The position numbers and the translations under genes are program-made. DNA of 64,000 nt, from IMG/VR virus record IMGVR_UViG_3300028886_000028, positions 224,001 to 288,000 of that record; one strand, 5' to 3'. Shown in pieces: positions 1-64,000 of this stretch. Source of the DNA: a virus (lineage: Duplodnaviria; Caudoviricetes). Each line of letters opens with the position of its first letter. Position 1 is the first letter of the stretch. Below the pieces are notes generated by a model. That model searched no databases. It worked only from the letters and a program-made list of their open reading frames with translations, and had not been told where the DNA came from.

Positions 1-1
1 A

Positions 2-553
2 CCTGATGAAGAATTTAAAGAAACGTTTGATGATACAATGTCTTTTTTAATAACAAAAATTGAGAATTTTAATCCGGAATCTGGTTATAAGGCATATTCT
101 TATTGCGGCACTATAATTAAAAATTATTTGATTTATAAAATTAATCAATTTGCTAAAAATCAAAAACGTAACACTTCTTATGATGCATACAATACAGAAG
201 AATTAACAAATATAACAGATACTTTAAAATATTCTTATGATGGCAATTCAAACAACATAACCTTTTTAGGCGAATTAATGAAAAAAACTGCTTTTGATAT
301 AAAAGAAATGGTGGATGACCCGGTAAAAAATAAACTTAATGAAAATCAAATTAAAGTTGGAAAAGCATTAATAGAAATATTAACAAACTGGGAAGAGTTA
401 TTTGCTAGAATGGGAAGTGATAAGTTTAACAAAAGTTCAATATTACTTTTCCTAAAAGAAACCACTCTTTTATCAACAAAAGAGATAAGGGATTCAATGA
501 AAAATTACAAATCGTTGTATTATCTTTTAAAGAAGACAATGCTAGAAGAATAA
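2..553 (+). CDS. 5'-truncated sigma-factor-like protein (possible phage late sigma)
   Basis: Frame is open to the window start; KIENFNPESGYKAYSYCGTIIKNYL resembles sigma region 2 (FDPxxGxKFxxY). Confidence 0.5.
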   Translation, partial: PDEEFKETFDDTMSFLITKIENFNPESGYKAYSYCGTIIKNYLIYKINQFAKNQKRNTSYDAYNTEELTNITDTLKYSYDGNSNNITFLGELMKKTAFDIKEMVDDPVKNKLNENQIKVGKALIEILTNWEELFARMGSDKFNKSSILLFLKETTLLSTKEIRDSMKNYKSLYYLLKKTMLEE

Positions 554-582
554 AATTTAAAACAAAATATTTATTATAAATT

Positions 583-1137
583 ATGGATGTTATAAAAACT
601 GATATAGATGGTGTTGTTATTATAGAACCAAAAATATTTAAAGATTCTAGGGGATATTTTTTTGAATCATTTAATGAATTGGAATTCATAAACAAAGTAG
701 GTATCGTTGAATTTGTTCAAGACAATGAAAGCAAATCATCTTATGGAGTAATGAGAGGCCTTCATTTCCAATTACCACCTTATACACAAGCAAAACTTGT
801 AAGATGCGTAAAAGGCTCTGTATTAGATGTAGCCGTAGATATAAGAAAGGGAAGTCCTACATATGGAAAACATGTTGCTGTTGAACTGACAGAAGATAAT
901 CATAGGCAGCTTTTCATCCCAAAAGGATTTGCTCATGGCTTCGCAGTATTAAGTGATGTTGCAGTATTCCAATACAAATGCGATAATTTTTACCATCCCG
1001 AATCAGATGGAGGTATTAGCATATTAGATGAATCTTTAAAAATAGATTGGAAAATACCGTTAGAAAAAGCAGTATTATCTGAAAAAGATACAAATCATCC
1101 ATTGTTAAAAGATTTTAATTCACCTTTTAAAATATAA
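583..1137 (+). CDS. rfbC: dTDP-4-dehydrorhamnose 3,5-epimerase
   Basis: DSRGYFFESF, VQDNESKS, RGLHFQ, KLVRC, DVAVDIR, GFAHGF motifs. Confidence 0.95.
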   Translation: MDVIKTDIDGVVIIEPKIFKDSRGYFFESFNELEFINKVGIVEFVQDNESKSSYGVMRGLHFQLPPYTQAKLVRCVKGSVLDVAVDIRKGSPTYGKHVAVELTEDNHRQLFIPKGFAHGFAVLSDVAVFQYKCDNFYHPESDGGISILDESLKIDWKIPLEKAVLSEKDTNHPLLKDFNSPFKI

Positions 1138-1142
1138 AAAAC

Positions 1143-1544
1143 ATGGCTAAATTTAAAATTGAACTTAATGATTCTGGAAATGTTAGAGACGTACTTCAAC
1201 AAGCATACGACCTTTCTGATGCTCAAATAGTTCAAGCTCAAAATGAAATCAATAAGATGGCAACAGCTACAAGACTTCAAGATGAAGTAATGGAGTCAAA
1301 AAGCAAATATGGCAAAATTATTAACGATTATTTGAATATTATTGATAAATCTATTTCAAAAAAAGTTGAAATAGCAAAATTAATGACTGAAATATTGCAC
1401 CATAATGGTAACGTGTCAGGAATATCATCAGATTCTCAAATGCAAGGAAAGCAATCTTTTGACCTTTCAAAGATAAAAGAAATGGTTAAGAACATGCATG
1501 AAGAAAAAGAAAAAACTAAAACTATCGAATTGAACAAAAAGTAA
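1143..1544 (+). CDS. hypothetical coiled-coil protein
   Basis: 133 aa ORF in tightly coupled operon. Confidence 0.7.
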   Translation: MAKFKIELNDSGNVRDVLQQAYDLSDAQIVQAQNEINKMATATRLQDEVMESKSKYGKIINDYLNIIDKSISKKVEIAKLMTEILHHNGNVSGISSDSQMQGKQSFDLSKIKEMVKNMHEEKEKTKTIELNKK

Positions 1545-4036
1545 TGGCTAATTCTCTTATAGACGGTAAAGGTAGGCTAAATGTTGGAAATTACAATGAA
1601 AAGGTAAGGAAGCAACGTGAAACTTTTAGTAGAATTGATTCAACTATGGCGATTTTAGAAAAATTGCCAGATTTTACTGATTCTACTCTAGATTATTTAA
1701 ATGCCAATTCATTTACTTTTTCAACAAGTCCGCTTGGCTTTATTTTTAATATTTTAAAGTCTCTTGGAGTAGATGAAGAAACTCTTAAAGAATGGATTGT
1801 TGAAATTTTAGTTTATGTTTTGCCTACGGTCGAAACTGGCGTTAAAGCAACTTTATTAGCCAACATTAAATCTCTTATTTCTTGTAATTCTGACCCAAGG
1901 ATACCCCTTAGAATGAGGAAAAAAATTTCTAATAGCGTATACACTAATATACTGACTGATGTAGAGCAAACCGGGCCAATAAGGGGTATTGATATTAATA
2001 TAGATGCTATAGACCCACAAGGGTTACTTGATTTATCTCCATTTACTGACCCAGGCAAATTGTATTATTTTGGCTGCACTGATGACTCTGAACTTGATTC
2101 ATCAATTAAAAAGGTTGTATCAAAGTATGGCGATGAGTTGTATTTAGATACAAAAAGTGTTGTTGGTGACGCTAATGCAAGGACAGCAAGACTAGTAAGG
2201 GCTGATGATTTTAATGCTTTTCTTTGGTATGTTATACATAAAGGCAATAAACAAAATCCGGCTAGAGTAACTATAAATGGTAATACATTTAAAGTTGAAG
2301 ATGACGATTTAGAATATAGCATAAAAACTGGTAATTTAGGTTTACTTGGAACTCTTGAAATAGAAGCACCAAGTGATAAAGAATCAAATATAGTTGCTGG
2401 TAACACATTTTATGACTCTAACAACGCTAACTATATAGGAATATGCATAGAAAGTAAAGTAAATGATGAAGGAATAGTTACCGGCAATACTATAGTTCCA
2501 ATATCTTCTGATTGGTATAGTTGTAATTGGTATGTTGATAAAACAAATTATTATAGTTCTAATTTAGGTATAAAAAAAAGAAAGCCTAGAAATTATTCTG
2601 AAGAAAAGGCAATATGTAATTTAAGATATTGCAAGCAATTTGACTATAGAGGGCGTGATATACCTAATTCTCCTAACAATCTGAGATTTACAATCTTGCC
2701 TAAACCTTACGTGTTTTTGCCTTCTGTTGGCTCTGAAGGTGGCGGTATAAATAAATTGCATGTGCAGTGGAGGCCAATAAGATTAATGTTTGATTATGAT
2801 GGTACGCCTAATCAAAAAGGGAAGTTTTCATTAATATCAGAAACTTATGATTTGCAACCAACATTAAGGAATAAAACAGTTAGCGGAGAGTATTTTATTT
2901 ATGATGTATATGGAATTGAAGAAAATGGCGTTCATTCTAAAGGTGCTGAACTTAGAGTTAATACAAAAACAGGAGATTATTCATTACAAAATATAACAAA
3001 TTTAACATCTGTGTTGGTAGAATGTTATCCTGGTTTAAGTGTATATGAATTTAACTATGATTATATAATGGGTATGAAATTATTTGACCCAAAAGTAGTG
3101 TGCCAAAAGATTTTAGACAACGCGGCAAATCCTGATTATAATGTTTCATTCCATTACACATTAAACAAAGAAAAAATGCCTTTCATAGAAAAAAAGCAAA
3201 GAATTATAGAAATTGTAAAATCTATACTTGAAGAAGATGAAGATGAAATAACAGATTGCTTTTATGCGTTTTCTAATATTCAATATGATGAAATGCTCAG
3301 GAAAACTGAGGAAATAAAATATAAACAACTACCATATAATCAGGGGTATAATAATGGAGAAACAATTGATTTTACAGAGGTAAGCAAAATATTAGAAACA
3401 TATCCAGAAAATGGAAGCTTAGAGGACCAGAAAAAAGTTATAAACCACGCTTTAACAAAGGCTTGTGATTTATTAGATGAAAGAAATAATATTACAATAC
3501 CAACAGATAAAAGCACAACTAAAAATGAGTTTTTAACTAATATTTTACAGCAATTAGTTGCAGCAATAGTTGATGCAGTTCTAAGCCCAAAAGTTCTTAT
3601 GCTTCTTATAGTAAATAGGGCTTTAATGGACACAGATACAGAAGAGCCATTAGATACTGAGGCGTTAATGAGAATGTTGAAAAATGTAGTTAAATCATTA
3701 GTAAGAGAAGTAAGAGACTTAATTATAAAAAAATTACTCGATTACATAATAAAGTATTTAACTCCATTAGCTTTACAATTGCAAGCTAAAATATTAAGTG
3801 AACAATTTGCTGCATATATGGCTATAATTAGGCTTTTACTTTCTTGGTTTAATAAGGGAGTTGAAGTAACTTCTAGATTAAATTCAGTTTTGTCTTCTAT
3901 GCTTAGTAAATTCAAGAAAAAAGGGTATGGAGATTTAACAGAAATTGATTTACCATCAATTTTGGATGATTTCACTTATGCTGATATTTACCCAATTGAT
4001 ACTAAAGATAAAGAACCAGTAAATAATAATTGTTAA
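1544..4036 (+). CDS. large hypothetical protein, probably virion-associated
   Basis: 830 aa ORF coupled to neighbours, upstream of spike-like gene; function inferred from context. Confidence 0.6.
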   Translation: MANSLIDGKGRLNVGNYNEKVRKQRETFSRIDSTMAILEKLPDFTDSTLDYLNANSFTFSTSPLGFIFNILKSLGVDEETLKEWIVEILVYVLPTVETGVKATLLANIKSLISCNSDPRIPLRMRKKISNSVYTNILTDVEQTGPIRGIDINIDAIDPQGLLDLSPFTDPGKLYYFGCTDDSELDSSIKKVVSKYGDELYLDTKSVVGDANARTARLVRADDFNAFLWYVIHKGNKQNPARVTINGNTFKVEDDDLEYSIKTGNLGLLGTLEIEAPSDKESNIVAGNTFYDSNNANYIGICIESKVNDEGIVTGNTIVPISSDWYSCNWYVDKTNYYSSNLGIKKRKPRNYSEEKAICNLRYCKQFDYRGRDIPNSPNNLRFTILPKPYVFLPSVGSEGGGINKLHVQWRPIRLMFDYDGTPNQKGKFSLISETYDLQPTLRNKTVSGEYFIYDVYGIEENGVHSKGAELRVNTKTGDYSLQNITNLTSVLVECYPGLSVYEFNYDYIMGMKLFDPKVVCQKILDNAANPDYNVSFHYTLNKEKMPFIEKKQRIIEIVKSILEEDEDEITDCFYAFSNIQYDEMLRKTEEIKYKQLPYNQGYNNGETIDFTEVSKILETYPENGSLEDQKKVINHALTKACDLLDERNNITIPTDKSTTKNEFLTNILQQLVAAIVDAVLSPKVLMLLIVNRALMDTDTEEPLDTEALMRMLKNVVKSLVREVRDLIIKKLLDYIIKYLTPLALQLQAKILSEQFAAYMAIIRLLLSWFNKGVEVTSRLNSVLSSMLSKFKKKGYGDLTEIDLPSILDDFTYADIYPIDTKDKEPVNNNC

Positions 4037-4037
4037 T

Positions 4038-4430
4038 ATGAATATTTCAGATATATCAAATAGTATTAAATCTTTATTTAACATAACAAGACAGCCAGCC
4101 CCCGAAGTGCCTGGGATGCTAATGGCTATAGGCGGCACACAAAAGCCAGGTTTATCAACTGTTGTATCTGTTGGCAATATAGTTAAAGCACTAAGCAAAC
4201 ACAGTATACCAACAGAACCATTGCCAGATGGAACAGAAAATAAAACTGTGGCGTTGGTAATTGCTGTTGTTGAAGAAGTTTTTAGGGCAATAAGAGAAGA
4301 TGCAAATATACAAGTAGCGCACACACCTGGTGCCATTTCAGTATTAACTACAGGTGCTAATTCAGCAGGCCCTGTTGTTTCTCAAGGTATTAATATTAAT
4401 TTTAGTAAAGGTCAAGCAGTAGTACAATAA
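4038..4430 (+). CDS. hypothetical protein (putative baseplate-associated)
   Basis: 130 aa, coupled ORF. Confidence 0.55.
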   Translation: MNISDISNSIKSLFNITRQPAPEVPGMLMAIGGTQKPGLSTVVSVGNIVKALSKHSIPTEPLPDGTENKTVALVIAVVEEVFRAIREDANIQVAHTPGAISVLTTGANSAGPVVSQGININFSKGQAVVQ

Positions 4431-4639
4431 TGAGTAAAACAAATGTTGAAATAGTTGGTAAAACGGATTTTAAATCTATGTCAAATAATGACATAAAAAT
4501 AGAAATGAAAAATCTAGAAAATAAGTATGAAAGCGTGAAAAGCCAAATATTGAAATTAGTTAACAAAATGAAAGAACTTGACGCTTTATATATTGAAGGC
4601 AAAAAGGAACTAATAAACAGGAGTAAAGGAATATTCTAA
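4430..4639 (+). CDS. small coiled-coil hypothetical protein
   Basis: 69 aa, overlapping stop/start. Confidence 0.6.
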   Translation: MSKTNVEIVGKTDFKSMSNNDIKIEMKNLENKYESVKSQILKLVNKMKELDALYIEGKKELINRSKGIF

Positions 4640-4640
4640 A

Positions 4641-5561
4641 ATGGATAATGGAGAATCAATAATTAAGAAAGGGCAAGTTGAACTTATTGAAGATACTGCT
4701 GACGGCTTAAGAATTAAAGTTAGGATAGAACAAGATGGTACTACACCACTTGAAAACATTCCATATGCGTTTCCTTTATTACCTAAAACGTTTCAATCTG
4801 TTCCTAAACGTGGAGAAGGTGCTTTCATTATTACTACAATGTCAGATAGCAAAGAAAGCCAACGATATTATATAGGGCCAATTATATCGCAACCACAATT
4901 TCAAGAAAAATGCGATTATTCTTATGGTAGAGGAAATGCTTTATCTTTAATTAAAGGTGGAACAATAGAGCCGCTTGAAAAAATATCAAACTATAGAGAA
5001 ACTTTCGGAGCATTCCCTAATGTTGAAGATGTAGCTATGGTAGGTAGAGGAAGTCAAGACATTATAATGAAAAATATAAACGAAAGCAGTAATGAAATAG
5101 ATATTAGATGTGGCATAAGAAATGATTCAACTTTAGGAGATAAAAAAAATGGAGAAACTATGGTTGGAAAGGTTGTTTTCAATAAATTAGACCCTGCTTA
5201 TATACAATTGAAATATAAAAGAGGAATAACAAAAGAAACAGACCAAGAAGCCAATAGCGTTTTAAATATGGTTGCTGATAAAATAAACATAATTAGCAAT
5301 AAAGATGTTAATGGTTTTAATTTAACAGATTATGACCAACTCATTAAAGAAGAAGAACTTGATGATATAATGTCTAAATTGCATCAGATTCCTCATGGTG
5401 ATACGTTAATTAAACTGTTAAGAGTTATGATTTACGCTATTATAACACATATACATCCATATGCTGGCATACCGCCATCTATAGTAAGTTATACAAAAGA
5501 ATCAGCAGAATGGCTTGGAAATTTGGAAACAATTTTATCTAAACATGTCCGCATTTCATGA
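4641..5561 (+). CDS. putative baseplate central spike (gp5/gpV-like)
   Basis: N-terminal RIKVRI...AFPLLP...VPKRGE OB-fold-like segment; C-terminal HxH (THIHPY) typical of spike tips. Confidence 0.6.
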   Translation: MDNGESIIKKGQVELIEDTADGLRIKVRIEQDGTTPLENIPYAFPLLPKTFQSVPKRGEGAFIITTMSDSKESQRYYIGPIISQPQFQEKCDYSYGRGNALSLIKGGTIEPLEKISNYRETFGAFPNVEDVAMVGRGSQDIIMKNINESSNEIDIRCGIRNDSTLGDKKNGETMVGKVVFNKLDPAYIQLKYKRGITKETDQEANSVLNMVADKINIISNKDVNGFNLTDYDQLIKEEELDDIMSKLHQIPHGDTLIKLLRVMIYAIITHIHPYAGIPPSIVSYTKESAEWLGNLETILSKHVRIS

Positions 5562-5602
5562 TATTTATAGTAAATTATAAATTTAGAATTTAAATAAAAA
5601 CC

Positions 5603-7108
5603 ATGTATTATAGAACATATGTTAGCAAAATGTGTAGTATAATTAAAGATTCAGATTTAAACACATCTTTAAATCCTGTATCTGAACTTTTATACGGAAA
5701 AAATACGTCAAGAGTACTTTTATATTTTGACCACTATAAAATAAAGCAAATGATGGAAGATGGCACAATGCCGGATAAATCAAAAATAAAACATATTCTT
5801 AAAATAACCAATGCAGGCTCTTTAGATTTTACTCTGTTAAATCATAAAGATACAAGTTCAGTTAATGGGTGCATTAGAAAAAGAGCATCATCATTTGATT
5901 TAATCTTTTTTTTAATACCAAAAACTTGGGATGCCGGTAAAGGATTTGATTATTCAAGAAGCATATTTCAAGAAGACTTTTATGATACAAAATCAGAAGG
6001 TTGGGGAAATAGACTTATATCAACAGATGGGTGTAATTGGTTTCAAAGAAGAAATGGGTTAAAATGGGATGAACCTGGGATTTATTCTAACAATAAATTA
6101 TCTGAAGAATATGATAATTTTTCATCAAAAAATGGAAGCGAAATTGTTTTTGCTAGGCAAAGATTTGAAGTTGGTGGGGAAAATATAAATCTTGATATAA
6201 CAGATATAGTTAACAAATTTGTTTCAGGGGAAATTCAAAACAATGGCATAGGCATAGCATTTACGCCTGCATTAGAACGCATAGGAGAAGATAAAAGAAG
6301 CCTATTAAGCAGCATAGAAAATTATCTTGGCTTATTTTCCAATAAAACAAATACGTTTTTTGAACCTTTTGTTGAAACCCATTATCAAGACTATATAAAT
6401 GATGATAGGGCAAATTTTGTTTTAAATAAAGACAATAAATTGTATTTGTACTGTAATTTAGGCGGTCAATTAACAGATTTAGACGAACTTCCTCTAGTCA
6501 CAGTAACAGATACAAATGAAGAAGTTGTAACTGATGCTAATGGAATGCTACTTGAAAATATTGAAGCAAAACATTTTTCTAAAGGCGTTTATTATTTAGA
6601 TTTAAAAATAACAGGAAGAGAAGCAGATACAATGTTATTTGATACATGGAGCAACATTAAGTATCAAGGAAGTGATTTAGATAATGTTGAACTAGATTTT
6701 ACTCTAAAAAATGTTAACATGTTCTTCAATATAGGAAATAAACTTGAATCTAATGAAAGATTTACTCCAAATACAAGTGGAATAAATGACAGTGAAGATA
6801 TTAAACGTGGAGATATTAGGAAACTTAAAATTACTGCTCGTGTACAGTATTCTACGCAAGATTATGAACTTATAAATGGCATAGAAACAAGATTGTATGT
6901 CAGAGACGGAACAAGAGAATTAGATGTTTTTCCTTGGGAACCTGTTAATAAAACTTTTTTGGAAAATTATGTGTTAATTGATACAAGCATTTTAATACCT
7001 CAAAGATATTATGTTGATATTAAAATAAAATACGGAATGGAAGAAATAATACATCATGATGTATTACATTTTAATATTGTGGATGATATTAATAATAAAT
7101 ACGCATAA
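5603..7108 (+). CDS. hypothetical protein, putative structural
   Basis: 501 aa, preceded by GATATTTATA late-type motif. Confidence 0.6.
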   Translation: MYYRTYVSKMCSIIKDSDLNTSLNPVSELLYGKNTSRVLLYFDHYKIKQMMEDGTMPDKSKIKHILKITNAGSLDFTLLNHKDTSSVNGCIRKRASSFDLIFFLIPKTWDAGKGFDYSRSIFQEDFYDTKSEGWGNRLISTDGCNWFQRRNGLKWDEPGIYSNNKLSEEYDNFSSKNGSEIVFARQRFEVGGENINLDITDIVNKFVSGEIQNNGIGIAFTPALERIGEDKRSLLSSIENYLGLFSNKTNTFFEPFVETHYQDYINDDRANFVLNKDNKLYLYCNLGGQLTDLDELPLVTVTDTNEEVVTDANGMLLENIEAKHFSKGVYYLDLKITGREADTMLFDTWSNIKYQGSDLDNVELDFTLKNVNMFFNIGNKLESNERFTPNTSGINDSEDIKRGDIRKLKITARVQYSTQDYELINGIETRLYVRDGTRELDVFPWEPVNKTFLENYVLIDTSILIPQRYYVDIKIKYGMEEIIHHDVLHFNIVDDINNKYA

Positions 7109-7136
7109 AAAATGCAGCTAGAAATAGCTGCATTTT
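7109..7136. terminator. bidirectional intrinsic terminator
   Basis: aaaaatgcagcta-gaaa-tagctgcatttt between convergent genes. Confidence 0.8.
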
Positions 7137-7149
7137 CTATTTAAAATTG

Positions 7150-7689
7150 TTAATTGTAATAAAATATATTATTGTAATTGAAATCTTTTAGTTCAGAATG
7201 ATAATCTTGTACTTCTACCATCATATTAGGTATAAGGTCAAGAGAATAATGCCTCATACAATATTCCAAATCGCTAGCAAATTGCCTATTACAATCATAT
7301 ATGTTTTCTCCTATAACATCAATACCTAACATATCTGCTTCGCTTTTTTCGCTAACTATCATTCCAGAAAACAATCCTTTTAGGTTATACTTTTCTGCAA
7401 ATTCATTAGCGTTGCACCATATGCCTATACATGTATGTTCTTTTAATAGATAAACAAGTCTATCGTCTACAATAGTTCTAGCAAACTGATTATCTCCATA
7501 TGGAGCAAATAAGCCTCCATTATAACCGTGCCCAAGCATCATTACTATTTCTTCTTTAGGGGCACTTCCAATAGCCTCTCTAATACTTCTATTATTCCAC
7601 GTTTCGTCTATTAAAGTAACGTCCTTCTTCCCGGCGTATATCTTCGTCAAAAAAGAAGTCGTTTTGTCTTTTGGATGAATCACTATCAT
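7150..7689 (-). CDS. hypothetical protein
   Basis: 179 aa ORF. Confidence 0.7.
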   Translation of the reverse strand: MIVIHPKDKTTSFLTKIYAGKKDVTLIDETWNNRSIREAIGSAPKEEIVMMLGHGYNGGLFAPYGDNQFARTIVDDRLVYLLKEHTCIGIWCNANEFAEKYNLKGLFSGMIVSEKSEADMLGIDVIGENIYDCNRQFASDLEYCMRHYSLDLIPNMMVEVQDYHSELKDFNYNNIFYYN

Positions 7690-7957
7690 TTTTAAAATAT
7701 TTTTTATTGTATTTTGAAATATATCCTAATGATAAGCCTATAAATATTAATAACATTATGCCGGTAGCATAATATCTTACAATTTCTTCTTCTTTTAACA
7801 ATTTTGCCGCAAAGTATGCTATTATACATAATAATGCAGCGATAAACAAATTGCAAATAACATATACTAACGTTTCTAAAGATACATATAGTACTTTTTT
7901 AACCTTCTCATATGTTAGCATTGCTTTTACCATAGTTTTTGTAAATATTTTTTTCAT
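7592..7957 (-). CDS. membrane protein (2 TM)
   Basis: Two hydrophobic segments; TAnnTTTG promoter on minus strand near 7975. Confidence 0.6.
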   Translation of the reverse strand: MKKIFTKTMVKAMLTYEKVKKVLYVSLETLVYVICNLFIAALLCIIAYFAAKLLKEEEIVRYYATGIMLLIFIGLSLGYISKYNKKYFKNDSDSSKRQNDFFFDEDIRREEGRYFNRRNVE

Positions 7958-8156
7958 ACCTCTTTTATTATGTTACAAAGATACAAAAATATAATTAAAT
8001 GACAAAAAAATGTTTTATTTTTTAACTTAGTTTAACATAAAAGAGATATTTATAATAAAAGTTAACACAAAATGAATTTTGATATAACTAATAATAATGA
8101 AGGCGAAAATATTCCAGTCTAAGGGATAATTTCGCCTTTTTTTAATTAAATTTAAC

Positions 8157-8957
8157 ATGGGTAAAAAAAAGAATTTAAAAGGATTAGATGAATTTGACCT
8201 AGATTTTATTAATGAAAAACTTGGCAAAAGTGTTACTGATTACATAAGTCCTGAAGATGTTGTGAGTGCTTCAGCATTAAAAACATTGAATTTTAAATTG
8301 GAAATAAAATGTAAAAACGAAAAGCAAAAAGAGTTTTTAAAAAGCCTTAAAGAAAAAAAGCATCAAATTTGTTTTGCAAGCGGAGCAGCCGGGGCAGGAA
8401 AGTCTTATATTAGTTTAGCTTATGCGTTAAGCGCTTTAAAAGATGGAGGAAATCAATTTGATAAGATAATAATAATAATTCCAACATGCCCGGCTGGAAA
8501 TATGGACATAGGCTTATTAAAAGGCACTTACGAAGATAAGATTAGACCTTATTTGGAAGCAGATACTTATACAATGGAAAAGATATTGAAAAACAGTGGA
8601 AATAATATACCAAGTGAAACAGTAAAAACATTAATTTCTCAAGGATATATAGACTACCAATTGGTCAATTTTGCGAGGGGAAAAACATTTGATAATTGCA
8701 TTGTGCTTATAAATGAAGCAGAAAACTATTCAAGAGAAGAAATGCTGTTACTTTTAACACGTATGGGAGAAAATTCAAAATTTATAATATCCGGAGACCC
8801 TATACAAAAAGATAGAAAAGATTTGAAAAAAAATGGCGATGGATTAACATATGCAATAGAACATTTAAAAAATTTGGAAGAAACAAGTATTACTACATTT
8901 ACAAATGATGACATTGTAAGAAACCCATTAATTTCTAAAATTCTAGAAAACTGGTAA
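8157..8957 (+). CDS. phoH: PhoH-like ATPase
   Basis: GAAGAGKS Walker A, RGKTFDN, NEAEN, LLTRMG, GDPIQKD, DIVRNPL. Confidence 0.9.
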   Translation: MGKKKNLKGLDEFDLDFINEKLGKSVTDYISPEDVVSASALKTLNFKLEIKCKNEKQKEFLKSLKEKKHQICFASGAAGAGKSYISLAYALSALKDGGNQFDKIIIIIPTCPAGNMDIGLLKGTYEDKIRPYLEADTYTMEKILKNSGNNIPSETVKTLISQGYIDYQLVNFARGKTFDNCIVLINEAENYSREEMLLLLTRMGENSKFIISGDPIQKDRKDLKKNGDGLTYAIEHLKNLEETSITTFTNDDIVRNPLISKILENW

Positions 8958-8994
8958 ATATTTATATTATAAATAATAATATATATATTATATC

Positions 8995-9414
8995 ATGAAT
9001 AATAAAAGATTTAATGAAATTATAAAAGAATCAATAGATTATGTAGTTAATTCAGCAATCCCAACATTTGTAAAGCCTAATACTACTTATGATTATTCTA
9101 CTGCTAATGATGAAGAAGAACTAAATGATTCTAATTCTTTAGTATTATCTTATAATGATGGTACTGTTAAAAAATGTAATATAAAATATATTCATGCTTT
9201 TAATAGCGGACATGACCATATGATAATTAATATGTTAGATGGGGCTATATTTTACCATTACATGGGAAAAAATATCGAAGTTAGCGAAAAAGAACACAAT
9301 CGTATAGTAAAAAAAATGAGATGGTGGGTTGAAGAATATAAAGGCGAAGAGTATAAAGGGTACGTTGAAGAGGTTGCAAAAATATTAAAATATGCAGAAA
9401 AATACAATAGATAA
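8995..9414 (+). CDS. hypothetical protein with IIxES leader
   Basis: 139 aa; ATATTTATA upstream. Confidence 0.65.
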   Translation: MNNKRFNEIIKESIDYVVNSAIPTFVKPNTTYDYSTANDEEELNDSNSLVLSYNDGTVKKCNIKYIHAFNSGHDHMIINMLDGAIFYHYMGKNIEVSEKEHNRIVKKMRWWVEEYKGEEYKGYVEEVAKILKYAEKYNR

Positions 9415-9447
9415 ATGAAGGGAACTATCAATTTGTGATAGTTCCTT

Positions 9448-9828
9448 TTATCTTTTTCTTCCACATTCGTCACCGCATAATCCGTTAATCTTACATTTTT
9501 TACAAGGATTTTCAACCGGATGAACTTCTCCTCCTATCTTTTCATATCCATTATTACCAGAATAATATCCTTTTACATGTGGTGGATTATAATCGTTTAT
9601 CGCTAGTTTATATCCATCATGCACTAATCTTGAAAACCACCTATACAATGAATCTTCAGGAAGCCTTGAAACATGGTAAACATTACTTAGTATTTTTTCA
9701 CTTGGCCCATTTGTTGGATACAAATAGCCATTTATTAATTGCATATAAATTGTTTTATCTGTTGATTCATTTATGGACTCAATTGCTTTTAAAAGTTTTG
9801 ATTCCGTTAATATTATAGTTTTTTTCAT
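9448..9828 (-). CDS. hypothetical protein with LTES leader, C-terminal Cys cluster
   Basis: 126 aa; ATATTTAT upstream on minus strand. Confidence 0.65.
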   Translation of the reverse strand: MKKTIILTESKLLKAIESINESTDKTIYMQLINGYLYPTNGPSEKILSNVYHVSRLPEDSLYRWFSRLVHDGYKLAINDYNPPHVKGYYSGNNGYEKIGGEVHPVENPCKKCKINGLCGDECGRKR

Positions 9829-9901
9829 TATGACGTTTTTATTTAATAAATATTTTGTTTTTTAATATTTTTTTTGTATATTTGTAATAAAACATATAGA
9901 A

Positions 9902-10756
9902 ATGGATGAAAAAACTAACATAATTGTTGTACCTAATGAGCCGAAAGAAGTAACTGAAATAAGAAATAAAATATTAGATGAGTTTAAAGATTTAGTATTT
10001 GATGAAGAGCCTCATAAATATTACATAGGAGATAAAGAATTACCAAGTGTTTCTCATGTAACTCATAAATATCTTGTTCCGTTTGATAGTGATAATGTTG
10101 CTGAAAAATATGCAGAAAAAAATGGAATGACTAAAGAATATTGGCTTGACCAATGGAAATTCAATAATTTAAAGGCTACAACATCAGGAACATTGGTACA
10201 TGCATATGGAGAATCTTTGGGATGGTTAAAGAACGGGCATCCAGAAAAAATAACAGAAGAAAACATATGCAAATACATAAAAGAAAAGAATTGGTTAATT
10301 CCAACTAGGAAAAAAGAAGAAGCAATATTAAAATTTTATAACGAATTAAATGATAATCTTCATTTCGTTCTTGCTGAAACTAAAGTATATACAGGAAAAA
10401 ATAAAGAACTAACAAATCTCAAACAGGATTACGCAGGTACTTTTGATATTTTGTTTTATTATAAAGACCCAAAAGATGATTCAAAAAGTGGGCTTGTAAT
10501 AATGGATTTCAAAACAAATAAAGAGTTATATAAAGAATTCAATAGGTCAAATGGAATTATGATGTACGCTCCATTCACAGATATGTATTCAGAACCTTTT
10601 GGCGCGTATGTTTTACAGCTTTCAGCGTATCAACTACCATTAGAAGATATTGGGTTAAAAGTCATAGCAAGAAGAATTATACACCTTAAAGATGATGGAA
10701 CATATGAATTAATACCTGTAAAAGATGTTACAAAACAATTAAGAGAAGTGCTATAA
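9902..10756 (+). CDS. PD-(D/E)XK exonuclease (Cas4/RecB-like)
   Basis: PSVS, GTLVH, E..AGTFD..DFKT, QLSAY motifs. Confidence 0.8.
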   Translation: MDEKTNIIVVPNEPKEVTEIRNKILDEFKDLVFDEEPHKYYIGDKELPSVSHVTHKYLVPFDSDNVAEKYAEKNGMTKEYWLDQWKFNNLKATTSGTLVHAYGESLGWLKNGHPEKITEENICKYIKEKNWLIPTRKKEEAILKFYNELNDNLHFVLAETKVYTGKNKELTNLKQDYAGTFDILFYYKDPKDDSKSGLVIMDFKTNKELYKEFNRSNGIMMYAPFTDMYSEPFGAYVLQLSAYQLPLEDIGLKVIARRIIHLKDDGTYELIPVKDVTKQLREVL

Positions 10757-11475
10757 TGAAAGTCGGAGATATTGTATATTATAAAGGAAAAGAATACTAT
10801 CTCTATAGTTTATATAAAGGAGATTTGTGTAGAATAGTTAGACTCAGGGATGGCAAATATACTCATACTAAAAATGGCGAAGAATGTTTGAATGCTAATA
10901 TAGTTAATTTAAATATAAATGAATTAAAGTATATGCTTGATTGTAAAAAAGTTGAATCATTAGTTGAAGAAAAAATGAACAATAAAAAAACAATAACAGT
11001 ATTACCTCAACTGAAATTTGATGAGTATTGCATTAAAACTGGATTGGATGATTCTAATGTAGAGAATGCAAATGATAAGGCGTTTATCTCCATAATTGGA
11101 ACTCCTGAATGTTTAATCTATTATCTTGATGAGGGCGATACAAAGCATCATTTTAAGGGTAATCATTCAAATGTGTTGAACCTTGATTTTGATGATATAG
11201 GATATGATGAATTCGAATGGGAAGGCCATATTTTTAAGGGTATGTCAATGGAACAGGCGCAAGAGCTGTTTGAATTCATAGAGAAAAACATAGATAAATC
11301 ATTTATAATCCATTGTAGAGCAGGCTTTAGTAGAAGTCAGGCTGTAGGTAATTTTATAAATGATTTCTATAAGGGAGAATTTTATTCAGATACTCTTTTA
11401 TCGCATCCTAATAAGGATGTTTATAGGAAGCTAAGTAGGTGCTATTATAAAAAATATAGGCCTGACTATGAGTGA
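10756..11475 (+). CDS. Cys-based protein tyrosine/dual-specificity phosphatase
   Basis: HCRAGFSRS CX5R loop; FDD acid loop. Confidence 0.8.
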   Translation: MKVGDIVYYKGKEYYLYSLYKGDLCRIVRLRDGKYTHTKNGEECLNANIVNLNINELKYMLDCKKVESLVEEKMNNKKTITVLPQLKFDEYCIKTGLDDSNVENANDKAFISIIGTPECLIYYLDEGDTKHHFKGNHSNVLNLDFDDIGYDEFEWEGHIFKGMSMEQAQELFEFIEKNIDKSFIIHCRAGFSRSQAVGNFINDFYKGEFYSDTLLSHPNKDVYRKLSRCYYKKYRPDYE

Positions 11476-11515
11476 TTTATTGATTTTATAGGAAAATAAT
11501 TTAATTTTTAAAAAG

Positions 11516-12067
11516 ATGAACGTTGACAAAATTTGCGAAGAAATAATATGGTATTCAAAAAAAGATGAAAAAACAGGAATGTGGATAATTCCTATTGTTA
11601 TTGATTTCGATTTTACTATTACAAAAGATTCTTCGTGGTTAAAAGGAACATTTACAGAAAATGACCATTGTATAGAAACAATGAAAAAATGGGAAAAAGA
11701 ATTTGGAGTCAAATTTATTCTTGAGACAATGCGTGGGGAAAAACATATTCAGCCAGCAATTGATTTTTGCAATTCAAAAGGGATAGGATTTTTTGGAATA
11801 GGAAGAAACCCTTTGCAAGACGCAGATGGGGACACCACATGTAAATGTTGGGGTATATGGGACATTGATGATAGGAATGCCGGAGTTTTTCTTGAAACTC
11901 CCAAAAATGGAAGACCTTATATTAATTGGATTTTGTTAGATATGTACCTTACTCCAATTTTGAAAAATGTAGTTAAGAGAATTTCAGAAGTTGAAGAAAG
12001 AGTTCTTGAGGCTAAAAGACTGGCAACAGAAGAAAATAAATATGTAGAAATAGATTATAGTTATTAA
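11516..12067 (+). CDS. HAD-superfamily protein
   Basis: IDFDFTI motif I, IDDRN motif IV. Confidence 0.7.
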   Translation: MNVDKICEEIIWYSKKDEKTGMWIIPIVIDFDFTITKDSSWLKGTFTENDHCIETMKKWEKEFGVKFILETMRGEKHIQPAIDFCNSKGIGFFGIGRNPLQDADGDTTCKCWGIWDIDDRNAGVFLETPKNGRPYINWILLDMYLTPILKNVVKRISEVEERVLEAKRLATEENKYVEIDYSY

Positions 12068-12070
12068 ATC

Positions 12071-12289
12071 ATGGATGAAACAAACGTATACATTTTTAAA
12101 AAGAAATATGAGTGCCAATTAGGCAAAATAGATGAAGGCAGAGCAATAACCACATTCAGGGGAATGATGTTTATTGATGGAGGTATGATTCCTGAACCTT
12201 ATGCCTCGGATATAAAAAAACTTTTTACAGATGACAAGTTTGTAAAAGAATATATCAGGGTTGAAAAAGCAATTAAAAATAAAGTATAA
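12071..12289 (+). CDS. hypothetical protein
   Basis: 72 aa operonic ORF. Confidence 0.6.
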   Translation: MDETNVYIFKKKYECQLGKIDEGRAITTFRGMMFIDGGMIPEPYASDIKKLFTDDKFVKEYIRVEKAIKNKV

Positions 12290-12302
12290 AATATAAAACA
12301 TT

Positions 12303-12716
12303 ATGAAAACAAAATTTTTTAGTTTGTGGGCAGAGGCCATAGATACAAACGGCGAGAAGCACTATGTTACAGTTGTTGGCAAGTTTACTCAAAATTATTT
12401 GCCGAAAGAAGTCACGCAGGAAGTTCCTGTGGAAATTAAGCCAGGAAGTGTTGTTAAAGGAAAATTATCATTCAATAAAAGAACTTTACACAGGGCTTTG
12501 ACGGTTGGAGTTTCAATTTGCCATCCTCTTGATGAATTTGACGAAGAGTTTGGAGTTGAACTAGCAAAAGCCCGTATTGAAAAAGGAGAAGATGCTGGAA
12601 CAATCGAAACAAATGATGTTACTATGTTAACTGAAGATTTGATTATGGCTGAACTGATTGGAAAACTTAGCTATATATGCAATAACATCGACAATTATTT
12701 AGGCAATAACATATAA
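12303..12716 (+). CDS. hypothetical protein
   Basis: 137 aa, followed by terminator at about 12737-12770. Confidence 0.65.
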   Translation: MKTKFFSLWAEAIDTNGEKHYVTVVGKFTQNYLPKEVTQEVPVEIKPGSVVKGKLSFNKRTLHRALTVGVSICHPLDEFDEEFGVELAKARIEKGEDAGTIETNDVTMLTEDLIMAELIGKLSYICNNIDNYLGNNI

Positions 12717-12808
12717 GTTGGCCCACAATAATTATAAAATGCAGTCAGAAATGGCTGTATTTTTTTTTTTGTTTACTGATATTTATTAGAAAAAAATACG
12801 TATAGAAT

Positions 12809-13321
12809 ATGAATAAAAAACTTATAAGATTAACAGAGAATGACCTTCATAGTATCGTTAGAAAAGCTGTAAACAAAATCATTAGAGAATCACAAGGATA
12901 TGTTCCTAATGATGGAAATGGAATGGTTGGAGGTTCTTGGGGTAGTAGAACATTATCTGCCACATATTATTTATACAATTATATAGATGATGCTTTATAT
13001 GATGCTGGTGCATTTGAAAATGAAGAAGATGGCAACAAAATTGATGAATTTATTAAACGTTGTGATTCAGAAGGCATTTTCAATGTAAAAGTAAATGTTG
13101 TAGAATCGTATGACAATTCAGTTGGAATTGATTATGATGCAGAAATAGAAAATATTGATTATGATGCAATTGATAGGGTTGAAAAGGTACTAAAAAATTT
13201 ACCAACAAAAAATCTAAAATTCAAGAAGGCAGCTTTGAATGGTCTTAAAACAGGGGTTGATAGACTTGAATCAGATAAATCAGTTATCGAAGATTTAGAT
13301 ATTGATTATGGCGAATACTAG
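12809..13321 (+). CDS. hypothetical protein with LTE leader (putative virion-internal)
   Basis: MNKKLIRLTENDLHSIVRKAVNKIIRE; GATATTTATT upstream. Confidence 0.65.
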   Translation: MNKKLIRLTENDLHSIVRKAVNKIIRESQGYVPNDGNGMVGGSWGSRTLSATYYLYNYIDDALYDAGAFENEEDGNKIDEFIKRCDSEGIFNVKVNVVESYDNSVGIDYDAEIENIDYDAIDRVEKVLKNLPTKNLKFKKAALNGLKTGVDRLESDKSVIEDLDIDYGEY

Positions 13322-13531
13322 TATTAGTAAAACATTTTGGGTCAACTTCTATGTTATTGCCATTATTTATAAAAAAGTTGATTTTTTCTTTCTGTAGCGA
13401 TATTTACTACGTCAAAAAGAGGATAGATATAGTAAAAATACATCCTTTAACATTATTTAACGCGGAATATTTGTTTATTCCGTGTTTTTTTTGTATCTTT
13501 GCTATAAATGTGTACATATGCTATGTTATTA

Positions 13532-13627
13532 TGACAAAATGGCAGAACAAGTTTGTCACATATGTTAAAAAAATGTTAAAAATTAACTGACAAAATGGCA
13601 TAAAACATTGTTTGGCACGTTATTTGT
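13532..13627 (+). promoter_or_regulatory. sigma-54-like promoter with duplicated upstream TGACAAAATGGCA boxes
   Basis: TGGCACG-TTAT-TTGT at 13613-13627; exact 13-bp repeats at 13532 and 13588. Confidence 0.55.
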
Positions 13628-13630
13628 GAT

Positions 13631-13870
13631 ATGAAAGTATATAAATTTGATAAAGAAAGCAATATTTGTTACAATATTATAATAGAAGAAGATAGTGGAG
13701 AAATAAGAGTTGCTTTTGTTGGCAGCAAACACATCACTGAATATATAGCACACGTTGTTAAACCTGAATATGGTTTTTCAAGGTTAATATATGGAAGTGG
13801 GTCATCAATGCCGTATAAAGATAGTAATGGTAAGTTATGCGAAAAATATTTTTTGATATATGAAGATTGA
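13631..13870 (+). CDS. hypothetical protein
   Basis: 79 aa ORF. Confidence 0.5.
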   Translation: MKVYKFDKESNICYNIIIEEDSGEIRVAFVGSKHITEYIAHVVKPEYGFSRLIYGSGSSMPYKDSNGKLCEKYFLIYED

Positions 13871-14162
13871 TAAAAAATATATTTTCAGACGCTTCTTTAA
13901 ACGCTTCTTTAAAGAAGAATTTCTTGAAATAGAGAATAAAAAACGGGCTATAAAGATTGCCAATGAAAATCTTCAATCTGTTAAAATAGAATTAAAAAAT
14001 TCTATTGAACGGGTAAATAAACTTATTGAAGAAAATACCATATTACGGCGTGAGAATGGTCAATTAAGAAACGAGGTAGATAAAACTAAAAAAGATATTA
14101 TTAATAGCAATGAATATAGAACGTTGCTTGAAAAATATAATGAATTATTATATAAAAAATAA
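13860..14162 (+). CDS. coiled-coil hypothetical protein
   Basis: 100 aa ORF. Confidence 0.6.
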   Translation: MKIDKKYIFRRFFKRFFKEEFLEIENKKRAIKIANENLQSVKIELKNSIERVNKLIEENTILRRENGQLRNEVDKTKKDIINSNEYRTLLEKYNELLYKK

Positions 14163-14183
14163 ATTTTTAAAATAAAAACAATT

Positions 14184-16070
14184 ATGTCTAAAATTATTGG
14201 AATTGATTTAGGAACTGGTAACAGTTGTATTTCTGTTTTTGAAGGTGGAGCACCTGTTGTTGTAGTTAATTCTGAAGGAAAACGTACAACTCCTTCTGTA
14301 ATTGGTTTTGACAAGGGAGAAATTAAAGTTGGTGAAAGTGCAAAACGTCAGGCTGTAACTAATCCTAAGAACACCGTTCACTCAATTAAGCGTTTTATGG
14401 GTAACACCTATAAAGAATGTGAAGAAGAAGCTACAAGAGTTCAGTACGAAGTTGTTAATGACGGTGGCTTTCCTCGTGTAAATATTGACGGTAAAAAATA
14501 TACACCGCAGGAGTTATCTGCTATGATTCTTCAAAAAATGAAGAAAACAGCAGAAGACTATCTGGGAGAAGAAGTAAAAGAAGCAGTGATTACTGTTCCT
14601 GCATATTTTTCTGATTCTCAACGTCAAGCAACTAAAGAAGCAGGCGAAATTGCTGGGCTAAATGTGAAACGTATTATTAACGAGCCAACAGCAGCAGCAC
14701 TTGCATACGGTATTGATAAAGCAAATGAAGACCGCGTTGTTGCTGTAATTGACGCAGGTTGCGGAACATATGATGTTTCTATACTTTCTTTTGGCGGTGG
14801 TGTGTTTGAAGTTCTTTCTACCAATGGCAACACTCACCTTGGAGGTGATGATTTTGACCAGGTAATAATTGATTGGCTGGTTGATGAATTTATGCATAAA
14901 GAAGGGGTAGATATTTCAAAAGACCCAATGGCTATGCAGCGTTTGAAAGAAGCCGCTGAAAAGGCTAAGATTGAACTTTCAACCTCAAAAAGCACAGACA
15001 TTAGTCTTCCTTATATTGTGGCTGTTAGTGGAGAGCCAAAGCATCTTAATGAAACTCTAACTCGTGCTAAGTTTGAGCAACTTGCAAGTAAGTTAATTTC
15101 TCTGCATAGAGGCCCTATTATTGAAGCATTAAAGGCAGCATCATTGGACGCTAAAGATGTTAACGATGTAATACTTGTAGGAGGTACTACACGTATACCG
15201 GCTATTCAAAATCTTGTTAAAGATATATTTGGAAAAGAGCCATCACACGCAGTTAACCCTGATGAAGCAGTGGCTTTAGGGGCATCAATACAAGGCGCAG
15301 TTCTTAATAAAGAGTCTGGAGTGGGAGATATTGTTCTTCTTGATGTTACTCCACTTACGTTAGGAATTGAAACTATGGGTGGAGTAATGACAAAGTTGAT
15401 TGAAGCAAATACTACTATCCCATTTAAGAAAAGCGAAACATTCTCAACAGCAGCTGATAATCAAACTGAGGTAACAGTACATGTTTTGCAAGGTGAGCGT
15501 CCTATGGCGGCAGATAATAAGTCTATTGGAAAGTTCAATCTAACAGGAATCATACCAGCAAGGAGGGGAGTACCTCAGATTGAAGTAACATTCGACATTG
15601 ATGCAAATGGCATTCTCACTGTGTCTGCAAAGGATAAGGCTACTGGCCGTGAGCAGAAGATTCGTATTGAGGCTTCAAGTAATTTGTCGAAAGATGAAGT
15701 TGAGCGTATGAAAGCTGAAGCCGCTGCAAATGCTGATGCGGATAAAAAAGTACGTGAAACTGCTGACGCGATAAACAAGGGCGAATCTATTGCTTTCTCT
15801 AATGAAAAAATGCTAGAAGAACAAAAAGATAATGTCAACGAGGAAGAAAAATCTAAGATTGAAGGCCTTATAAAAGACATGAGAGAAGCAGTAGCAAATA
15901 AAGATGTAAAACGTATTGGAGAAATAGAAGAGGCATTTAAAACAGCTTGGAATTCTGTTTCAGAACGTGTATATAGCACTCAGTCAGCGCAGCCAAATGA
16001 TAGCACTGTTAATACAGAGCAGACTAACGCTGAAAATGTACAAGATGCTGAATATACAGAAGTTTCGTAA
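14184..16070 (+). CDS. dnaK: chaperone DnaK (Hsp70)
   Basis: [47 protein letters not shown]. Confidence 0.98.
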
Positions 16071-16175
16071 ATTCAGTTACTAGCATAAACGCCCCAAAAT
16101 GGTAAACTCTGTTTTGGGGCATTATTTTTAATGGAAAATTTCTTTTTTTCCAAAAAAAAGTGTATATTTGTATAT

Positions 16176-16619
16176 ATGACATTAAAACAGTTATTGTTAA
16201 GGTATTTAAAAGAAAAAGGATTTTATAGCATTTTAAGCGAGAAAGCATATTCTAGCTTAGTTAGAAACAACATAAGAAATGGTAAAGAGTCTTTTTTTCT
16301 TGCTAATTTTATAATTGTGTTAAGTGATTCCATGAAACGTTATGAATGGCAGAAATATCAAAGTAATGTATTAAAATTTTTTAACGAATGGGCTAGAAAT
16401 GAATACAGCGTAAAATCAGGTGACACAATAACTGTTAATACAATTGATGGGAAGTATTCATATGATTTTATAGTTACATGCGTTAATGAATATACTTTAT
16501 CTGTTTTATTAGAAAATGGAAATTCAATAGATTTAGATAGAATTATTGCGGTTAATGGAAAGCCTACTGATTTTTTACATGGCTGGCATTTTAAAAAAAA
16601 TATTGATTACATATATTAG
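16176..16619 (+). CDS. hypothetical protein (RxLKE family)
   Basis: ATG directly after TGTATATTTG box; [11 protein letters not shown]. Confidence 0.6.
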
Positions 16620-16621
16620 GA

Positions 16622-17704
16622 ATGAATAATATGAAAGATTATTACAATATATTAGGCATAACAGAAGAAGAAAAAAAATTGAGCAATGAAGAGTTTGCTA
16701 AAGTTTTAAAGAAAAAATATCGTTCAATCTGTTTGAAGTATCATCCTGACAAAAATCCTGGCAATAAGGAGGCAGAAGAAAAATTTAAAGAAGCAGCTGA
16801 AGCCTATTCTGTTCTTAGTGATGAAAAGAAAAGAAAAGAATATGACAATCCAGTAACAGGAGGAAACAATTTTAATTCAGGCTTCAATTTCAACGATTTC
16901 AATATTGATGAAATACTCAATAGCTTTGGGTTTGGTAGCATGGGTGGTTTCAGAAGCAGTGTGAAAACAGTGCAAATAGGAGGCAATATAAGACTTAGAA
17001 TGCGTTTATCGTTGAAAGAAATGTATGATGGCATAAAAAAGAAAATAAAATACCATAGAAATAATAAATGCACTGATTGTGATGGTAAAGGCACTACTAA
17101 AGATAGTAAAACAGAAAGATGCAAACATTGTGGAGGGACAGGCAGGCTTTATACCAATAATGGATTCTTCCAACAAATAACTACGTGTCATTATTGTGGC
17201 GGTAGTGGAAGTGTTACAACTAACCCTTGCCCTAGTTGTGGGGGAAATGGTATTGTTGATACCGTTCAAGAAATAGAAATTGATGTTCCAAAGGGGGCTT
17301 TCCAAGGTATGCAATTAACAGTACATGGTTATGGTCATGCTCCTAAAAATATGAACGGGCAATTTGGTGATTTAATAATTGAGATACTAGATAAAGAAAA
17401 TGATGAAAAATACGAAAGGGAAGGCAATGATTTAAAAATGGACATAGAAGTTCCAGTAATAGATGCTATACTTGGGTGTGATATTACAGTTGAAACCATT
17501 AACGGCAAAAAATTGAAAGCTAAAGTGCCAAGTGGTATTGAAGACGGATATACAATGCGTTTTTCTAAATATGGTATGCCCATATATGGAAGAAATGACT
17601 TCGGCGATTTGTACGGCGTTATAAAAATTAAAATGCCAAAAAAGATAAATGACGAAGAAAGAAAAGTTTTAGAAGGTTTAAAAAAGAATAATAATTTCGC
17701 GTAA
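16622..17704 (+). CDS. dnaJ: chaperone DnaJ
   Basis: HPD J-domain, G/F region, four CxxCxGxG repeats. Confidence 0.97.
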
Positions 17705-17713
17705 AAATATATT

Positions 17714-18772
17714 ATGAGACAAGAAAAAAATAGTTCGTTTGAAAGATATTGTCAATATACTATAAAAGGCGATGGGTATTACCCCATGCACAGTACAGTA
17801 ACAATAATTCCTGCCGGCTTTTATAAACCTGCTCAGGATTCGTATAGTGGGGAATATTTTTTGCAGAAAAAAACGGTAATAACCCCCAAACTTTATCTTT
17901 TGCCAAATGAAGCAAAAGAGATTATTTTTAATGACATACAACGATTCTGGGAATCAGAAGAAAGGTATAGAAAATTTCAAAGTGTATACAAAAGGAATAT
18001 TTTGTTATACTCTATACCAGGTAACGGAAAAACTTGTCTTATTAATTTAATGTGTAAAGAACTTATTGAAAAATATGATGGCATAATTATTTGCATTGAT
18101 ACACATAAAGAGTTGGATTATTACACTAAAGTAATGAGTAAATTTAGACAAGTAGAGCCTAATAGGAAAATTATAACTATAATAGAGGATTTTGAAAGGC
18201 TTGCAAAGGACGATTATTATTCTGCTCTTCTTTTACAAATATTAGATGGTAATGAACAATTGGATAGTATTGTTACTATTGCTACTACAAATTACCCTGA
18301 GAATTTGGAAAAAAGATGGACATGTAGGCCAAGCAGATTCAATCTAATTCTTGAATATAAAAAGCCTGATGCTAAAGTAAGGGAATATTACATATATAAT
18401 AAACTTAAAGACGGGGGTATTAACGTTGAATCCGATGAAGTTAAAAACGACATACGACGTTATGTAGAAAAAACAGAAGGCTTTACTTTCGACTTTGTTA
18501 AAGAGGCTATACAAGGTATATATGTAGATAACATATCAGAAGAAGAAATATTCGAAAGAATCGAAAAATCAAGGAAAAATAATGGCTCTTATAAAATAAC
18601 AGAAGACGATGGGAGGCAAATTGGTTTCCATGATGAAGGAGAATGTTGTTGCAATGAAGGAGTGATAACTCATACAGAGCATGGGCCAATAATTTATCCT
18701 GAAGAATATGAGGAATATGATGATATGTATGAGAGAGACGATGTTATCATAAAACCATTGCATGAACATTGA
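17714..18772 (+). CDS. AAA+ ATPase
   Basis: IPGNGKT Walker A, IIEDFE Walker B, ATTNYPE, RPSRF. Confidence 0.85.
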   Translation: MRQEKNSSFERYCQYTIKGDGYYPMHSTVTIIPAGFYKPAQDSYSGEYFLQKKTVITPKLYLLPNEAKEIIFNDIQRFWESEERYRKFQSVYKRNILLYSIPGNGKTCLINLMCKELIEKYDGIIICIDTHKELDYYTKVMSKFRQVEPNRKIITIIEDFERLAKDDYYSALLLQILDGNEQLDSIVTIATTNYPENLEKRWTCRPSRFNLILEYKKPDAKVREYYIYNKLKDGGINVESDEVKNDIRRYVEKTEGFTFDFVKEAIQGIYVDNISEEEIFERIEKSRKNNGSYKITEDDGRQIGFHDEGECCCNEGVITHTEHGPIIYPEEYEEYDDMYERDDVIIKPLHEH

Positions 18773-18777
18773 AAAAT

Positions 18778-19383
18778 ATGATTAAAATTATAAGTGATAC
18801 TGATTTATATGAAGATATTGATAAATATGATGTAATTTTAATAGGGACAAATATATACTGTAGTATGTCTCAGGGGTTTCAGAGGAAAATAATGTTAAAT
18901 TTTCCATATGTTCAAGATAAAAATATGAGTACAAAGTATGGCGATGAAGCTAAACTAGGAACAATAATTGAATGTAAAAAAGAAGGAAACCCAACATTTG
19001 TATTACTATATATAAATAAAGGAAATTTTAGGCCGGATTTAAAAAAAGATTATTTATCATATGAATCACTTGAAAAAGTATTAAAAATAATTAATATTTT
19101 ATACAAAGGAAAAAAAGTGGCCAGCACCATAATAGGCGCAAGTAAATTTGACGGAAATGGAGACAAAGATAAAATATTAAATATAATTTCTAATAATACA
19201 TCAAATATTGATTTAACTTTATATGATTATGTTCAATTAAGCCGTTCGGAAGAATTAAAAAAAATAAGAACGAATGAGTTGAAAATTAAAGAAACAGATT
19301 TAGATGCTTATTATGATGCAGTCAAAAAAAGGAAAGAAGAGGCAAACAAAAGAATAAAAAATAATGGACACGCTAGATATTAA
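18778..19383 (+). CDS. macrodomain-like protein
   Basis: DLY..DVILIGTNIYCSMSQG and IIGASKFDGNG resemble macro-fold loops. Confidence 0.55.
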   Translation: MIKIISDTDLYEDIDKYDVILIGTNIYCSMSQGFQRKIMLNFPYVQDKNMSTKYGDEAKLGTIIECKKEGNPTFVLLYINKGNFRPDLKKDYLSYESLEKVLKIINILYKGKKVASTIIGASKFDGNGDKDKILNIISNNTSNIDLTLYDYVQLSRSEELKKIRTNELKIKETDLDAYYDAVKKRKEEANKRIKNNGHARY

Positions 19384-19388
19384 GAATT

Positions 19389-19766
19389 ATGATTAAAAGA
19401 ATTGAAATTACAGAAGATATTTTAAAAGTTATACCTATTATATTTTTACAAGAAAAAGTTGGACTTGATGGTAGTAAAGAAGTAAATATTGATTCGAATC
19501 ATTTATATAGTATAGGATTTGGATTAATTGAAGATTTGGCTATGGCTTTAGGAATATATGATAGGGCAATAAAAGGTACAGAAGATGACCCCGAAGGTAG
19601 AGCCTTTAGCGAAGAAGATACGAACTATATATTGTCGCTTCATAAGTATGTTTCTGATAACATATATTATATAGAATCTCTTATACATCAATTTGTGGTT
19701 AAAGGCGGCTTGGAGGTAGGAGTATATAAAACAAAGGATAATGAATTAATTTGGCTACGAGAGTAG
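19389..19766 (+). CDS. hypothetical protein
   Basis: 125 aa ORF. Confidence 0.65.
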   Translation: MIKRIEITEDILKVIPIIFLQEKVGLDGSKEVNIDSNHLYSIGFGLIEDLAMALGIYDRAIKGTEDDPEGRAFSEEDTNYILSLHKYVSDNIYYIESLIHQFVVKGGLEVGVYKTKDNELIWLRE

Positions 19767-19800
19767 ACTTTTAACATTTTTTAACTGAAAATATTTGTTT

Positions 19801-20094
19801 ATGTCAAAAAAAAGCAGTACCTTTGCAAACGATTATGAAGAACCAACAGTGTTAGCAACATATCCTAAAAAAGGAATACCTGTGCTTACTGGGGAAGCAG
19901 CAGAGAGATTTATAAAGATTGCTGAAGAAAATGAAAGAAAGGCTAAAGAAAGAGAAAATAGGCCCGTAACAAAAGAAGAGGCTAAAAAAATTATAGGCTT
20001 CAAAAAAGTAATGCTAGAGTATGAAAAAAACAATATTGAAAAATTAGAAAAGGAAATAAAAAAATTAGAAGAAATTATTAATTCACATAATTAA
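19801..20094 (+). CDS. hypothetical coiled-coil protein
   Basis: IPVLTGEAAERF; start uncertain. Confidence 0.5.
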   Translation: MSKKSSTFANDYEEPTVLATYPKKGIPVLTGEAAERFIKIAEENERKAKERENRPVTKEEAKKIIGFKKVMLEYEKNNIEKLEKEIKKLEEIINSHN

Positions 20095-20621
20095 TGGCAA
20101 AAAACAAAAACATTTTAAACACGCCAAAATTTCGTATCAATGACGAAATAACAGGCTACAATGATGTAAGAATCGTTGGAGAAGGAATTGAAAGTAAAGT
20201 TGTTGGACTATCTGAGGCTAAAAAAATAGCCGATGAAATGGAAATGGATTTAATTGAAATTAATTCATCGTCCAAGCCTCCAATTCTTAAAATTGCTTCT
20301 TATGAAAAAATGATTTATGAATTAAAAAAAGCCGCTAAAAAAAACAAGCAAGCATCAAAGCCATTAAAGGAAGTACAGTTATCAGTAAATATTACTGACC
20401 ATGACTTAGCGACAAAGGCTAATAATGCAAGGAAATTCATTGAAAGTGGTAGCAAGGTTAAAGTTACACTAACAATGAAGGGACGAGAATTGGCTAGAAG
20501 GGATGACAATAAACGTTCTATACTTGAATTTATTGTAATGCTTGAAGATGTTGCAGTACCAGAGTCACAACCACGCGATGATGGTAATAAAACAATTGTT
20601 ATACTTAAAAAGAAAGGTTAA
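20094..20621 (+). CDS. infC: translation initiation factor IF-3
   Basis: RINDEI..VRIVG, MDLIEI, PPILKI, KEVQLSVNITDHDL, KVKVTL..KGRE. Confidence 0.92.
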   Translation: MAKNKNILNTPKFRINDEITGYNDVRIVGEGIESKVVGLSEAKKIADEMEMDLIEINSSSKPPILKIASYEKMIYELKKAAKKNKQASKPLKEVQLSVNITDHDLATKANNARKFIESGSKVKVTLTMKGRELARRDDNKRSILEFIVMLEDVAVPESQPRDDGNKTIVILKKKG

Positions 20622-20629
20622 ATTAAAAT

Positions 20630-21589
20630 ATGGCAGTTACACCTAACATTAAAACAACAAACAACTATTTTGAGAGGACTGAAACTCTTGTAAAATACTA
20701 TCATGATGCTAACGAGTATGATGTGATGGATGCCGATAAAGAAAAAGAAGTTTTTATGCTTCTTGATGAAGGCAAGAAAAACATCAAAAAAGCGCATGAT
20801 ATTGGCGATAAAAAACTAGAGGCAGAATATAAAAAAGAAGTTGCGTCTCTTCGTGACTTTATCATAAATTCAAACCTTCGTTTTGTTATTTCCGTCGCAA
20901 GAGTGTATGCCACAAATAATAACATTCTTGATTTAATTGACGAAGGTAATATTGGCCTCATTGAGGCAGTTGACACTTTCGATGTGAGCCTTGGCAATCG
21001 TTTCCAAACTCATGCAATTTATCTAATTAGGCAGAAAATAAATTTGTTCCGCCAAAATGATGATTTGCTTATCCGGAAAAATAACGAGTCTAAAACTTAT
21101 CATATTATTTCTAATATGACTAACAAGTTCATACAAGAGTTCCACAGAGAGCCTAATAGTGATGAATTGAAGGACTATATTAATAAGCATTATCCTAACG
21201 CGAAAATTAAAGATTCGGCTGACGTTCTTAATGTAAGAGTTTCTTCAATTGATGAACCAGTTAGTTCTGATGATGATGATGCTAATATTGGTAACATAAC
21301 AGCATTTAATGCTTACAGCGCTTCAGCAAATGATTATGAGAATAGAGTGGAAATTGAACACCTTAGTTCTCTAGTCAATACTTTAATGAGAAATTTATCC
21401 GAAAGGGATAAAAAAATTATTAAGATGTATTTTGGAATAGAACAGAAATTTAACGCACCCTGTCCTGTTTCAGAAATTGCTGAAAAAACAGACCTTACAA
21501 AAGAACGTGTTCGTCAAATTGTGGCAGATGTGCAGAAGAAAATGAGAGACGAATATGAAAAGAATATTGAAAGGTTTTTAAATAATTAA
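20630..21589 (+). CDS. sigma-70 family RNA polymerase sigma factor (RpoD-like)
   Basis: NLRFVISVAR, DLIDEGNIGLIEAVDTFD, TKERVRQI. Confidence 0.92.
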   Translation: MAVTPNIKTTNNYFERTETLVKYYHDANEYDVMDADKEKEVFMLLDEGKKNIKKAHDIGDKKLEAEYKKEVASLRDFIINSNLRFVISVARVYATNNNILDLIDEGNIGLIEAVDTFDVSLGNRFQTHAIYLIRQKINLFRQNDDLLIRKNNESKTYHIISNMTNKFIQEFHREPNSDELKDYINKHYPNAKIKDSADVLNVRVSSIDEPVSSDDDDANIGNITAFNAYSASANDYENRVEIEHLSSLVNTLMRNLSERDKKIIKMYFGIEQKFNAPCPVSEIAEKTDLTKERVRQIVADVQKKMRDEYEKNIERFLNN

Positions 21590-21615
21590 AGGGCAACAAA
21601 AGTTGCCCTTTTTTT
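21588..21615. terminator. bidirectional terminator
   Basis: aaagggcaac-aaaa-gttgcccttttt. Confidence 0.8.
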
Positions 21616-22141
21616 ATATTTGTTCTTTCGCTAGTTCTCTACGTATTTTATATGCTTCTTTTTTCTTAAGCCTATATTTAGAACCATTATCATTTCTAAG
21701 ACCCTTAATCTTTTTTCTTAACTGTGATTGAGCACCTTGAGGCGTATGCCCAGGATAAACACGTTTAGCTAATGCAGCAACATCAATCAAATCGCTGTCA
21801 ATGATGTCAGCCAAATCTTCTGCGTCCTGGTTGTTAAGGTTTGGGTTAGTTTCTCTATCAAGTTTTGCATTGAAATCAGTCCTTAAACCATTTTTAAGTT
21901 TTTTACCATTCTTAATTATATCCTTTGCCTTTTTCACCTTTTCTTTTGCTGTTTTCTTTCCTTTTTTCGCAGCATCCCTAACATCTTTTTTAAGCCTTTT
22001 AACGTCTTTTTTCTCTTTTTTTTCTTTTTTACTTATTTCTGAAATGATGCATTCATCAATAATAGAATCCATTCTATTTTCATTAACTATATCATATATG
22101 TAATTGTTGATGCTTTCAGCTATAATTTTGTTTATATTCAT
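21614..22141 (-). CDS. basic hypothetical protein with IIAESIN leader
   Basis: Lys-rich, 175 aa; GATATTTATA upstream on minus strand. Confidence 0.7.
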   Translation of the reverse strand: MNINKIIAESINNYIYDIVNENRMDSIIDECIISEISKKEKKEKKDVKRLKKDVRDAAKKGKKTAKEKVKKAKDIIKNGKKLKNGLRTDFNAKLDRETNPNLNNQDAEDLADIIDSDLIDVAALAKRVYPGHTPQGAQSQLRKKIKGLRNDNGSKYRLKKKEAYKIRRELAKEQI

Positions 22142-22225
22142 AATGTTTTTATATTTTTATATAAATATCTTTTAACATCAATTTAACATTTTTTTACAAA
22201 TAAAATTTTTTTATTTGATTTTTTT

Positions 22226-22239
22226 CTTGTATATTTGCA
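22226..22239 (+). promoter_or_regulatory. representative host-type (Bacteroidota sigma-A) early promoter, about 25 copies
   Basis: T-run + GTATATTTGCA (TAnnTTTG); also near 9874, 16161, 23982, 27764, 32378, 33768, 37842, 40413, 41581, 45076, 48158, 52303, 56119, 57492, 61519, 63749. Confidence 0.85.
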
Positions 22240-22259
22240 TAAATCAAAAAGACAAAAAT

Positions 22260-23882
22260 ATGATGGAAAAGGAAAAGCATAGTTTCGTACCTAATTTTGC
22301 TAACATAGCATTTACTGAAAATGGCGCAATATCTAAGTTTACAACTGGCAAGGTTATTACCGACCAATTCGGTAAGGCCGCTAACTATCGTGGACGTGAA
22401 ATTAGTGACGTTTTTAAAGACCAGGAATTACTTTGGCTTGAAAATAAAGAACAAGCAGTTCGTTTCCCGTTCTATTTGAGAATGGTGACTCGTAAGGTAA
22501 AGGTTAACGATAAAAACACCACTGATAAAGTTCAGAAAGGACAAGGCGTTCGTGACGAATCCTTTAAGCGTTTGCTTTGGCTTGCTGCCAATCAGCCGGA
22601 TTCGTTTTATAAGAACATATGGGTGTTACCTATGGTTGGCTGCTGGAAGGATTTGTGGACTTTGATGTATTACGATGTAATTCTCAAAACAAATGCCATT
22701 GACCGTTCCATAATCTTCGACCTTATTAATCAAGGTTTGAAGTGTTCTTCCCATATGGAATTGATTAAGAAGTTTATGCCTCGTGTTAAGACTAACACTA
22801 AGTGCAAAACTGATTGGACCCAGATTACAAACTCTCTTGCTCGTGAATTCGCAAATTATAACGGAATGTCATACAAGGATTATAACCATTTGAAGACAAG
22901 TGGCACAGCCCATGACTTTCAGAAACTTATTTGCAGCGGTCGTTTCAACGACATCAATTGGAATTTAATTCCAGGACGCGCTCTTAGCAAGATAACTACT
23001 CAGAAGTTCTTGTCAAAGCATGACCTTGAAAAAGGTTACACAGAATGGGTAATTTCTCAGCCTACTGTGAAATATACTGGCTATGTGTATGAATTGGCAA
23101 AGGAAGTGATAACTTCAGTCGGTTGGAGCGCAAGGGCCAATAAAATGCCTATTTTCAAGAAAATAACTATTGATAAACAGTTCGATGAATTAGTTAAAAA
23201 GGCAGTAGAAGACGGCAATGTTCTTGGAAACGTATGGTGCGCACTTGACACCAGTGGCTCAATGGGCGCTAGAGTTGTGGGAGATATAAGTGCATACGAT
23301 ATTTGTGTATCGTTGGGAGTATTCTTTTCTACAATTAACACAGGCGCATTCCATAAAAATGTAATAATGTTTGACAACACTTCGCAGGTTAAACAACTCA
23401 AAGGTGGTTTCTGCGATATGATTAATGACATTATTCATTCTAAAACTGCTTGGGGAGGTACTAACTTCCAAAGTGTCATAGACGAAATTGTAAGGGTTCG
23501 TAAAGAAAACCCTAGCATTCCTCTTGAAGATTATCCTCAGACATTGCTTATAGTTAGTGATATGCAATTCAATCCGGTTGGAGGCAACGAAGATACTAAT
23601 TATCAAGCAATGAAAAAGAAACTCTATACTGTTTTCCCAGAGGAATTTGTTAACAGTATGAAGTTTATTTGGTGGCAGGTAACTGGCCGTACAAATGATG
23701 CCCCTGCTACACTCGATGATAATGGATGCTATTTCTTTAGCGGATTCGATGGAAGCATAGTTTCTCTTCTTCTTGGTGGAGAAATGGCAGAAACTGAGGC
23801 TGAAACGAAAGTAAAGCCAACAATGGAGGAAATGATTAACGCCGCACTAGGACAAGAAATATTATCTTATGTAATAGCATAA
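22260..23882 (+). CDS. DUF2828-type helical + vWA protein (Ro60/TROVE-like architecture)
   Basis: N-terminal TENGA; GQGVR and GCWKDL segments; C-terminal MIDAS DTSGSM, WGGTNFQ, IVSDMQF. Confidence 0.75.
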   Translation: MMEKEKHSFVPNFANIAFTENGAISKFTTGKVITDQFGKAANYRGREISDVFKDQELLWLENKEQAVRFPFYLRMVTRKVKVNDKNTTDKVQKGQGVRDESFKRLLWLAANQPDSFYKNIWVLPMVGCWKDLWTLMYYDVILKTNAIDRSIIFDLINQGLKCSSHMELIKKFMPRVKTNTKCKTDWTQITNSLAREFANYNGMSYKDYNHLKTSGTAHDFQKLICSGRFNDINWNLIPGRALSKITTQKFLSKHDLEKGYTEWVISQPTVKYTGYVYELAKEVITSVGWSARANKMPIFKKITIDKQFDELVKKAVEDGNVLGNVWCALDTSGSMGARVVGDISAYDICVSLGVFFSTINTGAFHKNVIMFDNTSQVKQLKGGFCDMINDIIHSKTAWGGTNFQSVIDEIVRVRKENPSIPLEDYPQTLLIVSDMQFNPVGGNEDTNYQAMKKKLYTVFPEEFVNSMKFIWWQVTGRTNDAPATLDDNGCYFFSGFDGSIVSLLLGGEMAETEAETKVKPTMEEMINAALGQEILSYVIA

Positions 23883-24212
23883 GACAAATAACACTAAACG
23901 GAAATGGGTGGTGCTACATTGTAGTGCTACCCATTTTTAAGTTTAATTAACTAAACTTTTTTTCCATTGACACTTTTTTTTTGTATATTTGCAATATAAA
24001 TGTTTTAAAAGAAATTACATATTATGATGTTTTTTTACAAAAAGAAGAAACATAAGAAGCATAAGAACAAAGGGAATTGCTATAATACAAGTGGTAGCAT
24101 GAAAGAAAAAAAACGCTTTGGGCTTACTAATGCTGAAATGGATGGGCTTATTTTGCAAATGATATGTAAGCCTAAAATACCTATTGAATCTGTAAATTAA
24201 ACTTATATAAAA

Positions 24213-25490
24213 ATGACATTATTAGAAGAACTAAATTTTAGAGGGCTAATTGCCAGTACGTCAGGTAATCTTACAGAATTACTTAGTAAACCAACTGTTT
24301 TTTATGTAGGAACAGACCCTACTGCCGATAGCCTTCATCTAGGGCATTTGCTTGCGTTTACAACTGCTAAACTGTTGCAAAGTTATGGGCACAAACCAAT
24401 TGTTCTTTTAGGCGGAGCAACAGCATTTATTGGCGACCCATCATTCAAATCAGAAGAGCGTAAACTGCTTAGTGCTGATGTTGTTTCCCACAATATTGAT
24501 GGTATTCGTGCTCAGGTTTCAAAATTGCTTGATTTTAATTCAACTGCTGATAATGCCGCAATAATGGTAAACAATTACGATTGGATGAAAGATATGTCTT
24601 TCATAGATTTTGCCCGTGAAGTAGGAAAATGTATTACCGTTAATTATATGATGGCAAAAGATTCTGTTAAGAAACGTTTGGAGCGTGAAGGTAGCGGAAT
24701 GTCATTTACTGAATTCACATATCAACTTATTCAAGGCAATGACTTTGTTGAGCTTTACAAAAAGTATGGCTGTAAGTTGCAAATAGGTGGCAGCGACCAG
24801 TACGGAAATGGAACAACAGGTATTGAACTTATACATAAGATGTTGAAAAAAGATGACGCTTGTGTTCTCACTTGGCCGCTTGTTACAAAGGCTGATGGCA
24901 CAAAGTTTGGTAAATCTGAAAAAGGTAATATTTGGTTAGATGCAAGTAAGACTTCTCCTTATGAATTTTATCAGTTCTGGCTCAACCAATCTGATGATGA
25001 TTCAGAACGTTTCATTAAGTTGTTTACTCTTATCCCTCTTGATAACATAAAGTCAATTATTGAGCAGCATCGTGAAGACCCTGGTAAAAGATATTTACAA
25101 ACTGTGTTAGCAGAGTATATGACAGAAATGATTCATGGCAGAGAAGCTTTGCAAGGAGTTAAGCAAGCCACTTCATTTTTGTTCGGCGGTGGTGACATTA
25201 ATAAAATGGATGAAAACGGGTGGAAGTACGTAGAATCTGAGGTAACTACTGTTGAAGTAAGTAAAGATGTTTTTGAAAATACAAATATGCCTGTTATTGA
25301 ATTGGCTATAATGCACGATAAAGTGCCTTCAAAATCAGAAGCACGTAAGCTCATTAAAAGTAATGGCTTTTCAGTAAATAAAACTAAAGTTAGTGAAAAA
25401 GATACTGTTGATGCATCTAGTCTTATAAACGGCAAATATCTTCTTTTACAAAAAGGTAAAAAAGACTATACGTTGGTTATCTGTAAATGA
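24213..25490 (+). CDS. tyrS: tyrosyl-tRNA synthetase
   Basis: DPTADSLHLGH, QIGGSDQYGN, KFGKS, C-terminal S4 domain. Confidence 0.97.
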   Translation: MTLLEELNFRGLIASTSGNLTELLSKPTVFYVGTDPTADSLHLGHLLAFTTAKLLQSYGHKPIVLLGGATAFIGDPSFKSEERKLLSADVVSHNIDGIRAQVSKLLDFNSTADNAAIMVNNYDWMKDMSFIDFAREVGKCITVNYMMAKDSVKKRLEREGSGMSFTEFTYQLIQGNDFVELYKKYGCKLQIGGSDQYGNGTTGIELIHKMLKKDDACVLTWPLVTKADGTKFGKSEKGNIWLDASKTSPYEFYQFWLNQSDDDSERFIKLFTLIPLDNIKSIIEQHREDPGKRYLQTVLAEYMTEMIHGREALQGVKQATSFLFGGGDINKMDENGWKYVESEVTTVEVSKDVFENTNMPVIELAIMHDKVPSKSEARKLIKSNGFSVNKTKVSEKDTVDASSLINGKYLLLQKGKKDYTLVICK

Positions 25491-25640
25491 TATAGTGGGA
25501 TGGGAAAACCATCCCACATTTTCGTTTAATATACCAATAGTAAAAATAAACAATCAATTAATATTTTTTAACTCAATTTTTTTGCATACGTCAAAAAAAA
25601 ATATTACCTTTGCAGCGAAATAATTTAAGCATAAAATATT

Positions 25641-26531
25641 ATGGAAAAAAAAGTTTTTAAAGATTGTGAAGTAGGAGATAAATTATATCTAATAGAGTTT
25701 AATAATAATTTAAACATTAAAGAAACTACGTTTAAAAGTAAAACACATTATTGGCATGAAGCAAGTTATACCATTTATTTAGAAAATGAAACGCCTTCTA
25801 CGGGCTGTATAGATGCCAGAAGTAGAAATAAAAATCTATTCACCACTAAAGAAGAAGCTGAAGAATTTAGGAATGAAATTATTAACGGCAAAAAAGTTTT
25901 TCTTACCGCCAAAAAAGGCGATACTGTTTATATAGTTGTACGTGGGGAATCAGACATTTTAAAGTCTAAGCTAGATTATGATTATGATAGAAGTACTCCT
26001 ACTGAGCGAGTAAGATTTTATTTTTGTAAATATAAAAAATATATAACTGATTTTCCAAGCGAACTAGAAGATAAAGCAGAAATTTCTTTTTATAATGATG
26101 CTTATAAACGTGTAATTGTAAAATATTTTTTAAACGAAAAAGATGCTATAAATTACATCAAATATTCAGAAAGAAGGAAGAAGAAAAACGCAACAGATAA
26201 ATACATAAAGTCAATTGAAAATCATGATGGAAAGCCTATTTCATTAAAAGATAACGCAGGAAATGATTTACACTATGGCGACACTGTTGTTTATATAAGG
26301 AGAATTGGGTACAACGCCCATCCAGAATTAAGGAAAGGTGTTATAATTGGTGAGTCAAAAACCACGATAAGAGTGCTTGACGAATGTGAAAAGAAAAATG
26401 GTATACCGATGGGATTTCGAGGAGAAAGAACTAAGGAATCTGATGGAACGCATTCTGTGCAGTCTCAAAGCGTTATGCTGTTTAAAACAGCCGAGGTTAA
26501 TACCAAAAGTGGATTTGTTTTTACAAAATAA
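25641..26531 (+). CDS. hypothetical protein
   Basis: 296 aa with repeated GDxVY modules; early promoter upstream. Confidence 0.65.
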   Translation: MEKKVFKDCEVGDKLYLIEFNNNLNIKETTFKSKTHYWHEASYTIYLENETPSTGCIDARSRNKNLFTTKEEAEEFRNEIINGKKVFLTAKKGDTVYIVVRGESDILKSKLDYDYDRSTPTERVRFYFCKYKKYITDFPSELEDKAEISFYNDAYKRVIVKYFLNEKDAINYIKYSERRKKKNATDKYIKSIENHDGKPISLKDNAGNDLHYGDTVVYIRRIGYNAHPELRKGVIIGESKTTIRVLDECEKKNGIPMGFRGERTKESDGTHSVQSQSVMLFKTAEVNTKSGFVFTK

Positions 26532-26534
26532 TAT

Positions 26535-26792
26535 ATGGAAGAATTACTAGAAAATACATGGTATTTAATTTTGTTTCTCATAGAAATAGCAGTAGTACTT
26601 GTTATAATTGATGCTATTATGAGCATTATAGGGAGTATGCTAGGTTTTTCTTGGAAAAAAGTATTAATGTGGGCAGCAACCGTGTTTGGAATTTTATGGT
26701 TAAGAGACTTCATTAAAAAACGCAAGCAAAAAGCACAGAAAGAGATAGTGCAAGAGTTAACAGAAGATGATTTTGAAACAATTAATAATTAA
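26535..26792 (+). CDS. membrane protein
   Basis: Hydrophobic N-terminal two thirds. Confidence 0.6.
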   Translation: MEELLENTWYLILFLIEIAVVLVIIDAIMSIIGSMLGFSWKKVLMWAATVFGILWLRDFIKKRKQKAQKEIVQELTEDDFETINN

Positions 26793-26800
26793 ATAAAAAA

Positions 26801-27712
26801 ATGATTATAGGAAGAAATGAGCCTCTTGATTACAAGAGTGTATTTGAAACAATTGTAAATACGACTGCTGAATATATTAAGTCGTGTAAGTTAGAAACAA
26901 TGGTACTAGGCTTAAGCGGTGGGCTGGATTCTACAGTTTGCGCTGCCATTTGCAGCAAGGTCGCTGAAAAAACTGGCGCTGTGCTATATGGCGTAAATTT
27001 ACCGTGCTCTACAAATAAAGAAGATGAAAACAATTCTGCTGATTTGGCAGGACAAGAATTTTGTAATGCATATGTTAAAGCGGGGATTCAAGAAACGTTT
27101 GAGTGCGTTGAAAAGTTATGCGATACTGTATCTACTTTACCAAGTACTAAAATATCACAAGGTAATATAAAAGCTCGTCTGAGGATGATTACTCTATATG
27201 ACATTGCAAGTAAAATGCATGGTATTGTAATAGACACAGATAATTTAACAGAACATTTCCTTTCTTTCTTCACCATAAATGGCGATGTTGGAGATTTAAA
27301 CCCAATAGGTAATCTTTGGAAAACTGAAGTATATGGGTTGGCTGAGTATATGTGTAAAGAAGTGTTCAATGATTCTGCCGCATTGAGAGCCGCTATTGAA
27401 ATAACTCCTACTGATGGCAATGGCGTGTCTAATTCAGATTTAGACCAAATCATGCCGGGTTATACATATGATGATGTTGACTCAATTCTTATGCCTTGGG
27501 TTACTCTTGATAATCGTATTAAAGAGTCTTTTTTAAAGAATGGCTTTAATCAAAAAGGTACTGTATTTGCTAAATTGGTTGAAAAATATGGAGAAGATAA
27601 CGTGAAACGTGTTATTATGCGTTCTGTTACATCTGAATTTAAAAGATTTCCACACCCAACACCAATTGATGTGTTTAGAGGGCAAATAGTTAAGAAATAT
27701 ACTATCGAATAA
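26801..27712 (+). CDS. nadE: NH3-dependent NAD+ synthetase
   Basis: LGLSGGLDS, GNIKARLRM, GDVGDLNPIGNLWKTEVY. Confidence 0.9.
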   Translation: MIIGRNEPLDYKSVFETIVNTTAEYIKSCKLETMVLGLSGGLDSTVCAAICSKVAEKTGAVLYGVNLPCSTNKEDENNSADLAGQEFCNAYVKAGIQETFECVEKLCDTVSTLPSTKISQGNIKARLRMITLYDIASKMHGIVIDTDNLTEHFLSFFTINGDVGDLNPIGNLWKTEVYGLAEYMCKEVFNDSAALRAAIEITPTDGNGVSNSDLDQIMPGYTYDDVDSILMPWVTLDNRIKESFLKNGFNQKGTVFAKLVEKYGEDNVKRVIMRSVTSEFKRFPHPTPIDVFRGQIVKKYTIE

Positions 27713-27794
27713 AAATATTTTTTTAAAAAAATTGGAGAATAATTTTGTTCTTCAATTTTTTTTTGTATATTTGCGATAGTTAAAATATTTGAAA

Positions 27795-28043
27795 ATGAAT
27801 ATACATGAAATTAAAACGTTGATAAGAGGCAGCACAAAAAAAAATGATACGTTACCTCTTTCTGATTTAGCAGAACTTAAATCTATTGCAAATGTTACAT
27901 TAGAAATAGACAGGGAAACAAATGATTATTATTACAAAGTTGATATTAACGATTTAATTGATAAAGAATTTAACACTACTATAATAACAGATAATGGATG
28001 GGAATTATCACTAGATGAACAATATATATATTTATTTATTTAA
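27795..28043 (+). CDS. hypothetical protein
   Basis: ORF after early promoter. Confidence 0.55.
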   Translation: MNIHEIKTLIRGSTKKNDTLPLSDLAELKSIANVTLEIDRETNDYYYKVDINDLIDKEFNTTIITDNGWELSLDEQYIYLFI

Positions 28044-28055
28044 TTTTTATAAAAT

Positions 28056-28490
28056 ATGATAAACATAAACGTATACGGTAGATTAGGCGCAGATGCCGAA
28101 CTTATAAATGGAAAAAATGGTCAATTTGCATCTTTTCGTTTAGCAGTTGATGACAGAAAAAACAGTGAAAAAACGACAACATGGTTCAGGGTGACTCTTA
28201 ATGGAGATAGAGCCGGAAAAATTGTAGAGTATTTAACCAAAGGAAAACTTGTATATGTTACAGGAACAGAAACGGTAGGGACATATCAAGCAAAAGACGG
28301 CTCAATACAGGTATCAAGAGATATTAGCGCCACAAATATAGAATTTATATCTGTTGGCAGTGGAGCAACAGCATCAGAAACAACAGTGGAAAAATCTGAG
28401 CCTGCTGTTTCAACTGGCACATTGAAAAAACCTTCTGAAGTAAAAGTACCAGTTACAGCAGCAGAGCCTGAAGATGATTTACCATTTTAA
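28056..28490 (+). CDS. ssb: single-stranded DNA-binding protein
   Basis: GRLGADAE, YLTKGKLVYVTG, C-terminal DDLPF. Confidence 0.92.
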   Translation: MININVYGRLGADAELINGKNGQFASFRLAVDDRKNSEKTTTWFRVTLNGDRAGKIVEYLTKGKLVYVTGTETVGTYQAKDGSIQVSRDISATNIEFISVGSGATASETTVEKSEPAVSTGTLKKPSEVKVPVTAAEPEDDLPF

Positions 28491-28697
28491 ATGGTACTAT
28501 TTTAGTAAAAGCAGTCAGTAATGGCTGCTTTTTATATTTTTTTAACACAAAATATTTGCCTATATGCAATTTTTTTATTACCTTTGCAGTATGAAAAATC
28601 AAATAATACATTAACTTTATTTAACATAAATAATTTTGTTTTATTAGATTAATTTTGTATATTTGTAACAAGTGTTCATTACTAAATAAAAAAGAAT

Positions 28698-30041
28698 ATG
28701 GCAAATAATAAGAAAAATGAATCTCCTATTGTAGAGGTTTCAGTATGTACTACTCAGGTGGCAGAAAAGCCAAAAAGGTCAAGAAAGAAGTCAGCAACAT
28801 CTACTAGGGGGGTTGAGGCTGTAATCAGTGAAATTACTGAAAGGAAAGGCACTGTTGGAGAAACAACCACTGCCATTGCTAACATTTTAAAAGATAAGGA
28901 GCAGAAAGAAGTCAGTACGTTCAGAAGAATTAACGATGATGGAATGGTTAATATGTCTGAATTTACTCAAAAAGAACTTGATGAATACCATGCCATTGGT
29001 AAGAAATTGAACGTCCATGATAAGATGTCAATATCTAATTATGGTTCTGAATTAAGTGAGCAACTTAACCGCAGCACGAAGGAACTGATGGCTCGTGGCT
29101 CTACCACAAAACTGGGTGACGAAACTAAATCCATAATGAAAGAAATAAGTTCAAAACTTACCAATATAGATTTGGATGAAATTAAACGCCCCAATTGGTT
29201 TGTTAGAACTATTCGTGAGATTCCTCTTCTTAATAAAATGTTTTTCTCAATTAAAGCATTCATCAATAAATGCGAAAGCCTTGAGAAAGATGTTGAATTG
29301 ATGCAAGAAAAACTACACGCCGCACAGGCAATTGCCCTTCGTGATAACACAGAATTAGAGCAAAGATTTCAAGAAACTATATCATATATAGAAGTATTGG
29401 AGAAGTTAATTATTGCAGCAAAGCTTAAGTCAGAAGAGTATGGCAAGGCGCTTGAGGTGATGGAATCACAGCCAGAAAAATACTCAGCTATTGATATACA
29501 TGATACAAGAAACTTTAAGCACGAACTTGACAAGAGAGTGGAGGCTATGCTTACTTGGCACTTATCATTTAATCAGTCTTTGTTCCGCATCCGTGATATC
29601 CAGGATGCTAACATTGCTCATAGCAATTCAATTTCACAAGACATTGATAACATGATGCCAATGCTTCGTGACCAGTTACAGCAAGCAGTGTATTTGTATA
29701 ATCTTGAACAAGGTCTAAAGGCGCATGAAGTTATGATAAATGGCTTCAATGAAATACTGGCACACAATGCGGATGCAACGCACGACCTTAAAGTTCGTGT
29801 TACTAAGATGACTGAAAGCCCATCAATTAAGCTTGAAACTCTTAAGCATAACCAAGAAAAAATCAAAGAAACTACCCGTGATTGCTTGCGCATTATTGAC
29901 GAAGCAGCTAAAGAACGCTTGAATAACGAGCGAGAAATGGCTAAAATGAGGGCTGAACTTGATTCTATGATGTCAGGCATTTCTGTTGATAGTAATACTA
30001 AAAGTGCTGCTGCAATAGAGGCTAAATATTCTACAGACTAA
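28698..30041 (+). CDS. TelA/KlaA toxic anion resistance family protein
   Basis: SISNYGSE, helical coiled-coil, DN..LE..F pattern. Confidence 0.65.
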   Translation: MANNKKNESPIVEVSVCTTQVAEKPKRSRKKSATSTRGVEAVISEITERKGTVGETTTAIANILKDKEQKEVSTFRRINDDGMVNMSEFTQKELDEYHAIGKKLNVHDKMSISNYGSELSEQLNRSTKELMARGSTTKLGDETKSIMKEISSKLTNIDLDEIKRPNWFVRTIREIPLLNKMFFSIKAFINKCESLEKDVELMQEKLHAAQAIALRDNTELEQRFQETISYIEVLEKLIIAAKLKSEEYGKALEVMESQPEKYSAIDIHDTRNFKHELDKRVEAMLTWHLSFNQSLFRIRDIQDANIAHSNSISQDIDNMMPMLRDQLQQAVYLYNLEQGLKAHEVMINGFNEILAHNADATHDLKVRVTKMTESPSIKLETLKHNQEKIKETTRDCLRIIDEAAKERLNNEREMAKMRAELDSMMSGISVDSNTKSAAAIEAKYSTD

Positions 30042-30122
30042 AAAATTAAATATGCTAAACCATTCTAAAATGTTTGGTTTAGCATATGATTATAAACAAA
30101 CAAATTATGATAAAAATTTCGT

Positions 30123-31220
30123 ATGCGAATAAAATTTGAAAATGAAACAAATTCCATAGGCTTGCAACTGGGACTTCCTATTGATTCAATTATAAGAGAT
30201 TTAAATGAATTTTCGCCGTTAACTAAAGTTGCTCCAAAATGGGTGTCTCTTTCGAACGATAACATTTCTTTGATGCAACTGTTAGACGTTGACGTAGAAA
30301 TGCTTAAAGGAGGGAAAACCAATGGTAATAGTGATGGAGAAAATTTTATTCCTGGAGAAATATATTCTATTAGCAAAGAATCAGTAGAAGGAGTCGAATT
30401 TGGGCGTTTATATTTTAGATTGTATGGGCTAATCAAAGAATATAAAGGGGTAAATCTAGATTCTTTAATTGTAAAAGAAGTAAGTATAAATGATAAAGGA
30501 GAAATAATAGAGGGTGTAAACGTGTCTGGTAGGCGAACATTCTCCATGTCTCCGTCGATGTGCAAAATGATGGGCATTAAATACAGCCCTGGATTTGAAC
30601 TTTGGCCAATAAACAGTGGATTTGAAAAGGTAGAACTTAAGCCAAGCAATTATCATGACGTTAGTAGAATTAATTATGGTAATATGTTAACGTATCCTAC
30701 TTCTGAAATAGATGGAACAATAAGGAAAATTATAGTAGAGTTGCATGGCTTTTCACCATTCAATAATTCTCATATTATTACTCCAACCGGGGCACTGATA
30801 CCTACTAATGAGTTTGTTTCCTCTCTAACAATATTTGCTAGGCAAAACATATCAACAGATAACGGCTGTGCCGGATTTAAAAAAGGGGAAACATTGCCAT
30901 TTAAAATTGTTTCTAGACAGGATGACGATAGGCCAATTTCTATTTGTGACGAAAAGCATAATATTTATGCAGAAGTGTCGCTAACAAAGCAGTCGTTTAA
31001 TGTAACAACACCGGATGGTATAATAGGAGTGTCCCCTACAGCATTAGATGGCAAAGATATTGATGATGTGATTGGCGTTAAATGGGACGAATCTAGTGAC
31101 GAAAGTAATAAAAACCCAAGCGAACATTTAACAGCAAATTTATCTGCTGAAAATATAGAAAACGTATTCAAAGCGTTAGATAGACATTTTTGCAAAACAC
31201 GATTTAATAGACTTTTTTAA
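30123..31220 (+). CDS. hypothetical protein
   Basis: 365 aa ORF. Confidence 0.7.
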   Translation: MRIKFENETNSIGLQLGLPIDSIIRDLNEFSPLTKVAPKWVSLSNDNISLMQLLDVDVEMLKGGKTNGNSDGENFIPGEIYSISKESVEGVEFGRLYFRLYGLIKEYKGVNLDSLIVKEVSINDKGEIIEGVNVSGRRTFSMSPSMCKMMGIKYSPGFELWPINSGFEKVELKPSNYHDVSRINYGNMLTYPTSEIDGTIRKIIVELHGFSPFNNSHIITPTGALIPTNEFVSSLTIFARQNISTDNGCAGFKKGETLPFKIVSRQDDDRPISICDEKHNIYAEVSLTKQSFNVTTPDGIIGVSPTALDGKDIDDVIGVKWDESSDESNKNPSEHLTANLSAENIENVFKALDRHFCKTRFNRLF

Positions 31221-31222
31221 AA

Positions 31223-31663
31223 ATGAAAAAAGAAATTGTTAATGAACCAAAAGAAATTAATTCTTATAGAGTTGTTCAAGACGGAAAAGAAATAATGGAC
31301 GCTCTTAAAAGTGGAGAAACAGTAATGCATTGGGAAAGCGGTTATTCTATGCACCCAATCATTAGCCATATGGAATATTGTAAAATAACTCCTTTGGAAA
31401 AAGTATTTGAAAGAATTAATGCTAAAGGTTGGGATTATTTTGTTGGCAAACCAGTGTTTTGCCATTTTGTTTATCCTCTTAAAGAAGGTGGGCATGGAGA
31501 TTTCTATATGGTTCATCGTTGCACAGAGGTATATGAACGTGATGGCGAAATATATTATAGAATTGATAGTACCGATGGAACATGTTTTGGATGGACAAAA
31601 GATGTATATGGCATAGCAGAAAGTACAGGTATATTTCAAAACGAAGAAATACTATGGAGTTAA
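31223..31663 (+). CDS. S24/S26 peptidase-like protein
   Basis: GYSMHP ... VHR pattern. Confidence 0.5.
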   Translation: MKKEIVNEPKEINSYRVVQDGKEIMDALKSGETVMHWESGYSMHPIISHMEYCKITPLEKVFERINAKGWDYFVGKPVFCHFVYPLKEGGHGDFYMVHRCTEVYERDGEIYYRIDSTDGTCFGWTKDVYGIAESTGIFQNEEILWS

Positions 31664-32118
31664 CAAAAGTTTTAGACGTTATTAACTACACAGGTAGAAT
31701 ATATTATATAAGGCCATATATTTGGGATGGCAAAATTGTAAGAAACACTGTTGGCACTGCTATCAAAGAAACAACTAAGTATAATAATTTTGGTAGGACG
31801 TATTCACTTGGAAGATTAGGTAGTTTACATTGGGACGATACAATTTTTCACCATATCAATGAAGGCGAAACTGTAGACGAAAATACAGTTATAAACAACG
31901 GTGGCGCATTAAGATTTTTTACAGATAGAGAAAGTGCAAAAAAAGCACTTGAAGATTATAGGGCACAACATGTTTATAAACTAAATGAGTCAATAGAAAA
32001 GGAATTGAGGCGTCTAGAAGCAGAAAAGAAAAAAATTGAAGATAATATAAATAAGTTAAAAGAAAGAAGAAAAGAGTGCTTTAAATCATTGTCAACTAAT
32101 TTTATAAAAAAATCTTAA
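31654..32118 (+). CDS. hypothetical protein
   Basis: ORF overlapping upstream stop. Confidence 0.6.
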   Translation: MELTKVLDVINYTGRIYYIRPYIWDGKIVRNTVGTAIKETTKYNNFGRTYSLGRLGSLHWDDTIFHHINEGETVDENTVINNGGALRFFTDRESAKKALEDYRAQHVYKLNESIEKELRRLEAEKKKIEDNINKLKERRKECFKSLSTNFIKKS

Positions 32119-32165
32119 ACTTTTTGAAAAATTAATATATTTATATAAAAACAAAAAATTAAAAA

Positions 32166-32258
32166 ATGAAAAACGTAACAATTTACATACCAGAATATAT
32201 TTATGGCGGCTACGAAGAGAATTATCTTTTCGGAGGTGAACCTATTGCGTTTGGTTAA
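32166..32258 (+). CDS. 30-aa small ORF (MKNVTIYIPEYIYGGYEENYLFGGEPIAFG)
   Basis: A-rich leader, ATATTTATA upstream, terminator at about 32301-32336. Confidence 0.45.
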   Translation: MKNVTIYIPEYIYGGYEENYLFGGEPIAFG

Positions 32259-32404
32259 GTAGATTGTCTTGATATGCGTTTTATTATAAATAAGGCTTAT
32301 TAGGTGGATAATCTACGCGGTTATCCACCTTTTTTGCATTTTTTAACTCATAAAATTTTTGTTTTATAAATATTTTATGTATATTTGCAAAGATTTAACA
32401 AACA

Positions 32405-32463
32405 AGGAAACATACAGCAAGTTTAATTTATGGATTGCAACTCTTTAAAAACAAATGTTTCCT
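32405..32463 (+). ncRNA. ACAGCAA cassette 1 (Cys GCA anticodon-loop cargo)
   Basis: aggaaacat/atgtttcct 9 bp; acagcaa; gga-ttgcaac-tct. Confidence 0.75.
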
Positions 32464-32469
32464 AAACAT

Positions 32470-32541
32470 GGCCGGTTAGTGTAGCGGTCAGCACACGAGA
32501 TTTTCATTCTCGGGACGGGGTTTCGACTACCCCACCGGCTA
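32470..32541 (+). tRNA. tRNA-Glu(TTC)
   Basis: Cloverleaf; cgaga-ttttcat-tctcg. Confidence 0.9.
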
Positions 32542-32566
32542 CTTAATAGAATTTTAAAATGATGTT

Positions 32567-32818
32567 ATGGCTAAACTTGTAGCAATTAACTGGGAAAGTT
32601 TGAAAAGTGGAGCGATGCTTCGAATGAAAGATTTTCCATCAATAAAACTTTTGAAACTTAGTAACTCTAAAGCCTGTTATTTTCCATATGGCGACGATTC
32701 AATTATAGTTGATATAAAAGAATATGAATCTGAAATTAATGGCTTTTATTATTATTTTCAGACAAAAAAAGACGACTGGCATCCATTAACAATAAGACTT
32801 TGGGAAGAATATGATTGA
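32567..32818 (+). CDS. hypothetical protein
   Basis: 83 aa ORF. Confidence 0.55.
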   Translation: MAKLVAINWESLKSGAMLRMKDFPSIKLLKLSNSKACYFPYGDDSIIVDIKEYESEINGFYYYFQTKKDDWHPLTIRLWEEYD

Positions 32819-33275
32819 AAATAGTATTAGCCTTGCGTATAAAAGGATGAAAGAAAAAAAGTGGGATAAAATATATGTGCTGATTGATATACATAACACT
32901 ATATTTAGACCTTCTTATCGTAACGGAGAAACTTATCAATGGTTTAATGGTGCTAAAGAAGCACTACAGTTTTTAACCAAAAATAGTAAGATTTGTTTGA
33001 TATTGTGGACTTCATCACATAAATCAAATATTGATGAATACATAAAAGTGTTTGAAGAAAATGGAATTCATTTTGATTATGTTAATGAAAATCCGGAAGT
33101 AACAAATGACGATATTGGAAATTTCGATAAAAAATTATATTTCAATATAGGAATTGACGATAAATTTGGCTTTGATGCAGAAAATGGAGACTGGATGTCA
33201 TTGTTGAAAAAAGTGACAACATTATTTCCATTAAAAAATGATGAGAAATGGGCAGAAGATGAACTGAAAATATAA
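32811..33275 (+). CDS. HAD-like protein
   Basis: LIDIHNTI, ILWTS, VNENPE, IDDK. Confidence 0.65.
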   Translation: MIENSISLAYKRMKEKKWDKIYVLIDIHNTIFRPSYRNGETYQWFNGAKEALQFLTKNSKICLILWTSSHKSNIDEYIKVFEENGIHFDYVNENPEVTNDDIGNFDKKLYFNIGIDDKFGFDAENGDWMSLLKKVTTLFPLKNDEKWAEDELKI

Positions 33276-33283
33276 AATAACAC

Positions 33284-33351
33284 GGGAATTTACAGCAATT
33301 TTTGTTAAAACATATGAATATCTTACATAGAACGTTGAACACTTAGTTCCC
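33284..33351 (+). ncRNA. ACAGCAA cassette 2
   Basis: gggaatt/agttccc; tacagcaa; inner gttaaaaca...aacgttgaac shared with cassette 8. Confidence 0.75.
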
Positions 33352-33373
33352 TAATTTTAAAAGTACAGTAAAT

Positions 33374-33628
33374 ATGTTAAGAGGAAGTGATATTGAAATA
33401 ATATGCAAAAACAAAATGGAATACTTATTTATGGCTTCATTAATAAGTTCCGATAATATAAGAACTATAAAAGACGCAGAGGAATCATTGAAATTTATAA
33501 GTGAAGTAGAAGAAGCATTAAAAACGGCTCAAATTTCAGAAGATAAGAAAAAAGAATTTGAAAAATATATAGAAAAAGGAAAAAATATATTACAAACAGA
33601 TGTAGAAAGATTTAAAAACGAAAAATAA
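33374..33628 (+). CDS. hypothetical protein
   Basis: 84 aa ORF. Confidence 0.55.
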   Translation: MLRGSDIEIICKNKMEYLFMASLISSDNIRTIKDAEESLKFISEVEEALKTAQISEDKKKEFEKYIEKGKNILQTDVERFKNEK

Positions 33629-33630
33629 AT

Positions 33631-33711
33631 TGTGTGGTTCCAGAGTGGTCAAATGGGCTTGACTGTAAATCAAGTGCTTCGGCTTCGGAGGTCCGAATCC
33701 TCCCCACACAA
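33631..33711 (+). tRNA. tRNA-Tyr(GTA)
   Basis: cttga-ctgtaaa-tcaag; long variable arm. Confidence 0.9.
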
Positions 33712-33837
33712 CAAATAATAAATTAACATTTTTTTACAAGTTTTATTTTGCTTTTAAAATGTTTTTTTGTATATTTGCATAAATAACTCTAAATTTGAAA
33801 TTTCTCAACCTTGGCAAAGGCTAAAAACAATAAAGCA

Positions 33838-33973
33838 AGGAATCTAACAGCAAAAACTATATTTAGCAATTGGGGCCGTTGACGGTAGTTCGATTCTGCC
33901 TGCCCTGACGAACAATATGCGCTAAACATCAGGGTATAGTTCAGTGGTAGAATAACGTATTTAAATGATTCCT
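33838..33973 (+). ncRNA. ACAGCAA cassette 3 with circularly permuted tRNA-Pro-like domain
   Basis: aggaatc/gattcct; 3' half (T-arm, tgccctga) precedes 5' half (tcagggta, D-arm). Confidence 0.85.
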
Positions 33974-33981
33974 AACATTAA

Positions 33982-34055
33982 CGGGGTGTAGCTCAGTAGG
34001 TTAGAGTGCTAGTTTTGGGAACTAGTTGTCGCAGGTTCGAGTCCTGTCACCCCGA
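33982..34055 (+). tRNA. tRNA-Pro(TGG)
   Basis: ctagt-tttggga-actag. Confidence 0.92.
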
Positions 34056-34345
34056 CAATAACCGCTGAGGCGCAAGAGCAATCGCAAGTGAGACGATAGT
34101 AAATAATGGACGGCGTGTAAACAACACATAAAAAGCCTCACCCATTTGAGGGTAGAATCAATCCGATAATCACTCTACGCAGTCAGGTTATAAAAATAAT
34201 ATCAAATAATCGTTCCACGTAAGTCCAATAAACTGTGGGTTCGTGAAAATCGAAAGAATGTACCAGGTTATCTTCCTGGAGAGGTATGGGTGGAGGTAAG
34301 GTCTCTAGCAAAAGCCCAAACGTGATAGTTGATATTATATCGTCA

Positions 34346-34458
34346 AGGAGTCTAACAGCATATGTATAATTACGACGGTTAGCTTAGTGGTTAAAGCCTT
34401 GGATTTTACTAAGAGACGTTGGTTCGAATCCAGCACCACCGGGTTTAAAATGACTCCT
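34346..34458 (+). ncRNA. ACAGCA cassette 4 with degenerate tRNA-Lys(TTT)-like body
   Basis: aggagtc/gactcct; D- and T-arms intact, acceptor mismatched, 6-nt anticodon loop. Confidence 0.8.
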
Positions 34459-34495
34459 ATTTTTTGAAAAACATTAATTTAAAAAAATAAAGATT

Positions 34496-34831
34496 ATGCT
34501 ACATGTTTATGAAAAAGTAACAAAGGATAAAATAGACTTTCCTGCGTATACATTATGCTTTCTTGGCATAATAATGAATAAACTTGAGTTTTATGGTTTA
34601 ATAGACGGTAAAAAAGGTAAGATTGATACAGAATCTCCTACTACACTCGTTATACCTGTTGTAAGCAGAAAGTTTGAATATTGCTATGATGGCATAGAAC
34701 TTATTAAAAAAACATTGAAACGTAGAGGCTTTGTGTGTGATATGGCTCATTACAAAACCATCGAAATTGACGAAAAAGATGGAACAAAAAGTAAAGGCTA
34801 TTCATACGAATATAAAATCTCAAAAGCCTAG
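34496..34831 (+). CDS. hypothetical protein
   Basis: 111 aa ORF. Confidence 0.6.
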   Translation: MLHVYEKVTKDKIDFPAYTLCFLGIIMNKLEFYGLIDGKKGKIDTESPTTLVIPVVSRKFEYCYDGIELIKKTLKRRGFVCDMAHYKTIEIDEKDGTKSKGYSYEYKISKA

Positions 34832-34843
34832 TATATAATACAC

Positions 34844-34907
34844 GGGAGCGTACAGCAAAGTTTATGCATATTCACAGTAATTTTTGGGTAGTTAAACAGG
34901 CGTTCCC
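34844..34907 (+). ncRNA. ACAGCAA cassette 5 (minimal)
   Basis: gggagcg/cgttccc; tacagcaa. Confidence 0.7.
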
Positions 34908-34959
34908 TTTTTTTGAATTTATTGTTTTAAATTATAATAATTGTAATTAAAAAAAAAGA

Positions 34960-35982
34960 ATGAAGAAGTTTTTGTTTATGTTTGCCCTAATGTTGGGCGT
35001 AGTAAGTGCAAATGCGCAGATTGCTACACAGAATAGTGCTGCGCTTGATAATGTTAGTGTTGGAGTTACAGCTGGCGTATCTACTCCGCTTGATTTTAAC
35101 AGTGTTTTCCCTCTAAATACAAACTTGGGAATTAAGTTGCAGAAGGATTTTACAACTGCATTTGGCGTACAAATAGAGGGATTGGCGTTTCTTAATGATA
35201 ACCATTTTTCTGATATTAGTACCGCAGTAAAAGCAACAAATGTTGGCGCAAATGGCGTATTTAACCTTTCTAACATTTTTGGCGGATATAATGGAACGCC
35301 TAGGGTTTTTGAGGTTAGCACTGTAACTGGTATTGGGTGGTTGCATAGTTGGGACACAAAAAGTAATTTCCTAACTTCAAAGACAGGTATTGATTTTGCA
35401 TTCAATCTTGGTAATGAAAAGGCGCATTCAATTGTTATTACTCCAGCCGTCTATTGGAATCTTAATAAATTCGGTCATGTTCATTTTGACAAGCGTGGTT
35501 CACAGTTAGCAATTAATGTGTCATATGTTTATCACTTCAAGACTACTAATGGTACTCGTCATTTTAAGACGTATGATGTTGGAGCCATGATAGGTGAGAT
35601 TTCACGCTTGAATGCATCACTTGCTGAATGTGAAAAACGTGAGCCAAAGGTTATTGAAAGAGTAGTAGAAGTACCAGCAATCAATGGAGCAGCAGTTAAA
35701 ACCGGCAATGAAATGTGGGTAGTACCATTTGCTGTAGGAGAATCTACTCTTAGCAGTATCGCACAGGAAGTACTTAATCAGATTGGTAATGATGCAATCG
35801 TAGATGTTACTGCAACAGCATCACCGGATGGCCCAACTTATTTCAATAAGAGGCTTTCAGAGAGACGTGCAGCAGCAGTTGCTGATTATCTTACCAAACG
35901 TGGCGTTCGTGTGAATAGTTGGGCAGGAGAAGGCGTAAATCCTGAGACTGGACGTTCAGCAATCGTTAAGACTATTCAGTAG
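34960..35982 (+). CDS. OmpA-family outer membrane protein
   Basis: Signal peptide, beta-barrel-like N-terminus, C-terminal ASPDG..NKRLSERRAAAVADYL. Confidence 0.85.
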   Translation: MKKFLFMFALMLGVVSANAQIATQNSAALDNVSVGVTAGVSTPLDFNSVFPLNTNLGIKLQKDFTTAFGVQIEGLAFLNDNHFSDISTAVKATNVGANGVFNLSNIFGGYNGTPRVFEVSTVTGIGWLHSWDTKSNFLTSKTGIDFAFNLGNEKAHSIVITPAVYWNLNKFGHVHFDKRGSQLAINVSYVYHFKTTNGTRHFKTYDVGAMIGEISRLNASLAECEKREPKVIERVVEVPAINGAAVKTGNEMWVVPFAVGESTLSSIAQEVLNQIGNDAIVDVTATASPDGPTYFNKRLSERRAAAVADYLTKRGVRVNSWAGEGVNPETGRSAIVKTIQ

Positions 35983-36253
35983 TTATATATAGATATATTT
36001 GGCAGTGTTGATGAAGTACACTGCAAGCCTTATGAATCACGTTTTGGGTAGTAGTTTTTTGTGTTCTTTCATTATCAGAGGTTTTACTTTACCAAGCGTG
36101 GTAAAGGAGTGATTCAAATAAGGCGGTTGCCGATAAACGTAAACGGCTCGTGGCGTGTACCAAACGAGAGAATTGCAAAATTTTCAAGAAGCACGTTTAT
36201 CCTGTTTGCTGCTGCAAATAAAAGGTACTGGGCAAACCTAAATTGCCCAATTC

Positions 36254-36328
36254 GCAGGCGTCGCCTAGTTGATTATGGCACTTGGCTTCCAACCAGGAAT
36301 AACGTGGGTTTGAATCCCATCGCCTGCT
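36254..36328 (+). tRNA. tRNA-Gly(TCC)
   Basis: cttgg-cttccaa-ccagg; U73. Confidence 0.88.
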
Positions 36329-36397
36329 CATAATAAATGTCAGTTCTATTTACATTTTTCGCTCTTTTACTAATATTTATATACAAATAGATGTATT

Positions 36398-37168
36398 ATG
36401 GATATTAGTAAATTAAATGAAATTTTAGAGAAAAGTAAAAGTATGAGTGATGTTGCCAGATGTATTTTTGGCAAAGAAAATTATACTAATCGTGAAAAAT
36501 GCAAAAAAATCATTGAAGACTATGGTATAGACTGGAAAAAATGGTTAGCAGAAAAAAATATTAAGCCAAAAAGATATTGTCTTTATTGTGGTAAAGAAAT
36601 AACAGAAGGTGATAGTAGAAAAAAATTTTGTAACTCTTCTTGTGCAGCCAGCTATAACAATAAAGGTAAAAAACATTCTGATAATACAAAAAAGAAAATT
36701 TCAGAAGTATTACAAAAAAAAAGTGCTTCTTTTGATGGGACTATAAAACCAATAAAGGCAAGGTATAGAAGAAGTAAAGAAAATACCAATTGTTTGTATT
36801 GCGGAAAAGAGCTGAATGGCTATAGATTTTGTGATAATATATGTCGTTCAAAGTATAAAGCAAAACAATACATAGAACGTTGGAAAAAAGGAGAGGAAAC
36901 AGGATTAAGTGGTAAATATGGAATGGCAAGGGCAGTAAGAAATTATATTTTTGAAAGCAAAGAAAATAAATGTGAGTGCTGTGGCAATAACTATATAAAT
37001 CCATATACAGGTTTATCAGTTCTTCAAATACATCACAAGGACGGAGATTGCACGAACAACAAGGAAGAAAATCTTCAATTGCTTTGTCCAACTTGTCATG
37101 CAATGACAGAAAATTTCGGAAGCAGAAATAAAAATGCTACTAGAATAGATAATAGGAAAAGATATTAA
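36398..37168 (+). CDS. free-standing HNH endonuclease with Zn-ribbon repeats
   Basis: CLYCGK..FC repeats; LQIHHKDGD..NN..NLQLLCPTCH. Confidence 0.9.
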   Translation: MDISKLNEILEKSKSMSDVARCIFGKENYTNREKCKKIIEDYGIDWKKWLAEKNIKPKRYCLYCGKEITEGDSRKKFCNSSCAASYNNKGKKHSDNTKKKISEVLQKKSASFDGTIKPIKARYRRSKENTNCLYCGKELNGYRFCDNICRSKYKAKQYIERWKKGEETGLSGKYGMARAVRNYIFESKENKCECCGNNYINPYTGLSVLQIHHKDGDCTNNKEENLQLLCPTCHAMTENFGSRNKNATRIDNRKRY

Positions 37169-37209
37169 ATATCGGGTAGACTCCCTGTTAGTCACAGGAC
37201 CGGCTCTAT

Positions 37210-37282
37210 GCGGATATAGCTCAATTGGTAGAGCGTCTGCTTGCCATGCAGAAGGTTGGGGAATCGTGCTCCCTTATCCGCT
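37210..37282 (+). tRNA. tRNA-Gly(GCC)
   Basis: tctgc-ttgccat-gcaga; atypical T-loop atcgtgc. Confidence 0.85.
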
Positions 37283-37316
37283 CAATGAATTTAATAACTA
37301 ACTAAAAAAATCAAGA

Positions 37317-37640
37317 ATGGTAACAACAGCATTATTTACAGAAGCATTTTGGTACTATGCACCGATTTTGGCTTCTTTAACAGTAACAATTGCAGGAGCA
37401 ATTAATGGAAAATTTAACATCACAAATGGTATGTGGCCTCAGATTGTAGCATGGATTGTAGGCGTGGTGCTAACAGTAGGTGGATGGTTTATCGGTCTTG
37501 TACCACTAGGCGAACCTACTTGGCTTGCTATCGTTTGTTTGTGTGGTGTTGTAGGCCTTAGCAGTAATGGTATTTATGATATTCCATTTATCAAGAATTT
37601 GATAGATAAGATGCTGCCAGACGAAAAGTCTAAGGCTTAA
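37317..37640 (+). CDS. holin-like membrane protein
   Basis: Three TM segments, GLSSNGIYD motif, charged C-terminus. Confidence 0.55.
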   Translation: MVTTALFTEAFWYYAPILASLTVTIAGAINGKFNITNGMWPQIVAWIVGVVLTVGGWFIGLVPLGEPTWLAIVCLCGVVGLSSNGIYDIPFIKNLIDKMLPDEKSKA

Positions 37641-37855
37641 ATTTATACGCCGAACAAAGGGCTACAGTAGGCAAACGTCAAACCAAAGCCCTTGAACCTC
37701 GTAAACGTCTCAACCGCATTATGCAAAGAGAGAGGTAACAGACCATTGGGCAATTCCATAGGAGTGTTGTTAGGACGTTTATTGCACCATCAATATGGTG
37801 CAATTTTTTTGTTTGTATATTTCTTTTTTTTAACTTTTTTTTGTATATTTGTATT

Positions 37856-38074
37856 ATGAAAAAATATGCAGAAAAATGTTGGCGATGTGGAAAGCCATTA
37901 ATATGTCACGGAAGCTTTATGATTAGTGACTGGGAAGGTATAGAAATGGATGAAAATGATGACGCTGTTATAACAGATTATTATTGTCCATATTGTGGTA
38001 TGGAATATTCTATTACAGATACGCCTAAAAATCAAATGAACAATTATCAATATTTTAAAAAAGAGCAAACATGA
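37856..38074 (+). CDS. small Zn-ribbon protein
   Basis: CWRC...CPYC. Confidence 0.6.
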   Translation: MKKYAEKCWRCGKPLICHGSFMISDWEGIEMDENDDAVITDYYCPYCGMEYSITDTPKNQMNNYQYFKKEQT

Positions 38075-38457
38075 AATTTGGAGAAAGTTATGAGATTTTA
38101 ACAAAGGGAGGTTTTGTTGCCAGAAAGATTTGGGAAGGAGTTTTTATTTGGCTTAAACCTTCAGCAATAGTTAAATCAGAATGGTGCAGAGACCCAATTT
38201 TGAAAATGATTGCTGATGCAAATGGTGGAGAAGTGAAAGCTGAAGCTGTTTTGTGCAAGCATAACATTTATAAAAATGAAGTTATGACTGGTTGGATTCC
38301 GCAACAAGATGATTTGGCAGCAGATGATTGGCATGAATGTAAACCAGAAATAGTAAATGGCATATCTGGTAAACTTATTGTTATTGATAGCGCTAATAAA
38401 AATGATGGCTATGTTGGTGATTTGTTTGATGGGGCAGATGTAATTAAAAAACCATAA
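38071..38457 (+). CDS. DUF2829 / Tad2-like anti-defence protein
   Basis: MKFGE..L..G..VARKIW ... GWIPQQDDLAADDW. Confidence 0.7.
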   Translation: MKFGESYEILTKGGFVARKIWEGVFIWLKPSAIVKSEWCRDPILKMIADANGGEVKAEAVLCKHNIYKNEVMTGWIPQQDDLAADDWHECKPEIVNGISGKLIVIDSANKNDGYVGDLFDGADVIKKP

Positions 38458-38614
38458 ATTGTATTTTCATGTATAAAGTGCTATTCATTTATGACATTTA
38501 TGATGTAGATGAAGAACCAGATATTGAACCATATTTTGGAATAATGCCTCAAAAAAGGTCAATATAATTGCGTTTTTATTTACTCCACAAATTAATTTAT
38601 TATATTATATAAAA

Positions 38615-38700
38615 GCACCCGTACCCGAACTGGTATAGGGGCTACACTAAGGATGTAGTGTTCCGAAAGGGCATTGTGGGTTCGAGTCCCACCGGGTGTA
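38615..38700 (+). tRNA. tRNA-Leu(AAG)
   Basis: ctaca-ctaagga-tgtag; long variable arm; A73. Confidence 0.85.
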
Positions 38701-38728
38701 CTAAAAATAATATAGTAATTTTTTTTAT

Positions 38729-39280
38729 ATGTCTGAATTTAAAACAATTGATGAAGATGGGGTTTTATTGAGAAGGTGTTGGGCAATGCCTAATAAAAAC
38801 ACTTTCTCAATAAAGCCGTTTAAAGAACTTATTGAAAAATACAAAGCTGAATTACCTGAAGGGGCTATCATATTAGACCCATTTGCTAATTCAAATAAGC
38901 ATGGCACGATAACAAATGATATAGACCCACAATATGATACAGATTATCATTTAGACGCAAAAGATTTTCTTAAGTTGTTTAGCGACAGCTCAATAGATAT
39001 GATATTGTATGACCCACCATTTTCGCCTACACAAGTTGTTACTTGTTATAAAAAACTAGAAAAAACCGTTGATTGGGAAAGTACATCTGCTTCTTTTTGG
39101 TCTAAACAAAAAGAGGAAATAGGAAGAATTTTAAAACCTGGAGGTATTTGCATAACGTTTGGATGGAATTCTGGTGGAGTAGGTAAAAAATATGGATGCG
39201 AAATAAAGGAAATATTACTTGTAGCACACGGAGGTCAGCATAACGATACTATTGCAGTTGTTGATGAAAAAATAAAATAG
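38729..39280 (+). CDS. small adenine DNA methyltransferase-like protein
   Basis: ILDPFA, YDPPF, RILKPGG. Confidence 0.75.
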   Translation: MSEFKTIDEDGVLLRRCWAMPNKNTFSIKPFKELIEKYKAELPEGAIILDPFANSNKHGTITNDIDPQYDTDYHLDAKDFLKLFSDSSIDMILYDPPFSPTQVVTCYKKLEKTVDWESTSASFWSKQKEEIGRILKPGGICITFGWNSGGVGKKYGCEIKEILLVAHGGQHNDTIAVVDEKIK

Positions 39281-39283
39281 AAT

Positions 39284-40060
39284 ATGGCAATAGAAGTAAA
39301 CAAAATATATAATGAAGATTGTTTTGATACTATGAAACGTATGGAGGACAGGTCTATCAATGTAATATTGACAAGTCCTCCATATAACATGACGAAACGA
39401 AAAGGAGGCTATGCTGACAGTGGAAGGTATGATGTCTATAAAGATTGGAAAACTGAAAAAGAATATTTAGATTTTACTAAAAACTTGTTTAATGAATTTA
39501 ATAGAATCATATCTGATAATGGAGTAGTATTATATAATTTCGGCTACAGTATTGAAAATCCTGCATTACCTTATAAATTAGTAACTGAAATAGTTGAAAA
39601 TACTAACTGGCGTTTAGTTGACACTATATGTTGGAAAAAAAGTAGTGGTTTGCCTTTTCCTGCTAATAAATGTAGATTAAGCAGAACTTGGGAATATGTA
39701 TTTGTTTTTGCGAAAAATGGTATGATAAATGATTTTTTCATTGATAAAGGAATAGCATCAATTAGTGAAAAAACAAATCAAATATATTATAATGTATTTT
39801 ATAACTATATTGAAGCTAGAAACAATGATGAAAAAACAAATAAATTGAATCAAGCAACGTTTAGTAGTGAATTAGTTGTTAAACTTCTTGACTTATATTC
39901 AAGTGATGGCTTTATAATATACGACCCATTTATGGGGACAGGGACAACAGCAATAGGTTGTTTGAAGTCAAAAAAACAATTATATTATATTGGTAGTGAA
40001 ATATCAGAAGAACAGGTAAAATATTCTATAGAAAGGATAAACAAAACTCATTTTGTCTAA
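39284..40060 (+). CDS. N4-C/N6-A DNA methyltransferase (beta class)
   Basis: TSPPY before DPFMGTGTT. Confidence 0.9.
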   Translation: MAIEVNKIYNEDCFDTMKRMEDRSINVILTSPPYNMTKRKGGYADSGRYDVYKDWKTEKEYLDFTKNLFNEFNRIISDNGVVLYNFGYSIENPALPYKLVTEIVENTNWRLVDTICWKKSSGLPFPANKCRLSRTWEYVFVFAKNGMINDFFIDKGIASISEKTNQIYYNVFYNYIEARNNDEKTNKLNQATFSSELVVKLLDLYSSDGFIIYDPFMGTGTTAIGCLKSKKQLYYIGSEISEEQVKYSIERINKTHFV

Positions 40061-40081
40061 TATTTATTAAGAAAAAACATT

Positions 40082-40387
40082 ATGAATATAGACAAAATAA
40101 TAACAGAATCTATTAATAAAGTATTAAAAGAAGTTTGCGAAATAGACAATGCTCCTAATGGTTGGCATAGTTGGGCTGAAACAGATGCTGAAAATGGTAT
40201 GACGCCGGAAGAAGGTAAAGCAATTAGAATGCAGCCTGGTAATGCTGCTCGCGCTAAAGAACCAACACCAGTAACAACTGATTTCAGTAAAAGACCAACT
40301 GTTGAAGAATGGGAAGAAGTATATAAACCTATGGGTATGAAATATGGTGATTATTGTGAAAAAATTTATGGTGTTAAATTACGTTAA
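40082..40387 (+). CDS. hypothetical protein with IITESIN leader
   Basis: 101 aa; AATATTTATT upstream. Confidence 0.65.
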   Translation: MNIDKIITESINKVLKEVCEIDNAPNGWHSWAETDAENGMTPEEGKAIRMQPGNAARAKEPTPVTTDFSKRPTVEEWEEVYKPMGMKYGDYCEKIYGVKLR

Positions 40388-40586
40388 TTGCTTGTTTATT
40401 TGATTTTTTTTTTGTATATTTGCATTGTTAATTGAAAAAATAATAAATATGGTATACGTTTTAACATTTTTTGGCTTTATGACAGTGTTGGGCGCAATTA
40501 TAGCAGTAATTGAGGCAAGAAAAGCCCCATTGGTAAGTGATAAAGAGCCTTTTTTACATGATGATTATGTAGGAAATTAATATAAT

Positions 40587-40661
40587 GCACCTGTAGCTCA
40601 GCCGCATCAGAGCATGGCACTTCTAATGCCAGGGTCCCGGGTTGGAATCCCGGCAGGTGTA
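40587..40661 (+). tRNA. tRNA-Arg(TCT)
   Basis: tggca-cttctaa-tgcca. Confidence 0.88.
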
Positions 40662-40675
40662 CAAATTAAAATACA

Positions 40676-40848
40676 AAGGAACGTACAGCAAGTTTGTTTT
40701 AAATGTAATTTATTTATTTATTCAGACTGAAGCGAGAATAGAGAAGCACAAAATAATAATTGCGAGGCACTATTCTTATTTTTTACCGCAAATAATGAAG
40801 AATTTCATAATTTGCAAAGTCATTCCCGGACTTAAAAGGGCGTTCCTT
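40676..40848 (+). ncRNA. ACAGCAA cassette 6 (long, cargo unclear)
   Basis: aaggaacg/cgttcctt 8 bp; tacagcaa. Confidence 0.7.
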
Positions 40849-40852
40849 AAAT

Positions 40853-40926
40853 GCACCAGTAACTCAGTGGATTAGAGTGTTTGATTACGAATCAAATGGG
40901 CGGGGGTTCGAGTCCCTCCTGGTGTA
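40853..40926 (+). tRNA. tRNA-Arg(ACG)
   Basis: tttga-ttacgaa-tcaaa. Confidence 0.9.
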
Positions 40927-41242
40927 CTAAAAAAAATTAAAAAAAGTTTTGTAAAAAACTATACTTTTCAAAATTAATTAATAATTATAGAAAAATAACT
41001 TCTAAAACTATGGCAAAAAACAGTAAACATAATGTATCATTTATCAATGCTGCGTTTATTTCTAATAAATGCATTGATAATAGTATGTCTACATCAGTCG
41101 TAGATTTTAGTCGAAAAGTTCATAAACAGCATAATTGTATGAGTACTTAGATTGCACTTACACTTCACTATAAATGCCAAGCTGTTGATGAACTCCTAAA
41201 AAAAGTTTTCAACAGCTTTTTTTTGATGTTAAAACAATTGTT

Positions 41243-41539
41243 ATGAAAAATAATTGCAATAGAACTAAGTTGTTTAGGTTTTTAAAAGAACGAAATATAT
41301 TTAAGCCTTTTATTAAGGCATTTTATGACGAATATCAAATTAATACAAGAGTTGAATGGTGTGACACAAGCCATAAATTTAACGGCCATGTACCCGCATC
41401 AATTTATGATTATTGCTATGAAATAAATTGTATTGAAGAAATTATCAATTACGCTTTTGAATGGGAAAAAACAGCACAGGGGTATGATTTTTGGTCAAGG
41501 GTAAATAGAGAGTGGAGGTATTATTGCGATAGCAATTAA
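41243..41539 (+). CDS. hypothetical protein (RFLKE family)
   Basis: LFRFLKERNIF ... FEWEKTAQGYDFW. Confidence 0.6.
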   Translation: MKNNCNRTKLFRFLKERNIFKPFIKAFYDEYQINTRVEWCDTSHKFNGHVPASIYDYCYEINCIEEIINYAFEWEKTAQGYDFWSRVNREWRYYCDSN

Positions 41540-41599
41540 TAAAATTTAACATAAAATATTTTGTTATCAAAATTTTTTTATGTATATTTGCGCAAAAAT

Positions 41600-41673
41600 T
41601 GGGAGTTAGCACAGTTGGTTAGTGCAGCTGACTGTTAATCAGCAGGTCGTGGGTTCGAGTCCCACACTCCCAG
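41600..41673 (+). tRNA. tRNA-Asn(GTT)
   Basis: gctga-ctgttaa-tcagc. Confidence 0.92.
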
Positions 41674-41680
41674 CACAAAT

Positions 41681-42519
41681 GGTGAGGTGGCAGAGTGGTC
41701 GATTGCACCGGTCTTGCGCCTAATTCGAGTGCTATGGCGAAAAATCCCATAGTAGAATCTCCCTAAAACGGTGGAAGTCCTTTGAGACTCCTATGAGAAT
41801 CCTTGTTGATTCAATAATGAGGTGACAATAATAACAAACACTAACCAATAATGTGTAAGGATAATACCGTGCTAAATTGAGAATAATACTAAAATTTATC
41901 ATATATGAGATAACAAATAGAGGAAACTAAATATGGTACTTGCGCAAAATTTTAGTTAGTATTAAAAATGAGTTGTATTCTTATATGGTAGACAGCCATT
42001 AAGTTGAGACGCTTAGTATAAATATGAGCATCAGGCGAGAGTGGGTTCAAACACCACCAACTCATTTATAAATTGAAAAGCATACAGAATATCCAAAAGT
42101 ATGTAAAAAGACGATGGTGCAACATAGTCAATTTTTAATTTATTTCTCATAAATGTGTAGAGAGTATATAGGAGATACCTAAGTTGAAATTAATTTGAGG
42201 GAAAGTACTCAGCGTAGTAATACGTAATACATGAAAATTGTATTTTAAAGGAGGTTTGCCAATTGGGATAGCCCTATCAAATTACTTGCAAGAATTTCAA
42301 TATGGTAAATATGTATTCCAGACTACAACGAACATAGGAGAAATAGCGAGGAGATAGTTCAAGACTAGAGCAGCAGTTCTTGTAAACTGAAGACAGTGGG
42401 TGTAATTCCCACACTTTTCGCCACGACTTTCTTCTAAATTTGGTTATGGCAACATAAAGTAGCAAGGAAAACCGGCGGACGTGACGAGCGTTCCGGGGGT
42501 TCGAATCCCTCCCTCACCG
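41681..42519 (+). tRNA. tRNA-Ser(TGA) split by an intron (exons 41681-41715, 42467-42519)
   Basis: Joining exons gives ccggt-cttgaaa-accgg, ggtgagg/cctcacc acceptor, long variable arm, G73. Confidence 0.9.
41716..42466 (+). mobile_element. group I intron (751 nt, no endonuclease ORF)
   Basis: Exon ends in U with P1 cttg/cgag; P3 atctcc/ggagat; Q-like aataccgtgctaa; R-like gtagagagtata and S-like aatatgtattcc with compensatory P7; ends in G. Confidence 0.85.
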
Positions 42520-42522
42520 CAT

Positions 42523-42873
42523 ATGATAAAACTTGAACATTTTAAAAAAGGCAATTATTATTATATAAATGCTTATAGTGGTGATACTAGAGTTGGAAAA
42601 CTTGGTATTGAATACAGAGGAAGCCAAAATATACATATTAATTATGTTATCACTAGCGTAAGTTACACCGGAAAAGGTATTGCTACTATGATGATTAACA
42701 AGGCTATTGAATTATTTAAAGGATATGATATAAGTCTTTATGTAGTACCAATGCCTAGGAGTGAAGAAAAAATTAAATATAAAACAATAAAAGGCCTTTC
42801 TGAATTTTACAATAAGTTTGGGTTTGTTCGTACTGATGACCCTTGTTTAGTTGAAATGATATTAAAAAGATGA
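42523..42873 (+). CDS. GNAT acetyltransferase
   Basis: YTGKGIAT acetyl-CoA motif, FYNKFGF; ORF-track start lies inside the tRNA, so start moved to 42523. Confidence 0.8.
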   Translation: MIKLEHFKKGNYYYINAYSGDTRVGKLGIEYRGSQNIHINYVITSVSYTGKGIATMMINKAIELFKGYDISLYVVPMPRSEEKIKYKTIKGLSEFYNKFGFVRTDDPCLVEMILKR

Positions 42874-42945
42874 AAATAAAACAGAAAACATATAAACAGA
42901 TGTAAGTCTGCGTCAGTTAAGAGTTATGACGCAGTTATGTAAAAT

Positions 42946-43019
42946 GCGCTCGTAGCTCAGCTGGTAGATGCACAACACTTTTAATGTTGGGGTCCTGGGT
43001 CCGAGTCCCAGCGGGCGCA
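42946..43019 (+). tRNA. tRNA-Lys(TTT)
   Basis: caaca-cttttaa-tgttg. Confidence 0.88.
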
Positions 43020-43218
43020 CTAAAATGTTACTATTATACGACATTTTATAGAAACTTTTAAGGATGTTTAATTTAAAGTATTTGAAAATTATGTTGACAT
43101 TTATTTTCGGTGCAGCAGTAGGCGCAGTCGCTTATAGCTGGTGGACTAAGCGATAAGTCCAAAAACATGGAGAGTAAGGTGGCGCACTCCGCCAATTAAA
43201 ACGTCACAATTATAAAAT

Positions 43219-43293
43219 TCCGTGATGGTGTAGGTGGTTGTTGCTCGTTGGACTGAAAATCCAAAGGCCCTTGTTCAACTCAAGGTCGCGGAA
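43219..43293 (+). tRNA. tRNA-Phe(GAA)
   Basis: ttgga-ctgaaaa-tccaa. Confidence 0.85.
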
Positions 43294-43549
43294 CAAATAA
43301 AAAGTTGAAATTTATCTGTGGAATACAAACACGTTCAATCCAAGCAAGAAGGGGAACGATTTATAGGTATCAATCATAGACAGATAAAAATCTTGCAAGT
43401 ATTTCAGCTTTACTTTTAATGGTATGAGATAAACTAAGGGCTTATGTGAGGTTGTCACGAGCGTAGCATAGGAGGTGCAAGCCCACGTTTCACGAAGCTC
43501 AATGATTGACATCTATTTGTGACGTGGTTGTTTATCAATTGCCATATAT

Positions 43550-43632
43550 GGATGCGTGTAAGGACTCCTCTGGGGAGTGACCGTGTGATTGACATCAGGT
43601 AACAAACATAGGTTCGAATCCTATTGCATCCA
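43550..43632 (+). ncRNA. tRNA-like element (acceptor + T-arm, aberrant D/anticodon arms)
   Basis: ggatgcg/tgcatcc; atagg-ttcgaat-cctat. Confidence 0.55.
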
Positions 43633-43818
43633 CAAATGCTTGATAATGAGTTTGGAGCAGTTAAAAAGGTGTGTGAAGCTCTAAATTAGTAGTTAGGCGG
43701 TATTATGTATGTGCTCTCGAAAGATTGAGCTGATTTAATATCGGTTAATGAACATGAAACAATTTCTCATTTCCGCAAGCATCAATAAAAATTGGGATGA
43801 AGATTAAGTAGTAGACAT

Positions 43819-43897
43819 GCATGGGTATTCAAGCGGCTGAAGCGCCTAGTATTACAAACTAGTACACCATACGTATGTTCGAATCCTATTGCATCCA
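43819..43897 (+). pseudogene. chimeric tRNA-Val(TAC)-like sequence
   Basis: ctagt-attacaa-actag; 3' end identical to 43612-43636; acceptor unpaired. Confidence 0.5.
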
Positions 43898-44047
43898 CAA
43901 AAGGTGTTCGAAAAAACGTAGTTCGAAATGCGTTGAAGTAGATTAAATGTGGAAAGTCGTACCCTTCCGAGCAGACGTGTTTTCCACGCCTCGTTTGGGC
44001 TAAAGTGGGCAGAGATTCACGCCTCCAACACAGCATCTTTTTTATAT

Positions 44048-44127
44048 AGGGTATTAGCTCAGTTGGTTTAGAGCGTCTGACTTACATTCAGAAGGTTTCG
44101 TGGGTTCGATTCCCTCATACCCTACCA
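44048..44127 (+). tRNA. tRNA-Val(TAC)
   Basis: tctga-cttacat-tcaga; encoded CCA. Confidence 0.9.
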
Positions 44128-44249
44128 AGGAAACTAACAGCAAGGTTAAAAATGGCTTGTAACCCGTGGGTCACAGGTTCGAATCCTGTCTTAGGCTTTA
44201 AAAGTCTGGGTAGCTCAGTTGGCAGAGCAACGTTAATAAAATGTTTCCT
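44128..44249 (+). ncRNA. ACAGCAA cassette 7 with circularly permuted tRNA-Thr(TGT)
   Basis: aggaaac/gtttcct; gg-cttgtaa-cccgt, T-arm, acceptor closed by ttaaa, D-arm, acg. Confidence 0.9.
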
Positions 44250-44255
44250 AAAAAT

Positions 44256-44329
44256 GTTGGTGTAGCTTAGTTGGTTAAAGCATTTGACTGATATTCAAAA
44301 GACCGGGGGTCCGAGTCCCTCCATCAACA
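44256..44329 (+). tRNA. tRNA-Ile(GAT)
   Basis: tttga-ctgatat-tcaaa. Confidence 0.88.
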
Positions 44330-44344
44330 CACAATACAATTTTT

Positions 44345-44416
44345 GGGCTGTATAGTGTAAAGGCTAACACGAGACTTTTGCAAAGTCTAATTGCGGTTCG
44401 AGTCCGATACGGTCCA
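44345..44416 (+). tRNA. tRNA-Ala(TGC), 8-bp acceptor variant
   Basis: agact-tttgcaa-agtct; G3:U; gggctgta/tacggtcc. Confidence 0.75.
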
Positions 44417-44423
44417 CTAGACA

Positions 44424-44500
44424 AGGGAACTAACAGCAAGTTATTATTTATGTTAAAACATCAGACTGCAAATTTGAAAACGTTGAACAAATAGTTCCCT
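44424..44500 (+). ncRNA. ACAGCAA cassette 8 with isolated Cys(GCA) anticodon arm
   Basis: agggaacta/tagttccct; tcaga-ctgcaaa-tttga. Confidence 0.82.
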
Positions 44501-44516
44501 AATATTCATATTAAAC

Positions 44517-44924
44517 GGGCCTAAATTGGTATAGATTGGCAGTAGTTTGGTAGAAATCAAGCAGTGGGCATACACTAGAAATAGCAAAAAAAATATAAAC
44601 GGCGAGAATGTAGATTCTCCTGCTTATGCTTACGCAATGGCTGCGTAAGGCATGAGTCGAGAGACTAGGCTCTTAGGAACAGAACATCCTAGTAATTTTT
44701 CTTAGCGTTGTACGTTAAGATGGTGGAACTGATGACTTCTAGTCATCCCCTAGTTTTCCTCGTTTTCACAAAATGAGGTGGCGGTGAGTTAACTTTCCAA
44801 TGTTTTCCTCGTTTTCTCAAAATGAGGTGGTCTCAAAGGCGGTGTCTTCGGACACTTTGGGTAAGCTTGTATAAATTTCTATGGAACACTGAACAAGACG
44901 AGGGTTCAACTCCCTCTAGGTCCA
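44517..44924 (+). ncRNA. ssrA: tmRNA
   Basis: gggccta/taggtcc with G3:U, T-arm; tag ORF 44601-44648 GENVDSPAYAYAMAA*. Confidence 0.92.
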
Positions 44925-45100
44925 CTAAATACTAAAAAAAAACTTATGAAACATTTTAGCGAAGGAAATCAAGAAGAAGAGTATGATTCTATGAAAGAAT
45001 ATGAAACTAACATACCTTCTCATTTTAAAGACGATTAAAAAAGTAACTTAAAATTTCTTTTTTACAATTTTTTTATGTATATTTGCAAAAAATATTGGTT

Positions 45101-45352
45101 ATGGGAAAAATTTTAGATGCAGAATTTAGAAAAGAACTTTATAAAAATCTTGTAGAGGCCGGGTATGAAAAGACAGAGGCTCAAAAGATTGTTGGTAAAA
45201 AGTATTATGGAGAGTTGCATGAAGAAGTAAAGAAGGAAGTTGATGTGTTTTTAAATGCATTAGTAAAAGAGGATTTTAGTGTTGTTTTTGATTGCGATTC
45301 AGTGACAAAGAAAGTAGAAGAACTTAAAAAGTTAAAAGAATTACTTAGTTAA
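45101..45352 (+). CDS. hypothetical protein
   Basis: ORF after early promoter. Confidence 0.6.
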   Translation: MGKILDAEFRKELYKNLVEAGYEKTEAQKIVGKKYYGELHEEVKKEVDVFLNALVKEDFSVVFDCDSVTKKVEELKKLKELLS

Positions 45353-45358
45353 TAATAT

Positions 45359-45431
45359 TGTGGGGTAGAGCAGTTGGTAGCTTGTCAGACTCATAATCTG
45401 GAGGTCGTGGGTTCGAGTCCCACCCCCGCTA
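45359..45431 (+). tRNA. tRNA-Met(CAT), initiator-like
   Basis: 1:72 mismatch, gagcagttggtagct D-arm; lacks the three G:C anticodon-stem pairs. Confidence 0.8.
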
Positions 45432-45444
45432 CTTTATAAATACA

Positions 45445-45573
45445 AGGAAGTTGACAGCAAACGATAAGAAATTTTCCCAAGCCGGAGGTCGTTGGTTCGA
45501 ATCCAACTAGGAATTGTGTTTATCCTATAGCTCAGATGGTTTAGAGCGCCAGCTATTTCATTTAATGCTTCCT
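45445..45573 (+). ncRNA. ACAGCAA cassette 9 with circularly permuted tRNA-like domain (CCC loop)
   Basis: aggaagt/gcttcct; ttcccaa-gccgg, T-arm, tagga/tccta, D-arm, ccagc. Confidence 0.85.
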
Positions 45574-45578
45574 AAAAT

Positions 45579-45655
45579 AGCCTCAGGGGATGCTAGGCGT
45601 GTCCGTCACTCTGTCACAGTGTTCAATCAGGTGGGTTCGAATCCCATTGGGGCTG
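45579..45655 (+). tRNA. tRNA-Asp(GTC), atypical D-arm
   Basis: cact-ctgtcac-agtg; G73. Confidence 0.75.
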
Positions 45656-45682
45656 CGTAGTATAAAACGTTTCCTAAAATAT

Positions 45683-45756
45683 GGTGTACGTGGTTGAGTG
45701 GTTTAGGCGCAAGATTGTGGTTCTTGTCTACGCAGGTTCGAATCCTGTCGTACACC
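45683..45756 (+). tRNA. tRNA-His(GTG)
   Basis: G-1:C73; caaga-ttgtggt-tcttg. Confidence 0.9.
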
Positions 45757-45944
45757 CTAGAATAATTTAATATTTTTAAATAAAATTAGTTATGAAAAGT
45801 TTTTGGTAGATTATCAATCAGTTTTGGTAGCTGAATCGTGTTCGTGGTACTCCTAGAGTTAATTTATTATCATCGAGTGAAAATAAGGGCGATAATAGTC
45901 CTTTTACAACATTAGAAAAATATAATAAATTAATATTAGGAATT

Positions 45945-46259
45945 ATGGAAAAATTACAATTTACAGACAAAGCAACCACAAAAGAACAGTATTTAAAGTT
46001 CAAGGAGTATATTAAGCAAAATTGTCACGGTCACGCTGCTTATGTAGCATACTACATTTTCAAGCATCGTATTGAAGGTGAAAAACGTGATGAATATCTT
46101 GAAGACGAGGTTAGACATCGTTGTTGGAAAGGCCTTTATCATGGTAGAATTCTACTCAGTGGTGGAGACATGACAGAAAACTATGCAATACCACTCTTTA
46201 AGAATAGGGTAATTAGAAAGTATAACGAATTTGCTGACCCAGATGGAAAAGAAAAATAA
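45945..46259 (+). CDS. hypothetical protein
   Basis: 104 aa ORF. Confidence 0.6.
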   Translation: MEKLQFTDKATTKEQYLKFKEYIKQNCHGHAAYVAYYIFKHRIEGEKRDEYLEDEVRHRCWKGLYHGRILLSGGDMTENYAIPLFKNRVIRKYNEFADPDGKEK

Positions 46260-46539
46260 GTTATACGTATTAATTGACAAATCCCTTGATGCTGTATACG
46301 GTTGTGTTCAAGGTGGTCACGCAGTGGCGCAATGGTTACTTGAACATGATTATGGTTGGGAAAACGAGTACTTGATTTATTTGAGTGCTGATGTCTATAA
46401 GTGGAAAAACAAGTTATCTGTTCTTGGTGTCGGTTATACTGAATTTAAAGAACCAGACCTTGACAATAAAACCACATCTTTAGCTGTATTAGGGCACGAT
46501 AAGTTATTTAAGAAATTAAAATTAATCAGTGCTAATTAA
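46243..46539 (+). CDS. peptidyl-tRNA hydrolase type 2-like protein
   Basis: KLYVLID..L...VQGGHA ... EPDLDNKTTSLAV. Confidence 0.65.
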   Translation: MEKKNKLYVLIDKSLDAVYGCVQGGHAVAQWLLEHDYGWENEYLIYLSADVYKWKNKLSVLGVGYTEFKEPDLDNKTTSLAVLGHDKLFKKLKLISAN

Positions 46540-46568
46540 GCGTTACGGCTGTAGAAATACAGCCTATT

Positions 46569-46645
46569 GGCCCTATGGCAGAGTGGTCGATTGCGGTCGC
46601 TTCTAAACCGATTTATCATCGTGGGTTCGAATCCTACTAGGGTCA
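46569..46645 (+). tRNA. amber suppressor tRNA (CTA)
   Basis: gtcgc-ttctaaa-ccgat; ggcccta/tagggtc; canonical T-arm. Confidence 0.75.
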
Positions 46646-46829
46646 CTACGGCTTGGTGTATCCATTGAGATACTGAAATAGGTTAGACAAGCACAAGTCA
46701 CGTAAGAAATGACAGGCAGGCAGTAATGCTGTGCGAGGATTAGTCCCTTGCTCTAATCTCTTGATGGTAATAGAGACCTTTTTAAGTTAGAGGTTAAACT
46801 TATATTTTTTTAAAAAAGTATTAATAATT

Positions 46830-47078
46830 ATGGTAGTACAAGATATTAAGCCTTTAGTGAAAGGCATCGCTCAATTACAATATGTATTAGCCGGAGGTAT
46901 AGCAGTATATAAAATAATTGCTGTAGATGGCACGGAATATCAACTGGAAATAGATGTGAGCAATAAAAATGATGTTGGAGCAAGTGCTTCTTTTAATACA
47001 ACTGAAAAGGCTTTACTTCTAATGAGGTGGATAAGGAAAGCTAATGAAAATGATACTCTTATCAAAATAAAGGGCTAG
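46830..47078 (+). CDS. hypothetical protein
   Basis: 82 aa ORF. Confidence 0.6.
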   Translation: MVVQDIKPLVKGIAQLQYVLAGGIAVYKIIAVDGTEYQLEIDVSNKNDVGASASFNTTEKALLLMRWIRKANENDTLIKIKG

Positions 47079-47152
47079 CAGTAAAAGGTTCATCCTAAAG
47101 CTCTATTCGTAGGAATGCTGAAGGACTGAGTGTTCGAATCACTCCTAGTCCA
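47072..47152 (+). ncRNA. tRNA-like mini-RNA with Ala-type acceptor (G3:U) and no D-arm
   Basis: gggctag/ctagtcc-a; gagtg-ttcgaat-cactc. Confidence 0.65.
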
Positions 47153-47170
47153 CAAATTTAAATAAAAGTT

Positions 47171-47359
47171 ATGGCTATAATAGTTACAAAACATGGAGAT
47201 AGAATGCTTCATGGAAAATGCACAAAATGTGGCTGCGAATTTTTGTATCAATTTACTGATATAGTATATGATTATGATAGAATTAATGCATATGATTCAG
47301 AATTAAGGTGCAAATATGTACGTTGCCCAGAATGTAATGCTGTTATAGGATTAGATTAA
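47171..47359 (+). CDS. small Zn-ribbon protein
   Basis: CTKCGCEF...CPEC. Confidence 0.6.
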   Translation: MAIIVTKHGDRMLHGKCTKCGCEFLYQFTDIVYDYDRINAYDSELRCKYVRCPECNAVIGLD

Positions 47360-47365
47360 ACAAAT

Positions 47366-47698
47366 ATGGGAGAAAAGTACACTTATAGTGGATTTGAAAA
47401 CAGAGAAACTTGCGAACATTTAAGAGCAGGAGAAACATGCAAAGTAACTGGTATAGGAAATAGTATGACACCAGTTCTTCAATCTCACCAACCTGTTATT
47501 TGCGAACCGGTTACTGTTGAAACTGAATTGAAGAAAAAAGACATTGTTCTTTGTAAAGTGAAAAGATATTATTATTTACATTTTATTCATGCAATAAAGA
47601 ATAATGGAGAACAGTTTCTAATAGGCAACAATCATGGTCGCATGAATGGTTGGATAAGCAGAAATCAGGTATATGGTAAAGTTATAGAGATACTTTAA
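47366..47698 (+). CDS. S24/S26 peptidase-like protein
   Basis: GNSMTP, DIVLCKV, LH, IGNNHG. Confidence 0.55.
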   Translation: MGEKYTYSGFENRETCEHLRAGETCKVTGIGNSMTPVLQSHQPVICEPVTVETELKKKDIVLCKVKRYYYLHFIHAIKNNGEQFLIGNNHGRMNGWISRNQVYGKVIEIL

Positions 47699-48430
47699 AA
47701 ATCTCTTTTATACACCCTAGTAGTTTAAATCGTGAAAACTAGATGTATTCTAATGGTGAGTCGAATCATCCTGGGGCACTTTAGTCCTATTATTCCCTGA
47801 GAGTTGCCTAGCGTCACTCAAAGTAGTAGGTTTTGTGAATGGGTAACTGTATGAAATGGCTGTTTGTATCTTATCGTGTAGATGCATGGCACGTCATACA
47901 AACACAATGGAGATAAATCATGCAACTTATCATCCTTGTTCACACAAAGTACCCATTCAATTTTTTTAAAAGTTTGTGATAATTATGGATGGGTTTGATT
48001 ACAAAAATGGAGAACTAGTCTGTAAAAGATGCGGAAGCAGAAATGTATCAGTAAGAGCTGGTATGATGACAGACAGAGCGATATGTAATAGTTGTGGTAA
48101 TGAAGATTACATTTAACAAAAATTAATATTTTTAATTTCTTTTTTATAATTATTTTTTGTATATTTGCGTTGTAATAAGAAAAACATATGGCTTCGCTAT
48201 CAAGAAGTCAAAGGCATAACAGCCTATCGCATTTGTCCATAGCGCTTGTAACTTTGCGAACGGCGGGCTTTTCTCTAGTACAGCCTAAAAACTTGAGGGT
48301 TAGTTGTTTATCCACAAAGCAAGCACGGGTTCGAGGAAATTGGTGGTGCGTCTATAAATCCTCCGAATAACCCACGATAAGGGTGTCGTTTTGTCTGTTG
48401 TACGGCACTAGTAAAACAATAGATAATTAT

Positions 48431-48503
48431 GCTCCGTTAGCTCAGTTGGAAGAGCACTAGATTTGTAATCCTGAGGTCGTGGGTTCAAGTCCCGCACGGA
48501 GCT
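48431..48503 (+). tRNA. tRNA-Thr(TGT), weak anticodon stem
   Basis: ctaga-tttgtaa-tcctg (two mismatches). Confidence 0.75.
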
Positions 48504-48575
48504 CAGAATAAGGGGGAGAGCCTGTAGTTACGGCAGAACAGCATTCGGCTTCTACGCCAACCTCCCCAAATTTTT

Positions 48576-48649
48576 GCTCCATTAGCTCAGCTGTATAGAG
48601 CGTCATCCTCCTAAGATGAATGTCACAGGTTAGAGTCCTGTATGGAGCA
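48576..48649 (+). tRNA. tRNA-Arg(CCT)
   Basis: tcatc-ctcctaa-gatga. Confidence 0.88.
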
Positions 48650-48703
48650 CGGAAATCCCTTCTCAGTTGGGGGATAATAATATCACTGAGTGGCGGCTAA
48701 TTT

Positions 48704-49000
48704 ATGACAAAGAAATATTGGAAAGATTGGCAAAATAGAATTGGAGAAACCAAAAACATATACAAGTTTTGGAATTATTCAGATGGCAAAAAAATGAAAA
48801 GGTTTGGAGGTATATTAAACAACCTTGCAGGCGATAAATTATCTAAAGCAACATTTAATCATACAACAGATACTGTTGATTTGGTTATTGAAAGGTGGCA
48901 TCAAACGTTTTCAAAATCAATTCACATTCAGAATGAATATATAACATTGAATCGTGAAGATATTGCTTGTATAGAATTTAATAAAGAATATAATACATAG
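48704..49000 (+). CDS. hypothetical protein
   Basis: 98 aa ORF. Confidence 0.6.
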   Translation: MTKKYWKDWQNRIGETKNIYKFWNYSDGKKMKRFGGILNNLAGDKLSKATFNHTTDTVDLVIERWHQTFSKSIHIQNEYITLNREDIACIEFNKEYNT

Positions 49001-49117
49001 AAGGACATACTGGGGTAAAATCTCAGAGAAGTTACCGTAGGCAACGAATAATTGCATCCTACATCAAGGCGTTGTTACAGTTGTACGGGATAGTGGAATG
49101 TAAGTATTATATATAAA

Positions 49118-49204
49118 GGAGGGATGGGTGAGTGGCTTAAACCAGCACATTGCTAACGTGCCGGCCCTTAATTGGGCCCGGGGGTTCGAATCCCTCTCCC
49201 TCCG
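49118..49204 (+). tRNA. tRNA-Ser(GCT)
   Basis: gcaca-ttgctaa-cgtgc; long variable arm. Confidence 0.9.
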
Positions 49205-49225
49205 CTTAACTAAATTTAGTTAAAT

Positions 49226-49430
49226 GCTGTGCATCAGTGGTCCAGAGTGGTGCGCGGCTGCTACGCAAGGAAATATTCGAATAATGGTAATGCGTAGAAA
49301 ATCCCGGGCCGATGGATAGGAACGGAGAGCACCTGGTAGAGTGCGAAAGTGCGCGAAGGCGTTTACGGGTAGCTTAATGGTGTCGGTTAAGGCTTACGAT
49401 AGCCTTGTTTCATATTAGGTGATGTACAGC
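49226..49430 (+). ncRNA. unknown GC-rich structured RNA
   Basis: 11-bp closing helix gctgtgcatca/tgatgtacagc; internal hairpins. Confidence 0.55.
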
Positions 49431-49523
49431 CCTTTTATGGAAAAGTTATGAGGGTATATTAACTTAATGTTACGTTATGCCCTCATTTTTTTTATTTTAG
49501 TCTAACTAAAAATTTTATATCAT

Positions 49524-49769
49524 ATGGCGCAAAAGAAATTTTCTGAAATGGATATGATTATGATGGAACTACAGAAAATCGGAAACGATGAATTTATGTT
49601 GGGGTTCCAATATCCAGGGAACACTTTGGAAGAAGTTTTAACTGAAGCAATAAAAAAATTGCAGGATTATCTGGAAAACAATAAAGAAAATAAAGACAAA
49701 GTTTCTCCTTATGGCTACAGAATAAATCTTGAGCTTTTTAAAAAGGGAGAGCCAAAAAATATTTTCTAG
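49524..49769 (+). CDS. hypothetical protein
   Basis: 81 aa ORF. Confidence 0.55.
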   Translation: MAQKKFSEMDMIMMELQKIGNDEFMLGFQYPGNTLEEVLTEAIKKLQDYLENNKENKDKVSPYGYRINLELFKKGEPKNIF

Positions 49770-49818
49770 GTGTATTTTCCTATCATAATTTGATATTTAT
49801 TAAAAATATTCAAATAAC

Positions 49819-50319
49819 ATGATAGGTTCATTACATACAATGAGTTATCTTAAACCTTGCAATGTTTTTTTAAAATTTTTTGCAAGGTTTAAAAGGACTC
49901 AAACAGTTAATATAAAAGAGCAGTATGAAAAATACAATATAAGGGTGTTTGACTTTCATATATACTTTGTTGGAATAAATGGCAAAGCCATTTTTAAATA
50001 CAGTGGTATAAAATACGAAATATCTTCTATGTACAAAATATTCAATTATTTAGAATACGTTGGCAATTCTTATGTTAGAATTGTATTAGAAGATAATGGT
50101 GAGAAAATCACAGAAAACGATAGGCTTTTACTTGAAAAACGTTTTATTGATTATTGTAAGATAATAGAGACTATATATCCCAGAATAAAATTTTTCGGAG
50201 GGTATAGAGAATATGATTCAAACATGTTATATAGATTTAAAAATGACGCTCCTAATGATTTAATCTTTTATAAAAGAGTTGATAAATTAAATAAATTCGC
50301 CGGTGGGGGAGTGGTTTAA
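49819..50319 (+). CDS. PI-PLC X-domain-like protein (degenerate)
   Basis: IGSLHTMSY..TQTVNIKEQYE..IRVFDF resembles the PLC-X N-terminus. Confidence 0.45.
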   Translation: MIGSLHTMSYLKPCNVFLKFFARFKRTQTVNIKEQYEKYNIRVFDFHIYFVGINGKAIFKYSGIKYEISSMYKIFNYLEYVGNSYVRIVLEDNGEKITENDRLLLEKRFIDYCKIIETIYPRIKFFGGYREYDSNMLYRFKNDAPNDLIFYKRVDKLNKFAGGGVV

Positions 50320-50384
50320 CCCAGCAGTCTCCAAAACTGCCGTAGCTTAGGCTACCGCATGTTCGAATCGTGCCCGGCGAGCCA
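50297..50384 (+). tRNA. tRNA with CCA (Trp) anticodon and long variable arm
   Basis: gcagt-ctccaaa-actgc; gtagc/gctac arm; GCCA end. Confidence 0.85.
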
Positions 50385-50389
50385 TTTAC

Positions 50390-50466
50390 GGCGTGATAGC
50401 TCAGTTGGTCAGAGCAACAGACTCATATTCTGTGGGCCGTAAGTTCGAATCTTACTCACGCTACCA
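50390..50466 (+). tRNA. tRNA-Met/Ile2(CAT)
   Basis: acaga-ctcatat-tctgt; ACCA end. Confidence 0.88.
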
Positions 50467-50578
50467 AGGGAACTTACAGCAAGTATTCATCGTGAAGGAA
50501 TGGTCTACTTGAAAGTCTTAAGAGCTTTTGTGCGTAAGCACTTGTGGGTTCGAATCCCACCGAAAATAAAAGTTCCCT
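50467..50578 (+). ncRNA. ACAGCAA cassette 10 with acceptor-less tRNA-Leu(TAA) body
   Basis: agggaactt/aagttccct; aaagt-cttaaga-gcttt, variable arm gtgc/gcac, T-arm. Confidence 0.85.
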
Positions 50579-50728
50579 AATTTCTCCATTTTAATAATTT
50601 TAATATTGCAGTGCGTTTTTTTTTAAAAATGCACCGCAATTTTAGTTTAACTATTATTAACTATTATAATTTTGTTTTTCAATGTTTTTTTTGTATATTA
50701 CATATAATAAAACGAATTTAGTTTAAGT

Positions 50729-51118
50729 ATGACAATAGAAAAATTATTAAAAAGGTTTATGAAAGAAAATGGCATTTATGGAACAGAGTTATCAAAGGAT
50801 GCACTTATTTTTTTATTAAACCACGGCGAAGCAATGATGCCTTTTAATTCTTTTATATGGAGAAATACATTACAAGGCCATAATTACTGGTATGAAAAAG
50901 CCCTAAAGTGGGTTATTTGTTTATACGAAAATTATGAAAATATAAATTTAGCAGAAAAAGAAAAAAAATCTTTGTCTCTTGATGCGTTAATGATAAGTTG
51001 TTATAATTTACTTAAATATTATTGCTTAGAAGAAGAAAAAAAGGAAAATTTAATGAAAATTGATGCATATAATAAAGTTACTGAACTATATCATAAACTT
51101 CACAGCGAATCCCATTAA
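50729..51118 (+). CDS. hypothetical protein (RFxKE family)
   Basis: LLKRFMKENGIY ... FIWRNTLQGHNYW. Confidence 0.6.
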   Translation: MTIEKLLKRFMKENGIYGTELSKDALIFLLNHGEAMMPFNSFIWRNTLQGHNYWYEKALKWVICLYENYENINLAEKEKKSLSLDALMISCYNLLKYYCLEEEKKENLMKIDAYNKVTELYHKLHSESH

Positions 51119-51215
51119 CAATTGATTTTTGTCAAGTATTGGCATAAAAAAACGCATAACACATCGTTTTTTTTCTTTATTATATTATTTTTATGTATAT
51201 TTGCAGCGTGAAAAG

Positions 51216-51650
51216 ATGGAGAAACATATAAAAATTATTACAAGGTTATTTAAAGAAGCAGGTGTATTTCCTAGTAAACAATATCGTCATATCATCAATT
51301 ATATAGAAGAAAAAAAATGTTGCGTTTTTTACGGAAGAGACGACATTAGTTATGGAAAATTAGGTGTTGAATATGAAATTAAATTTTTAAAATTACAATT
51401 TGACATTGTAAAAAAATTAATTGAATATGATTTATTAACAATACCTGAATATAATATTATACTATTTGACACAATAGGTAGATATGACATTAGATTTGCA
51501 AGCGAAGATTATAATAAATGGTACAGAGTTGCAAAAGAAACAAATAAAAAAGAGTTCGTTGATTATTTTTTTAACGTATATGAGGATAAAATTGGTAGCA
51601 TTAAAGAAAGCAAAAAAGTATCTGTAAGGATGGGCTTGCCAAGGGATTAA
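51216..51650 (+). CDS. hypothetical protein
   Basis: ATG after early promoter; ITRLFKEAGVF. Confidence 0.55.
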   Translation: MEKHIKIITRLFKEAGVFPSKQYRHIINYIEEKKCCVFYGRDDISYGKLGVEYEIKFLKLQFDIVKKLIEYDLLTIPEYNIILFDTIGRYDIRFASEDYNKWYRVAKETNKKEFVDYFFNVYEDKIGSIKESKKVSVRMGLPRD

Positions 51651-51819
51651 CCTTGGCTTTTTAAAAGAAAAAACTTGTGTGCGCACACATTTATTTGATG
51701 TAAGTCAAAAAAACAGCCTTTACACATAAAAATACCTGTGAAAATGGTTGCATAATAAAAAATAGTGATATATATTAATTGAAGTGTAATAATAATTAGT
51801 GATTTAAAAGTGCAAAAAG

Positions 51820-52188
51820 ATGAAAAAGATTATTTTAGCAGTAGCGATGTTACTGGCTACTAATATCACTGCTATAGCAGAGGATAAAAACAGTAACGAA
51901 ATTAATATGGTTGAGGCATATGATATTAAAGTTAATATCAACAGCTTGGCAAAGTGTTTAGGTCTTTCTCGTGACCAAATTGGGTCTGTAGAAGACGTAC
52001 AGAAAATATTCTCTGAATGCTTAAAAGGCGCAGCCTTTTGTGATAGTGAAGAACTTCGTAAGAAAATGGTAAACAATGTTATAAACTATGATTTAAAGCA
52101 TATGAAATACATTCTTACGGAAGAACAGTATAGGAAATATTTATCGTTATTAAACGCAACACTTAACAATCGTGGAATAGAAAGATAA
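51820..52188 (+). CDS. secreted hypothetical protein
   Basis: Signal peptide MKKIILAVAMLLATNITAIA. Confidence 0.65.
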   Translation: MKKIILAVAMLLATNITAIAEDKNSNEINMVEAYDIKVNINSLAKCLGLSRDQIGSVEDVQKIFSECLKGAAFCDSEELRKKMVNNVINYDLKHMKYILTEEQYRKYLSLLNATLNNRGIER

Positions 52189-52339
52189 GAAAAATAAAAT
52201 TAGTGAAATGTAGTGCAAATACATTTATCCGGTAAGCATTCATTGAATATATTAAAAAGCTCACATTTATTGTGGGCTTTTTTTTGTTTTTTCATATTTT
52301 TTTTGTATATTTGTGAAAAAGTTAAAAAACCATAAAGAT

Positions 52340-52792
52340 ATGATTGACATTAATAAAGAAATTGCAGTGGCAATGAAGAATAGAGACAAGGAGAGATTGG
52401 ATACCTTGAAATTAATTAAAACAGAGTTGGTTAAAGTAGAAAAATCAGGAGTAATAATTGATGAAGCGAAAGAAGTTAACACTCTTCTTAAAATGATTGA
52501 CCAACGGAAAGAATCTATTGTCCAATATTTAAAAGGTGGAAGAAATGATTTGGCAGAATGTGAGCAGAAAGAAATAGACATTATTAAGCAATACATACCT
52601 GAGCAGCCAACTGATGAGGAAATAGAGAAATATACAGAAGACTCTATTAATGCTTATATAGAGCAAAATGATGCGGATTATAAAATTTCAATGAAAGATA
52701 TGAAATCTATTTTGTCTATGGTTCAAGAGAAATATCCAACCGCAAATGGAAAAATTGTTTCTAAAGTATTAAAGGAAAAAATAAATAACTAA
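52340..52792 (+). CDS. GatB/YqeY domain protein
   Basis: AMKNRDKERLDTLKLIK, QRKESI..Y..GGRNDLA..E..EI. Confidence 0.88.
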   Translation: MIDINKEIAVAMKNRDKERLDTLKLIKTELVKVEKSGVIIDEAKEVNTLLKMIDQRKESIVQYLKGGRNDLAECEQKEIDIIKQYIPEQPTDEEIEKYTEDSINAYIEQNDADYKISMKDMKSILSMVQEKYPTANGKIVSKVLKEKINN

Positions 52793-52796
52793 TATC

Positions 52797-53591
52797 ATGG
52801 CAGATTCAACAAAGGTAATTAAAAGTGTAAACTATAATCAACATGCAATCATTCGTGATATTATTGAGTTGCATAATAACGGCAAGCCTTTTGATTGCGA
52901 TATTACTTATAGCATAGGTAATTTTTATGGGAATTTTAAACGTACAATACAAGAAAAACAAAATGATGGAAGCATAATAGAGAAACAAGAAGAATTTGAA
53001 ATACCGCAGCCTAAATATAAGTTTGATGTTGACCCGCAAGTAGAAGGAGTTGAAAAAATTGACCCTTGGGGACCGATTCCGTTGCCTGACAATAGTATTG
53101 ATAGTATGATGGTAGATTTACCATTTGTCATCGGACCAAGGGATTGTGCTTCAATGATAAACAAAAAAGAGGGTAGTAATGTTATTGGAAAGCGGTTTTC
53201 AAGTTATTATCCTCGTCATGAAATGTTCGAATCGTATGAACATTGGCTAAAAGAATCATATAGAGTGTTAAAGCCAGGAGGTGTTCTTGTTTGGAAGAGT
53301 CAGCCTGTTATATCAGGAGGTATAAATCTTATGACAAGTTATTATTCTTGTAGAGTAGCAGAAGATTTGGGATTTTATATTAAAGATGAATTTGTGTTGG
53401 TTGCAAAACAAAGATTAATATCAGGAAAAGTTAAAAACCAAATGCACTCAAGAAGATACCATTCTTTTTTCCATGTATTTGTTAAGGATGACCCTAAGAG
53501 AGATAAAACAAATTACTGGAAAAGGGAATTTATGGAAAAAAATAAGGAGATTGCTATAAAAACTCCAATTACAGATGCAGACATGAAGTGA
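52797..53591 (+). CDS. DNA methyltransferase-like protein
   Basis: DITYSIGNFY, VDLPF, RVLKPGGVLVWK. Confidence 0.7.
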   Translation: MADSTKVIKSVNYNQHAIIRDIIELHNNGKPFDCDITYSIGNFYGNFKRTIQEKQNDGSIIEKQEEFEIPQPKYKFDVDPQVEGVEKIDPWGPIPLPDNSIDSMMVDLPFVIGPRDCASMINKKEGSNVIGKRFSSYYPRHEMFESYEHWLKESYRVLKPGGVLVWKSQPVISGGINLMTSYYSCRVAEDLGFYIKDEFVLVAKQRLISGKVKNQMHSRRYHSFFHVFVKDDPKRDKTNYWKREFMEKNKEIAIKTPITDADMK

Positions 53592-54367
53592 AATTTTTAA
53601 CAGAAGAAGAAATAAAATGGAAAGGCGTAGATTATTATGTTTCGTTAAAAAAGAAGTGGAATAAAGATGAATATGGCAAATATTGGCAAAGAATTTATTC
53701 TGGTAAGCCTTCAGTAGGGGCTATGGTATATCTTTGTGATAAATGGAAACCTGAATCTTATGAAGATTTTTTTAATATGTATATTACAAATTATTCAGGA
53801 AATGATAAAATACATAGAGGAAGAAGTTTAGAAGAACTAGAAAATATTGCAGTTAATTGGCAAAAAGATACCGGAGATTATAATACTCCTTTATCTGAAT
53901 ATTTTGATGCTATAATATTGCATACTATAGTTGAAACATATGCCGGCAATGATTTTGAGAAAAAAGCCATACAAGCAATGTTAGACACAAAAAAATTTAT
54001 TATAGAAAAAAGTTCTGATGAAGAAGATTCTGCCATGAGCATTGATTTTAAAGTGTTTAATCTTGAACATAAATTATTGTATTTTATACAGGTGAAGCCA
54101 ATATCTTTTATTACTAGTGATAAATTACATACATTTAAAGACAGAGTTAATGCTTTTGAAAAGCATAAAAAGGGTAATGAAATATATCCGGGAATACCAT
54201 ATTATTATCTTGTATATGATGCTTATACTAATAAATGGGTAGTAAATCCAAATAAAAATAGATGCTTATTTAAATACGATGAATTAGTAAAATCAAATGG
54301 AGAGCCACAAAGAAGCAAATATATAATGCAAAAATACGAAAGCGAAACATTATTTAACAATAATTAA
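53588..54367 (+). CDS. restriction endonuclease-like protein (MjaI-like PD-(D/E)XK)
   Basis: ETYAG..E, SIDF..FIQVKPISF. Confidence 0.55.
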   Translation: MKFLTEEEIKWKGVDYYVSLKKKWNKDEYGKYWQRIYSGKPSVGAMVYLCDKWKPESYEDFFNMYITNYSGNDKIHRGRSLEELENIAVNWQKDTGDYNTPLSEYFDAIILHTIVETYAGNDFEKKAIQAMLDTKKFIIEKSSDEEDSAMSIDFKVFNLEHKLLYFIQVKPISFITSDKLHTFKDRVNAFEKHKKGNEIYPGIPYYYLVYDAYTNKWVVNPNKNRCLFKYDELVKSNGEPQRSKYIMQKYESETLFNNN

Positions 54368-54427
54368 CACGAAATATTTGTTTGTTTCGTGTTTTTTTTG
54401 TACTTTTGCATTCGTTATTAATATAAT

Positions 54428-54709
54428 ATGGTAATGTTAGCAATTGATGAAAGTAGAAAAGAGGTTTTTAAACGATTTACTCGTTTTTTAAAAGAAAATA
54501 AAGTATATTACAGATATTTTTCAATTTTAAAAGAATGCCCAAACGGAGATTTTCAACATTTTTATAACGGAAGTATAGAATATTTTTTTAATAACTGTGG
54601 CTATTATGATTGGTTAAATTCTTGTTTTATTTGGACTATGTATTCAAAATACGCTGATTGGTCAGATTTATGCTGTAAATGGAGAAAAGACTATTCTTTT
54701 TTAGCATGA
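54428..54709 (+). CDS. hypothetical protein (RFLKE family)
   Basis: FTRFLKENKVY ... CFIW. Confidence 0.6.
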   Translation: MVMLAIDESRKEVFKRFTRFLKENKVYYRYFSILKECPNGDFQHFYNGSIEYFFNNCGYYDWLNSCFIWTMYSKYADWSDLCCKWRKDYSFLA

Positions 54710-55491
54710 GATATAGTGGTAGTAAGGCTAAAATAGCAAAATACATAATTCCTTTTATAATGAAGGAATTAAAACCAGGTTTTAAATATGTAGAACCATT
54801 TGTAGGTGGCTGTAATGTAATTGATAAGGTTGATTGGAAGTGTAAGTACGGCTACGACACCAATAATTACGTTATTTCCTTATGGAATGCGATGAAAATG
54901 GGTTTATTTGGCAACATTCCGAAGGAAGTTACAGAGGAAGAATATAGCAAAATGAAAGAATTAGCTAGGAATAATAGTTGCTCTGTTAAATATCCACGCT
55001 ATATTATAGGATATGTTGGTAACGCATGTTCATATGGTTCTGCTTGGTTCAATGGCTATGCAAAATTTAACGAAAAACGTGGAGAAGACCATATAAAAGA
55101 GGCATATAATGGTTTTAGAAAACAGGTATTTTGGTTTGAACATTTACATGACACGTATTTTATCACCGCTGATTATAAAACAGCAATTGCACTTGAAACT
55201 GGCTTAGGAAGCAATAAAAACGTTGTAATATATTGTGACCCCCCATATAGAGGTACTAAAGGCTATAAAGATGGAAATTTTAACAGTGATGAATTTTGGG
55301 ACTTTATAAGAGAATATTCAAAACTCGGCATTAAAATATTTGTATCTGAATATGAAGCACCTGACGATTTTAAATGTATATGGAGTGCTGAAAGAAAAGA
55401 TGGTATGGCTACAACAAAATGCGGTTGCAAGCAAAAAACAAAAATAGAAAAATTATTTGTGTATAACGGTATAAATTTAAATGAAATATAA
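54706..55491 (+). CDS. Dam-like (D12 class) N6-adenine methyltransferase
   Basis: RYSGSK, YVEPFVGG, YCDPPY, VSEY. Confidence 0.9.
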   Translation: MRYSGSKAKIAKYIIPFIMKELKPGFKYVEPFVGGCNVIDKVDWKCKYGYDTNNYVISLWNAMKMGLFGNIPKEVTEEEYSKMKELARNNSCSVKYPRYIIGYVGNACSYGSAWFNGYAKFNEKRGEDHIKEAYNGFRKQVFWFEHLHDTYFITADYKTAIALETGLGSNKNVVIYCDPPYRGTKGYKDGNFNSDEFWDFIREYSKLGIKIFVSEYEAPDDFKCIWSAERKDGMATTKCGCKQKTKIEKLFVYNGINLNEI

Positions 55492-55493
55492 TT

Positions 55494-56057
55494 ATGTTAG
55501 AGAAGTTAAAAAGTTTTTTCACGAAAAAGAACTATAATACTAATTTTTCCACTGTTAACCAACCATGTTTCAACAAAGACGGAAAATTTTTAGGTTGGTT
55601 TAGTCGTTCAATGGCAACTGCAATGTTCTTTTTCTGTAGGGATAAAGAAAACAATTTGTATGTTCTAGCGTCAGAAAGAGGTAAAGGAGCAGCTGATTTC
55701 CAAGGTTATTGGAATTGTCCATGCGGCTATCTTGATTTCAATGAAACAACAAAGCAATGCGCAATACGTGAGCTTGAAGAGGAAACAGGTATTGGAGTTT
55801 CAGAGGATATTGTGAGGTTCATTGCTTACGAGGATGACCCTATTACTGCAAATCATCAAAACGTTACGTTTAGGTTTGGGGCATATGACCCAGATAACAC
55901 TATTGAAAATTTGTCAAGTTTTTCCAAAAAGCATAATGAAAAAGATGAAGTAGGGCAGATTGCTTGGATTCCTGTTAATAACATTGATAAATACCAATGG
56001 GCATTTAATCATAAAACAAGAATAGTTGAGATTGCTCGTGAAATGCAGTTGATTTAA
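55494..56057 (+). CDS. Nudix hydrolase
   Basis: GYLDFNETTKQCAIRELEEETGI Nudix box. Confidence 0.9.
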   Translation: MLEKLKSFFTKKNYNTNFSTVNQPCFNKDGKFLGWFSRSMATAMFFFCRDKENNLYVLASERGKGAADFQGYWNCPCGYLDFNETTKQCAIRELEEETGIGVSEDIVRFIAYEDDPITANHQNVTFRFGAYDPDNTIENLSSFSKKHNEKDEVGQIAWIPVNNIDKYQWAFNHKTRIVEIAREMQLI

Positions 56058-56188
56058 ATCAAAATGATGTTGAAAAACGAAAAAATAATTATATTTATTT
56101 TTGTTTTATAATATTTATTTGTATATTTGCATAGATTTAAAACAATAAATAATAATAACAAATTGTTTAATTAAAAAAAAAGAAAGAA

Positions 56189-56356
56189 ATGAAAAAGTTA
56201 GTTTTTATGGCATGCTTTATGGCTATTGCTTCATTTATGGCATGCGGCAACAAAACAGAAGCAAGCGTTTCTAATGCCGACAGTGACACTGTAGTGGTAG
56301 ATTCTCTGGATACACTTGTTGTAGATTCACTTGATTCAATTGCTGTAAGTGAATAA
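56189..56356 (+). CDS. 55-aa lipoprotein (missed by ORF track)
   Basis: MKKLVFMACFMAIASFMA|CGNK lipobox; DT/DS repeats. Confidence 0.8.
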   Translation: MKKLVFMACFMAIASFMACGNKTEASVSNADSDTVVVDSLDTLVVDSLDSIAVSE

Positions 56357-56511
56357 AAAAATCAGCACACAACAATGTTAATTGTGTGCTGTTTACTTTG
56401 GCCAATTTAATGGTAAAAACAATAATTTAACATTATTTAACGTGAGATATTTGCGTATCTCACGTTTTTTTTGTATCTTTGCATAGAATAATGTATAATT
56501 TATAAATAACA

Positions 56512-56856
56512 ATGAATGAAAGTATTACATTAAGCAAAACAGAAATACTATCTCGTGCAAAAAGCAAATGGGATGGCGAAAGCAATGCTAATAGAGTAAG
56601 GGCAGGTTCAAAATATCAACATTTTATTGATAAGTTTAAACTTAACGTTAATGATTGGGAAAATGACTTTGAACGCCTTTCCAAGCATCAGCAAAACTTG
56701 ATAGTAAAGGGAGAATTAATAAGGACTTATGATTCTTTACCCAATTCTGTTAAGACTAAAATTATGCTTGATTTTGGCTTATCATCATTTTCAAGTAAGT
56801 GGTATAGAATGTCTAGTAAAGATAAAAAAATTTTACTTAATTACGTTATAAAATGA
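56512..56856 (+). CDS. hypothetical protein
   Basis: 114 aa, internal repeat ending in LS/MSxxxK/Q. Confidence 0.6.
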   Translation: MNESITLSKTEILSRAKSKWDGESNANRVRAGSKYQHFIDKFKLNVNDWENDFERLSKHQQNLIVKGELIRTYDSLPNSVKTKIMLDFGLSSFSSKWYRMSSKDKKILLNYVIK

Positions 56857-57092
56857 AAAAAGACTATACCCGTGATTTCAACGACATAGCATATTTTATC
56901 GACCACGTTAATGATATAGACGCAAGGGTTGATGTGTTACAGAAACTAGGGTATAAAATAGGAGTTGATATTGTAACAAAAGAAACCAATGTGGTTAAAA
57001 GGGTTATTAAAGGAAAACGCGGAGAACTAAGAGTTCAAATAGCCCCAGCCCCTAAAGGACTACCATTAGCAAAATGTGTAATATTAGAATGA
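56853..57092 (+). CDS. hypothetical protein
   Basis: 79 aa coupled ORF. Confidence 0.6.
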   Translation: MKKDYTRDFNDIAYFIDHVNDIDARVDVLQKLGYKIGVDIVTKETNVVKRVIKGKRGELRVQIAPAPKGLPLAKCVILE

Positions 57093-57445
57093 ATAAAAAA
57101 CTTACTGAAATTCTCACTGCTTGGAAAGAAAAGTATGGAGAAAATATGAGCGTTTATCCGGACGAACGCATTGCTGAAATAGCAACAAATTGTATGTCGT
57201 TAGCACAAGTCTGGCTTGAAAGCATAAAAAACGTGAAAAACATATCTTTGGAACTCAGTTTATATAATAAAGATAATGTTTTATGTGATATACTTCATGG
57301 CATAAATGATGATAATTTGGTTGAAACAATGTTAGATATTTTGGTTAATAAACACGAAAAATATTCTAAAATATCTCTCAATTATTATTCTTATGTTAAT
57401 GGAAGTAAAAGAGAAGGTTTGGTGGGAGAAATGGATATTAGTTAA
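57089..57445 (+). CDS. hypothetical protein
   Basis: ATGA overlap with upstream stop. Confidence 0.55.
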   Translation: MNKKLTEILTAWKEKYGENMSVYPDERIAEIATNCMSLAQVWLESIKNVKNISLELSLYNKDNVLCDILHGINDDNLVETMLDILVNKHEKYSKISLNYYSYVNGSKREGLVGEMDIS

Positions 57446-57532
57446 AAAAGATTAAAAAAAACAATTAGATTTTTCTATTAAGAATATTTTTTGTACATTT
57501 GCAGCAAAACATAAAATTTAACATAGTATAAA

Positions 57533-58927
57533 ATGAATAACTCAAACGATGTAAAGGCCAATGGCCAAGAGAAAGAAACTGCCGTTGTAAACGGCGAAAA
57601 AGTCAACACTACAACTGGTGAGGTTCTTGGTAAGGCTGCTGAGAATAAAGCAGAAAAAAATGGCGCGACAGAAAAACGTCCTATGACTGAAAAAGAGGCC
57701 CGTGAGTATATTGCAAGCCTTCCTTTTAAGCACATTGATGTTAAAGAACTTTATGAGGTTATGCAAGTGCCATCTTGTAGTAAATACGAGTTCCGTATGG
57801 CAGCTTACATTATTTTATGGGCACGTAGAAATGGCGTAGACTACAAGTTTGATAAAAAAGGAAATGTGTATCTTACAAAAGGTACTCTTTCGGAAGGAGA
57901 ATTTTATCCCTGTGTCACTTCACATATGGACACGGTACAAGACAAATCTAAGCCTTTTGCATTGGCTGGTGCGGAATTACCTCTTCGTACAAGAAGAGTA
58001 AAATCTACCACTACTGATGAATGCCGCCACGAAATTTATATTGATGGCCAAGGAATAGGTGCAGACGATAAACTGGGAGTTTACATATCTTTGCAAATTG
58101 TAAAGAATGTTGAAAAATGTAAAGCGGCATTTTTTGTTGAAGAGGAAATTGGAATGCAAGGCAGTAAAGAACTTGACAAAGAATTCTTCAATGATGTTGC
58201 GTATGTAATTGGTTGGGACTCTCCAGACCTTTTACGAGCCGCTTGGAAATGCAGTGGCACTCAGTTGTTTACCAGCGATTTTTATAAAAGCCACCTTAAA
58301 CCTGTCGTCTCAAAATGGGGATTCACAGACAAATGCTTCCATTCAGAGCCGTTCACTGACGTAGTTAATATTCGTGAAAAAACAGGCGTTATATGTATGA
58401 ACTTTGGTAATGGCGGTTATCAAGCGCATTCTTCCACTGAATATCTGGTAATAGAGCATGTTGACCACGCTCTTGGAATGGGTTTGGACATTATCAAAAC
58501 GATTGGTAATAAGGAGCAGTTTAAGTTTACTAAAACATATAACAGAACTGGTGTAGGTGTTACGTCCTCATACGAAGATGAAAGAGAATGCGAAAAAATG
58601 TTCAGCACATATATCGGTAGTACTTATGGAACTAGTACCACACGCACCTCTACAGCATCAAGCACAGCTAGTTCAACTAACCGTTCAGATGGTTATGTGA
58701 ACAAAGCGCCTAATGAAGACGCTATTAATGAAGAAACCGTTAAATACATTGTAGACACATATGATGAATATGTTAACGGAATTAAGGCTGAGATTGAAAA
58801 GAAATGCAATGTTATTGAAGACTTGATTAAAGACAAGTTCCGTGAGGTTGGCATTGATTATAGCACTTTTGATGTCAATATCAAAAAAGAGTTGTCAGAA
58901 GTTTTCAGCAATGAAATAAAATTCTAA
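57533..58927 (+). CDS. M20/M28-family zinc peptidase-like protein
   Basis: SHMDTV, GADDKLG, EEEIGMQGS, AH. Confidence 0.8.
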   Translation: MNNSNDVKANGQEKETAVVNGEKVNTTTGEVLGKAAENKAEKNGATEKRPMTEKEAREYIASLPFKHIDVKELYEVMQVPSCSKYEFRMAAYIILWARRNGVDYKFDKKGNVYLTKGTLSEGEFYPCVTSHMDTVQDKSKPFALAGAELPLRTRRVKSTTTDECRHEIYIDGQGIGADDKLGVYISLQIVKNVEKCKAAFFVEEEIGMQGSKELDKEFFNDVAYVIGWDSPDLLRAAWKCSGTQLFTSDFYKSHLKPVVSKWGFTDKCFHSEPFTDVVNIREKTGVICMNFGNGGYQAHSSTEYLVIEHVDHALGMGLDIIKTIGNKEQFKFTKTYNRTGVGVTSSYEDERECEKMFSTYIGSTYGTSTTRTSTASSTASSTNRSDGYVNKAPNEDAINEETVKYIVDTYDEYVNGIKAEIEKKCNVIEDLIKDKFREVGIDYSTFDVNIKKELSEVFSNEIKF

Positions 58928-58940
58928 AATTTTTAAAAAA

Positions 58941-61418
58941 ATGATAGGGACAAAAGTAAAGGGTTTTCGCCATTTGATTAGAATGGCGAAAACCTTATCA
59001 GAAGTAGAATTTTTCTTTAAGCATGACATATTCCATATTGGGTGTGGAATTGCTTTGTACGTTAGTGCGGACAAAAGCAAAAATCCATATATGCCTAAAA
59101 ATGGGGATTATGTCATGATTTTTAATGAATCAGTATCTAATGTTAGGTATAATAGTTCATACCATTCAGATGATAGCATTGGAAAAAGAATCAAAGAAAT
59201 AGCAGAAAAATATCCTTATTTGTGGATAATAACAGTTGATAGAAAAAACTTCAATGATGATTACCACATGTTTTCTCAAATGCTCGCAGTTCCTAGCGAT
59301 TTCGAAGAAAAATATAGTGCGTTTTGCGAAGCTAATAAAAAGCAAATGCCTAATGCCACAAAATATGCTGACATCAATAGTGCGGCTCTGAGGTATTTTT
59401 TTGCTATAACAAACGGCTCTAAAAACTTTTTCTTTTGGGCTGTTAATGCATACTTCAAGCAAAATGTGTCTATTTTCTTGTTGGAAAAACTTATGATTTG
59501 GAATGATAACTATAATCAGTTATCAAACAAACTTAAAAAAGGTACTATTACTGGTTATACTAATGGGCGTGATATTTTCAATCTTGTGATTGAAATGTCT
59601 AAACTGAGGCGTAACAAAAGAGCAAATGACGTTATAAATATGTTCAACACCGCTCAGAAAAAGGCATTGAAGGGGTATAAACTTAATGATAGAGACTATG
59701 ACACTTTATCTAAATTTGGTAAAATGTCATGTAAGAAAAAAAATAATTTTATAAGAAAAATGTCAACTATAGAAGATGCTGCTGAAATTTTAAAACAGAT
59801 GTCTTTTTTAGCTGATATTCATTTCGAATGGAAAAAAGAGTCTCTACTTGAATTTATTAAAAATTCTGAAGGATTTAATTGCGATGTTGCTATTGATAAG
59901 GATGACATCATTTTGCTTAAAGTAAAAGATTACGAGACTGTCAAACGACTAGCAAAAACCACAAACTGGTGTATTTCAAAAGATAAGAAATACTGGAACG
60001 AATATGTGGAGAATAAGCGTAACGCCACTCAATATGTCTTGATGGATTTTTCCAAAAAAGAAGATGATAATTTATCTATTGTAGGATTCACATCAGTACA
60101 TGATAGAGGTATTACAAACGCACACGATTTCCAAAATAAAGACCTGATGAAAGGCAGAATGTCTAGCGCAGCTTCTGAAATAAAATCTTTTGTTTCAAAA
60201 TATATTGATTGCAGCAGTATATATGGTGTGCTAGATAAATATGGAATCAAATTGTCTGATGTGGTAACATATGAGCCGAATCAATATAAATGGAATAGAG
60301 AAAGTATGTTTGATTATCTTAATCAATGTATAGATGAAGATGATTATTACATAATTTATGATGATGGCGATAAAGTGGCATTTATTGCTGAAAATAGAAA
60401 TATTAGATATTTCCTTGGCGATGCTTATATTGATAACAGAAGGGGCGATGAATCTGATTATCAGCACATTATTTTTGCTGATTTTACAAAGAAAGCAACA
60501 GACCCTAATAAGTTAGTTTTTGGAATAATCACCCATGATTTTGATGAACACGAAAGCGCATGTGCTAGGCTATATAATGAGAGATATGAGCCAATACCTC
60601 AATCTTTCGATTCTAAATTAGAGGAATATGGTTTACCTTATGACATCATTTGTAGGCAAGAAGATGTGGTTGAAAGGTTTTATAATGCCATTTCTTCACT
60701 GGAACTTGCTACTGCAAAAGACCTCTTAAAGGACGAAAAAGTGAAAAAAGAGCTTCTTTCTTGTGATAGGGCTAATTTTGTCAGAGACTATATAGTTAAT
60801 GTAACTTTCGGGTATAATTCAGCAGATTACATTAATATGTTTTATGACTGCGGATATAGTCTTGTAGATATTATTGGTATAAGGAGTGCTTCTGATATAG
60901 CAAGGCGTATGTTGAACAATATAACAGCTACTGCTGTTAATTTTCCTAACTCTACAGCATTTGTGCCAACTTCTGAAGACATTAAGGAGTTCAATAATGG
61001 AAAGATAAACGATTATAACAAAGCTTTTTATATTGGCTATTTCTTAATGCTAATGAAGATGCTAGACAAAGAAAATAATAATGATTTTTTGTGTAGAGTA
61101 GTTCAAAATGTTTTCGAAAGGTCTGAAACGTCAGATGTCTTTGACTTAATAATGTCTAGGGTGTTTAACAAAATTGACGCTGAAACAAATTACGATGTTG
61201 GAAAATATGTTGTAACTTATGCTTTTGTCTATAATAGGCCTAGGGTTATTAATGTTATAAACTCTAAGAAAAAACTAGATGAAAGATTGGTACAAATAAT
61301 ATCTTCTAAAAAAGTAGATGTTAAGACCACAGAAATGTGGGTTAAAAATGGCGACGGCGTATATGTTATTGATGGAATAAATGAAGAAGCAGCAATTCAT
61401 TCGCCCAGACGTAGGTAA
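58941..61418 (+). CDS. large hypothetical protein (WCI-motif domain)
   Basis: 825 aa; TNWCIS..W..Y..QY..DFSK domain shared with next gene. Confidence 0.7.
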   Translation: MIGTKVKGFRHLIRMAKTLSEVEFFFKHDIFHIGCGIALYVSADKSKNPYMPKNGDYVMIFNESVSNVRYNSSYHSDDSIGKRIKEIAEKYPYLWIITVDRKNFNDDYHMFSQMLAVPSDFEEKYSAFCEANKKQMPNATKYADINSAALRYFFAITNGSKNFFFWAVNAYFKQNVSIFLLEKLMIWNDNYNQLSNKLKKGTITGYTNGRDIFNLVIEMSKLRRNKRANDVINMFNTAQKKALKGYKLNDRDYDTLSKFGKMSCKKKNNFIRKMSTIEDAAEILKQMSFLADIHFEWKKESLLEFIKNSEGFNCDVAIDKDDIILLKVKDYETVKRLAKTTNWCISKDKKYWNEYVENKRNATQYVLMDFSKKEDDNLSIVGFTSVHDRGITNAHDFQNKDLMKGRMSSAASEIKSFVSKYIDCSSIYGVLDKYGIKLSDVVTYEPNQYKWNRESMFDYLNQCIDEDDYYIIYDDGDKVAFIAENRNIRYFLGDAYIDNRRGDESDYQHIIFADFTKKATDPNKLVFGIITHDFDEHESACARLYNERYEPIPQSFDSKLEEYGLPYDIICRQEDVVERFYNAISSLELATAKDLLKDEKVKKELLSCDRANFVRDYIVNVTFGYNSADYINMFYDCGYSLVDIIGIRSASDIARRMLNNITATAVNFPNSTAFVPTSEDIKEFNNGKINDYNKAFYIGYFLMLMKMLDKENNNDFLCRVVQNVFERSETSDVFDLIMSRVFNKIDAETNYDVGKYVVTYAFVYNRPRVINVINSKKKLDERLVQIISSKKVDVKTTEMWVKNGDGVYVIDGINEEAAIHSPRRR

Positions 61419-61574
61419 AATCCGTGTTGCAAGGTAAAATGCTTTACCTTGCAATATTTTAAAGAAAATTTGTTTAACGTTAATTAACTTAAATAATTTA
61501 TTTTTGTTGATTTTTTATTGTATATTTGCAGAGTTAAAAGTATTTTGAATCGTGAATAATAAAAAAATAAAAAA

Positions 61575-63656
61575 ATGTCAGAATTAAATTACTCTAAAAA
61601 GCAAATTCAGCCTTTGATTGAAAAGTATGCAATCAATCCTGAAACTAACACAACTTTTGCTAAAATCATCAAAATGTTTGATGGCCAGCCTAACTACCAA
61701 TTGTGGGGCGTTAAAGTTGTTTTTAGCAAAGCAGTAAGAATTGAGGAGCTAGAGGCAATCAAAAGCTGGGCTGATGAGAATCCTAGCCTCATTAAACTTC
61801 TTAGTAAGAATGGTAACATAATTTGTTACTCTAGTGCTACTGATATTATAACGCTACGTATAGAAACTGATGGCTTGAGCAAAATATCGTTTGTTAAGAA
61901 TATCATTAGTCGCTTCAACACAGACCAACGTAAGATTCTTACAGAAGTTATAGAGCCTGATAAATTAAACGGCCTTACTTGCCAAAAAAACGCCAAGTTT
62001 AATGAATGGTTTGATTTATTTACCAAATTCAATCGCCTTTCAGCCAGCACAAAAGCTAATGTGATTGGCCGTATGTCAGCAGTAAGGGACGCTAATGAAA
62101 TTAAAAATTTGCTTAAGCAGTCACTAAAAGAAAAATATGCGTGGAATAAAGAGGACTTACTTTCTTTCGTTTCCAACAACACTCCAAAGTGTAATGTGAT
62201 TTTTAATGATAAGGATGTGGTCATTCTTGATGTTACTAGTTACAACGATTCTAACACTCTTTGCTATGGACGTACATCTTGGTGTATCACATCTTCAGAA
62301 AGTCAGTGGAAGAACTACGTATCAAGTAAGGGTAATAAGCAGTACTTCTTATTTGACTTCTCTAAGCCAGAAAGCGATGAACTTGCTCATATTGGGTTTA
62401 CTGTAAACGACTCTATTGGATTCCATGCTGCTCATTCAAAGAGTGACGGTAATTTGATGAATTCGGGTATAAGTTACCACGGAAAGCATGTTAATATTCA
62501 GCAAGCACTGATTAAGGCTGGCGTTAAACTTGGAACGTTCCTAAAATTAAAGAGAAACAACAATTTTAAATGGGATGAAAAATCTCTTATTAAATTTGTT
62601 GAGGAACATAATAGTGATTTGGCTATAGCATACTCAAAAGGAGGCCGCATTATTGTCAATGCACTTACAAGTCAGGGATTTAACTATCTTTGTTCTCATA
62701 GCTTTATTAAAGTCTCAACAATGCCAATAACGGCAGAAACTAAGTGTTATGTGCTGTTCGATTTTAATTTGGATTCTAACGATGACAAATGCATAGTTGT
62801 AGTATATTACAAAAAGGATAACTACAAAATTGACACTCTCAACCAGTCTTGGGATGCCTATGGCACAAACCTTAAAGATGAGAAGTATTTATCAAAACTT
62901 GGTATCAAGACTGACGAGTATCTTAACAGAGAAGAAGTCAATCCTAGCATATTGCTTCACAAACTAATTGATGAAGGCGATGAGGAAGGGGCAATTGAAC
63001 TTATTGATAACAACAAAGAAGTTGATGTCAACTATGTGTTTAACGAAAGACGCCCTATTTTCAGTGCTATTGATGCTAAAATGCATAGGGTTGTTGGTAA
63101 AATCATCATAAACGACAAGTTTGACAGTAATGTTGATGATGGCTTTGGAGAGTCATTGATTCAGAACTTGCTTTACACTTATTATCTTGATGAAACCAAT
63201 AAGCTCAAGCCAGGTAACGAAGCAAATGTAAAAGAAATGATAAATGCCATTGTTGATAGCGGTAAATTTGATTTGAACTTCATTGATGATAACGATGATA
63301 CAGCAATCAACATTGCTTGCACTGATTCTAAAATGAATTGGTTGGTCGAAAAGCTTTCAGCACGTAAAGACATTCTTGTCAATTGCGTTAATGATATTGG
63401 ATGGACAGCACTTGGTAATGCTATTCGCCACAAAAATGTTGAGGCTATTAGAATACTTGGAAAACGTCCAGACCTTGAAATCCGTGAACGAGACATGGAA
63501 TTGGCAAGTAAACTTGGTATAGACCTTAATAAGCTTATCAAGCCAGAACCCTTCAATGAGGTTACTGAAACAAAAGTTGGAGATACAGTTGTTACCGCAG
63601 AAGTGGCTGATGCTGATAAATACAACGAGATTTTCAAAAAGGTGTTTTCAGTATAA
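61575..63656 (+). CDS. WCI-motif protein with C-terminal ankyrin-like repeats
   Basis: TSWCIT..W..Y..QY..DFSK; DDNDDTAINIAC, NDIGWTALGNAI. Confidence 0.7.
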   Translation: MSELNYSKKQIQPLIEKYAINPETNTTFAKIIKMFDGQPNYQLWGVKVVFSKAVRIEELEAIKSWADENPSLIKLLSKNGNIICYSSATDIITLRIETDGLSKISFVKNIISRFNTDQRKILTEVIEPDKLNGLTCQKNAKFNEWFDLFTKFNRLSASTKANVIGRMSAVRDANEIKNLLKQSLKEKYAWNKEDLLSFVSNNTPKCNVIFNDKDVVILDVTSYNDSNTLCYGRTSWCITSSESQWKNYVSSKGNKQYFLFDFSKPESDELAHIGFTVNDSIGFHAAHSKSDGNLMNSGISYHGKHVNIQQALIKAGVKLGTFLKLKRNNNFKWDEKSLIKFVEEHNSDLAIAYSKGGRIIVNALTSQGFNYLCSHSFIKVSTMPITAETKCYVLFDFNLDSNDDKCIVVVYYKKDNYKIDTLNQSWDAYGTNLKDEKYLSKLGIKTDEYLNREEVNPSILLHKLIDEGDEEGAIELIDNNKEVDVNYVFNERRPIFSAIDAKMHRVVGKIIINDKFDSNVDDGFGESLIQNLLYTYYLDETNKLKPGNEANVKEMINAIVDSGKFDLNFIDDNDDTAINIACTDSKMNWLVEKLSARKDILVNCVNDIGWTALGNAIRHKNVEAIRILGKRPDLEIRERDMELASKLGIDLNKLIKPEPFNEVTETKVGDTVVTAEVADADKYNEIFKKVFSV

Positions 63657-63678
63657 TATAGATACAATTTCATAAAAA

Positions 63679-63720
63679 ATAAGCACTGTTAATAATAGTT
63701 AACGGTGCTTATTTTTTTTA
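63679..63720 (+). terminator. intrinsic terminator
   Basis: ataagcactgttaa...ttaacggtgcttat followed by T-run. Confidence 0.75.
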
Positions 63721-63805
63721 TTTTTCATTATTTTTTTTTAATTATTTTTTGTATATTTGTAGAAAATAGTTAAAAAATGTATTAACCAAAATTATTGAAT
63801 GAATT

Positions 63806-64000
63806 ATGAATACTTATTCTTTAGAAAACGTTAGCAATATTTTTGTTCTTGGAAGCTGCAATGGAGATTTAAAAAGATGTTTCGATAATATTAAAAATGG
63901 GTTATCAATTAAAGATGGCGATGAAGATAAGCCACACCCAAAAGAAATTGAAAGGTTGGCAAGAAAGGCTGCTAAAGAGCAACAGATGCTTGATGAAATA
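63806..64000 (+). CDS. 3'-truncated ORF, possibly metallophosphoesterase-like
   Basis: MNTYSLENVSNIFVLGSCNGDL resembles a degenerate GDxHG start. Confidence 0.4.
   Translation, partial: MNTYSLENVSNIFVLGSCNGDLKRCFDNIKNGLSIKDGDEDKPHPKEIERLARKAAKEQQMLDEI

Follow-up and report, generated by a model that had tools for sequence, protein, structure and literature searches.

The 112-nt element at positions 50467–50578 (plus strand) of the analysed window, a 64-kb stretch of a 401-kb gut phage genome with 31% G+C, is on balance best explained as a non-decoding, Y-RNA-like handle RNA, the handle being the predicted docking site for the phage's Ro60-like DUF2828/DUF7788 ring protein. The element belongs to a family of cassettes built on a common handle, and its tRNA-shaped body is maintained by covariation in related phages. 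Its acceptor stem and anticodon identity have been lost, and handles of the same type are linked in phage genomes to homologues of the candidate partner gene. The genome also carries TTTG...TAnnTTTG promoter-like repeats, which we take to be of the Bacteroidota type. The features are listed in Table 1.

The two ends of the element, AGGGAACTT and AAGTTCCCT, form a perfect 9-bp inverted repeat (handle helix P1); beyond these two strands, no further exact copies of the handle word were found within the window. The helix encloses a D arm, an anticodon arm (UAA), a long variable arm and a T arm in native order, as the original prediction had described them, with the anticodon arm given to the letter. 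The folding z-score of the whole RNA was −3.4 relative to shuffles, and the minimum-energy structure is closed by the handle, as had likewise been proposed for the acceptor side. The further claim that the handle replaces the acceptor stem was right in that the acceptor is vestigial, with four of seven pairs; however, the replacement is not a simple one. An asymmetric internal loop intervenes between the handle and the tRNA core; its 5′ strand measures 17 nt, ACAGCAAG among them, against 9 nt for its 3′ strand, and an acceptor remnant of 3–4 pairs persists beside the T stem. By its sequence, the 3′ linker CGAAAATAA has no free discriminator or CCA. The last two T's of the 5′ handle strand together with ACAGCAAG give UUACAGCAA, the sequence that recurs throughout the family. 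Upstream, the CCA of tRNA-Met(CAT) abuts the handle with a spacer of 0 nt. Downstream of the cassette, where the flank reads TAAT, a terminator scan found none.

Self-cleaving ribozymes (HDV-like 'theta', hatchet, hammerhead and twister) were also considered and rejected, with no Rfam ribozyme match at E ≤ 5 over 19 kb or at E ≤ 10 on the element. The closing strand lies here at the extreme 3′ end, which presumably does not match an HDV-like fold.

Table 1. Positions of the element, its parts, the sister cassettes and the candidate partner gene in the window.
Feature	Position	Strand	Remarks
Upstream neighbour, tRNA-Met(CAT)	50390..50466	+	ends in CCA; ARAGORN; Rfam 72.2 bits
Handle P1, 5′ strand AGGGAACTT	50467..50475	+	perfect complement of 50570–50578
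Unpaired conserved motif ACAGCAAG	50476..50483	+	follows P1 5′ strand; invariant in 9 orthologues
5′ linker TATTCATCG, vestigial acceptor 5′ strand	50484..50492	+	only TCG pairs reliably, with CGA 50561–50563
U8, G9, D arm (AAG / GAATGGTCTA / CTT), G26	50493..50511	+	D stem of 3 bp
Anticodon arm AAAGT-CTTAAGA-GCTTT	50512..50528	+	triplet TAA 50519–50521
Long variable arm GTGC-GTAA-GCAC with flanks	50529..50543	+	4-bp stem
T arm GTGGG-TTCGAAT-CCCAC	50544..50560	+	stem covaries, loop nearly invariant in orthologues
3′ linker CGAAAATAA, vestigial acceptor 3′ strand	50561..50569	+	continues straight into handle
Handle P1, 3′ strand AAGTTCCCT	50570..50578	+	followed by TAA
DUF7788 (and weak DUF2828/VWA) protein	22260..23882	+	Pfam DUF7788 E = 1.4e-20; candidate partner
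Permuted-tRNA cassette	33839..33972	+	ARAGORN tRNA call only after circular permutation
Permuted-tRNA cassette	44129..44248	+	Rfam YrlA 34.3 bits, full-length; tRNA call only once permuted
Permuted-tRNA cassette	45446..45572	+	Rfam YrlA 27.6 bits, full-length; tRNA call only once permuted
Second native-order cassette, Lys(UUU)-like body	34346..34458	+	6-nt anticodon loop; acceptor largely retained, 5/7 pairs
Short cassette, handle and ACAGCAAG, without tRNA parts	32406..32462	+	
Cargo-less or other-cargo cassettes	33284–33351, 34844–34907, 40678–40846, 44425–44499	+	

Relatives of the element were located via the DUF2828 protein and a DNA pattern search. When 7 kb were compared with GenBank phages by megablast, a 36-nt stretch of tRNA-Met was the sole match, and no relatives were found via the adjacent 166-aa ORF. 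An orthologous, syntenic cassette was present in eight related IMG/VR contigs, directly 3′ of a CAU-anticodon tRNA, the same neighbour as in this phage (9/9 contigs). The partner proteins of these nine contigs are only 53–79% identical. The original prediction would have been refuted by related phages with an intact tRNA-Leu at this place and flanks that are not conserved; this did not occur in any of the eight contigs.

Base pairs in the nine orthologues were counted with a motif-anchored Python parse, because MAFFT/RNAalifold misaligned the 3′ handle strand. The handle was conserved, with standard pairs in 61 of 63 cells of P1 and two pair types at five of seven positions. Standard pairs made up 27/27 of the D stem, where pair 1 swaps between A-T and G-C, 45/45 of the anticodon stem, with covariation at four of the five positions, and 43/45 of the T stem, with compensatory changes. 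The D-loop core GAATGG was invariant, and the T loop nearly so. The long variable arm was found in four of the nine copies, where it covaries (GTGC/GCAC versus GCGC/GCGC), and was missing in the other five. Neither sequence nor pairing of the 5′ linker was conserved (duplex energies −1.2 to +2.2 kcal/mol), and the 3′ linker was an unconserved, A/T-rich stretch of 5–10 nt. Acceptor pairing amounted to 0–4 pairs at about 0 kcal/mol and was not maintained. In the anticodon loop, positions 34 and 35 were the most variable and A36 was invariant, the nine syntenic copies carrying the triplets TAA, AAA, AGA, ACA, GTA and GCA (GCA four times). To our knowledge, A34 anticodons are normally unused, ACG excepted.

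Whether the element could be a genuine tRNA-Leu(UAA), whose precursor is held by the extended helix and matures by trimming into a working tRNA despite a weak, mismatched acceptor, was weighed against these data. Contrary to the expectation of a pseudogene label or no call, ARAGORN reported tRNA-Leu(taa) at 50486–50568, with only four of seven Watson–Crick acceptor pairs; it gave no call in five of the nine orthologues. The Rfam tRNA model (RF00005) scored 37.1 bits, above its gathering score of 29; this is the second lowest value among the 24 above-threshold tRNA matches in the window, and three of the acceptor pairs were flagged as non-canonical. The core tertiary positions U8, A14, G18–G19 and the T-loop are present, and UUA should be a common codon at 31% G+C. 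However, RF00005 describes a 7-bp acceptor with a free discriminator/CCA 3′ end and a conserved anticodon and identity; the element has no such end, its 3′ strand passing into the handle instead, and its identity is not kept across the nine syntenic copies. Elsewhere, the same genome encodes a canonical tRNA-Leu(UAA) whose acceptor has 7 bp (genome positions 367952–368038). The element resembles it in the 3-bp D stem, the GAAT(T)GGT-type loop, the long variable arm, the T arm (GTGGG/TTCGAAT) and the anticodon UAA, but differs in lacking a functional acceptor stem and a free discriminator/CCA, in carrying G37, and in an anticodon that is unconserved among orthologues. Since the triplet changes, acceptor pairing is often wholly lost in orthologues and a canonical tRNA-Leu(UAA) exists elsewhere, the element is probably not a working leucine tRNA. 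At the sequence level, the comparison with relatives appears largely to refute a decoding role, which we regard as highly improbable. The designation as a tRNA-Leu(TAA) body thus fits the triplet and the long variable arm of this one copy, but not the orthologues, in which other triplets occur and five of nine copies lack the long variable arm. The same degenerate acceptor, the G37 in place of A37 beside the UAA anticodon and the differing anticodons of relatives would also suit a decaying tRNA pseudogene, functionless itself and lying by chance inside a repeated hairpin element. This too is very unlikely: neutral decay would not keep three stems compensated and the D-loop core and T loop nearly invariant over nine contigs, and the second native-order cassette, at 34346–34458, is likewise kept in relatives.

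The element is one of 11 cassettes in this genome, all on the plus strand and all inside its two tRNA arrays; together with the orthologues in eight other contigs, this recurrence far exceeds chance. Each consists of a short helix, UUACAGCAA, a variable cargo and a closing strand; the handle helix joins both ends by 6–9 bp, and after its 5′ strand comes unpaired UUACAGCAA(G), with ACAGCA common to 11/11 cassettes. At least three other cassettes hold circularly permuted tRNA bodies to which the handle is joined on the anticodon side, in agreement with the original prediction that the same handle serves permuted cassettes. Handle and D-loop/T-loop elbow are kept in both topologies; the projecting part differs, being the anticodon arm in one and a sealed acceptor-like helix in the other, and the two may in this way expose different tRNA surfaces, as had been suggested. 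Orthologues of the second native-order cassette were found in two related phages.

The candidate partner is the protein encoded at 22260–23882, for which Pfam also gave weak DUF2828 and VWA_2 matches and whose sequence contains a DTSGS MIDAS-type motif. The AlphaFold2 model (pLDDT 73.5, moderate confidence) comprises a helical-repeat ring and a C-terminal vWA domain. In Foldseek, the top 12 matches of the model were all Ro60 chains with a probability of 1.00. The top 10 matches in VIA-align were likewise all Ro60 chains (Z 15.0–9.8, over residues 30–538), with Z values of 15.0 for phage phiLo, 13.3 for human and 11.5 for D. radiodurans Ro60, against Z ≤ 8.4 for vWA-only matches. The structural similarity to Ro60 corresponds to TM values of 0.4–0.56. 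A six-frame search of the genome with Pfam TROVE was negative, and single-sequence and profile searches of PDB sequences with the protein returned no Ro60. The full-length alignment of the model supports, with moderate confidence, a predicted Ro60-like fold. Homologues of the protein number 1,727 at E ≤ 1e-5. No paper on DUF2828 was found by title or abstract, and a combined DUF2828/TROVE literature search was uninformative. The same genome encodes RtcB and a CCA-adding-type nucleotidyltransferase, which places the element in a setting of RNA repair; a Rnl2-type RNA ligase was not found in it.

Linkage between handle and protein gene was assessed in 79 loci around homologues of 24–79% identity. 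Regex-defined handles occurred 44 times on the gene strand and 11 times on the opposite strand, compared with about 12 for the two strands combined in shuffled sequences. In 11 of the 79 loci, a handle element of 38–176 nt ended 5–171 nt upstream of the protein match, where about 0.3 was expected by chance. Of the 79 loci, 33 had ACAGCA no more than 250 nt upstream, and 25 were left once eight coding-sequence artefacts were removed, against a background of 0.39 per kb. Minimal handles sit immediately upstream of homologous genes in divergent phages, and seven of the eight orthologue contigs are among the DUF2828-encoding ones. In the present genome, the gene has no handle in its own leader, and the cassette lies 26.6 kb downstream of it. 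The upstream handles in other phages could be cis-regulatory operators instead of free RNAs. For the handle of the element, a predicted binding site of the Ro60-like ring protein is the most likely role.

The genomic setting also admits a cis-acting spacer in the polycistronic tRNA transcript, which would direct or protect 3′-end processing, block 3′-to-5′ exonucleases or terminate, the tRNA-like interior being an incidental remnant. The gap-free position behind a CAU-anticodon tRNA in all nine contigs fits a role in tRNA-operon processing equally well; moreover, other cassettes stop 7–17 nt before the next tRNA or tmRNA, and a TGTTTT... terminator-like run follows four of the orthologues. No such terminator-like site was detected at the TAAT flank here, and a helix of 7–9 bp is short for RNase III. 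Covariation maintains the D, anticodon and T stems of the interior along with the two elbow loops, which a mere spacer would not need, and motif and helix recur directly upstream of DUF2828 genes, outside the tRNA setting of this cassette. We therefore consider a spacer unlikely. Terminal inverted repeats, variable cargo and many copies per genome are equally features of a small MITE-like mobile DNA element with captured tRNA fragments and the inverted repeats as its ends. Yet the helix sequences differ among the copies of one genome, which therefore are not recent copies, and their positions are syntenic across phages. The conserved motif lacks symmetry and is confined to one strand, and the helix contains G-U pairs, meaningful only at the RNA level. 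A mobile DNA element is accordingly barely plausible.

The best reading is that of a Y-RNA-like partner RNA with the topology of Yrn1. Bacterial and phage Y RNAs mimic tRNAs; in Yrn1, the Y RNA partner of Rsr/Ro60 in Deinococcus radiodurans, the orientation is the reverse of that of YrlA, and an 'anticodon arm' is present (Chen et al. 2014, PMC4201824). Like Yrn1, the element has a terminal stem in place of the acceptor stem (the part that binds the ring protein in Yrn1) and D-like and T-like arms flanking a projecting 'anticodon arm' with a 5-bp stem, and it would likewise be uncharged and non-decoding; the 6-nt 'anticodon' loop of Yrn1 is shared with the sister cassette at 34346–34458 (PMC4201824). 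In contrast, the GNCGAA-type bases of Yrn1 lie in a stem, whereas ACAGCAAG lies in a loop. The element further differs in its complete D arm and in the long variable arm that it carries in this genome; its gene belongs to a tRNA array and does not neighbour the protein gene, and its candidate protein partner is not Pfam TROVE. The Rfam Y-RNA models did not match the element.

YrlA (RF02553), known from bacteria and mycobacteriophages, is likewise a tRNA mimic on a terminal stem, which binds protein in YrlA, and its most conserved parts are the T-loop and D-loop, comparable to the conserved, covarying D and T arms of the element. However, YrlA is permuted: its stem lies on the anticodon side, and its acceptor-like helix is sealed. 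The element has native order, and the YrlA model gave no match to it at E ≤ 10. The scores of the two matching sister cassettes (Table 1) are far below the YrlA gathering score of 69 bits. The motif GNCGAAN0-1G near the 5′ end of YrlA (Chen et al. 2014) is missing in the element, which has ACAGCAAG instead.

The Thermus phage phiLo system, which provided the best structural match to the partner protein, comprises Yrl1/Yrl2 and a phage Ro60 (PMC12135203; PDB 9KOP, 9L5Y). According to the consulted part of that report, phiLo Ro60 has two RNA ligands, both encoded upstream of the Ro60 gene. In each of them a terminal stem flanks a large bulge, in which a conserved motif lies, and host PNPase is recruited by the complex (PMC12135203). 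As described there, the motif is CGAA, unlike the ACAGCAA of the element, tRNA-like cargo is not noted for Yrl1/Yrl2, and the two RNAs lie beside the gene, in contrast to 11 dispersed in tRNA arrays here. Between phiLo Ro60 and the 22260–23882 protein, no sequence similarity was detectable.

The handle itself is reminiscent of Class I RNAs (RF01414) of dictyostelid social amoebae (Kjellin et al. 2021, PMC7919456), in which a short covarying stem joins the ends and its 5′ strand leads directly into a conserved unpaired motif of ~11 nt and a variable rest. The RF01414 consensus reads ...CUUACAGCAAU..., compared with UUACAGCAAG in the element, and UUACAGCAA is identical to the consensus core. A minimal phage element aligned end-to-end to the RF01414 model with 20.3 bits, the best score among the phage elements tested, which does not reach the gathering score of 41.5; the 112-nt element and the short cassettes of the window gave no match. 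Class I RNAs differ from the element in being eukaryotic RNAs of 42–65 nt with a DUSE promoter and without a tRNA body; they have been reported as unique to Dictyostelia and as bound by the RRM protein Rnp1A/Cibp (PMC7919456). Neither a DUSE promoter nor a dictyostelid host applies to the phage element, whose genome has the promoter-like repeats described above.

As a Y-RNA-like partner, the element would present a tRNA-shaped cargo with an intact elbow, attached to the handle via the former acceptor stem. The handle would dock on the Ro60-like ring protein, and the RNA would act as a Y RNA; its transcription, its ends, its physical binding and its downstream function are what we infer from this arrangement. 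The tRNA-like body would be unchargeable, because it has no free acceptor end, and may either offer its elbow together with the free anticodon arm to some tRNA-binding factor or act as a decoy for such a factor. A bolder version of this idea, which we consider quite unlikely, is that native-order cassettes are 'anticodon display' RNAs, with which the Ro60-like particle would hold out the elbow and an anticodon loop whose positions 34 and 35 differ even among close phage relatives. The display might be a decoy against host anticodon-directed nucleases, or a bait catching particular tRNAs or tRNA halves by loop–loop pairing for repair by the phage RtcB. If this were true, the family would be a modular, fast-evolving counter-defence RNP with a handle common to the unexplained Class I RNAs.

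So far, tRNA-mimic Y RNAs have been known in two unrelated forms, the permuted YrlA and the native Yrn1, from separate lineages. Here, one handle carries both topologies as well as cargo-less hairpins in 11 genes of a single phage, which suggests a modular system with the handle as a constant adaptor and the tRNA-derived bodies as exchangeable cargo. If the DUF2828 protein binds the handle, a large unannotated family could be assigned the role of a divergent Ro60, a partner would be in hand for a widespread RNA motif missing from Rfam, and the Class I RNAs of Dictyostelium would get a testable hypothesis. For phage biology, the Y-RNA-like handle RNA would be one more candidate player in the arms race that phages and host nucleases wage over tRNAs.

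The element at 50467–50578 is bounded by an exact inverted repeat: its 5′ end is AGGGAACTT and its 3′ end, AAGTTCCCT, is the exact reverse complement, the two strands being the only exact copies of this word in the window. Together with the unpaired motif ACAGCAAG after the 5′ strand, this short terminal helix (P1) forms the handle, which joins the RNA ends. The interior follows native tRNA order. The motif and a 9-nt linker lead to U8-G9 and a D arm whose 3-bp stem closes loop GAATGGTCTA; after G26 come the anticodon arm (AAAGT-CTTAAGA-GCTTT), a variable arm of 4 bp and the T arm (GTGGG-TTCGAAT-CCCAC), and the series ends in an A-rich 9-nt linker. The 3′ strand enters the handle directly, leaving no free discriminator or CCA. 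The predicted structure is closed by the handle and folds better than shuffled sequences (z = −3.4), and no ORF of at least 40 aa overlaps the element. The original prediction, a tRNA-Leu(TAA) body with native-order arms, a degraded acceptor and a closing handle, is therefore correct. It expected a pseudogene call or none; ARAGORN did call tRNA-Leu(taa), on no more than four Watson-Crick acceptor pairs. Against the Rfam tRNA model the element scored 37.1 bits, three of the acceptor pairs being non-canonical.

The same layout was found ten more times in the 401-kb genome: (C)AA, GGRAnnn, one base, ACAGCA(A/G), variable cargo, an A/T-rich 3′ linker and nnnTYCC, usually followed by TAA. Three kinds of cargo were distinguished. 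At least three cassettes carry circularly permuted tRNA bodies, called by ARAGORN only after permutation, with the same handle at the anticodon side, as had been proposed; two of the permuted cassettes align full-length with Rfam YrlA, below threshold. Two cassettes carry native-order bodies. In the remaining cassettes the same tests detected no tRNA body, although the one upstream of the window has a T-loop motif. All eleven cassettes lie on the + strand within the genome's two tRNA arrays. tRNA-Asp is followed by a lone 3′ handle half (CGTTTCC then TAAAAT), and the GGAAGT 5′ strand at 45446 can pair with 45567–45572 or with 45669–45674; the latter pairing would enclose tRNA-Asp too.

Coordinates of the cassettes and associated features (window positions unless stated)
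Feature	Position	Strand	Remark
Cassette	32406–32462	+	
Cassette	33284–33351	+	
Cassette	33839–33972	+	
Cassette	34346–34458	+	native-order tRNA body
Cassette	34844–34907	+	
Cassette	40678–40846	+	
Cassette	44129–44248	+	
Cassette	44425–44499	+	
Cassette	45446–45572	+	
Cassette (element)	50467–50578	+	native-order tRNA body
Cassette	35 kb upstream of window	+	in second, small tRNA cluster
tRNA-Leu(taa) call	50486–50568		ARAGORN
Lone 3′ handle half	45657–45683		
DUF7788/DUF2828 ORF	22260–23882	+	
RtcB RNA ligase gene	316545–317735		genome position, outside window
CCA-adding-type nucleotidyltransferase gene	291447–291860		genome position, outside window
Handle hairpin	5417–5467		divergent phage L051
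Handle hairpin	9903–9948		divergent phage L052
Handle hairpin	9923–9960		divergent phage L057
Handle hairpin	9955–9996		divergent phage L076
tRNA called Trp(CCA)	50297–50384		88 nt
Suppressor-type tRNA	46569–46646		anticodon CUA
tmRNA	44517–44925		
Uncalled tRNA-like piece	42029–42057		
Uncalled tRNA-like piece	42348–42420		
Uncalled tRNA-like piece	42467–42523		
Uncalled tRNA-like piece	43550–43636		
Uncalled tRNA-like piece	43868–43901		
Uncalled tRNA-like piece	47124–47155		
T-rich repeat	32351–32400		
T-rich repeat	33741–33790		
T-rich repeat	37815–37864		
T-rich repeat	40386–40435		
T-rich repeat	41554–41603		
T-rich repeat	45049–45098		
T-rich repeat	48131–48180		
T-rich repeat	51167–51216		

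Two routes led to relatives: the DUF2828 protein, and a DNA pattern built around the motif and D loop. A syntenic cassette was present in eight IMG/VR contigs, always directly 3′ of a CAU-anticodon tRNA, and none of the eight had an intact tRNA-Leu flanked by unconserved sequence. In a motif-anchored parse of nine sequences, standard pairs filled 61/63 cells of P1 (two pair types at 5/7 positions), 27/27 of the D stem (pair 1 swapping A-T to G-C), 45/45 of the anticodon stem (4/5 positions covarying) and 43/45 of the T stem, with compensatory changes. The motif and the D-loop core GAATGG are invariant, and the T loop nearly so. The linkers at the acceptor position form 0–4 pairs in tRNA register, with duplex energies of −1.2 to +2.2 kcal/mol. 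The anticodon loop is CTTAAGA in the element and CTAAAAA, CTAGAAA, CTACAAA, CTGTAAA, CTGCAAA (three times) and TTGCAAC in the relatives; A36 is fixed, and most change falls at positions 34 and 35. Five orthologues miss the long variable arm, and five of the nine sequences received no ARAGORN tRNA call. From these alignments, selection maintains the handle, tRNA elbow and helical anticodon arm, and neither an acceptor end nor codon identity.

The surrounding array shows further peculiarities. The tRNA called Trp(CCA) is of type II shape, with a long variable arm that is unusual for tRNA-Trp, and its orthologues measure 86–89 nt in both related phages. In L017, L018, L019, L021, L022 and L023, the tRNA ~90 nt upstream of the orthologous cassette combines anticodon CAU with a type II body, marked by its long variable arm and a D arm of the GCAGAGTGGTC type; this odd Met/Ile2-like tRNA might accept a different amino acid. 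The suppressor-type tRNA (ARAGORN "tRNA-Pyl") is conserved in both relatives, a hint that TAG is read through or recoded in part of the phage. Six T-arm-like or tRNA-like pieces received no ARAGORN call, two scoring 30 and 25.5 bits against Rfam tRNA; these could be further tRNA mimics or fragments. The tmRNA (tag GENVDSPAYAYAMAA), likewise conserved in both relatives, lies 17 nt downstream of a handle cassette. A T-rich repeat that terminates in TGTATATTTGCA occurs eight times and fits the TTTG...TAnnTTTG promoter form of Bacteroidota; this suggests the phylum of the host, and that the array holds several transcription units.

The candidate partner protein matched DUF7788 strongly and DUF2828 and VWA weakly and contains a DTSGS motif; Pfam TROVE had no match in the genome. 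Its homologues number 1,727 (E up to 1e-5), which the few sources naming them give as "hypothetical protein" or "DUF2828 family protein". In an AlphaFold2 model built with 20 homologues (pLDDT 73.5), all top 12 Foldseek matches and all top 10 VIA-align matches were Ro60 chains, the latter aligning residues 30–538 (Z = 15.0 for Thermus phage phiLo, 13.3 for human and 11.5 for D. radiodurans); vWA-only matches reached Z no higher than 8.4. Because the structure matches and no sequence-level similarity to solved Ro60 proteins was found, the protein is predicted, at moderate model confidence, to be Ro60-like in architecture only.

Among 79 IMG/VR loci around homologues (24–79% identity), regex-defined handles numbered 44 on the gene strand and 11 on the other, against ~12 on both strands combined in shuffles. 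In 11 loci a 38–176-nt handle element ends 5–171 nt upstream of the protein match (~0.3 expected by chance, by our own estimate), several with an ATG within a few bases, and a handle lies upstream of the gene even where the protein is only 27% identical. ACAGCA occurred within 250 nt upstream in 33 loci, or 25 after removal of eight coding-sequence coincidences (background 0.39 per kb). Minimal elements consist of helix, ACAGCAA and A/T-rich loop, nothing more, so the handle is the module that stays constant. Of the eight orthologue contigs, seven belong to the set encoding DUF2828. This genomic linkage is the main argument that the protein may recognise the handle, and would fit a free partner RNA and a leader operator equally. 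In divergent phages, including those tabulated and others, a minimal handle hairpin ends a few bases 5′ of the DUF2828 start codon, which suggests translational autoregulation by the protein.

Two tRNA-like forms of bacterial Y RNA, which evolved independently according to Chen et al. (PMC4201824), are the permuted YrlA, with a sealed acceptor-like helix, and the oppositely oriented D. radiodurans Yrn1, whose "anticodon arm" has a 5-bp stem and 6-nt loop. The element shares the Yrn1 topology, its native-order sister cassette also has a 6-nt loop, and in this phage both topologies sit on one and the same handle. The phiLo Ro60 binds two RNAs, both encoded 5′ of its own gene, in which a terminal stem borders a large bulge carrying a CGAA motif, and the complex recruits host PNPase (PMC12135203); the element has this grammar in common, with ACAGCAAG instead of the GNCGAAN0-1G/CGAA of Ro60-bound Y RNAs. 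Closest to the handle by sequence are the Class I RNAs, reported as unique to dictyostelid amoebae, with a short covarying terminal stem and then a ~11-nt motif (PMC7919456). Their Rfam consensus includes CUUACAGCAAU; one minimal phage element aligned to that model end to end at 20.3 bits (gathering score 41.5); among window sequences nothing reached detection. On these grounds we assign the element to none of these families. It would be most Y-RNA-like in working, Yrn1-like in topology and Class I-like in handle grammar.

That the element is a true tRNA, as the ARAGORN call would have it, or a pseudogene, as its acceptor might suggest, is unlikely, because stems and loops are kept in the relatives while acceptor pairing and anticodon are not; elsewhere the genome encodes a canonical tRNA-Leu(UAA), which carries A37 and has an acceptor of 7 bp. 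On this comparison it is best described as a tRNA mimic, neither tRNA nor decaying pseudogene. Recurrence of one layout could also reflect a mobile element, likewise unlikely; the cassette helices vary in sequence from copy to copy with complementarity kept. The main rival, a tRNA-operon processing or stability block acting in cis, would suit the position of the cassette directly after a tRNA; given the handles found upstream of the protein gene, we consider it improbable.

The best reading, which we hold to be somewhat more likely than not, is a Y-RNA-like adaptor or decoy. Structure, covariation, family, modelled protein fold and genomic linkage come from the analyses above; RNA ends, transcription, binding and function are inferred. 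The handle would dock on the Ro60-like ring, and the tRNA body, which could not be charged, would present its elbow and free anticodon arm. Genes for RtcB, a CCA-adding-type enzyme, more than 30 tRNAs and a tmRNA are also present in the phage, and no Rnl2-type ligase was found in its genome. RtcB, the CCA enzyme, the tRNAs and the tmRNA would fit a tRNA-centred repair or quality-control setting, comparable to that reportedly represented by the Salmonella rsr-yrlBA-rtcBA operon.
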